NCBI GenBank assembly: GCA_964016885.1
Contig: OZ024744.1
Span: forward strand, 81,344,001 to 81,408,000
From: Eledone cirrhosa
Taxonomy: Eukaryota
DNA: 64,000 nucleotides
Direction: 5' to 3'
Position 1 is the first letter of the stretch; each line of letters opens with the position of its first letter. The notes under the pieces are model-generated. The model saw only the letters and a program-made list of their open reading frames with translations. It was not told where the DNA came from and did not search any database. Below are positions 1 through 64,000 of this stretch, piece after piece. The position numbers were made by a program, and so were the translations under genes.

Positions 1-139
1 TATATATATAAAATTAAAGAGTAAATAAGAAATTCTAGCTGTGGAGCTATGTAAGTCCTGGCAATTTTGGCAGTTACAGATATGTGGCTGTTATTAGATA
101 GAAAACATAAGAAATCAGGAGGCCAACCCATTTTGTAAA

Positions 140-275
140 GCACAGCTGTGTGGTTAAGGAGTTCACAACCATGTGGTTGTGGGTTCAGTTCCACTATGTG
201 GCATCTCGAGCAAGATGCCTTTACTATAGCCTCAGATTGTGAGTGAAATTTGGTAAACAGAAATCTGTCTAGAAG
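140..275 (+). mobile_element. tRNA-derived SINE, family A (octopus-type), degraded
   Basis: A-box-like gctgtgtggttaag, B-box-like gggttcagttcc, then ...actatagcc...ttgtgagtgaaatttggtaaacagaaa. Related copies at about 9290, 11850, 18750, 31540 and 34655. Confidence 0.7.
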
Positions 276-467
276 GGCAGAGGGAGAGAGGGGGGGGGGG
301 GTTATTATTGGCTTATATTCCATAACTTACTAGTTTTAAAAAAATGGAGATTGATAAAATAAGTACCAGAGTTAAATAAAATACAATATGGTAATTAAAT
401 TCCTTCAAGACAATGACAGGGTATGTAGTGATTGTACTGTGATAATTGAAAGATATTTTAAAGGTTC

Positions 468-607
<140 letters not shown>

Positions 608-611
608 ACAA

Positions 612-1240
612 AGATTTCTAATTTAGGCTCAAGGCCAAAAAATTTGGGTCATGGGAAAGTCAATTGAATTGACCCCAGTGTGTAATTGGTACTTTATTTT
701 ATTTGCCCCAAAAGGATGAAAGGCATAGTTGATCTTGACAGGATTTGAACTCAGAACATAAAATGCTGCAAAAATATTATCTTCAAGGCTTTACTGATTC
801 TGCCAATCTTCTACCCTATTCAGGTTACTAAATAATTGTTTCTACTTTTGGCTGAAGACCAGCAATTACCCCAGTGCATTACTGGTGCTTTATTTTATTG
901 ACCCCCCATAAGGATGAAAGGTAAAGTTTACCTCGGCGGGATTTGAATTCAGAACATAAAAGGGCATAAGTCTATGGAAAACATGGTGTCTGATGGTCTA
1001 CCAATACTGCCAATCCACCACCCTAAGATTACTAAATAATTGTTTCTACTTTAGGCTGAAGACCAGCAATTACCCCAGTGCATTACTTGTGCTTTATTTT
1101 ATTGACCCCATAAGGATGAAAGGCAAAGTTAACCTCGGTGTAATTTGAACTCAGACTATAAAGGGATGTAACTATGCTGGAAAGCATGGCTTCCGACTCT
1201 CTACAGATACTGCCAATTCCCCGCCAAGATTACTAAATAA
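612..1240 (-). mobile_element. Three head-to-tail copies of SINE family B (Meta-domain-like core)
   Basis: Repeated attgtttctact...ccagcaattaccccagtg...aggatgaaaggcaaagttaacctcgg...gatttgaactcaga. Copies are separated by ttactaaataat; period about 205 bp. Confidence 0.8.
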
Positions 1241-1349
1241 TGAACAACAGTATTGGCTGCATAGTGCTTGGGTGAGAATAATAGTAAATAGGTCTCACAA
1301 TGAGCCTTTCTTTCCATACATAATTATTATAGCTTTTGTTGTCTAGATG

Positions 1350-1880
1350 ACCCAATAAACAATGGCAGTTGATGCTTTGAAAAAGTTCAGGGAGCTATTA
1401 CTTCTAGCAATAAAAGGATTGGTAGAATGGTGTTAGTATAAGTAATACAATGCTGCATGGTAGATAGACGTGAGCATTGAATGCGGAGGATGTGCAAAGG
1501 TTGGAAAGAAATGAAGTGAGCACACTTCACTGGATATGTACATTAATATGGGAGGATGACAAAGTACAGATAAGTTGATAGAAAAACTGAGGTATCAGGT
1601 ACAGTGTACAAGAAAAAAATAGTGCACTGGTATGTACATAAAATACATATGGCTGATGATGGTTGGGTAAAGATATGCCTTCCTAGAAAATCCTAGTGGA
1701 AGGAAGTTGTAGAAGAGAAAAATTAAAGAAATCATGGACAGAGGTGGTGAAAGCTAATCTGCTGTACTACAAAAGAAAAGTGAGAAAGAGGCACAATAGG
1801 ACGCTGTGATAGAGATGACATGTTCAACCAATGCAAGTATGGATAAACAAACATAAAATAATGATGGCGTTGACGATGAA
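1350..1880 (+). mobile_element. Old RTE LINE 3' relic
   Basis: Degenerate matches to FRELL.LL, L.WY, DDGWVK and (GAT)n tail of the younger RTE copies in this window. Confidence 0.6.
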
Positions 1881-2452
1881 GAGGAAAATGATGACAGTGC
1901 CAATGATGGTGCCGATGACGATACATCTAAAGCCCAATTTCAGCAGGATGTGGATAAGTGGTAGCAAGAGAATTCTGAGACATTATCATGAATTCAGAAA
2001 TTCGTATAGAAGTTATAATTTCTGACCAACATGGACCTTTTTTATTTTTTTTTTTATTTAAATTAATCCGTCTGCTTATTATATTAATGGGTCAAAAACC
2101 TGTTTTAATAATTTATATCAAAATATAATGTTCAACGATGAAAAAATATGATAATGAGATATTGAAAATATCTAAATTTTCCAAGCTCATCAATTGCAAA
2201 ATTAATGTAAAACCATTCTTCCAGATCACACAAATTGCTTATATTATTAATCCGTATAAAATTCAATTAAAACTGAAATATAAATATTCTTCATTTTACC
2301 AAATATTTCTCTGGGAAAAGTAATGCACCAGATATTTAGATACCATCTGGAAAATAGCTGTGTTTGATATGCAGAAAAGAGGTAAAAATTTTATACAGTA
2401 TACTCAATGTTAAATATGAGTATACAAGAGATGTAGAGGGTTTGTAGGCAGA

Positions 2453-2662
2453 TTAACCCTTTAGCATTTAAACCAGCCATATCCAACCAGAATTCTCTCA
2501 CTTCTTTCTGTTCAAACTGGTTGTCACCAGCCACTGATATTGAGGTATTATTCTCAAAATAAATAATATAAAAATCTCATAGATTCAATATTATATGAGA
2601 TAAAGCCTTTCAGGTGAAAATATAGTAGTATTTATAGAGTAATATAAATGCTAAAGGGTTAA
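2453..2662 (+). mobile_element. piggyBac-type MITE family 1
   Basis: TTAA TSD on both sides; TIR ccctttagcattta / taaatgctaaaggg. Confidence 0.9.
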
Positions 2663-3008
2663 CAGAAAACGTAGACTTAATATGTGGCAGATGTGTAGGG
2701 ATGGTTGGTAAAAAGATCATTGGTGAGATCAACTTTTTCCAATCCAAGAAAAGGTTCCATGGATTGTCTATGAGTGATGATTGTTGGATGAAGAAGTGCC
2801 AGAAATTCGAAGTGGAGGGAAGCCTTGGAAGAGGAAGACCAAGAAAGACATGGGCAGAGGAGGTAAAAGCTGATCTCAAGAAACTAAACCTCACTAAGAG
2901 GTGACAAAGTAAAGAAACAAGTGGAGAGAGGTTGTACTGAAGAGGCCTTGTCTAACCTATGGAAGCATTGAAAAACATGTAAAAACAATGATGTTGGTGA
3001 TGATGATG
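2663..3008 (+). mobile_element. RTE LINE 3' fragment
   Basis: ORF 2701-2904 DDCWMKKC...GRGRPRKTWAEEVKADLKKLNL (RTE C-terminus), followed by (GAT)n tail. Confidence 0.8.
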
Positions 3009-3143
3009 AAATCAGTATGGATAATTAGAAATATACACAATCATAAATATATGACAAGTCGAAGAAATACTGTATTGGCAAGGACCCATTTAATCCATGC
3101 AAGTATAAAAAAACTGGATATAAAAATTATGTTGATGAAATCC

Positions 3144-3362
3144 TTAACCCTTTAGCATTTAAACCGACCATATCCGGCCAGAATTCTCTGACCTCTTCTT
3201 GTTCAAATCAGCCACTCATACTTATGTTAAGGTATTATTCTCAAAATAAATAATATCAAAATCTCATAGATGCGATATTATATGAGATAATTATGTAAGA
3301 TAAAGCCTTTACTGTAAAAATACAATAGTATATATAGAGAAATGTAAATGCTAAAGGGTTAA
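3144..3362 (+). mobile_element. piggyBac-type MITE family 1
   Basis: TTAA TSD and the same TIRs. Confidence 0.92.
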
Positions 3363-3991
3363 AGAGTATTAGAAGAATACACAATTGAAACAAATATACC
3401 ATAACAGTATACCTTCTAAATTCATGAAGAATATCAATCAATCTGAATACTTTAAAATTTTATTTTAAAAAAAAAATTTATTGTAACAAACACCATTATT
3501 TAACTTCAAATGTTACCAACTAACGAAGTACCATATTTGATGATGATGTTTAAAAAAAAACATTTATTCTCATTACATTCCCCTATTCCCACCCATTCCT
3601 TATAGAAATTGATCACAACAATTAAATAGATTTTCTATACATTAAGAAATATGAATACAAATGAACCCAGCTGAAAATAAAAATTCCTAGATTCATAAAT
3701 TTTTTCCACTTAATTATTTTGATATGCGAAGGATAAAAAGGGAAAATAATGATTATTTTTATATCTTCTAGACTACAATCATAAATTAAAATAGTATTCT
3801 CCTCTATCATATCTGCTGTCAAATTTTGTTAATAAACTATCAGTGTGCTTCAGTTGTGTTAGTAGAATTTATAAAATGGAGTAGACCTCTGTCAGTTTTG
3901 ACGATGAGTGTTCCAGTTGTTTGATCAATGAAACAGACAGCCCATGAAATCAATACGCAAATGGATGAGTATTCCACAGACATAGGTACTT

Positions 3992-4183
3992 TTAACTCTT
4001 TAGCATTGAAACCGGCTGTATCTGGCCAGAATTCTCTCACCTCTTTCTGTTCAAACCAGCTGTAACTGCCCATTCATACTGACATCAAGGTATTGTTCTC
4101 AAAATAAATAATATCAAAATCATAAATTCGATGTTATGTGAGATAAAGCCTTTACCGTGAAAATACAATAATATATATATATA

Positions 4184-4216
<33 letters not shown>

Positions 4217-4282
4217 GTGTATATATATATATATATGTATATATATGTGTAGAGAGAGAGTAATGTAAATGCTAAGGGTTAA
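3992..4282 (+). mobile_element. piggyBac-type MITE family 1 with internal (TA)n expansion
   Basis: TTAA ends and TIRs; the internal tatata is expanded to about 85 bp. Confidence 0.88.
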
Positions 4283-4874
4283 TGTAATTGTCGGAGATTC
4301 AGCGTGATACTGTGAATGTAAAGTGGGCGCTTTGAATTACAGGAGTGCCAAACAGTTTCCCTCTAATCAATTTCAGTCACAGAGCTCAAGTCATCCCAAA
4401 GCTATGATAAACAACGCTTGCCCAACATGATACACCCTGTTGTAGGATCAAACCAAGAACCTTTTGATTTCAAAGCAAATTTCTTAATAATGTGACAATG
4501 CTGTGACCACTGGTGGCATTTAAATAGTTACAAAGTAAAGATAGAAATAGTTAAATAGTTACATTTCCTTTATACTCTTCTAACTTTAACCTATAGAAAA
4601 GAATCAAATACAAATTAGACACCATTTATGTTCTGTATCTGTTAAATGATATTTTTGTATGTTAAGTCTAGTGTAGTATAATAGATTACACAGACAAGAG
4701 TTTTTGTTGGATAAGCAATCCATTCATTCATCAATAAATGCAATGTCTAGGTTATATTTATTTTAGCTTGAAATACAGATTTAGACATGTAATATTTCAA
4801 ATTATTGAATGATTTGGTGGAGGTGGTAGTGGTGGTGTTGGGTGATATAGGCAACAATTGAATATATATATATA

Positions 4875-4918
<44 letters not shown>

Positions 4919-5510
4919 CACACACACACACACACACATATATATATCTTCAATCAATTAAAATCCATAACCTAGTGAGGTTGTATGTACACAGCAAGAA
5001 ATAAAATCTCTCAACCTCTCCCACCTCCACATTTCTTGATCATCAGCAAACCTCAAAGTAAACAGAACTGTTATAATCATTAACTAAGAGTAAATTGTGC
5101 TCAGGTTATGAACTTTACATGTTACTCAAATAACATTTTTAAACATTTGCCTGATGAATTCACCATCAAGCCCAGGCTCTATTGACTGACAAGCTGAAGG
5201 TTGCAAGCTGACAAAATACTGGCTGCTCTCCAGCATGTTTATTATTAAATATGTAGTGGTGGAAACATCTGATGTCATGGCTCTCCAAAACAGCTTCCTT
5301 ACCACAATCAGGATGAAGATGGCCAACCACTAGAACAAGCCTTATGAGTTGGTCTAACCCTTTCAGCACATCTCCCACATGAGTAATGTATTTACCATTC
5401 TTGAGTAATGCATTCATTTACCATTACCTTTCTGTCTGCTGCTACCATGAAGCAACATCTATCTGATGTTTTGGAAAGGAGATCAAAGCCTACCAGATTA
5501 GATAAATATT

Positions 5511-5810
5511 TTATTATATAAAGTTATATAAGGCTAAACTAGGCAAAATAGATGATAAGATGAAGGTAATGAAAAATTTAATTACCTGGTAATCTGTTTT
5601 TTTTTTTTGTTGTTTTTGTCCTAATATTTCGGGACTTAAAATTCCCTTCATCAAAGTATAAGGAACTCAGAGAAAGAATTTATACTTTGATGATGGGAAT
5701 TGTAAGTCCCAAAATATTAGGACAAAAGTAACAACATCAACAAAAACAAAGATTACCAGGTAACCAAGTTTTTCATTACCTGTTTAGCCTTATATAACTT
5801 TCCACATAAT
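5511..5810. mobile_element. ~300-bp foldback made of two inverted Penelope-like LTR fragments, each with a degenerate hammerhead core
   Basis: Arms of about 140 bp around an ~18-nt spacer. Left arm on the minus strand reads TTGATGA-A-GGGA..TCCC-GAAA-TAT-T; right arm reads TTGATGA-T-GGGA..TCCC-AAAA-TAT-T. Confidence 0.65.
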
Positions 5811-5889
5811 ATAATATATTATATACAATGCTTCAAGCAAGCTACATTTTATTAAATATTTTATTAATACAAAATCCATGGTTTGAAAT

Positions 5890-6062
5890 TATCGTATTTC
5901 CCAGCGCCGAAGACACTTCTTCCTCAAGGACGCACCCTAATTTTGACAACCAAAAATTTGAAAAAAAATATATATACAACCTTTGGCTTCCCGGATGCAT
6001 GGTAGATTTTTGAGACATATTTTAGGAAAAAAGTAGCATCTTCGACGCTGGGAAATACCGTA
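5890..6062. mobile_element. Tc1/mariner-superfamily (Tc2/pogo-like) MITE
   Basis: TA TSD; ~23-bp TIR gtatttcccagcgccgaaga / tcttcgacgctgggaaatac. Confidence 0.8.
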
Positions 6063-8455
6063 GGTTAGAATTACTGTGGTTAGCATTTCAGTGTTTCATT
6101 CAAAATGTTTCTAAACTGCAACAAGACATTCTCAATTATACTAAAACTGCTACTCTTCAATTTTAACATCTGGGTCAATGAATTTAAGCTGCTTACACCA
6201 ATTCTTCTTTCTGCTATCAGCACAAGAACTTATGCCCAAGTCTGATGAGTCAGCTGAATAATATTGATGATTACATGTATAATTCTCATTGTTACAACTG
6301 ATCAACAAAGGTTGCATTTTGAGAAGCTATTTCACTACAATTCTTATCTGAAATGAAGTAACATGGCTGCTTTTGGTCAGCTTAATAGTTTTTACTGTTG
6401 TTTTTGCTTACTTCTCTTCCAACCTTCTTTAATGAGTGCTATAAAGGTTTGTAATAACTTTAGTATGAAACAATGGAAACCAAAGAAAGAGGTAGTTTCT
6501 GAAATATTAAATAGCAGGGCTCCTCAGTTGTGTCAAAAGCAAGGCAACCTCTTTAGTGTTAGCACCCTAATAAAATCCACCCAGTACACTCTGCAAAATA
6601 GAATGTATTTGAGTAAACAGGTGTAAAATCACCATTTTCAACAATTTTGCTTATTTTAAACTTAAACTAAATGGGTAACCCTTAGTTCCTGTCTTATAAA
6701 AATGTTCATGCAACTTACTATAGAAACTATTTTTGTTCAAAATAACTTTTTATACCTAAGATCCATTTTAGAATAGATATACCATATATATGCATGTCAT
6801 AAGAGATGGTTAAAAGGGATGGTACCAGGAAGGGGGTTCCATCATAAAACTGTCTCAAAAAGGACCCTATGATGAGTATGAGGCTTGTCATGATGACCCA
6901 CAAAGGTAACACTTTCTTTAGGAGGGAAAATGGCCTTCAAACACTTGTTAAAATCTGAACATTAACAAATGTGAAAAATGTAAACTACTGCTAATTTATA
7001 GGTAAAAATGTATGGAAAATACAAACAAAAAAAAGAAAGAAAAAAGAAGTAAGTAGATTATTAAGGACTCTATGGACAAATAAAATATAATCTGTTCTGG
7101 ATGTAAACAATGAGAAGATGTAACATAACATGAGTCTGGTTTGTTGCTATACTGACCTACCAAGAAAATTATTAAGAATACAGTGGTAATGTCAGCAATC
7201 AGTGAAAACCTAAATTTGAGTGCACAACTACATAATGGGAAACTGACTATTTGGTATTTGATATGTTGAATATGATAGATTGGTGATTAACCATTTCATT
7301 ACCATATTTTTAATAGGAAACATAGACACAAGATAATCACTGATGATGTCACAGATGTGTGATGAAAGAAATCTAAGAAACTATATTTATATTTTTTAAC
7401 TGTTGGTCAATCAAAGGTAAACATTGAGCGCTAGCTAAATTATTTATAGAAATATAAAGATATACTGAAGTGAAAACCAAACCAAACAGTATTTTTTACT
7501 ATATTTTTCTGGCAATATTAGAACAACATGACCCTCACCAAATATAACAACACTATCTATGATTTTCAAATAATTTCAAAAATAATCAAGAATGTGAAGG
7601 GATTTAGCAAAATAACTAACTTTCTCATTGTTAAGCGGTTGATTAGAGAAAAAATTATGCTGGAAATTTTTTAGGGAAATATAAAACACTTTAAAACGAG
7701 CAGTTTTTGTACAGTAGACATGGCGGCAGATTCAAGTGGTTTGGTATCAAAAAGGTTAAAATAAAACTATAAACAACATCGATAGTAGTTGAACAGTCCC
7801 AATCCGATTCTGACCTGTGGTATGAATTGAACTGATTACAGGGTAATCTCACCAGTATTCTAACAATGGCTGTTACATTGTCATTATTGTAGGCAAGTTG
7901 TTCATAAATTTCAAACAAATATGTGATAATTTAAAAGATAATAATGAGTTTAGTTGCTTCACTGAGCAGGTCAAGTGACAATGCTGATCTCTCATTAACT
8001 TAAGATATTCTTCATTTGAAATGATGCAAATTATAGGGTGAAGAAAAAATAATGATTTTGTTTCAAAAGACAGTCATTATGTATCTTTAATCAAGAACAG
8101 ATGTACTCTAGGTGAATAAACCAAATGAAAATATAGCCTTTGGATCCAAATTATATATCCCTGATGGCCCTCGCTAGATGGGATAGCAGACGTTAAATAA
8201 TGATGATGATGATGATAATAAGCTCTTCCTCCTTTCACTATAGGATATTATAATCTCTTCACTATTAAGAAATTAAAAATATTGATTACACATAGATTTA
8301 TTTGGCAATTACATCATATAATTTTAGCCATCCAAAAAAGCCGCATAACTGTTAAAGCCATTTAATTTTTTTTCCTCTTTTGGTATCATAATTTTCATTG
8401 CACTGTTTGAAACCTGATCACTGATAAATGTAAAGTGAATATAACAGTTTCTATA

Positions 8456-8636
8456 CTATGGCTAAAATGACTCCTTTTCACAATGTAATTAATTGCTTGA
8501 GTTTCAACAGAGTCTCGGATCAACTCACTTGCCAGACATGTACAACTGTGGCTAAAATGACTCCCTTTCATGATGTAAATACTTGAGTTTCAACACATGG
8601 CCTCAGATCAAATCAATTACCAGACATATACAACTC
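8456..8636. repeat. Diverged ~90-bp tandem duplication
   Basis: tggctaaaatgactcc...cttgagtttcaaca...ccagacat.tacaact occurs twice. Confidence 0.85.
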
Positions 8637-8669
8637 AAGAGATTTATAATTTTGAAGCTTTATTTACCT

Positions 8670-8905
8670 TTAACCCTTTCATTACTGTATTTATAATGAA
8701 ATATACTATCTTGCAATTAATTAATGCAGAATTTTGAAAGATTTTGTTGAGTGGTTAATCATTTTCTAATATTATAACTTAACATATGGTTCTTGTATAA
8801 TATCATGTTGGAAGATATAAATTTATTAAGGAACTGTTTGAAATGGGTGGTTTTCTTTCATAGAACCAGGACCCGTTTTGGTCAGGTTGGTATCAAAAGG
8901 GTTAA
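8670..8905 (+). mobile_element. piggyBac-type MITE family 2
   Basis: ttaaccctttcattac...ggtatcaaaagggttaa. Related pieces at about 7290-7760, 11283-11564 and 24240-24471. Confidence 0.75.
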
Positions 8906-9287
8906 ATTTTTCTTTCACACAATTCATATGTAAACTTGTGAAACATCTAAGATCTAAATGTTTTTGAGGAAGTCAACGAATAAAATACTAGCAAATTCCT
9001 TTTCAAATGGAACTATTTAAAATTTTAAAAATATTGTTAAACAAGCGAGCTTTGAAATATAACTTGCTCAGTAATACTCAACACTGTTCTAAATGTATAC
9101 TCTGTCTTTTTCTCTCATTTCAGTCCTTGCCACTGGGGCCATGCTAGGACACTGCCTTAAAGAGTTAAGTCGATCATATTGACTCCAATACTTATTTTTT
9201 CAGCCTGGTATTTATTTTATCGACTGTTATTTGTTGAAGACACTGAAGACACGTGTGTGTGTGTGCATGCACACACACACACACACA

Positions 9288-9410
9288 ATGGGCTTCTTTA
9301 CAATTTCTGTCTACCAAATTTCACTGAAGACACTTGCCCAATGTGCTGCTACACAGTGAGACTAAACATGAAGCCATGTGGTTGCAAAAGGAACTTAACC
9401 ACACAGCTAT
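9288..9410 (-). mobile_element. SINE family A, partial
   Basis: Reverse complement of the element at 140-275. Confidence 0.65.
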
Positions 9411-9686
9411 GTATGTTTCTACCCATATAACATCATTAACTATTTTTAACTATATATTATAGTTAGTAAGAAAGAAAAAAAACAATTAAGAAAACCAGAA
9501 TTTTTATAAATCATAGCAAAATCTAAAGTCTAACAGAAAAAATAAAAGTAACCCTGGAAAGTGACACCAAAAACTTGTTTAATAATAGTCATCAAACGTT
9601 AACCATTCTGATTATCTTTGTATACAGTTGCAAATTATATATACAATTATATATATACTCCAACATACTATATTTATAAGTGTATA

Positions 9687-9728
<42 letters not shown>

Positions 9729-10072
9729 TGTACCCCTAACATTTGCACTCCTGGTTATTCACAGAATTTTCCTTAGAACCTAACTAATAATTGTTCATGG
9801 AAACCACCGCATTTTTGCAGAATCGTAAATAACTTCTGCAATTTTTTTAATGGCTTTTTTAATACTAAATTATTGATAACAATATATATTTGCTGGCCTA
9901 TTAGACGTTCCTTCACATAAGATTCATTTTTAAAAATTACATTTTACGTTATATTCCGATGTTTATAGGCATTTTTATGGACCATGCCCAATATTCGTGG
10001 TTTTTCACTTCGCGTGTGCTCTAGGAACATAACCCCCACGAATACCAAGGGACAATAGTATGTGCGTGTGTG

Positions 10073-10109
<37 letters not shown>

Positions 10110-11062
10110 CACACACACACACATATATATATATATACAGGGTGTCCAAAAAAATGTATACACACGATTACCTGTACAGGCAATATTTGTTAGAATGTTG
10201 TTGAAGTTCTGTGTGAGTGAAACATGGTACTCTGACCTGACCTCTCACAAAGAGACAACCCGTCCTGCCCATGCTAGCATGGAAAATGGACAAACGATGA
10301 CGATATATATATATATACAGACATACACACACATATATATATACACACACACACACAATATATATATACACACTCACACACACACACACAATATATATAT
10401 ATACACACACACTATATATATACACACACACACACACACATATATACATTCAATATTTCATTTCCTATAAAAGAAATAGGAACATTATTTGAGAACTGAT
10501 CCACAGCTGTCGCTTGCAATCAAGTATGACTTGGTTGTAAGTACCATCATTTCTTTAGGTACTCATGTGGTTGTGAAAAGACCCTCCCTTAGTCTAATGA
10601 AACATTCAAGATGTGACACATAGAAAGAGAGGGGACAGCACTAACATTGTTACTTTATTGATTCTTGCAAGAAAAAAAAAAAACAAAGGTGAGCTCATGG
10701 GATTTGAACTCAGAGTACAGAGAGCCAGGAACAAATATCCAATGCTCTAACAACTCTGTCAAATAAAACACTTGATAATTGATAAGAGGCTTTTAACATA
10801 AGTTAAAAGCCGTTTTTTTTTTTCTCACTGGCCTTCCATATGGCGACATATATGTGTGTGTATACATATATGCATAACATCTGAAAATTGCTATCTATAT
10901 CTAGTAGTTTACATTAATTACTTCACTCCTATTCTACACTATCAATGTTTACAACCTTTATAGTAGTTAAGTCATCTAAGAAATACAAATATATTTCAAT
11001 TTCTTGTGTGTATGACAGACAGAGAGAGAATAATTGTGGTCTTTAAAAAACATTTGTCTAAT

Positions 11063-11219
11063 TTAACTCTTAACATCCTGTAACAATTTAGCAAAATAAT
11101 TATTTATTTTGAGAACAATATCATAACGTCAGTATGAGTGGCCACTTACAACCAGTTTGAACAGAAAGCGGTGAGAGAATTCTGGCCAGATATGGCCGGT
11201 TTAAATGTTAAAGGGTTAA
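11063..11219 (-). mobile_element. piggyBac-type MITE family 1, partial
   Basis: gagagaattctggccagatatggccggtttaaatgttaaagggttaa. Confidence 0.8.
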
Positions 11220-11282
11220 GGAATCTCATTTAATGTTGCCCTCATTTACAATAATTTACATTCTTTCCATAACCATCCTTTT

Positions 11283-11564
11283 TTAACCCTTTCATTCCCA
11301 TATTTCTAATGAATGACAATACCTATAATTATCAAATCATTTTGAAAATAATCAAGAATTTTGAGGGATTTCAAAATATAATCAAGTTCAATTTCTAGAT
11401 TGGGCAGTGCTTTGTGTTCTTTGATGAAACACTTCAGTTTACATTGCTTTTCATGATAAGATTGAGGACCCTATCATTAAAACACCTAAGAAACCTACTA
11501 TGAGATGCAACCTCATAACTCAGACCATGGTTGGTTTTAGGCAGCTTGGTAACAAAAGGGTTCA
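11283..11564 (+). mobile_element. piggyBac-type MITE family 2
   Basis: ttaaccctttcatt...ttggtaacaaaagggttca. Confidence 0.65.
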
Positions 11565-11847
11565 GCCTTGCTTTATATATTCATCATCATTATCATTTTT
11601 TACATCTACTTTTTCCATAATTACATGGGTTGGGGCAACTTTTTGAGGCAGGTTTTCTACAGCTAGATACCCTTCTTGATGCCAATTCATACATTTTTCT
11701 AAGTATGGTATTTAATTGTTAATGTTTATTGAAACACTACACTCCAGGACATGTTTACAGCAGATATAAACAATGTCACAGTTGGTGTTTATAAACAGAG
11801 TCAACATGACACATTGAGAAGAAAAGGCATACATACACATATATACA

Positions 11848-12010
11848 ACAAGCTTCCTTAGTTTCCATCTACCAAATTCATTCACTTCACAAAGTACTGG
11901 ACAATCCATGGTTAAAGTAGAAAACACATATATACCCAAGGTGACACACAGTAGGGACTGAACCCCAAATCACATTGTTCTGAAGCAAACTTCTTAACCA
12001 CACAACCATG
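11848..12010 (-). mobile_element. SINE family A
   Basis: tttccatctaccaaattca...cccaaggtg...gggactgaaccc...cttcttaaccacacaaccatg. Confidence 0.75.
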
Positions 12011-12283
12011 TTTGCTTTATATTAATAGTTAACTTGAATCAATAAGAAACTCATGAAGAAATACTTAACAATTGCTCCAAATTTAGTATATGTGTAAGGA
12101 CAGGCTGATCAATCAAATGAGTGGATGAAATTCAACAGCCACACATGTTTCATGCCTAGTATTTTCTTGTTTGAAAGTACATCAGTTGTGAACAACAGAT
12201 GTACTTTCTGTCTGTTTGATGAAGTATGCACATGTGTGTAAATGTCATTGTTGACCATAATGTCATTTTTTCCGGGGGGTGGT

Positions 12284-12321
<38 letters not shown>

Positions 12322-12464
12322 AGAATGAAACAAAATTTCATTTCTCACTCTTAGTACGGCACTTACATACATACTTACATTTATATATATATATAGCAAT
12401 GTGACTTTCTTTTTTTGTCTTTATGCAATTAGAAAGTCTATAAAATGTTATTCGATCATATTGA

Positions 12465-12785
12465 CGATGAAAAGCACCCAGCCCACACTGTAAAGTGGTC
12501 GTGTATGGCAAAACCGCCCACCCACAGTGCCAAGAGGTCATGTAGGTATCACAACAAAAAGCACCCGGCCACCACTGTAAAATGGTCATGGAGGTATCAT
12601 GATAAAAAGCACCCAGTACCCACTATAAATGAGGTTGGTATTAGGAAGGGCATCCAGCTGTAGAAACCAAGCCTTAAATCAGTTCTATATAAGCAAAGCA
12701 TGACCTAGCATTGCCTATAACAGAACAACTCGTTTAATCCATGCTAGTGTGGAAGAATGGATGTAAAACGGTGATGATGATGATT
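12465..12785 (+). mobile_element. Non-autonomous retroposon with ~46-bp repeats, aggaagggcatccag motif and RTE-type tail (family C)
   Basis: aaaagcacccag.ccacactgtaaagtggt units, then ttaggaagggcatccagctgtagaaacc, ccatgctag...ggaa, (GAT)n. Related copies at about 13140, 18350, 19860, 23655, 25260 and 43720. Confidence 0.75.
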
Positions 12786-12886
12786 GACACCAATACTTTT
12801 TTTTTTTTAGTATTACTTATATTATCGATCCTTTATTACCAAACTGTTAAGTTACGATACGTGTGTGCGTGTGCGTGTGTGATCAT

Positions 12887-12991
12887 GTTTGATATAGAAA
12901 AGGCTTCTACAAGACTAAAACCAGGGGTTGCCTGATGATTTCTTTTGAATGAAACAGTTCTAGTCCTGTAGAAACTATTTCTATATTAAAC
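12887..12991 (+). other. Imperfect hairpin enclosing a degenerate hammerhead-like core
   Basis: tgtttgatatagaaa..ttctaca.gacta pairs with tagtc.tgtagaa..tttctatattaaaca. The loop contains CTGATGA-TTTC-TTTT-GAAT-GAAA. Confidence 0.5.
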
Positions 12992-13639
12992 AATGTTGAC
13001 AATCTACTAATGTATTGAGTACCTTACAGTGGTTGCCCCCAATTGAATCTGGGTCACACATATATACATACATACACATACATCTTGCTGGTGATACAAT
13101 AAAAAAAAAGTACCTAATCTGCCAGTTGGTCAATTTTGTGTCAATAAAAAGCACCCAGTCCACACTGTAAATGTGGTTGGCATTAAGAAGGGCATCCAGC
13201 CATAGAAACCAAGCCAGAAACAGTTGTGTATGAGCAAAACACAGTCTGATTTGACTTGTCTCACAACGGGTCAACTTGTCTAACCCATGGTGGCATGGAA
13301 AAAGTTTTATATATATATATATATATGGGGGGGGGGGGGGGGGTAGATAGGTTTTCACAGTCCAATTATAGTTAGATTCAAGAGCCACATGTTGTTCACA
13401 TGTCCCATCTAATTTTGAGAGAAAATTTCAGTCCTACCAAAGATACAACCATTTTAATGGTGATGTCATAAATACACCCAGTACACTCTATAGAGTGGTT
13501 AACATGTAGCTTTAGAAACCATGCCCAAAGATCTATCTAGGAGGCCAGTAACTTGGAATAACTGAATCAAACCATAACAAAACAGTTGAACCCATACCAG
13601 CACAGAAAGCTGACGAAGTTGACAGGCTTTCTTACCTAA

Positions 13640-14400
13640 TCTACAGTGAAGGTCTGTACTCCCAAAGCATAGTAACTAGAGTAAAAATGGATTGGAAGCT
13701 GTTCAGGAAACTATTACCCCTGCTGGCAACAAAGGGCTTCTTCCTTCTAATAGTGAAGAGCAAACTATAAGATGCCTGTATGCAAAGTACAATGCTGTAT
13801 GGCAGTGAGACATGGGCCTTAACAACAGAGGATCTGAAAAGACTAGAAAGAAATTAAATGAGTATGCTCCAGGAGTTATGTAACATTAGTGCTCATTAAT
13901 GAGCTGAGAGAAAAACACTGTATAAGAGGAATCAGATGTAGTATACAAGAAAGAAGAAAGTGTTGGTACCAACATGAGATGTGTATGAAAGATGACAGCT
14001 ATATAAAGAAGTGCATGAAACTCACAGTCAATGGAAGCTGTGAAAGAGGTAGATCCAGGAAGACATAGGATGAAATGATGAAGACTAACCTCAAGAAGTT
14101 AACCCTTTAGCATTTACAATTCTCTATATATACTATTGTGTTTTTATGGTAAAGGCTTTATCTTACATAATTATCTCACATAATATCGAATCTATGAAAT
14201 TTTGATGTTATTTATTTTGAGAACAACACTTTAACGTCAGTATGAGTGGTCAGTTACGGCCAGTTTGAATAGAAAGAGGTGAGAGAATTCTGGCCGAATA
14301 TGGCCGGTTTAAATGCTAAAGTGTTAAACCTCATTATGGAAATGATAAAGGTCCACAATAATTGAAGACTTACGGTGCTAAAGATAACCCACCTATCAGC
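13640..14400 (+). mobile_element. Old RTE LINE 3' fragment interrupted by a MITE
   Basis: FRKLLPLLATKGF, MLYGSETWAL, DLKRLERN motifs with stops. Confidence 0.8.
14099..14327 (-). mobile_element. piggyBac-type MITE family 1 nested in RTE
   Basis: TTAA TSD; removal restores ctc aag aag tta aac ctc (LKKLNL). Confidence 0.9.
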
Positions 14401-14589
14401 ATATGACCCTATTAACTCAATCTTTTCTCCATTTCTATTTGCTTCACCCTTGTACTCTTAATTCTCCATCTAAGTTGCAGAATTACACCATCGTCTTTGT
14501 ATGTTAGCATGGGTGAGGAAGAATGAAGGTGGTGGCTGCCTTTTCATGCTGGAAGGAGTTGGACGAGACACATATGCACACACACACAC

Positions 14590-14638
<49 letters not shown>

Positions 14639-14671
14639 TAATCGGTATACAGGGATACCTATATATATATA

Positions 14672-15085
14672 CACACCTCTCCAAGACAATGTCACTGGAC
14701 CGAGATCTTTGGCGCTACACAGTAATACAGAAGACCCGCCTTGCCTAAGTACAAAGCGAAACTTACAGTCAGTAGGCACCTAACCAAAATTACACCCCCA
14801 TCCCATTACCCCTACCCCCACCCCCATCTACACCACCCCTTTCTCTGTAAAGTTATGTTGGTACCACAACATCCTGTCCTAAATAAATGAGGTCGTGTAG
14901 GTGTCACGACAAAAAAACCCACAGTCCACGCTGTAATGTGGTTGGTGTTAGGAAGGGCATCCAGCCATAGAAAACCCGCCAGACAGTCCTATACGAGCAA
15001 GACAACCAATCTTGCCTCATGTGGGACGTCTAAACCCATGCTAGCGTGGAAGATAGACGTTAAACGATGATGATGATGATGATGA

Positions 15086-15088
<3 letters not shown>
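14672..15088 (+). mobile_element. 3' end of the same RTE subfamily as 42048-44093
   Basis: Closely matches 43515-44090 (ccaagacaatgtcactggaccgagatctttgg...), ends in (GAT)n. Confidence 0.9.
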
Positions 15089-15119
<31 letters not shown>

Positions 15120-15120
15120 T

Positions 15121-16380
15121 ATTCGGTATATCGTGATCTCTTCAGACAGCAAAAATTGATTAAAAGGCATTTCTGAGGCAATTTTATGTGGAAGGGAGCG
15201 GACTAAAAAAAGTGTGTTTTTGCTTTGGTTGTCTGCCCTCTTCTGGTTTCAGGTCATCCCGACAGCACTGCGCAGTCGTAGTGGTGTGGGTGGCTGGCCA
15301 CTAAACCTACACCCAGAATACTACCAACCTTGTATGTTCTCTCTATCTACCAGTCTCCCACCTCCTTGGCCGACAACTCGATATGGTCAGTGGGAGTTCA
15401 AGCCAGCCAAAATGTACTGCTAGCTTTGGCAACCAGTATGATTTCGGTGCATTTGCACCAACTATTCGTTTATGGCGGGATAATCACTCGAAAGTGAGAA
15501 AGCTCCCTTCTGTTATGGTTAATATAACTTATGATAGAAAATATTTAAAGTTTCACAACCCGAAAAAATTTCGAAACTTCAGACGTTAAGAGTCCAGACA
15601 GCTAGACAACAGTCAATATGCTAAGGATAAGAATAATATTTGGCCACGTGTTGTGGATGACAGGTAATATTTAAAGTATTTAATTTAACGAGTGTAAAAA
15701 TTAAACCTAAACGAATGTAAAAATTAAAAATTAAACAATCCTACAGTTGGTATCCTAGCCAACCCTGTGGAGACAAAAGATACATTGATGGTTTAAGAGA
15801 AAATGTACACGTAAGGAAGAACGAGGAAAAAAATGAATATCAGGTAAAAGGCTGTTGTATGGAGAATAAGTTGCTTTTGGTTCTCTCATTAATCCGATCA
15901 GAAGTTGATCCATAGTAAATTGTTAGGTATGTTCAACAGCTGGCATATCCTGGGTTGTAGATTGCCTTATTTCATCAGATTGGATTGTATCAAAAAGCGC
16001 TCAACATGGAAGGCAATCTCCTGCCGGGTTCCACCCCACCTCATATAGCTATGGACAGCCTGTGAGGTTCACCCAGCTGCAACTGCACGGACCAAAACTT
16101 CCGAAACACTGAATATAACTGACTCTCTATAACTCGCCCCCACTCAGACATTTATCACAGATTTTTCCTTCTATGTTTCCTGCATTTCCTCTCCTTTTAC
16201 CTTATATTCATTTTTTTAGTCTGCTCCCTTCCACATAAAACTGCCTCAGAAATGTTACCTTTTAATCAATTTTTGCTGTCTGAAAAGATCTCGATGTTTA
16301 TCGTCATTGAAATATATATAACAGCTCAATTAATAAAGGTCTCTAACATCTTCAACTTCGCATTTTCATCTTTATATATG
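15121..16380. mobile_element. Penelope-like relic with inverted terminal segments carrying hammerhead motifs
   Basis: 15135-15211 is the reverse complement of 16211-16290. Right copy: GCTGT-CTGAAAA-stem II-GAAA-TATATA-TA-ACAGC. Left copy retains CTGAAGA but is truncated. Confidence 0.6.
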
Positions 16381-17597
16381 TCATCTGGTGGTCCCTAAGG
16401 AAACTGGGTGTTGAGGAATGGCTTGTGAGGACAGTGCAAACTTAGTACAGAGGTGCTGTCAGTAAAGTGAGAGTAGGAATGGAGCTTAGTGAGGAATTCC
16501 AGATACAACTAAGAGTACATCAGGGTTCGGCCCTCAGCCCACTCTTGTTCATTATAGTCCTCCAAGCCATAACAGAGGAGTTTAAGACTGGCTGTCCATG
16601 GGAACTTCTCTATGCTGACGATCTGGTTCTTATAGCAGAATCAGTAGAGGAGCTAGAGAATAAATTCTGGCTATGGAAACAGCAGTTGGAATTAAGAGGA
16701 CTGAGAGTGAACCTAGCTAAGACAAAAGTGTTGATAAGTAGAAAAGAGGACAAAACTCTGATTCCATCAGGGAAATGGCCATGTTCGATATGCAGAAAAG
16801 GAACTGGCATAAATTCTATAAAATGTACACAATGCAGATCTTGGGTACACAAGAGATGTAGTGGGATAGCAGGCAAACTAAAAGGTAGGGAGAAATACGT
16901 ATGCAGTAGATGTACAGGGAAATTAGACAGTAGAAGTCACATTGATAGGCACATTTTTCAAATGTAGGTGGGTTCTATAGAAGTGGTTGATAGCTTCCGG
17001 TACCTAGGTGATCAGATTAGCATGGGAGGGGGTGTTCCGAGGCCATAGTATCTAGAATAAGGACGGGTTGGAAGAAGTTTAGGGAGCTGCTTCCGCTGCT
17101 GACGAAGAAGGGTTTCTCCCTGCGTACGAAAGGCCAGTTATATGAAGCCTGTGTGAGGTGCGCGATGCTGCATGGTAGTGAGACATGGGCAGCAACTGCA
17201 GAGGATATGTGACGGCTGGAGAGAAAAGAGGCGAGCATGCTCCGTTGGATGTGCAATGTCAATGTGTGAACAACCGAGCATGGATGTGTTGAGAGAGAAA
17301 CTGTGTTTGAGAGAGATAAATTGTAGTGTGTGGGTGAGGAGACTGTGATGGTATGGACATGTGATGCGCATGGAGGATGACCGATGGGTAAAGAAGTGCC
17401 AAGAAATGCCAGTTGAAGGAAGACGTAGTACAAGAAGACCACGAAAAACATGAGCAGAGGTGGTGAGAGCAGACCTCAGGTCGCTGAAGCTAACGGTGGA
17501 GATGACGAAGTACCGTGACAAGTGGAGAGATGCTGTGCTGAATAGGACCCGTCCCACCCTTGCAAGCAGGGAATAGCGGACGTATGATGATGATGAT
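16381..17597 (+). mobile_element. RTE-clade LINE, 5'-truncated, with stops
   Basis: VHQGSALSPLLF, ELLYADDLVL, C4HC3 finger, FRYLG, MLHGSETW, RPRKT, (GAT)n tail. Confidence 0.95.
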
Positions 17598-18344
17598 ATA
17601 TATATATAGCAATAGACTTCAATTGTAGACAAGGTAGACTACACTATTATAACTGCAGAAAGATAAGCATACAAATAACTACACATATACATACATGCCT
17701 ATCTATCCTTAGGCTTATTGAATGCAGTGGTGTCCACATACTGGAAAATCGGTGGTTGTATATTCTTTAGCTAAAAGAATTTAATTTAATCACTTAAATT
17801 TAAAGTAGCTGCTAATTTGGTGAATTGACAATAATAGTGTGGTGGCAACAGCTTTAACAATGACATTTACACCACTACATAATTTACAAAGAAAAACCAG
17901 AAGCAAATACTGAAGGTTCTTATCTGAAGCATACTACTACTACTACTATACTATATTATATTATATTATATTATATTATACAATAAAATGCAGGCAGCCC
18001 ACTCTTTCTCTCATGTGATAGTACTGGTGCCACAATAAATGCACCCAGCTAATTCTGCAAAGTACATATCCTGATGTTTTATGAAAGCGATAGTAATATC
18101 CAGTTTCCTCACCAAACTATAGAAATGTGATATTTATGGATTGACGAAGAAATGAGTCAAGTGGATGAAAGCTATGCTGAAGAAGAACCATCTAGATTAT
18201 GCAAACATGGAAAAACAGACGAGAGAAATAGATGTCTAATAATGATAAGGATGTACTCACTCCACCTCTTTATACACCTTACCTATCCAACCCAAGAATG
18301 CGTGCATAGAAAGCCAAACATGCTCCACACCTACTCTCCAACCG

Positions 18345-18700
18345 TACTGGTGCCATGATAAAAAGCAACCAGTCAGTTATAGTGCTGGTACCACCACACC
18401 AAAAAGAACCCAGTCCTTCCCTGTAAGGTGGTCATGCGAGTGCTATGACGTAAGGCACCCATTCCACCCTGTTAGGTGGTCATGCTGGTGCCAAAACAAA
18501 AAGGACCCACAGAGAAAGTTTCCAGTACAGATTATAATGTACTTGTTATTAGGAAGGGCATCCAACTGTAGAAACCATGCCAAAATCAGGTCTGTATTAG
18601 CAAGACTTAGTCATCTGACATGGCTAGCCTCATAGCTTGACAACTGATCTAACACATGCAAGCATGGAAAATAGACAAAGGATGATGATGATGATGATGA
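18345..18700 (+). mobile_element. Family C retroposon, degraded
   Basis: Repeated aaaagcacccag units, aggaagggcatcca motif and (GAT)n tail. Confidence 0.65.
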
Positions 18701-19859
18701 TGGTAAATCATCATCATCATATATATATAGATATATATATATGTATATCTTTGGCATGGCTGAATAGTTAAGGAGTTCGCTTCACAACCAGTTAGTTCTG
18801 GATTCAGTTTCGCTGCATAGCAATTAGGGCAAGTATTTCCTACTACAGCCGTGTGTGTGTGTTTGTATTCAACCAAAGAGAGCGATTCAATAAAAGAGAG
18901 ATTGATGAAATATGTAATTACTGGGGTATTTATTATTGACTAAAATCACTGTCCCAGCATATCACAGTTTAATGAAAGAGTGAAAAAAAGAAAGATGAGC
19001 TTTGACTGCAAAAGATCTGCAACAGTTAGAAAGATATGAAGTATGTTCCTGTGGATGTGTAATGTTTATGTGCATAAACAACATAGCATAAGTAAGCTAA
19101 GAGAAAAACTAAGCATGAAGAAATGCAGAGTAATCTCAGTGAATGGGATTCGTGGAAGAAGTAGATCTAGGAAGATATAGGATAAAGTAGTAAAGACTGA
19201 CCTTAGGAAGCTGAACTTCACAACAGAGATGACAAAGGACACCAAAGATTAGTGCCATGTGGTATTGAAAAAGACTCACTCACTAGTGTAAAAATGTAAA
19301 CACAACCTGACCTGTTCCCACACACCCTCTACCATTGCTTAGCATCATCATTGTTTTTGCATCTGCATTCCATGCTGGCATGGATTCAACGGATTGTCAT
19401 GGTTTATGTATGACCAGACAGGTCAGTGTGACCTCATCTTGCTCATATGTTTCATATTTGGTATAGTTTCTATGACTAGATGTCCTTCCTAAAACCAAAC
19501 ACTTTTCAGGGTTTATTGGATGTATTTCTTCTTGACATGAGCACTACCATTTTACAGGCTGGACTGCATATGTTTTAACTATTACTGTATGACCCAGGAT
19601 CCCCTCATCCATTTTTATCACATTGATAAATCCTGTCACACCAGTCATACCTCCTAAGTAACTGTTCTCAATATCATAGTATCCACCCCTCCCATTAAAT
19701 CTGAGATCACCTCCTAATCCTTTCCTCTCTTAACCACCTATTGTCATTCACCCATGACATCATACTAACTTTTTTTACTTTTCCCCTCCCTTGTCCTGAA
19801 CACATCTCACAGGGTAGAGAAAGTTCCTCAGTTGAGTCAATAATCAACAACTTCCATAG

Positions 19860-20220
19860 TGCTAGTGCCATGATAAAAAGCACCCAGTACTCAATGTTAA
19901 GTAACTGACAATAGGAAGAGTATACAGCTGTAGAAAACTTGCCAAATGGTTGAAAGAACTCTCCAGTTGGGTCAAAGGCACACCAACCTCCTTAGTGTTG
20001 GTGTCACGATAAAATAGACTTGGTACACTCTGTAAAGTGGCTAATGATAGGAAGTGCATCCAGCCATAGAAACCATGCCATGACTTTAATGTAAGTAAAC
20101 AAGATGTGGACCCCAAGCTTGTCAGTAAGAGGACAGTAACTCCGATTAAGTACTGACTTGTTCTGTAATGATTCATCCACCATATTCCAGCATGGAAAAG
20201 TGGATGTTAAATGATATTGA
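19860..20220 (+). mobile_element. Family C retroposon, degraded
   Basis: Two aggaag.gcat.cagc..tagaaa motifs and the ccagcatggaaaagtggatgttaaatgat tail. Confidence 0.6.
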
Positions 20221-21881
20221 TATATATGAACCATTGTCTGTGTGTTTCTCTAAGTGTATATATAGTTGGTAATCAATGTGTGTGTGTGTGTGTGTGAATA
20301 ATAAGAACTATCAAAAACTTGCAATATATTAAGTTACTTAAGTACTTCTAGATATGTCTGCATTCAACCAGGATGGTTTGAACTATCTCTAACTAATGTA
20401 TCCACAGTGAAACGAACAGAGGCTATCCATTTATGGTGATAAGATGTTCCATGCAGATATTATTAGACAATCAAAATTGCAATGGCGGACACCGTATGAT
20501 GATAGCTCAAGATCTGATTGATCGGGCCAATCAATGTTTTTAACTGTACCCTTTTCCATGCTTATGCTTATATGGGTTAGACGGGTCGTCCACACTGGGA
20601 GACAAGTCTGGCCAGAGTTGACCACGCTGTACCTTGCTCCGACAAGGACCCTAAATTTGGCGAGTATTTTACATCTGGATACCCTTCTTAACACCAACCA
20701 CATTTACAGTGTGGAGAAGTGAAAAAAACACTACATGTTAATATCTGGCAATGTGTAAGAATTAACTAATTTCTGGCAAATAGTCACACAAACCCTCTTC
20801 ATTTCAGGTGCAGAAATCAACTGTTAAGCCACCAACCAATAAGCTCTATATGCCAAATTCAAAACTTTAAGGCTGTTGCTATTAGTGTAGCCATGATAAA
20901 AGGTAGACATCAGGAAACAATGTGGAAATGTTAGAGTGAAAACAAGTGGATGTGAACTGTACAAGAGGCAAGATCATCATCATCATTTTACGTCCGCTTT
21001 TCCCTGCTTGCAAGGGTATGGCATGGAAAAATGTATTAATTCTTCTGGGTGGCTTATACTGATGGCGGTAAAGGTGGGGACAGAGTAAGCATATTGTTAA
21101 CAGAGAAATAGATCATTATGATTTAATATCCCTACCAGCAATGGTTGGATGGGTCATCATAGACAAAGTTAGTATTCAAACAGGGCTACTGACCTCTCAG
21201 ATGAGCCGGGGCCCAGCTTCTTATTTTCATATATTTCCATTCTCTATCGATTCTTCAGATGGACGGGATGACCCTCATCTCACTTACTGAACTCTATCAA
21301 ATGCATTTTATCATGGCACCAACACTAGGGAGGTTGTCATATCTTTTACACAGTTGAAGAGTCCTCTCAACAGTAGTCAGTATAATCAATAGTATTATTA
21401 AGCTTAAATTAATCATAAACAAAACAATAATGATGATTATCTCTGAATACACACTTCAAGTAGAGCTGGCAAATGAAGTGAAGGAGCACTTTTATGGGCC
21501 CTTCCTACAGACTACCTCAGAAACACATGATGGTGACATCATTATCATGGCTGGTGATTGATTTTAATGGACATATTAGGCAACATCTTGACACTTCTGC
21601 TGGTGTACATGGCTATGGTATGAGAAATGAGGAGAGTTAAAGGATCCTTGCTAGTCACCTAATCACATATCAATCAGGTGATCACACAAGCCAGATAGAC
21701 TATTCTCCCCAGCAGATTGTTGTAAATGCTATGGCTTTCCCTGTTGCAGAATGTACAACAAGAAATATATTAGTGAGTAGTGATTTCAGAGTAAGAGCTA
21801 GGAGGACTCATAGATAAAGGACAACTTGACTAGCCATATATTCAGAGAAATTCTAGTTAACATATATTATATAAAAGAGGA

Positions 21882-22065
21882 CGGTGGATTGGCAGTATCA
21901 GTAGAGGATCGGACGCCATGCTTTGACGCATAGAGTTACGGCCCTTGCCATTCTGAGTTCAAATCCCGCCAAGGTTAACTTTGCCTTTCATCCTTACGGG
22001 GTCGATAAAATAAAGTACCAGTAATGTACTGGGTAATTGCTGGCCTTGTGCCAATAGTAGAAACA
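21882..22065 (+). mobile_element. Full-length SINE family B with 16-bp TSD
   Basis: B box gagttcaaatccc; core tttgcctttcatccttacggggtcgataaaataaagtaccag; TSD attatataaaagagga at 21866-21881 and 22066-22081. Confidence 0.92.
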
Positions 22066-22502
22066 ATTATATAAAAGAGGAGACTGAGATGTATAACAAT
22101 GGAAATTTGGAGACAACCTGCTGAAAGATACAGCCCAGATCTGTGCCTGATACTAAGTCTCAACCAGATGGAAGGCGACATGGAGGTGGAATACTATTGT
22201 AGATAAAACCATAAAAACTAAGAGACAGGCTTGAAAAAACTAGAAGAATGGGAGTATGCCTACTAACTAAAAGAGAAGTTAGGCCTCGGATGTGCATAAC
22301 TAAGGAAGACATAGAAAGCAGAAGGCTTGCATATGTTCTACAGCATGAAGATCAAAATAGTGAGGGATTCTGAATTGTAAGACAATGTGTTAGACAAAAC
22401 TGAAGTGTTGTTGAGGAGAAATGTATTCAGAATGAATACAGCACACATGCTCTTACTGGTGCTAAAAAATAAGAGGAAGCACTATTATGAGAGATAATTG
22501 AA

Positions 22503-22713
22503 TTAACCCTTTAGCATTTACATTACTCTATATATACTATTGTATTTTCATGATAAAGGCTTTATCTCATAATATCGAATCTATGAGATTTTGATATTTA
22601 TTTTGAGAACAATACCTTAACATAAGTATGAGCAGCCAGGTATGGCCGGTTTGAACAGAAAGAGGTGAGAGAATTCTGGCCGGATATGGCCGGTTTGAAT
22701 GCTAAAGGGTTAA
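22503..22713 (-). mobile_element. piggyBac-type MITE family 1 nested in RTE
   Basis: TTAA TSD and TIRs. Confidence 0.92.
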
Positions 22714-23654
22714 GAGAATGCATGGGAGTGAACAAGCTTACCCCAAGTCGACCCAACAAGTGAACTAGCCATCAATGTTCACAACAGTATGGTAGTTAAA
22801 GCACTTAAGGATATGAAGGCAGGAAGACAGCTAGACCATCAGGTATAGCTGCAGAGATTCTGAAAATATCTGGTATGATAAGTCACATGCATTATCAATC
22901 AGGTAGTACAGGAGTTATACACAATGACTGGTGAAGCAGCAGTATCAACTGCTAAAGAAACTATAGAGGCAACAAATTGATGGACCAGATTATGAAAGCT
23001 ATTGATTAGGAAAAGAATTAGCCTAAATGAGACGTAATTTGGCTTTGTACCAAGAAGAGATATTACTAATGCTCTGTAATCTGGTGGGCACAAACGAAGC
23101 CAGGGATAGATAGATGGCTTATGAGGCCTGTATAAGGCATGAACAGAGGTGCTGTCAGCAATGTGAGAGTTAGGAATGAGTACAGTAACAAATTTAGGGT
23201 GCATGTAGGGGCCTTTCAAAGATTTGTCCTCAGCCCCCTTTTGTTTATTGTAATCCTCCAGGCCATAACAGAGGACTGGTTGTCTGTGGGAACTCCTTAT
23301 ACTGATGACCTAATCCTTATAGCTGAATCTGTAATAGATTTAGGAAAGAAATTTCAGACATTGAAGCAAAACCTGGAATCGAAAGGCCTGAAAGTAAACT
23401 TATCAAAGGCCAATGTTTAGTAAGTAAGAAAGAAAACAAAATCCTGATACTCTCAAAGAAATGGTTATGTTCAATATGCAGAAAATGAGTAGCTGAGAAT
23501 TTTGCATGGTGTAACTAGAGAAACCTATGGAAGCAGAAGAGATTCCTATGGGATCACAGATTGCAACTTGGAACATAAATGATAAGACTGCAATGATAAG
23601 AACACATCATACACAATGACTGGTGAAGCAGCAGCATCAACTGCTACCCCACCC

Positions 23655-24092
23655 CACATATAGGTCTCACAACAAAGAGTGCCCAGTCCACACTCGTGTG
23701 GTTGTGTAGGTGTCATGACAAAAAGCACACAGCCCACACTGTAAAATAGTCGTGTAGATGTCATGACAAAAAGTACACAGCCCACACTGTAAGGTGGTCG
23801 TGTAGCTGTCACAACAAAAATCACACAGCCCATACTGCAAAGTGGTTGTGTAGGTGACACAACAAAAAGCACCCAGACCACACTGCAAAGTGGTTGTGTA
23901 GGTATCACGACAAAAAGCTCTCAGTACTCACTGTAAATGAGGTTGGCATTAGGAAGGGCATACAGCTGTAGAAACCAAGCCAAAATCAGTTCTGTATGAG
24001 CAACACAGTCACCTGAACTAGCATTGCCCACAACAGGATAACTCGTCTAACCCATGCTAGTGTGGAAAATGGGCGTAAAACAGTGATGATCA
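23655..24092 (+). mobile_element. Family C retroposon with about 6-7 tandem ~46-bp units
   Basis: acaaaaagcacacagcccacactgtaaagtggtcgtgtaggtgtca repeated, then aggaagggcat motif and tail. Confidence 0.85.
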
Positions 24093-24561
24093 TATAAGTT
24101 GGTAAAAGATTTAATCCATAGCTCTATCATTTCTGCCATTACACAAGAATTTAACTTGACTTACTTTATTAAAAGCATCAAGGGAGCCTCTATGTGGTCA
24201 TTTGACCTAGAAATAGCAACAAAATTTTCTTGAATCCTATCCTAATTTTTCATTTCAACCCACCTGAAAGAGCCCCTGGTTCTACACAATACAAAATTTT
24301 ATTTTAAAGTGTTTATATTCTCTCTAAAAGCCTTTCATTATAATTTTAAATTATGTTTCAAACACTGATAATTATATTACAAAATTCCTTGAAATTCTTG
24401 ATTATTTTCAAAATTAATTTAAAATAATAGGCAGTGTCTGTCATTGAAAATATAGTAACGAAATGGTTAAAACATCGGAGACACAATGGATAATGTAAGC
24501 CTAGATATACAAGAAGACATAATGGTTATAGCTGAAATGCTTTTCAATTATAGGTCTACAT

Positions 24562-24745
24562 ATAGGGCAGTATCAGTAGATTGGCAGTATCAGTAGAGGG
24601 TCAGACGCCATGCTTTCTCTTTACGGTCTGAACTCAAATCCCGTCGAGGTTAACTTTGCCTTTTGTCCTTACGGGTCGATAAAATAAAGTACCAGTAATG
24701 TACTGGGATAATTGCTGGCCTTGTGCCAAAAGTAGAAACAATTAT
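24562..24745 (+). mobile_element. SINE family B with TSD
   Basis: TSD caattataggtctacat at 24545-24561 and 24739-24755. Confidence 0.88.
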
Positions 24746-25091
24746 AGGTCTACATCAGAATTAATCTGAGGTAGAACAGCAACTACTACTTTAACCCTTT
24801 ATCACTTAAATCGGTCGTATCCGGCCAGAATTCTCTAACGTCTTTCTGTTCAAACCAGTTGTAAACAGCTGCTCATACTGATGTTAAGGTATGAGTATAG
24901 CAGTTAGTACCGAGTCTGAGTGGTTGAACACAACATGGATGATGACAGAACTAGAGATGAATGAGTTAAGAGTCCCTGAGTGGAGGTGGCATATGCCCAG
25001 CAAGCTCCAAGAAGCAGCAGTAATACAAGTTAAAATCATCCATTTTCATCATGAAACAATGTAATTTTTTTTTTTTTTTTCATTTTCATAT

Positions 25092-25425
25092 GGAGGCACA
25101 TGGCTTAGTGGTTAGAGAATTGGCCTTGCAATCGACAGGTTGTGAGTTCAATTCTCAGACCGGGTGATGTGTTGTGTCCTTGAGCAAGACACTTTATTTC
25201 ACATTGCTCCAGTTTACTCAGCTGTAGAAATGAGATGATAGGACTGGGGTCCCTATCATTCCACTGTAAAGTGGTCGTGTAGGCGCCACGGCAAAAAAAG
25301 CACCCAGCACTCACTGTAAATGAGGTTGGTGTTAGGAAGGGCATCCAGCTGTAGAAATCAAGCCAGAATCAGTTCCAGTCCCACCCTTGCAAGCAGGGAA
25401 AAGTGGACGTAAAATGATAATTATG
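25092..25425 (+). mobile_element. Composite SINE: tRNA head + CORE-like segment + family C module + RTE tail
   Basis: tggcttagtggttag (A box), gagttcaattc (B box), gtccttgagcaagacacttta, aggaagggcatccag. Tail gtcccacccttgcaagcagggaa is identical to the RTE end at 17551. Confidence 0.75.
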
Positions 25426-25919
25426 ATTTCAGTTAAGTTCTTAGCTTGAAAGTTGGAAATCCCGATTGTGCATTCGATATTATATTTACATCTATTTTTT
25501 GTTGTTATTTTAAGTTGTTTAATTTGTTATGATGATGAGTCCTATGTCAGTTTCAATGATGAGAATTCAGTTGTTCACTCAACTGAAAATACAACAGCTG
25601 AATTAACATCTAAGTGGTTGAGTATCCCACATACACAATTCCCAAGCTGAATCAGTGTCACAATATGTGACAAGGCTGGACCTTTGAATTACAGGTACAG
25701 TCTATCTGATACTCTATCTACCACACCATTTCCATCTACCCAGTAAATGCAAACAAAATTTAAATAAATATAATGATTTTAAAATCAATGACTATAAAAA
25801 CCAGTTACAGCTTGCATTTGTAATATATATTACAAAAAGCACCCAGTCCACACTATAAAGTGGTCATATAGGTGTCACAACTAAAAGCACCTAGTCCACA
25901 CTGTAAATATGGTTGGCAT

Positions 25920-26108
25920 TATGAAGTTCATAGGCTGACCAAGAAACTCTCATGGAATGACCAAATGAGGTTTATTTTTCAACACAGTCCCTGGAAAGAA
26001 ACAATGCGGTTGTTAATAAGAAGAATTGAAATTAATGCATGCAAGATTTCACAGCTCAAGCATCATTTCTTCATAATCAGCCTATGAAGTTTTCAGCCCA
26101 CCCTCGTG
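25920..26108. mobile_element. Mariner-type MITE fragment
   Basis: ttcataggctga / tcagcctatgaa inverted; ends ttttcagcccaccctcgt. Confidence 0.55.
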
Positions 26109-27190
26109 TATTAAAACTGAACCTTTTTTTTTCTATTGCTGATACACTCTGCTAATCACAACTCTTTACAGAAGCATTACCACTTTTCCAGTGACAGGAA
26201 GCTGGATTTGAACTTACAAGTCACAGAGCTGGAACAGACACTGCAAAGTATCCTGTTTGAATCTTTAACAATTTTGTCAATTCACTGCCCTGTGGACTGG
26301 TACATAGTCTATTAACCCTGAAAGGGTGAAATGCAAAGTTCACTCTCTCGGACCAGTGAGAGCTGGAAAAAATAACTTGGTGTTTTAAGCTGATACACTA
26401 ACAACTCTGCCAAATTTAAGTTTCCAGTAATAGCAGAGAATCTTTTTCTTCTTTGCCTTTACTGTAGAATTTAATTAATATCCATTTGAAAAAAATGGTT
26501 TTCAAGAATTGGCATAATTTACAATAACTGAGCTTGGTACCAAAAATATTTTCTGCAAATTTTGTTTAATCATAGCTGATACACCACTATTCAACACATT
26601 TCGATATTGTTACAAATAAATAATAATAATGGTTTCTGATTTAGGCACAAGGCCAACAATTTGAAGAGAAGAGGAAAGTCAATTAAATTGACCCTAGTAC
26701 GTTACAGGTACAGGATGAAAAAGTACATCTAACCTTGGCGAGATTTGAACTTAGAAAGTAAAGGGTTAAGATTCAGAATTTGGTTTAGTTAATTTCTATC
26801 CTTAATAAAGACACAAGTGGATGTATAAGAATGAAACCAAACACTACAAAGTATTTAGTCTAGTGCTCCACTTCCTCTGTCACAATTTTGTTTTTATTAG
26901 CCAGACAGACAGACTCATAAACCTCGTGCTGTACTTCGTTATGAACTCTGTAGTGAAATAAAATCCCCCCTTGGCATAGTATACATCTCATTCACAGGTA
27001 ATATTTCAAGATATAACTAATGCCATCTGTCAGCTAGGTAAACTTTTGGAGAATTTGGTGTCTTGAACAAATATGGAGTGAAACACTTTCAGTATTGATA
27101 ATCCACTTGGTCATTTTACACCTAGATTTTTTTATATATAGAAAAATAGTTAAGAAAAATTAGCTATTTGTTAGAAATACAATTAAATAT

Positions 27191-27364
27191 TTGACCCTTT
27201 AGCATTTAAACCAGCCACATCCAACCATCATACTGATGTTAAGGTATTGTTCTCAAAATAAATAATATCAAAATTTCATATATTTGATATTATGTGAGAT
27301 AATTATGTTAGCCTTTACCGTGAAAATATAATAGTGTATAATAATGTTAATGCTAAAGGGTTAA
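27191..27364 (+). mobile_element. piggyBac-type MITE family 1, internally deleted
   Basis: TIRs present. Confidence 0.85.
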
Positions 27365-28805
27365 GTCTCTCTCTCTCTCAAAAAAAAAGAAAATATATAT
27401 AGTGATTGATTATTACTGTGCTCATTTGACTTAGTCCCTGCATATGAGACATAAATGCCACTATGGAGCCACTATGACAACAAATTTGGGCTACATTTGC
27501 TGTCATCTTTATAAAGATAAAAACAAATTGTAATGACGTCACACATACATTTTACATACAACAGTCTTGGTTCAGTAACACTGAAATAAAAAACAAAAAC
27601 AAAAACAGGACAGTGTAGACTACAAAAACAGGACAGTGTAGAGGGAACGCTTCAGTCTTGACAGACCTCTTTAGTGCTGGTGGCACAATAAAAACACCCA
27701 GTCCACCCTGTAAAGTGGTTAGTGATAAATCTTGCCAAACAGACATAAATACAATAAATAAGCCTATACTAGCCATGTAAGAGTTACACATTGTTTGTGG
27801 AGTGGACAGATGGAATTGCCTGGCCATGTGTGAAAACCCCTCATTCAGTGTTCACATTTGTTGTTAAGGAACCTACTAGGTGTTGTAGGTGACTTATGTC
27901 GCCAATAAAGTAATCAGCTCCTTAATACATAAAACAATGTGAAGGGTAGCAATTCACAAAAGGATTCAGTGTCCTAAAGATTAAGAATATCCAGGGCTGC
28001 CATTATCAATGGTCGCAACTTGAAAGCTAAGTTAGGTAAAATTTTGAAGATACTAGTGTGAAGATGGGTGGGTGTGCTCTGTATGCAAGAGGTGGGGAAT
28101 GGAGCCTCAGTCAAATTCCTGTTAATATAAATTTTTCTAGGTAAGAAACAATGAAGTGGGTGGCATATACATGCTTTTGGCTGAGAAATGAACAGATAAA
28201 GTAATTGAGGTAGTTTAGAATGACTGACAAAATAATTAAGGTTAGACTCAGGTTATGATAACAAATCTCTGCTTATGGACCTCAATCAAAACTGTCTGAT
28301 AAGCAAAAGGACCCTGATGGCTACTGTGGGGTACATGGAAGCTATAGTTACAGTTCAGGAAATAAAGAGGGATCAAGTCTTCTGGGGGTTTGTGATGCAA
28401 ATGATCCACTTGCAACACTAACTTAAGGAAACCGACCAACCACTTTATCACCTAAAATCAGGTGAACATGCAAGTCAGATTGACTTTATATTCATTAGGA
28501 AACTGGATAAACAGATGGTGATGTATGTACCACCCAACATAAACTAATGACTAGTAACATCAGAGTAACAGCTAAACAGATACAGAGGAATAGGACAACA
28601 TTGAGAAATAAAGTGTGGAAACTCTCTGCTAAACATAGGTTCAGGGAGGTCTGGAATTATGCCAGGTCTGAGTGCTACTGAAGCACTCATCATAGAGAGA
28701 CAACTGCAAGAGAAGTTCTTAACTAAGAGAAATCCACTATAACCAGCATTCATTCATTTAAAGAAGGCTTTTGGTAGAGTACCACCGTCTGTTGTCTGGT
28801 GGTCT

Positions 28806-29011
28806 TTAACTCTTTAGCATTTAAACCGGCTGTATCCGGCCAGAATTCTCTCACCTCTTTCTGATCAAACTGGCGACTCATAGTGATGTTAAGGTATTGT
28901 TCTCAAAACAAATAGCAACAAAATCTCATAGATTCGATATTATGTGAGATAATTATGAGAGATAAAGCCTTTACTGTAAAAATACAATAGTAAATATAGA
29001 GTAATGTAGAT
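28806..29011 (+). mobile_element. piggyBac-type MITE family 1, right TIR truncated
   Basis: Matches the family consensus up to gtaatgtagatg. Confidence 0.85.
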
Positions 29012-29228
29012 GATTGGTTGGTGAGGGATGTGCACAATAGAATTTAATTCCTATGTTTTGGGGGGAGGAAAGAAGACGTCTTTTCTTTGCTCTACTTCTT
29101 CCCACATTCATTTCCACCACTCTTCTCACACAATGACTTTCATCCTTCTTCAACATATGACCCAACCATCTCATTCCATTTCTCTTCACAACATTCATCA
29201 CTGGTTCTATTTCCATCACTCCTCTCAT
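29012..29228 (-). mobile_element. Short LINE 3'-end fragment (single-unit form of the 30.3-30.9 kb repeat)
   Basis: Encodes VMEIEPVMNVVKRNGMRWLGHMLKKDESHCVRRV. Confidence 0.75.
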
Positions 29229-30339
29229 GTACAGAGATGTTGTCAGTAAAGTGAGAGATGGCAATGCATTCAGTAAAGAATTTAGTGTGCAAGTAGGAGT
29301 TCATCAAGGCTCCTTCCCCAACCTGTTCCTATTTATCATAGTTTTCCAGGCCATTATGGAATCGTTTAAGATCGGTTTTCTGTGGGAACTCTGACTTAGT
29401 TCTTATAGCTGAATCTATGAAAGATCTAAAAAAAAAAATAAAAAAAAAATTTCCATACACAAATCTAGATTCAAAAAGACTCAGTGTAGATTCCATCAAA
29501 GACAAGATCTTGATGCCAATAAGGAAAAGGCTGAGCTCAGTATACAAAAAGAAAGCAGACTAACAGAAAAGGCAGACATTATATGTATCAGATACACAGG
29601 AGTAATCAGCAGTCAGAATATTGGTAAAATAAAATCTTTACACTGCTCAGAAAGCTCCATAGAAGTTGTTGATAGATTCTGTTATCCGTGTGACCTAATA
29701 AATGGGGGGGGGGGGGGGGGGGCTCTGAAAGTATAAAAGATAAAATAAGAAAATGTTCAGTGTGTTGTTAATTCTGTTGGCAACAAAGGGAGTCTCTTGC
29801 TAAACAAAATGTAGATTGTATAATGTTTGTTTGTATTGCAATGCTCTATAGAAGTGGATGAGGGGATATGTGAAAACTAGAAATAGATGAGACCAGTATG
29901 ATCTTTTGGATGTATAATATTAGTGTGCCGGAATGATGAAACCCAGAGAACTTCATAGATAAATTGGGTATAACAGAAATCAGATGTTGTATACAAGAGA
30001 GAGGACTGCAATTGTTCAGACATGTAATGTGTATGGATAATAACAAGTAAAGATATATCAGCGGAAGGAAGCCACAACAGAGGATGGCCAAGGCAGACAC
30101 AGGCAGAGGTGGTGAAAACTGATCTCAGGAAATGTTGAACTTCACAAAAGAAATGGCAAAGGAACACAACATATGGCAAGATGCTATTTTGGAAAGGATC
30201 CGTCCTGATGTTGATTGAGGTTTTACATGTTCAATAGAGAAGTTGCATGCTGGTTTTCACATTGCAATTTTGTGGGGGGGGGGGGGGGGGGGGGGGATTT
30301 CAACATGAGTATATACAGTATATGAAATTTTAGAAAAAG

Positions 30340-30921
30340 TCAGTAGAATATTAGTTCCGATGTTTTGGGGAGGAAGGGAGAGGTCTTCCCTTGCTCTACT
30401 TCCTTGCACATTTATTTCCATCACTCTTCTCATCCAGCCACTTTCATCCTTCTTCAGCACATGATCCAACCATCTCATTCCATTTCCCTTCATAACATTC
30501 ATCACTGGTTCTATTTCTATTACTCCTCTCACCCAGTCACTTTTATCCTTCTTCAGCACATGATCCAACCATCTCATTCCATTTCCCTTCATAACATTCA
30601 TCACTGGTTCTATTTCCATTACTCCTCTCACCCAGTCACTTATATCCTTCTTCAGCACATGATCCAACCATCTCATTCCATTTCCCTTCACAACATTCAT
30701 CACTGGTTCTATTTCCATTACTCCTCTCACCTAGTCACTTATATCCTTCTTCAGCACATGATCCAACCATCTCATTCCATTTCCCTTCACAACATTCATC
30801 ACTGGTTCTATTTCCATTACTCCTCTCACCCAGTCACTTTTATCCTTCTTCAGCACATGATCCAACCATCTCATTCCATTTCTTTTCACAACATTCATCA
30901 CTGGCTCTATTTCCATCACCC
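30340..30921 (-). repeat. LINE 3'-end fragment with five tandem 99-bp (33-codon) units
   Basis: tcttcagcac at 30451, 30550, 30649, 30748 and 30847. The unit translates to RGVMEIEPVMNVVKGNGMRWLDHVLKKDKSDWV. Confidence 0.9.
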
Positions 30922-31077
30922 TCTGCAACATCTGAAAGATCTTAAACACAAAATTAAACCCTACTGCTTCAAAATTAAAGTGCTAAAGGAATCCAGTAAT
31001 TTAAAAAAAATATATATTTAAACCAAGAGATTGAAAATGAGAATAGATACCTATAGCATTAGCTGTAAAAATTGATT

Positions 31078-31238
31078 TAACACCAGCCATATCCGACTAG
31101 AATTATCTCACCTCTTGCTGTTCAAATAAATAGTATCAAAATCTCATAGATTCGATATGTGAAATATTATGTGAGGTAAAGCCTTTACTGTGAAAATATA
31201 ATAGTAAATATAGAGTAATGTAAATGCTAAAGGGTTAA
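31078..31238 (+). mobile_element. piggyBac-type MITE family 1, partial
   Basis: Right TIR plus TTAA intact. Confidence 0.8.
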
Positions 31239-31296
31239 GCCATTCATATGAACATGTAAGTAAAAACCTGACAAGAAGGGGAAGAAAACTAACAAT

Positions 31297-31328
<32 letters not shown>

Positions 31329-32299
31329 TTGCATGCATATATGTATATACATAAAATTATTGAACATCTCCATCTGTTTCAACAATGAACACTTCAGTTG
31401 TTCATTCAACAGAAATACCTACACACTGAATTATTAGACAAGTGGCTGAGTGTGCCACAAACATTTGTACTCTAAATGCAATCCTCAACCAAAATGTATG
31501 ACAAAGCTAACACTTTGATCTACAGGTATTCAATAGGTTTCCATACACTTTGCATCTACCCTATTTCACTTGTAAGCCTTGGGTTGGCCCAAAGCTACAG
31601 TAAAAGACACTTACCCAAGATCTCATACAGTAGGATTGAACCCAAAACCTCATGATTGCAAAGCAAACTTCTTAACCATTCAGCCATGCTTGCATCTAGA
31701 TTATATTGATGTATATCTTGACTGCGATTATTTATCAAATCTGAGAATGACCATCTTTTTTTGTGAATCCTTTGATGATTGAACATCCTAGTCCTTGCTG
31801 TGTAACTCTTGTTGTAGACAGGACATAATGTTTGTCGGGAGAAAGTTTTACTCTATATGCATGTCCATGTCTCTTCTTTCACTTTACTTGGTAGTGGTGA
31901 GTATTTCACTTCCATATATTCGATACCCAACCAAATGCAGGACCACTAAAGTGACTGGCAGGCAGCAATGTCATCCACTTGATGTTACTCATCTTCAAAG
32001 TGGTCTTCAGTTAATCTTTCAGTTAACTGTTTCTGTGGTCTGTCAACCTGGCATTGGAAATGGTATAGCTGGCCATAGATGAATCTTTGGGGAAAATGTA
32101 AATCAGGCATGTGAACTTCATGTCCAAGCTATTTTGGTTGAAGTCTGTATGGTGCACTTCACACCAGGCATCATATAGACTGCTCTACACTCATAGAGTC
32201 CATTTGTTGTAAATTTCCCTGAACTTTCTCCCATCCTATCCTCCCTAACAACCCATATCTCTGATCCTCTTGACACAGAACACTGACAAACCTCATACT

Positions 32300-33100
32300 T
32301 TCAGCTTCTCTTCTTGCAAAGTATACCTGACATTTAACTACCTGATATTTTTATTTGTTCACCTATTTCTTCCAATCTTTCCATGCCTGTTTCTTTGCAT
32401 TTATGGATATCTATCTATCTACTGTACCATTACATCATATCACACACACCTTTCAACTGACCAGAAGCTAACTCCAACAGATTTAGTTTGTGGTTTGCAA
32501 TAGGTTGTCTCCGTTACACTTACAGTTGTCCTCTACATTATAATTCTCTATCTTATCAAGATCATCATCCTTATTATGTGTCAACTAGTACTTCATTGAA
32601 CATATGTATGGCTGTAGGATCTTTCAGCTTCCACCACACTTACCTTCTTAAGACTGTCTTGTGTCTCAGAGTCTATCTAGCTCTTATCTGGGGGTTATTG
32701 ATAACTATTCTATGTTGAGTGATATATTCTACCTTGGAGAAGTTATTACTCACAACCAATAATCTATTGTACTTCTTGGTAAGTATGTAATCAATGTGGC
32801 TTGTGTGCTCACCTAAATGATCAGGTGGATGGCTAGTTTTCTGTACTTAGTATTTCATCACAGAATTCCAAGAGCTGTGATTTCTCTCCATTCCTTATAC
32901 CACATCCATAATCTCCATGTACATTGAAGTAGCTATTATAATTCTGCCTAATATGTCCATTAAAGTTAGTAGCTATAATAATGATGTCAGTCATTTGTTA
33001 TAGAGGTAGTCTACAATAGGATTACATCGAAATAGTTCTTTTGTTTATTTGTCAGCCCTGGTTGTGGTGCATATGTATAAAAATATGTTGCAGTTGAGTT
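32300..33100 (-). mobile_element. Very old RTE endonuclease-region relic
   Basis: Minus strand gives IIIATNFNGHIRQ, similar to GDFNGHVG. Confidence 0.45.
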
Positions 33101-33205
33101 GTCTAAGGCTATTCTAAGCTTAATTATTTTGTTATATATTCTATCTTGATTTTCTTTTTATCCATTTCTTTGTCAACAATGTCTACTCCACCTGTCCCCA
33201 TACTC

Positions 33206-33433
33206 TTAACCCTTTAGCATTTAAATTGGACATGTCCAGCCAGAACTATCTCACCTCTTTCTGTTCAAAAGGCCATATCTGGCTGCTCATACTTACATTA
33301 AGGTATTGTTCTCAAAATAAATAACATCAAAATCTCGTAGATTCGATATTATGTGAGATAATTATGTAAGATAAAGCATTTACCGTGAAAATACAATAGT
33401 AAATATAGAATAATGTAAATGCTAAAGGGTTAA
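33206..33433 (+). mobile_element. piggyBac-type MITE family 1
   Basis: TTAA TSD and TIRs. Confidence 0.92.
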
Positions 33434-34607
33434 CCAACTTGATAATGTTGTACTTGTGTTCCTTGCACATGAGGAACCTAAGATTCCCACTTAACAGCAC
33501 ACATCTACTTTCGTCTACTCTAACATCCCTCTGTATTTTCTCTTGAGCCCTACTTTTCATCATGACAACATTTATAGTGGCAATGCTGAATAAAGGAGGA
33601 GAGTTTCCAGATATAGGTGGGTGGGTTCAATGTTATATTTCCTGTATCTGAATGAAAAAAAAAAAGAGAATTGTTGTGGTAGTTTGATAACAGTTGAAGG
33701 GCTGCTCACATACAGCCAGATTCATATATCTCGTCACTCCACAACTGTGTGTAGAAGCTAATAAAAGTTAGCCCTCTGTGTGGAGTTTTGGTTGTTCATT
33801 GTATCTGCCTCATCCTTATTCTGACATGCTTTGTTTCATTTATTTATTAGTTGAATACCCATCCTACCTTCCTATCAGGTACATCTTACTGTACCACCAA
33901 CACTGGAGAAGATGTCTGTTGGAACTTCAATGATTCCTCTACTCTGTATCAATTTTTGTTCAGATTTACTACTCTTCTAGATAGGTTGGCTTCACTGTAG
34001 TTTATAGAGTCCATATCTCATCTATGCAGTTAACCTTTCATTAACTGTTGGGTTTGTTTGGATTGCTCAGCTTTCTAAACTGTTCCCTATTGCTATATAG
34101 CTATAGAGCCATGTCTCTACATGACATCCACAATTTATTAATCATCCCTTAGAGTCCGAGGACAGGTGTTTATCTTTGATAAAGGAAGTGGAAAATGCCT
34201 TCATGATCCTAAGTAGAGAGTGGGGAATTAACTACCAAGCTATCACTGTCACAGAGGGAGAGCTTATTGTACTAATCTATCACAACTAAAATTGTCAAAT
34301 ACATGATATTAAGTAAACAAGGCATTTAGCTGAGAACTGAGGTAATTAATATATTATGGGTGAAAGGTGGTAACTGGATATTTAGCATGTTAATTCAACC
34401 AGTAAAACCATATACATGCACAGTATATTCACACTTTAGAAGTGTTCAATATGTAGATCATTACATATATGTATTTTTATGCTAACGTGAGTTAGGTGGG
34501 TCAGTATCTCTGTCTGTCTTGGTTTTTCATCATTTCCACAACAGCCTGAAATCACCCCTCAGAAATTTTTCCTATGAATTCTTTGGTCTTCTAGGAAGAT
34601 TGTGAAA

Positions 34608-34638
<31 letters not shown>

Positions 34639-34910
34639 CATATATACATACATGACCAAATGTTTAAGAGGTCTGCTTCACAATCATTAGATCCCAGGTT
34701 CAATCCTACAGCATGGCATCTTGAACAAGTACAATTTATCATGGCCTCAGGTTGACCCATGCCTTGTGAGTGAAATTGGGGAGACAGAAACTGTTAGAGA
34801 CAGAAACTGTATGTGTAATTCAAAGGGAATCTCCCTGAGAATTGAATGAAATTAGTTAGACGGAAACTGCTTGGAACCCTGTCGAATTGACTGTAAACGA
34901 AATTCAAAGG

Positions 34911-35175
34911 GACAGCCTTGTCACACACTGTGTCATGCTGATTCGTCATTGTTTGAATCTTATTTCCATGCTTGCATGGATTAGATGGGTTGTTGGACAG
35001 CCTTGTCACACACCGTGTCATGCTGAATCGTCATTGTTTGAATCTTATTTCCATGCTTGCATGGATTAGATGGGTTGTTGGACAGCCTTGACAGCCTTGT
35101 CACACACTGTGTCATGCTGATTCGTCATTGTTTGAATCCTATTTCCACGCTTGCATGGATTAGATGGGTTGTTGT
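34911..35175 (-). repeat. Triplicated ~85-bp unit spanning a retroposon tail and its flank
   Basis: gacagccttgtcacacactgtgtcatgctga...tttccatgcttgcatggattagatgggttgttg x3. Confidence 0.9.
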
Positions 35176-35479
35176 GATACGAGACAAGTCAGTCAGGAAA
35201 CCGCATCTTGCTCATACGGATCTGTATTTTGGTTCGATTTCTACAGATGTACGCCCTTCCTAACACCAACCACATTACAGTGTGAGAATTACATTAAGGG
35301 TACACATATCTCTGAAATGCTCAGCCTCTTACATGTTAATTTCATGAACAGGCTGCTCCACTGATAAAAAAACTGGAATACTCATTGTCGAAACTGACAG
35401 AGGTGCTATGTACGTTTAGATTAGTTGTCAGTTGAATCTGTCTATTGATTAGGGAAAAATTCCAAATTTGGAAGAAAAA

Positions 35480-36530
35480 ATTAGAATTAAGAAGTCTTAG
35501 AGTAAATTTAGCAAAGCCAAAAATGTTTCTAGTCCGTGAGAAAGATTTCTATTATCTGGGAAGAGGCCATGTTTAACCCTTTAGCATTTAAACCAGCCAT
35601 ATCCGGCCATAATTTGCTCACCTTTTTTTGTTCAAACCAGCTGTAACTGGTCGCTCATACCTACATTATTGTTCTCAAAATAAATATCAAAATCTTGTAG
35701 ATTCGATATTATGCAAGAGTGTTTACAGTGAAAATAAATAGAAAATATAGAGTAATGTAAATGCTAAAGGGTTAATATACAAAAAAAAAAAAGAGTAGCT
35801 ATGAACTCCATAGAGTATACTCAGAGTAAACTATCAATGTACAAGAGACGGTGTTGCATCATAAGCAAACTGACAGAAGGAGGACTTCATACAAAGCAGA
35901 TGTTTAGAAGTAAGCATAAATTCTTTGAAATGCTTAGAGCACTCCCTAAAAGCAGTTGATAGCTTCTGTTATTTGGATGACAGTATTAGCAGTAGAGTAA
36001 ACCAGAGTAAAAACAGGGTGGGAAAGGTTTAGGGCACTATAACTTCCACAACCCTTTATTTGAAGGGTAGATTGTATGATGCTTGCATACAGAAGTGCAA
36101 TGGTCGTTAGATATGACCTAAGTGAATGCAAACGATATGCAAAGGCTAGAGAGAAATATGGCAAGCATACTCTGTTCGATGGTTAATGTGTCATATTAAT
36201 GTGTATGAATGACAAAGCATAAATGACCTGATAGAAAAACTGGGTCTTATATTGAAGAATCAGATATAGCCTGTATGAGAGGAGACTGAGCTGGTACAGA
36301 CTTGTGTGATGTGTATGGGAAATGACAGACGACTAAAGAGGTGAGAATGATCCAAGTGAAAGGAACTGGCAGAAGATAAAACCCAAGTAAACATGAGAAG
36401 TAGTGAAATTTGATCTCAGGAGGCTGAATCATGTTCCTAAAACAGATGACAAAGGACTTACAAGATCCTGTGCTGGGGAAGACCTAACTAACCAATGCAA
36501 GCATGGAAAAACACATAAAAATGATAGTGA
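35480..36530 (+). mobile_element. Old RTE LINE 3' relic
   Basis: GLRVNLAK-like, GK.PC, DSFCYL, RVKTGWERFR remnants and tail. Confidence 0.7.
35573..35775 (+). mobile_element. piggyBac-type MITE family 1 nested in RTE
   Basis: TTAA TSD; splits the GKRPC-LIYKK (GKWPCSICRK-like) motif. Confidence 0.9.
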
Positions 36531-36583
36531 TGGTGTGTATGTATATATATATATATATATAAATACAGAGTACATATGTACAT

Positions 36584-36657
<74 letters not shown>

Positions 36658-36999
36658 CATACACACATTTATTATAGATATATGGTATTTATATGTTCAT
36701 ATATATATATATATATATATAAACACACAACATACACAAACACACCATGAAATGGGTTTTTCTTTATTTCCTCCTCACCTCTATTTTTTAAGCTCTTATA
36801 ATATTGATTTTCAAGTTAAATGCACAACTAAACACCACTACCATTTCATATAATTCTGCCACATAGTACAATTATCTTTGAAAAGAAAAAATAAGGAAAA
36901 AGAAAAACTCCTGTAACAATGGGCCCAGCCCAGAGTTTCGTTTTAGAGAGACAGTCCTGTTGACTATCAAAGAACTCGAGATTTTTGAAGAGTTAATCG

Positions 37000-37643
37000 C
37001 AGCCACTTGAGAGTCAGATATAATATTAACACCAACAGTATTGTCAATCCTCTTCAAATGCATATAGACCACAGAGACGTATAAAATATAAACTTATACT
37101 AACAGTAACGATGCATACATAATGTGTGTGTATTAACTTGAAATATATACATGTGTGTGCGCGTGTGTGTTAAGTTGAAACTTCGTTCTCTCAATATATA
37201 TAATTGTTTCTACTTTAGGCACAAGGCCAGCAATTACCCAGTGCATTACTGGTACTTTATTTTATCGACCCCGTAAGGATGAAAGGCAAAGTCAACCTCG
37301 GAGGTATATATATATAATTGTTTCTACTATTGGCACAAGGCCAGAAAATTACCCAGTACATTACTGGTACTTTATTTTATCGACCCCGTAAGGATGAAAG
37401 GCAAAGTTAACCTCGGCGGGATTAACTTTGCCTTTCATCCTTACGGGATATAATGTGAGTATGTGTGTGTGTGTGTACAAATAGCGTTTCGACAGTAAAA
37501 AAAAAATATTTTCTTCCTTCCTTTTAGTGCTGGGTGTTTTTTCAAATGTAAATGATTATAGAATTGTACGCACATACATTTCATTAATAGAATACTGCAC
37601 AAAATACTTGGCTATCGTAATTAATATGAAGCGGTGAATAAAA

Positions 37644-37693
<50 letters not shown>

Positions 37694-37987
37694 TCTTTCG
37701 AATATTAATAATTGTTTCTACTTTAGGCACAAGGCCAGCAATTACCCAGTGCATTACTGGTACTTTATTTTATCGACCCTCGTAAGGATGAAAGGCAAAG
37801 TCAACCTCGGCGAATAATAATAACATGTGAAGATGCCAACACAAGAGCAAGAATGAAGGGTTCATTCTACTAACATGGCTATAAAATTGAGGCTTGTTTG
37901 CATAATTGCAAACGAATCGAATGTTATTATTAATATTCGAAAAACTCAGATTACATCTTTTGTATTCAGCCATGTAGAGCGAACATT

Positions 37988-38041
<54 letters not shown>

Positions 38042-38303
38042 TGTGTATAACATGACAAATACTAATACTAAAGTTCACAATTTATTACTAATTACCAGCA
38101 AATACACCCACCCGGTTATAAAACGTACACCATCAATACGATCGAACCCTAAATTATTTAGGGAGATTTTGATTTTATTACTACAATATGTGGTGTGTGT
38201 GTGCAACAAACGTTTAGTATCTTAACAAAAATTAAAAAAATAAAAATCACCGGAACAGGTATTTGAAATAACTTCCTGTAATTTCGTCAACAACTGAAGC
38301 CTA

Positions 38304-38340
<37 letters not shown>

Positions 38341-39200
38341 CAATTATATATATATATCCATCCTGTCAAGAATCACTGTTCATATATAGTATATACTGAA
38401 AAGACAGACAATTGAAATATATAAAAATGTACAATGGGAAAATCTACTATAAATCTCACAAAAGAACAGCATCCATAAATATACCACCAGATGCCTTCAC
38501 ACCAAAATGAGGCGGATGGGGGTTGTCATTTTTTCCCCATCTTCTCCCCTCCTCTCAAATTGCTTTGACTGATAATTTGAACTTAGTTTCTCATTAAAAA
38601 GAACATTGATAATATGTATTGTTGGGTTATTTTTTTCATGGAAAGTCATATAATTTATTAGGTATCTCGATATGAAATATATCATGTTCGTATGTTGAGG
38701 CGATATCAATAGATTTATTAAAAGCCACCATCTCCCATCCACCACAAGCAGGAACAAAAAGTAAGAAAGAAACAGTCCACAATAAACAGTTTCATGTTGT
38801 AATTGACAGATGAATAAGAAAGAAAAAAAACAGTTAAAGAGAAAAATAGAGGAGACAGGAAGCGAATAAACTAATGTTAACTTTGAAATTAGTTTCACGC
38901 GAGACGAATTCTACGTTATATATAGAGATATACCTACATGCATCTATACACACACACGCATAAATATATACACACACACATGTACACACATATATATATA
39001 CATATATGTATACACATACTTATATATGTATACACATATATACGTACATGAATACATATATTTACATATGGTGGCTGCCAACTCGTTTTCGAGTACGGCT
39101 ACTACTTTATATCCATGTAGGAGAACCCCTACCGATGCACTGAACGAGTGTGACGTTTTAGTCCAGCCAGCGACTTGAAAACACTGGTACAAACACTACA
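37000..39200. promoter_or_regulatory. CpG-retaining region, possible unmethylated promoter or regulatory island
   Basis: Many CpGs in non-repeat sequence, versus visible CpG depletion over 1-36.8 kb. Not quantified. Confidence 0.35.
37200..37812 (-). mobile_element. Cluster of three young 5'-truncated family B SINEs
   Basis: Copies at about 37201-37303, 37314-37447 and 37707-37812, CpGs intact. The second ends in a perfect 26-bp inverted repeat. Confidence 0.9.
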
Positions 39201-39677
39201 CTTGTGACAATGATTGACACACAGTGCTGGGCCCATGGTACCATGTGACGACAAGTGCAGAGAGATCTCCAGATATAAAGCAATGCCTGTGCCGTGAACC
39301 TTTTATAGTGAGCAAAGGCACTGCACAAAGCCAGTCCCACTCTCTTAACCAAGATCATATTTACCAACAAGAAGAACAAGTCAACATCATTGGATACCAT
39401 CAGGGTTGCAGGTGTTATACCAGAGTTTTCCTTCTCCTAGAATTCTGCCTTGACAAAGGCTAAGGGGTCATCTCTCCCGGTGATTTTGGATGGCCATTGA
39501 CTCTTAAGAGCTCCTTTGCCCTTTGACAGGTTTTGTTTTTAGTCCTGCAGGATGTCCAAAGTCACCCTCCTCACCAAGAAACCTTGGTGGGGTTGCCAGT
39601 TTAGTCGCCAACGACCCGACCATGAGACAGGTTGTACTGGGATACATATTACCAGTAGCACCAACTGGTGACCTGAC
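39070..39677 (-). mobile_element. Non-coding element resembling an RTE LINE 5' UTR
   Basis: Minus strand has ctaggagaaggaaaactctg and gtcg..ggcgactaa, motifs I associate with RTE 5' UTRs. No RT ORF follows. Confidence 0.5.
39596..39673 (-). ncRNA. HDV-like ribozyme fold, probably degenerate
   Basis: P1 GGUCAccAG/CUcaUGGUC, P2 CCAGU/ACUGG, P3 ACA/UGU, GG, then GUCG-UUGG-CGAC hairpin and (C)UAA junction, in HDV order. L3 is too short. Confidence 0.5.
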
Positions 39678-39679
39678 AT

Positions 39680-41036
39680 ATACATTCATATATACACACA
39701 CATGTACATATATACATGTATACAACCTTATATGCATATAAATATACACATACATATATATATATATATATACCCATACATAAAAATATATTCACACAAA
39801 TACATATATGTGCACATACATATATATATACATACATACACACACATACATATATACACCCATATACACATAAAAATATATTCACACAAATACATATATG
39901 TGCACATACATATATATACACACATACACATACATAAAAATATATTCACACAAATACATATATGTGCACATACATATATATACACACATACACATACATA
40001 TACATATACATATATAAACATACATATATATAAACATACATATATATACACATACATATATATACACATATATATATACACATACATATATATACACATA
40101 CATATATATACACATACATATATATATACATACATATATATACATATACATATATATATACATACATATATATACATATACACATGTATATACATATACA
40201 CATGTATATACATATACACATGCATATACATATACACATGTATATACATATACACATATATATACATATACACGCATATATATACATATACACGCATATA
40301 TATACATATACACGCATATATATACATATACACGCATATATATACATATACACGCATATATATACATATATACACATATATATACATATATACACATAAA
40401 CATATATACAAACATATAGATATATATATACACACATAAACATATATATACACACAAACATATATACACATATACAGATATATACATATACACATATATA
40501 CATATACACATATATACATATACACATATATACATATACACATATATATACATATACACATATATATACATATACACATATATATACATATACACATATA
40601 TATACATATACACATATATATACATATACACATATATATACATATACACATATATATACATATACACATATATATACATATACATATATATATACATATA
40701 CACATATATATACACACATATATATACACACATATATATACACACATATATATACATATACACATATATATACATATACACATATATATACATATACACA
40801 TATATATACATATACACATACACATATATATACATATACACATATATATACATATACACATATATATACACATATATATATATATCCATATATACACACA
40901 TATATATACATATAATCACATATATATATATACATATATACACATATATATATATACATATATACACATATATATATATACATATATACACATATATATA
41001 TACATATATACACATATATATATATATACATATATA
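39680..41036. repeat. (TA/CA)n compound microsatellite
   Basis: Directly visible; includes three copies of cataaaaatatattcacacaaatacatatatgtgcac. Confidence 0.97.
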
Positions 41037-41525
41037 GTAAAAAATTGAACGGTAACAAAACAGAGGCAGTACGAACAAAGGTTTATTAGTTTCACGCTCT
41101 TGAGAGTGTGGTGGTGGTGGTGGGGAACGACGTTTCGGGCATAAGTCCTTCTTCAGGTGAAAAGTGTGTGGGAAGAGAGTTCCAAGGGTGTGTAGGGGAG
41201 TGGTGGAGAGACATATAGAAAAAAGGGCGTGAGAGGAAACGGTACAAATGAAATTAAATATAAAAGCATGATAAAAATAAACATGAAGTAAAACAGGTGG
41301 TGGGAGGGTGTGGGGCGTGTAGGGGTTGGGGTGGGTGGAGAGGGGGCAGGGAGGGCTGAAGGTGGTGGTGTGTGTGTAGGTGTACGTGTGTGTGTGTGTG
41401 TGTGTGAAAGTAAGAGTTGGGGGAGTTGCATCTTCAGGAAGAGGTGTGAGTGGGGTGTAGGTCGGTGTGCGTGTACGGCTGGGGAGGGGTGAGGGGGAGA
41501 GGATTCCGGAGGCTGAGTGTGTAAA
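41037..41525 (-). mobile_element. Penelope-like LTR fragment inserted in a microsatellite
   Basis: Minimal hammerhead motif followed downstream by aataaa on the minus strand; flanked by TA/CA runs. Confidence 0.55.
41126..41160 (-). ncRNA. Minimal type I hammerhead motif
   Basis: AC-CUGAAGA-A-GGAC-UUAU-GCCC-GAAA-CG-UC-GU. Palindromic ACGU stem III, one mismatch in stem II, weak stem I. Confidence 0.6.
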
Positions 41526-41649
41526 TATACATACATATATATATACATATATACACATATATATACATACATATATACACACATATATATATACCTTTAT
41601 ACACATATATATATACAGATATATATATACTTATATACACATATATATA

Positions 41650-41912
41650 TATCATCATCATCGTTTAATGTCCATCTTCCACGCTAGCATGGGTTAGACG
41701 GGAGTGGTGCAACCTGAGGCAAGGTGGGTCGGGTGACTGTGTCTCGCTCATATAGAACTATCTGGCAGGTTTTCTATGGCTGGATGCCCTTCCTAACACC
41801 AACCACATTTACAGTGTGGGACTGGGGACTTTTTACCGTGTTACCTACCAGGCCACATTACAGCGTGGACTGTGTGTTTTTTTTGTAGTGACACCTACAC
41901 GATCTCGATCTC
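41650..41912 (-). mobile_element. RTE 3'UTR / family C fragment
   Basis: Reverse-complement similarity to 43720-44090. Confidence 0.85.
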
Positions 41913-42047
41913 ATCATCTCATATATATTTACATATATACACACACATATATATATATACATATATACACATATATATATATGTATACATATATACACAT
42001 ATATATATATATATACATATATACACATATATATATATATACATATA

Positions 42048-44093
42048 TCTGGAACGGTGGGACACACCATGGTCACCCGGATAGTAAATGGGGTTGTTCC
42101 GAAGGACTGGCATAGCAGCATCATCATTAACTGTTACAAGGGAAAAGGAGATGCCCTAGCTAGGAGTAACTATAGAGGCATTAAATTAATCGACCAGGTC
42201 ATGAAGGTCACGGACAAAGTAATAGCGCAACTAATCAGAGAAAGAATTGATCTAGATGAAATGCAGTTCGCGTTTGTGTCAGGCAAAAGTACCACAGACG
42301 CTCTTTTCATTGTACGACAACTACAGGAGAAGTACCTAGCTAAAAGTAAACCCCTATACTTAGTTTTTGTCGACTTGGAGAAAGCCTTCGACAGAGTCAC
42401 CCGTTCCATTATCTGGTGGGCTCTTAGAAAACTAGGAGTCGACGAATGGCTTGTGAAGCTATACAAGCCATGTATAAAGAAACAGTCAGCAAGGTTAGAA
42501 TTAACAACGAATATAGTGAAGAGTTTAGCGTAAAAGTTGGTGTTCATCAAGGCTCTGTTCTTAGCCCCCTACTATTTATTATTGCCCTTCAGGCTATAAC
42601 AGTGGAGTTCAAGACCGGCTGCCTATGGGAACTCCTATACGCAGATGATCTAACGCTCATAGCTAAATCAATGGCCGAGCTAGAGAAGAAATTCCAAACA
42701 TGGAAGCATAGCTTAGAATCAAAAGGCCTTAAAATTAACCTGTCTAAGACTAAAGTTCTAGTTTGTAGGAAAGAAAATAAGGCGCCGGTCCATTCCGGGA
42801 AATGGCCATGCTCAGTGTGTAGGAAAGGCATAGGTAGAAACTCCATTTTATGTCCCAAATGCAAAGTATGGGTGCATAAAAGATGTAGTGGGATCACAGG
42901 TAAGCTAAGAACATATTTACATGTGGCGGGTGCCCTGGTGCAATAAGTAGCAGCAAGTGCCCACAGAATACTAGCTCTTTCAATTGCGTAGAGGGTTCTA
43001 TAGAAATAGTGGACAGCTTCCGTTACCTGGGTGACAAAATCAGCAGTGGGGGAGGGTGCTCTGAAAGTACAGTAGCTAGAGTCAGAACTGGATGGAAAAA
43101 GTTCAGACAGCTTATACCACTATTAGCCGCTAAAGGGTTCTCCCTAAAAATGAAAGGCAGGCTGTATGATGCCTGCATACGAACATCAATGTTACATGGC
43201 AGTGAGACTTGGGCATTGTGTGCAGCAGATATACGCAGACTAGAGAGGAACAAAGCTTGCATGCTCCGCTGGATGTGTAATAGTAATATACGTGAACGGC
43301 AAAGCATAAACGAACTAAGGGAAAAATTAGAAATAAGAGGGATCAGATGTTGTTTACTCGAGAGAAGACTACGTTGGTATGATCACGTGATGCGCATGAA
43401 AGACGACAGCTGTATAAAAAAGTGCAGGGCAATGAAGATAGACGGTAGCCACGGAGTAGGCAGACCCAGAAAAACCTGGGACGACCTGATAAATTCCGAC
43501 CTCACACACTTACACCCCTCCAAGACAATGTCACTGGACCGAGATCTTTGGCTTTACTCAGTAATAGAGAAGACCCGCCTTGCCTAAATACAAAGTAAAC
43601 CTACTACAGTCAGTAGGCATCTCTAACAAAATACGCCCCCATCACACCACCACCACCCCCATCCACACCGCCCCTTTCAATGTAAAGTTACGTTGGTGCC
43701 ACAACATCCAGGCCGAAACAAATGAGATCGTGTAGGTGTCACGACAAAAAAACACACAGTCCACGCTGTAATGTGGCCGTGTAGGCAACACGGTAAAAAC
43801 CTCCCAGTCCCACACTGTAAATGTGGTTGGTGTTAGGAAGGGCATCCAGCTGTAGAAAACCCGCCAGACAGTCCACGCTGTAATGTGGCCGTGTAGGCAA
43901 CACGGTAAAAACCTCCCAGTCCCATACTGTAAATGTTGTTGGTGATAGGAAGGGCATCCAACTGTAGAAAACCCGCCAGACAGTCCTATGCGAGCAAGAC
44001 AACCACTCTTGCCTCAAGTGGGAAAACTCCCGTCCAAACCCATGCAAGAGTGGAACATGGACGTTAAACGATGATGATGATGATGATGATGAT
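42048..44093 (+). mobile_element. RTE-clade LINE, 5'-truncated, relatively young, frameshifted RT with long 3' UTR
   Basis: ORFs 42057-42533 ([24 protein letters not shown]), 42446-42946 (GVHQGSVLSP, YADD, Cys finger) and 43009-43587 (FRYLG, GRPRKTW). The 3' UTR has a duplicated aggaagggcatcc module and ends in (GAT)n. Confidence 0.96.
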
Positions 44094-44747
44094 ACATATA
44101 TACATATATATATATATACATATATACACATATATATATAAATGAGAGGAATAGAGATTGTTTTAGCAAGAAGCTAACGGCATTCTATAACATATATGCG
44201 ACTATAACGTCAAGATAGGAAAAGTAGTTAACGAAAGATTTAGGAAAAATAACTCAAACTCATCTCAAAAGAGAATCAGGATATAAATTCATCCACAGAA
44301 TTTAGTGAAATCCGGGGAAAAATCTATAGACCTTTAACTCATGATAAAATAAAGTTTGAAACACTTATCCTTCAATTTGGAATAACATCAAATGCTCTGT
44401 ATAGTCTTAAAAGACTATTTCATGAAAACTTTCAGTGGAGATGGTCACGGTTGGATTTCATTCATCAGCAGAGCTCAACAGAAAACCAGGGCTCTCACAG
44501 TAATATAATCCGAAAAAGGGAATTCTAAAACTGGCTAGTTCGCCTTCATGTATAATTATGAAAAAGCACATGAGGAAAAAAACGGGGCTAGTGACGTCAG
44601 GATGGAAGTGAATGTTTATTTACAAGAAATAGCAGTCAAATACATTCTGAAAAAAAACTCTACAAAAGGAGTTCAGCAAAATAGCAATAATTATCACAGT
44701 TTTTATGAAAAAAACCGGGATTAGTCACAGATAGTTTAAGCACTCTA

Positions 44748-45438
44748 TACATATATATATATACATATATACATATATACATACATATACATATATATAC
44801 ATATATATATACATATACATATATACATATACATATACATATACATATATATATACATATACATATACATATATATATACATATACATATACATATATAA
44901 ATATATACATATACATATACAAATATATACATATACATATATACATATACATATACAAATATATACATATACATATATACATATACATATATACATATAC
45001 ATATACATATATATACATATATACACATATATACATATACATATATACATATACATATATACATATACATATATATATACATATACATATATATATACAT
45101 ATATATATATACATATATATATACACATATATATACATATACATATATATATATACATATATATATACATATATATACATATATATACATATATATATAC
45201 ATATATATACATATATACATATATATATACACATATATATACATATACATATATATATATACATATATATATACATATATATACATATATATACATATAT
45301 ACATATATACATATATATACATATATACATATATACATATATATATACATATACATATATATATACATATACATATATATATATACATATATATATACAT
45401 ATATATATATATACATATATATATACATATATATATAC

Positions 45439-45503
<65 letters not shown>

Positions 45504-45592
45504 CATATACATATACATATATATACATACATATATATATACATATATATATATACATATATACATATATATATATATACATATATATATAC

Positions 45593-45643
<51 letters not shown>

Positions 45644-45654
45644 CATATATATAC

Positions 45655-45687
<33 letters not shown>

Positions 45688-46000
45688 CATATATATATAT
45701 ACATATATATATATATACATATATATACATATACATATATATACATATACATATATATACATATATATATACATATATATATATATACATATATACATAT
45801 ATATATATACATATATATATACATATATATATACATATATATATACATATATATATACATATATACATATATATATACATATATATATACATATATATAT
45901 ACATATATATATATACATATATATACATATATATATATACATATATATATATACATATATATATATATACATACATATATATATACATATATATATAATA
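44748..46000. repeat. (TA)n/TACA microsatellite
   Basis: Directly visible. Confidence 0.98.
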
Positions 46001-46280
46001 TATATATAATTTTAATTTTGGTAAAGGTATATTATTATAATGTATTATGTTTATTGCATTGTGTTATATATAATTCCTGCTCTATATAACCAAATTTGTT
46101 TAGATTTAGGTTAGTTGCTTTGGACTATATTTGTAATATGGTTCTTAATGTTATCTACATCCTTAGTTATTCTTATTATTATATATTTTTATTTTCATAT
46201 ATTTTTGTAAGACTTTAGTGTATGTACACTCCATATTCTTCAGGGTTTCCGGCTTGTATCTGCCGATATTACTTCTTGTT

Positions 46281-46336
46281 GTTTTGATTGCCCTGATGAG
46301 TCCTTAATAGGACGAAACATTGTCGGCTAATAAAAA
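46281..46336 (+). ncRNA. Canonical minimal type I hammerhead ribozyme (Penelope-LTR type)
   Basis: GCC-CUGAUGA-GUCCU-UAAU-AGGAC-GAAA-CAUUG-UC^GGC. All core residues canonical; predicted cleavage after 46324; aataaa immediately downstream. Confidence 0.85.
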
Positions 46337-46376
46337 CTTTTGATGTATTAAAGGATTCTTTGTTTTACTCTCTTAA

Positions 46377-47225
<849 letters not shown>

Positions 47226-48718
47226 GAATATAGACATAGAATATTCGAAAATATTCTGTATGTTTATAATAAACATTTTGAAGACCTAATCGCTATAGAA
47301 TAGAATACGTCACGTATTACAATTAGATTCTCGATAAAAGCAAGGGAAGTAATCCACGCGTTTCATTCTCGTTAGAAATCATCAGGACTACATATCCAGT
47401 GCTTTTATCGAGAATGACACAGCTAGAGACTTATAGAATACTTAGCTGTGTACAGGAACTGGTTTGAAAGAGCGGTTGCCGGTCCGGCAGAAATTAGAAA
47501 TTGGAATAAATGCTCTGAAATAGCGATATATATGTGAATATAGACATAGAATATTCGAAAATATTCTGTATCTTTATAATAAACATTTTGAAGACCTAAT
47601 CGCTATAGAATAGAATACGTCACGTATTACAATTAGATTCTCGATAAAAGCAAGGGAAGTAATCCACGCGTTTCATTCTCGTTAGAAATCATCAGGACTA
47701 CATATCCAGTGCTTTTATCGAGAATGACACAGCTAGAGACTTATAGAATACTTAGCTGTGTACAGGAACTGGTTTGAAAGAGCGGTTGCCGGTCCGGCAG
47801 AAATTAGAAATTGGAATAAATGCTCTGAAATAGCGATATATATGTGAATATAGACATAGAATATTCGAAAATATTCTGTATGTTTATAATAAACATTTTG
47901 AAGACCTAATCGCTATAGAATAGAATACGTCACGTATTACAATTAGATTCTCGATAAAAGCAAGGGAAGTAATCCACGCGTTTCATTCTCGTTAGAAATC
48001 ATCAGGACTACATATCCAGTGCTTTTATCGAGAATGACACAGCTAGAGACTTATAGAATACTTAGCTGTGTACAGGAACTGGTTTGAAAGAGCGGTTGCC
48101 GGTCCGGCAGAAATTAGAAATTGGAATAAATGCTCTGAAATAGCGATATATATGTGAATATAGACATAGAATATTCGAAAATATTCTGTATGTTTATAAT
48201 AAACATTTTGAAGACCTAATCGCTATAGAATAGAATACGTCACGTATTACAATTAGATTCTCGATAAAAGCAAGGGAAGTAATCCACGCGTTTCATTCTC
48301 GTTAGAAATCATCAGGACTACATATCCAGTGCTTTTATCGAGAATGACACAGCTAGAGACTTATAGAATACTTAGCTGTGTACAGGAACTGGTTTGAAAG
48401 AGCGGTTGCCGGTCCGGCAGAAATTAGAAATTGGAATAAATGCTCTGAAATAGCGATATATATGTGAATATAGACATAGAATATTCGAAAATATTCTGTA
48501 TGTTTATAATAAACATTTTGAAGACCTAATCGCTATAGAATAGAATACGTCACGTATTACAATTAGATTCTCGATAAAAGCAAGGGAAGTAATCCACGCG
48601 TTTCATTCTCGTTAGAAATCATCAGGACTACATATCCAGTGCTTTTATCGAGAATGACACAGCTAGAGACTTATAGAATACTTAGCTGTGTACAGGAACT
48701 GGTTTGAAAGAGCGGTTG
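47226..48718 (-). repeat. 310-bp tandem array, left arm (~4.8 units), hammerhead on minus strand
   Basis: Units start at 47226, 47536, 47846, 48156 and 48466. Hammerhead motifs at 47327-47415, 47637-47725, 47947-48035, 48257-48345 and 48567-48655. Confidence 0.97.
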
Positions 48719-50004
48719 TTCTATGTCTATATTCACATATATATCGCTATTTCAGAGCATTTATTCCAATTTCTAATTTCTGCCGGACCGGCAACCGCTC
48801 TTTCAAACCAGTTCCTGTACACAGCTAAGTATTCTATAAGTCTCTAGCTGTGTCATTCACGATAAAAGCACTGGATATGTAGTCCTGATGATTTCTAACG
48901 AGAATGAAACGCGTGGATTACTTCCCTTGCTTTTATCGAGAATCTAATTGTAATACGTGACGTATTCTATTCTATAGCGATTAGGTCTTCAAAATGTTTA
49001 TTATAAACATACAGAATATTTTCGAATATTCTATGTCTATATTCACATATATATCGCTATTTCAGAGCATTTATTCCAATTTCTAATTTCTGCCGGACCG
49101 GCAACCGCTCTTTCAAACCAGTTCCTGTACACAGCTAAGTATTCTATAAGTCTCTAGCTGTGTCATTCTCGATAAAAGCACTGGATATGTAATCCTGATG
49201 ATTTCTAACGAGAATGAAACGCGTGGATTACTTCCCTTGCTTTTATCGAGAATCTAATTGTAATACGTGACGTATTCTATTCTATAGCGATTAGGTCTTC
49301 AAAATGTTTATTATAAACATACAGAATATTTTCGAATATTCTATGTCTATATTCACATATATATCGCTATTTCAGAGCATTTATTCCAATTTCTAATTTC
49401 TGCCGGACCGGCAACCGCTCTTTCAAACCAGTTCCTGTACACAGCTAAGTATTCTATAAGTCTCTAGCTGTGTCATTCTCGATAAAAACACTGGATATGT
49501 AGTCCTGATGATTTCTAACGAGAATGAAACGCGTGGATTACTTCCCTTGCTTTTATCGAGAATCTAATTGTAATACGTGACGTATTCTATTCTATAGCGA
49601 TTAGGTCTTCAAAATGTTTATTATAAACATACAGAATATTTTCGAATATTCTATGTCTATATTCACATATATATCGCTATTTCAGAGCATTTATTCCAAT
49701 TTCTAATTTCTGCCGGACCGGCAACCGCTCTTTCAAACCAGTTCCTGTACACAGCTTAGTATTCTATAAGTCTCTAGCTGTGTCATTCTCGATAAAAGCA
49801 CTGGATATGTAGTCCTGATGATTTCTAACGAGAATGAAACGCGTGGATTACTTCCCTTGCTTTTATCGAGAATCTAATTGTAATACGTGACGTATTCTAT
49901 TCTATAGCGATTAGGTCTTCAAAATGTTTATTATAAACATACAGAATATTTTCGAATATTCTATGTCTATATTCACATATATATCGCTATTTCAGAGCAT
50001 TTAT

Positions 50005-50010
<6 letters not shown>
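48719..50010 (+). repeat. 310-bp tandem array, inverted right arm (~4.2 units), hammerhead on plus strand
   Basis: Reverse complement of the left arm. Hammerhead motifs at 48855-48943, 49165-49253, 49475-49563 and 49785-49873. Confidence 0.97.
49785..49873 (+). ncRNA. Type I hammerhead motif with extended stem I (one of 9 copies)
   Basis: AUUCUCGAUAAAAGCA-cuggauau-GUAGUC-CUGAUGA-U-UUCU-AACG-AGAA-U-GAAA-CGCG-U-G-GAUUAC-uucccu-UGCUUUUAUCGAGAAU. Atypical G17 and U10.1-U11.1. Confidence 0.75.
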
Positions 50011-50051
<41 letters not shown>

Positions 50052-50414
50052 TATACATATACATATATATATACATATATATATACATATACATATACAT
50101 ATATATATATACATATACATATATATATATACATATACATATATATATATACATATACATATACATACATATATATACATACATATACATATATATATAT
50201 ACATATACATATATATACATATATATATATACATATACATATATATACATACATATACATATATATATATACATATACATATATATACATATATATATAT
50301 ACATATACATATACATATACATATATATATACATATACATATATATATATATACATATATACATATACATATACATATATATACATATATATATATACAT
50401 ATATATATATATAC

Positions 50415-50461
<47 letters not shown>

Positions 50462-50620
50462 CATATACATACATATACATATATATATATACATATACAT
50501 ACATATACATATATATATACATATATATATATACATACATATATATACATATATATATATATATATACATATATATACATATATATATACATATATATAC
50601 ATATATATACATATATATAC

Positions 50621-50663
<43 letters not shown>

Positions 50664-50674
50664 TATACATATAT

Positions 50675-50729
<55 letters not shown>

Positions 50730-50730
50730 C

Positions 50731-50776
<46 letters not shown>

Positions 50777-50785
50777 ATATATATA
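50011..50785. repeat. (TA)n/TACA microsatellite
   Basis: Directly visible. Confidence 0.98.
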
Positions 50786-50923
50786 GGGTTCTATAGAAAT
50801 AGTGGACAGCTTCCGTTACCTGGGCGATAAAATCAGCAGTGGGGGAGGGTGCTCTGAAAGTACAGTAGCTAGAGTCAGAACTGGTTGGAAAAAGTTCAGA
50901 GAGCTTATACCACTATTAGCTGC
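50786..50923 (+). mobile_element. RTE LINE fragment cut by the assembly gap
   Basis: Nearly identical to 42992-43130 ([19 protein letters not shown]). Confidence 0.92.
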
Positions 50924-51123
50924 NNNNNNNNNNNNNNNNNNNNNNNNNNNNNNNNNNNNNNNNNNNNNNNNNNNNNNNNNNNNNNNNNNNNNNNNNNNNN
51001 NNNNNNNNNNNNNNNNNNNNNNNNNNNNNNNNNNNNNNNNNNNNNNNNNNNNNNNNNNNNNNNNNNNNNNNNNNNNNNNNNNNNNNNNNNNNNNNNNNNN
51101 NNNNNNNNNNNNNNNNNNNNNNN
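50924..51123. other. Assembly gap (200 N)
   Basis: N run. Confidence 1.
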
Positions 51124-60840
<9,717 letters not shown>

Positions 60841-61075
60841 CTAACAATAGAAATGATGAATGGATGGTGTAATAATACGATGAGTGTTTCAATAGATCAT
60901 GGATCCAGAAAGAACACACATAAATGAGGAGGGACAGACTGACTGACAGACAGACAGACAGACAAATATATGACCGGGACCACCGTATGTTTAAGGTGAA
61001 AATTTTCAAAGGCAAAATACACAGTTTAGTCATTGATGCAATAAAATAGAAAATGCTAGTGTTCGGGACACTTAC

Positions 61076-61324
61076 CTTTCTTACACCCTTGTAAATATAG
61101 AAGTAAAGCTCCCTTCCAACATTGAAACATATTCGATCAGGATACCCAGAAGCATCGTTAACGTTGATGAAGGAGACTTTAACAGGCGCATTTGCTTGTC
61201 CATTGTACGCTGCCCTAGTTGGTCTTGAATATTCAGACAAATGCATTTGTTTATATATTCCTTCCCGAGTGCCAAACTGACTTTTTATATCATCTTTTCC
61301 TCCACCCTCACTCTGAGCCGCCAT
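61076..61324 (-). CDS. WDR20: WD repeat-containing protein 20, coding exon 1 (83 codons, phase-0 donor)
   Basis: MAAQSEGGGKDDIKSQFGTREGIYK...SEYSRP...DRICFNVGRELYFYIYKGVRK matches the N-terminus of WDR20 as I recall it (EGGGK...KTQFTTREGLYK...SEYSRP...DRLCFNVGRELYFYIYKGVRK). AAG|GTAAGT donor at 61076/61075; start context aaacATGG. Confidence 0.93.
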
Positions 61325-63250
61325 GTTTGGTCTATGCTAAGATGACAGGTACCCGGATATCGTATCATTGCGCAAAATCAAAGTGTCGCTTCCGATTCCA
61401 AGTTAAACAAATACACGTGTTCGAAGCACCATTCGTTACGTACAGATGTATATGGCAATTTATGTATGAATATGGTAATATTTAATTGTCGCTTACTGTA
61501 GTCCTTTATATATACATATATGTATAAACATTTCTTTGGGTTCCTTAGATGGTTAGGTTTTAATCGATCGGAGTGTTTAATTTCTCAATTCGTTTTGATT
61601 GCGTTATTACTCATTATTACAAACCATTGAGGACTGCCTGCTGCTTCACGAACTGGATTTTTTGCTTAAATTTTTTTACTGTCTTCCGTTCTCATATAAT
61701 CTATTATAAATACCCCCATATCTGTCTATATCCTAAATGGCATGTGATTCTTAGGAATGTTATATACTATTATATGTACGCTTACTGTAGCGAAAACTTT
61801 GAAACCTTGCAAAATAGTACTGCTTTTCTTTTTTCTTTTCATATATTTCATTTACAGTCACTTTTGTATGTATGTCGATTCTTTTATGACTGTCTATTTA
61901 TAACTAATCATTTAAGTATTCTTTTGTGTATAGCTGTCTTAATTCTTAATCATGTGTATCAACGGTGTCATACAGAAACGGAGCTCCTCGCCTTTGACTG
62001 AATTAAGTCTTTGATAGTAGCGTTAATCGTCAATTTAAAAATTCGTTAAGTCGACTAAATTCCAACACCTATTGTAATAGTAAATGTTATTAACTGAGAC
62101 AAATTCCGACCTATTATGAAGATAATCTTATATATTTTGTCATTTATTATTGTTTACAATTTTTATACTATTTAAAAAAATTTTTGATTGAAATATTTTA
62201 GTTTTTAATTCGCTATTTTGCCTTGACTATCTATATCCGTTATAAGTGGTTTTGTCTCAAAAAATATTTAGAGGGAAACACCAGTATTCCTTATTGGTAA
62301 TGAGTTACCACGTTTTCTCGATTCTCTCTCTATCTTTACCTATCTCTCACCCTCTCTCTATCTCATTAATTTCTATTGATTTGTTTCTTTTGTAAATCAT
62401 ATTCATTATATAAACTGTTATATATATAAATAAACGTCATTACAATTCGTTATTTGTTGACGGTTACTTATTGAGGTTGGCCTGTCCTTCCACAAATTAA
62501 ATGTTTGTTTATATTTTCTCGATTTTTTTTTTCTTATAAGTTCAATTCAGTGATGTACGAAAATATTTAAATATGTACTTCAATTCCTAAAGTATCGCAT
62601 TAGCTGTATTTCCTCTAAATTTAGGATAGATCTTCTGCCTACATAAAAAATTCACTTTCTGCTAAGATGATATATGGCCGTCAGTGATAAAGTTGACCCA
62701 GTGGTTTATAAAATTTTCAGGCCACTAACTTCTCTTGGCCCCCGACACTTCATGAACTGACAATATTAGATTACTCTTATCCTCGGTTTACTTCCGCAAC
62801 ACCCTGCTCACGTACAGTATATATGTATATATACACACACACACATATATATATATATAAACATTTATATTTGTCGGATTTCCAACAAATTAAATACCCC
62901 TTCTACTTATATATATATATATAGTCCCCAATACATCTGATGAAATCGACGAGAAACTACGAGTAATATGACTTCCACGTGTGTTGTTTGCTCTTTTATA
63001 TATTTATATTTTATCATGCCTTTGATACTGTGTGGACAAAGATCGCCGTTGAAAGGTCGGGTACGAAGTGTTTTTTTTTTTTTTTTTTATTTTTAATTTA
63101 TTTGACTGGGTATTTGCGTGTTGAGTTTTGGCTAGTTTAGACTTGTATTTCGTTGTTGGATAGTTGTATAAGGAAAAATTATATATATATATATATCATC
63201 GTACGTCCGATTAGACAGTCTGAGTCAACTGCACTCGTAAATATGTCGGA
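61325..63250. promoter_or_regulatory. WDR20 5' UTR / promoter region, CpG-retaining
   Basis: Lies upstream of the ATG, has few large repeats and visibly more CpG than the gene body. No specific sites assigned. Confidence 0.5.
62930..62972 (+). other. Degenerate hammerhead-like motif
   Basis: acat-CTGATGA-aatcgacga-GAAA-CT-acg-AG-TA-atat; stem II is poor. Confidence 0.3.
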
Positions 63251-64000
63251 GCACTGTCATGCTTGGGTACTTTCCATTCTGGCGTTGTTTCTACCTCCAG
63301 ATGCTCTTCCTTACACTAACAACTTTGCAGTGTACTTGGGTGCATTTTATTGTGGCACTAACACTAGTAAAGTTGTCATGCCTTTGATGTGACTGAGAAG
63401 GTCTCCGAGTCCTTTTTAGCATAGTTTTTACTGGTAAATGTATTTCCTAACAGCAACCACTTTACAGAGTATAGTGGATGTATTTTATTATGCCACCAAA
63501 CCTCGTACCATCTAAGACTAAAGATTCCTCACTACTCAACAGTGTCTCCCTTCGTTCAAGTTCGATATGACCAATAGGGTGAAAAGAAGAGAGTGTTGAC
63601 AGGAGGAAGCTGCTAGATGTAACTGAATGCTTGGGGTGTGGGGATGATAGAGGAATGACTGATAGAAGTGAGAGACTGGTGGCAGTTACATGTTTGCTTA
63701 GGAGAGATAGTTTTTGAGTTGTGGGTGTTAATGAATGGGTGGCGATAGTGAGAGAGTTGGCTGCACAGAAAGGGTGATGGTACAGTGTAAAGTGGCATTG
63801 AAGCTACGGTATGATGTATCAAATACAAATAAATCCACTGCAATCACAAAAGAGATGCAGAGTAATAAGAACTGTGGTAGGGGTGGGTTTGAATACAGGC
63901 AGACCCAATGCAATCCATTTTTTTACTAGTGGCATGGTACAAAAAACAGGAAAGTGGGAGATAATCAGAGTGATGAGTGTTGGTCAATTTCATTGACATC

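Follow-up and report, generated by a model that had tools for sequence, protein, structure and literature searches.

Inverted two-arm arrays of a 310-bp hammerhead unit: candidate non-autonomous Penelope-like elements, probably copied from a circular RNA template

The 310-bp element described here is probably a non-autonomous Penelope-like element (PLE) of the non-LTR retrozyme kind, copied by rolling reverse transcription of a circular template from two ends of its target. The most informative feature of the locus under study, which lies in a 64,000-nucleotide stretch of DNA (the window), is the inverted two-arm layout of its array.

The window array spans positions 47226-50010 (2,785 bases) and contains 9.0 units of 310 bp. 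The preliminary description had reported about nine nearly identical units with intact CpGs and no credible ORF, and all three points held. Over some 2,750 aligned bases, only 5 positions differ from the majority letter of the locus, the unit (GC 34.5%) carries 13 CpGs against 9 expected, and the frames confined to the array reach at most 61 codons, the longer ones crossing the TA microsatellite. The same description had taken the locus for a single tandem array. It is composed instead of two inverted tandem arms, reverse complements of each other (4.8 + 4.2 units), set in (TA)n, with the hammerhead strand directed outward on both. Tandem Repeats Finder places 4.8 units at 47216-48718 and 4.2 units at 48719-50010. 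The features of the locus are the following:

46378-47225, no strand: left target flank, a (TA)n/(TACA)n microsatellite
47226-48718, minus strand: left arm, 4.8 tandem units with the hammerhead sense on minus; its outer end is the short 'B' end at unit position 15, running into TA microhomology, and its inner end lies at unit position 73
48589-48631, repeated at -310, -620, -930 and -1240, minus strand: hammerhead of the left arm, also with G at position 17
48718-48719, no strand: inversion junction between the arms, blunt (no overlap)
48719-50010, plus strand: right arm, 4.2 tandem units with the hammerhead sense on plus; outward it finishes in the long 'A' end (unit position 50/51)
48879-48921, repeated at +310, +620 and +930, plus strand: type I hammerhead motif of the right arm, with a 6-bp stem I, the core, a U.U-closed 4-bp stem II and a palindromic 6-nt stem III; position 17 is G (48915, 49225, 49535 and 49845)
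49165-49180 paired with 49238-49253, plus strand: 16-bp helix extending stem I
49975-50009, plus strand: 35-nt 'tail', a terminal extension of PLE type, found at the A end and absent from the B end
50010-50785, no strand: right target flank, a (TA)n microsatellite

A target-site duplication is unreadable inside the (TA)n flanks of this locus; in non-LTR retrozymes, which have no LTR, PBS or PPT, such duplications exceed 4 bp when present. The sole Rfam hammerhead match near the array belongs to a separate element at 46287-46331, and the Rfam miRNA matches were rejected as TA-repeat and hairpin noise.

Stem I, the 16-bp helix, the core, the 4-bp stem II with its AACG loop and the palindromic stem III all lie where they had first been placed. 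At position 17, the cleavage position, the window array carries G in 9/9 units, whereas across the genome (about 17,000 units) 16,924 units carry A, 51 carry G and 37 carry either C or T. GUA, a cleavable triplet, is thus the state of the family and the window locus a rare G17 exception; because G occupies the cleavage position in every unit, the window copy is probably inactive as a ribozyme. The pair that closes stem II (10.1:11.1) is U.U or A-U, not G-C. Under the canonical hammerhead rules, both a G at position 17 and a U.U at 10.1:11.1 are departures. Within the core, the subfamilies of this element differ from one another at two places, the free position 7 and 10.1.

The search with Rfam Hammerhead_1, suggested earlier as a check, matched neither the window copy (E up to 1) nor an A17 copy (E up to 10). 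A relaxed type I descriptor yielded 899 matches across the loci retrieved and none once those sequences had been reversed. It also lists several other families with different stems and the same non-G-C closure of stem II, whose pairing is required by the descriptor and is therefore not independent evidence. Folding the unit as a circle gave z = -5.1 for the sense and -6.5 for the antisense strand, so that the energy by itself does not tell the strands apart. The lowest-energy fold of the monomer circle keeps stem I and loses the active core. The lowest-energy cofold of two units is a double hammerhead with intermolecular stems I and III, which agrees, as a prediction, with the dimeric hammerhead that had been proposed.

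A diverged sister family, found in locus L128, aligns with the 310-bp unit over about 280 nt, flanks included. Both sides of the pair have changed in 4/16 pairs of the long helix and in 2/4 pairs of stem II, so that the covariation sought among relatives appears here as compensatory changes. In the covariation alignment, which comprises 5 sequences from two families and is in effect one comparison, 94% of the cells pair, against 43-53% in slid controls. The architecture of the sister family is read from L128 and from the strand order in the match table. The presence of one type I hammerhead per unit is supported by the descriptor with its reversed control, by the covariation with the sister family and by the A17 majority, with no Rfam match. 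With a non-canonical closure of stem II and no recognition by Rfam, the motif stands as a candidate ribozyme.

The element is widespread in the genome. The core pattern gives 17,136 matches, against 0 for its reversed control, and exact patterns for the end junctions give at least 1,149 A ends and at least 1,188 B ends, a ratio of about 1:1. The expectation of a dispersed, very young, retrozyme-like family is thereby supported. Two samples served to examine the architecture: a similarity search supplied 36 loci, and the A-end junctions listed first, all from one contig, supplied 98 out of 100, the other two duplicating sequence already included. Two inverted arms are present in 89/98 of the loci picked by their A end: 76 have the opposite B end, none is of the A-A type, and 13 are two-armed with the far end outside the fetched sequence. 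The rest are 5 single arms, 3 loci that ran off the fetched sequence and 1 that was missed. The A end of these loci was the criterion of choice, and what carries information is therefore the far end, a B end in 76/76. Among the 36 loci picked by similarity, 29 have both an A and a B end and 7 are single-arm or incomplete.

The outer ends are fixed. In the 76 complete loci, the A end lies at unit position 50/51 and the B end at 15-25. The two sites are thus 26-35 nt apart, the range being set by the assignment of the TA microhomology, which the B site shares with the target; the A site shares at most one base. The B flanks are TA-rich in 65/76 loci by a strict count, while the A flanks had been selected for TA. 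On the other hand, the inner ends fall at points all round the unit (KS p = 0.049) and the position of the junction varies by locus. The arms meet with an overlap of 0-5 nt in 59/89 loci. Most arms (87% of 165) are longer than one unit and some reach 18 units, and the 5 complete single-arm loci of the A-end sample are cut off at variable inner points.

Two explanations of the inner ends were rejected. Termination at the hammerhead cleavage site is contradicted by the absence of a pile-up, only 4/178 inner ends lying near the cut, and by arms that read through it repeatedly. In L1 twin priming, the second target end primes a cDNA that becomes the inverted part, and this second synthesis begins at the point reached by the first cDNA. 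The 310-bp family would resemble it in the origin of the inverted part from a second target end, but it differs in the second start. The inner end of arm A lies near the B site in 11/89 loci (p = 0.28), and the classic L1-type mechanism was discarded.

Three sequencing runs labelled with other organism codes each have one cyclic 340-nt low-depth contig, 2-3 letters off the window unit (depth 365, 12 and 14). As these could stem from carry-over, they were not taken as evidence of spread between species, and tandem DNA gives a cyclic contig just as a circle does. A further run, X1, may come from the source sample and is not independent.

The comparison of haplotypes indicates how each array arose. 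Loci are uniform inside and unlike each other, with 38 haplotypes in 91 loci. Among the 53 loci with at least two units on each arm, 52 have a haplotype common to both arms and one (L124) has a fixed difference specific to an arm, whereas two random loci match 8% of the time. The A>G variant at unit position 162 occurs in 46/763 units but in only 6/91 loci, in 5 of which it is fixed, and in 10,000 shuffles it never fell in fewer than 26 loci. This variant is found on 4 haplotype backgrounds. Its genome-wide pattern has 852 matches, and the first 100 listed form runs, mostly on both strands. G17 and U17 behave similarly, occurring as runs on both strands in 45/51 and 31/37 units, respectively. 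The simplest reading of the sequences is that the arrays are born long from one monomer, as a circular template would give. The clustering of the 162 variant and the haplotypes common to both arms lend indirect support to the one-monomer template of the preliminary description.

Changes within loci are mostly sporadic, with 106 singletons and 14 multi-unit sites, the latter in 9 loci. In these nine loci, which include L124, variants occur in 2-4 units but not in all. The variant count leaves aside 7/98 loci with fewer than 300 unit positions covered, the old-subfamily loci L097 and L177, events in fewer than three units, deletions and the window locus itself. Young subfamilies have an internal divergence of 0.05% and a mean of 9.3 units, and an older 312-bp subfamily has 0.31% and a mean of 4.0 units; the two sets were sampled differently, which confounds the contrast in length.

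Autonomous PLEs are present in the same genome, which contains 10,594 GIY-YIG candidates. Three of the ORFs that combine RT and GIY-YIG (Pfam) have 938, 1,021 and 636 aa as scanned. The long RT + GIY-YIG elements appear to be of Neptune type on the CxxC linker alone, a linker assigned by Craig 2021 (PMC8557442) to the Neptune and Nematis clades. For one PLE protein, the nearest relative with a name comes from Octopus bimaculoides (75% identity), an indirect fit to an octopod host. The PLE loci L152, L159 and L160 have inverted arms, a one-sided tail of about 40-65 nt and (TA)n flanks. The Penelope link proposed at first thus gains direct architectural evidence, the same three traits being found in the 310-bp family and in RT-encoding PLEs. 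Several PLE ORFs also have downstream, about 200 nt from the end, a hammerhead-like motif with a U.U closure, a palindromic stem III and, in most of them, a GUA triplet. The U3-A8 core variant of Neptune-type motifs was already known (Cervera 2014, PMC4209133).

The window array contains no RT + GIY-YIG ORF, in accordance with a non-autonomous element. Among 38 GIY-YIG loci compared with the unit, out of the 10,594 candidates, no autonomous PLE with matching 3' ends was found, and in their end sequences they have only the hammerhead subtype in common with the 310-bp family. Matches of the unit in L128, L152 and L159 were considered as a partner PLE and rejected, as they proved to be other small hammerhead families inserted nearby. 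In the inner flanks of 9 single-arm loci, no arm is fused to a PLE 3' end.

The proposed mechanism has four steps. Transcripts of the arrays would be cut by the dimeric type I hammerhead into 310-nt monomers, which a host ligase would close into circles. Subsequently, a Neptune-type PLE protein (RT + GIY-YIG), suggested by the shared layout, would cut both strands of a (TA)n target. Both target 3' ends would then serve as primers for the copying of a single RNA molecule, each starting from one of a pair of fixed sites 26-35 nt apart; here the pattern is seen in the loci and the chemistry is deduced from it. Finally, after a varying number of turns by each RT round the template, end-joining would link the two cDNAs head to head at a random point. 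The product would be two inverted tandem arms of one haplotype, full length from birth, and the window locus would be one such event, its template carrying G in place of the cleavable A. Against this explanation stand the 38 GIY-YIG loci without matching ends, the non-canonical motif that Rfam does not recognise, the uncleaved Xenopus dimers and the dispensable PAc hammerhead described below, and the multi-unit variants in nine loci, which need multimeric templates, template switches or later crossover.

The element might also be mobilised by a PLE from a long, linear, uncleaved array transcript, with circles absent or rare. This is unlikely, although several facts agree with it: the PAc enzyme discussed below uses unprocessed RNA and internal start sites, the hammerhead is non-canonical, and the mosaic multi-unit variants of the 9 loci are matched across arms in two (L098 and L192). 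At any single locus, matching arms would equally result from the long uncleaved transcript of a uniform source array. On the other hand, uncleaved RNAs of at least 18 units would be required. The array length would have to be renewed and new variants fixed locus-wide (33 substitutions in 89 loci, and the 162 variant on 4 backgrounds), so that a one-monomer bottleneck is still needed with a linear template.

It is decidedly improbable that short two-armed insertions of PLE type grew later by unequal crossover or slippage and were homogenised in place, as in the local-amplification model of Li 2026. General satellite theory and a few repeated multi-unit variants (L079, L102 and L078) speak for such growth. 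However, the youngest arrays are the longest, with the confounded sampling mentioned above, and within-locus changes mostly affect a single unit. Homogenisation should moreover fix the sporadic spectrum of changes, yet A>G makes up 17/33 of the locus-wide changes and 11/106 of the sporadic ones.

The inverted arms, the fixed outer ends and the TA target would also be accounted for by a DNA transposon of the foldback or MITE kind that inserts into (TA)n, its inverted arms made of tandem repeats and its hammerhead a relic. Such an origin is very improbable and largely refuted by the random junction: the inner junction is different at each locus and the 5 single-arm loci end at variable inner points. 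The ends are also asymmetric in all 76 loci with both seen, RT-encoding PLEs of this genome show the same layout, and the RNA helices covary. It is hardly credible that the locus is a plain satellite, or a tandem array wrongly folded back during assembly: near-identical repeats beside microsatellites and an N gap are hard to assemble, but more than 1,100 dispersed loci have the same two fixed ends, the arms are unlike in length, end and phase, and an older sister family has the same polarity.

The substitutions that are fixed throughout a locus have a spectrum of their own. Sense-strand A>G outnumbers T>C by 17 to 3 among the 33 locus-wide events (p = 3e-4) and by 12 to 3 when counted by background (p = 0.007); counted by distinct site, the ratio is 7 to 3, which is not significant (p = 0.11). 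The sporadic changes have no such bias, with 11 A>G and 16 T>C among 106. The share of A>G therefore differs between the locus-wide and the sporadic sets (Fisher p = 2e-6; by site, with 7/21 locus-wide, p = 0.012). C>T accounts for only 2 of the locus-wide events. In the older subfamily, A>G and T>C sites number 8 and 1, polarised by majority only and in loci selected by similarity to the window. Of the 9 A>G sites, 8 fall within or next to a helix of at least 6 bp, against 23/82 of the other As, and none of the 9 has a 5' G. Positions 162 and 196 are UAG triplets, the preferred context of ADAR.

The bias may come from ADAR editing of the RNA template, a reading that has somewhat less than an even chance even if the circle model is granted. 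Several points stand against it, namely the non-significant test by site, the locus-wide occurrence of U17 (in 3 loci, with G17 in 6) and repeated sites that may be inherited. Selection for stems that tolerate G.U, together with shared descent, can mimic part of the bias; such selection would favour C>T as well, and the rarity of C>T here counts against it. Locus L088 carries A in the four outermost units of the A arm and G in all later units and in the whole B arm, a single case that would fit an A-then-B order of synthesis. In its full form, the proposal is that each locus is the DNA record of one circular RNA: a Neptune PLE pair would prime both (TA)n ends on one 310-nt circle, roll in the order A then B and carry ADAR edits into the germline as A>G changes, the G17 of the window being one such edit. 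This complete chain is doubtful, with perhaps one chance in three of being right in every link. If true, RNA editing would drive heritable evolution of the 310-bp element.

In the open-licence PMC and bioRxiv literature, nothing was found that describes the 310-bp family, retrozyme arrays with two arms, or retrozyme copies made from edited templates. What appears to be new is the two-armed layout with a PLE tail for retrozyme-like arrays, and its connection to the two-site, two-strand mechanism of PLEs. The entry of retrozyme arrays into genomes has so far been assumed, and the proposals invoke either some RT that rolls round circles or amplification on the spot after insertion. More than 1,000 very young insertions link such arrays to the PLE mechanism, and the haplotype pattern points to one RNA molecule per insertion. 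This anatomy makes a long-assumed copying step, in which a PLE RT works on one small RNA, probably a circle, testable. The 310-nt unit is a natural substrate for work with PLE enzymes in vitro, and the family offers a way into the question of what makes the start sites of the two ends differ in every case. It also offers a possible case of RNA editing written back into the germline. In addition, about 5 Mb of the genome (17,000 x 310 bp) is taken up by long inverted arrays able to form hairpins, from which double-stranded RNA could arise.

Among known systems, the non-LTR retrozymes described by Cervera and de la Pena 2020 (PMC7229834) share with the 310-bp family tandem units that are non-coding, low in GC and 150-450 bp long, each with a single type I hammerhead whose short palindromic stem III suits dimer cleavage, as well as thousands of copies and the presence of PLEs in the same genome. 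In that paper, circle-templated tandem cDNA and mobilisation by PLEs are given as hypotheses, and the word 'inverted' appears nowhere in its main text. In contrast, the 310-bp loci mostly have two inverted arms, a PLE tail, (TA)n targets and a U.U or A-U closure of stem II. The family seems to have the sequence-level features of non-LTR retrozymes; it is known here from DNA alone, and the class is defined experimentally by cleavage and circular RNA.

Li, Clavereau and Pollet 2026 (bioRxiv 10.64898/2026.07.22.740005) regard animal retrozymes as non-autonomous PLE derivatives, on the basis of co-occurrence and pLTR homology, and put the arrays down to local amplification. They report that 8/9 Xenopus retrozyme dimers remained uncleaved in vitro. 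Their species table includes four invertebrates, and the words 'tail' and 'octopus' are absent from the main text. The conclusion of PLE derivation is thus common to the Xenopus retrozymes and the 310-bp family, whereas the evidence and the local-amplification model differ.

The insertions of PLEs are described by Craig 2021 (PMC8557442) as partial tandems with an inverted, 5'-truncated copy, a tail of 30-40 bp at one end and a bias for (TA)n, and the same paper reports multicopy head-to-tail insertions of non-autonomous Chlamys elements. A 31-bp tail on one inverted repeat is described by Arkhipova 2013 (PMC3846280). The 310-bp family resembles the EN+ PLEs of Neptune/Naiad type in the tandem plus inverted copy, the tail at one end, the (TA)n targeting and a hammerhead about 150-220 nt from the end. 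It differs from them in having no RT/GIY-YIG ORF and in that both arms are many-unit concatemers of a 310-nt monomer.

A biochemical parallel is PAc (Poseidon from Anolis), whose purified protein, according to Frangieh 2024 (PMC11167929), cuts and extends both strands of AT-rich DNA from two adjacent internal start sites on the RNA, the spacing of which corresponds to the tail. In that system, the hammerhead is dispensable for insertion and unprocessed RNA is the main substrate. Both strands use the same start sites in PAc, whereas the 310-bp loci have one end of each type in 76/76 and, unlike PAc, a B site with TA microhomology to the target. Overall, the 310-bp family appears to work like a non-autonomous PLE.

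Among the loci of the 310-bp hammerhead repeat, linked changes are repeated in non-adjacent units or across both arms in L079, L102, L078, L192, L098 and L115, and this recurrence is left unexplained by a pure monomer circle. At locus L088, the variant with A>G at unit position 162 fills the B arm (outer end at unit position 15-25) entirely, and the A arm (outer end at 50/51) switches state partway, a possible hint at the order of synthesis or at a template switch. At L184 (1857-2600), about 240 bp of the flank adjoining the B end has an inverted repeat about 500 bp away.

The window contains other repeats besides the 310-bp array:

41892-43587 and 50787-50923: reverse transcriptase (RT) fragments of an RTE-like LINE
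46000-46377: AT-rich element end, separate from the 310-bp array and flanked by two TA tracts
51476-60737: (CATA/TA)n microsatellite of 9 kb with extreme strand skew

The RTE-like clade of the LINE fragments is assigned from sequence motifs; part of the 42904 frame occurs again in the piece at 50787. Within the AT-rich element, positions 46287-46331 hold a type I hammerhead of canonical form, which scores 31.7 bits with Rfam Hammerhead_1, below the gathering score of 34 bits, and is followed by AATAAA. This element is probably the 3' end of another Penelope-like element (PLE).

Hammerhead-like motifs with a U3-A8 core variant are placed at the 3' ends of Neptune-type PLE (L128, L130, L132, L134, L138, L141, L143, L163 and L164). 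The Rfam scan of nine PLE loci, L128 among them, gave no hammerhead match. Two long open PLE frames encoding RT and GIY-YIG domains mark candidates for recently active elements:

L147 2509-5322, minus strand: 938 codons
L149 1275-4562: 1,096 codons

Four PLE proteins from the protein comparison (P0012, P0032, P0040 and P0056) are catalogued under the genomes of bivalves' bacterial symbionts and are probably host DNA within the symbiont assemblies.

Further hammerhead families were located in the fetched loci:

L128 2441-2880: older sister family of the 310-bp repeat, also found by the genome search
L159 5130-5330 and L152 180-310, also L155, L195, L076, L125 and L048: second small family, TA-inserted
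L184 3200-3250, L073, L040, L065, L114, L186 and L188: at least four more variants, in flanking DNA

The sister family, with 2,718 candidates in the genome search, has a period of about 315 bp and is alignable with the 310-bp family across about 280 nt. It shares the arm polarity of that family, has in addition a tail-like end, and its helix changes are compensatory relative to the 310-bp sequence. The variants in flanking DNA suggest that non-autonomous PLE families targeting TA are many in the E. cirrhosa genome. The second small family is almost identical to the 310-bp family in the core and stem II, whereas its stem III is looped and of 4 bp.
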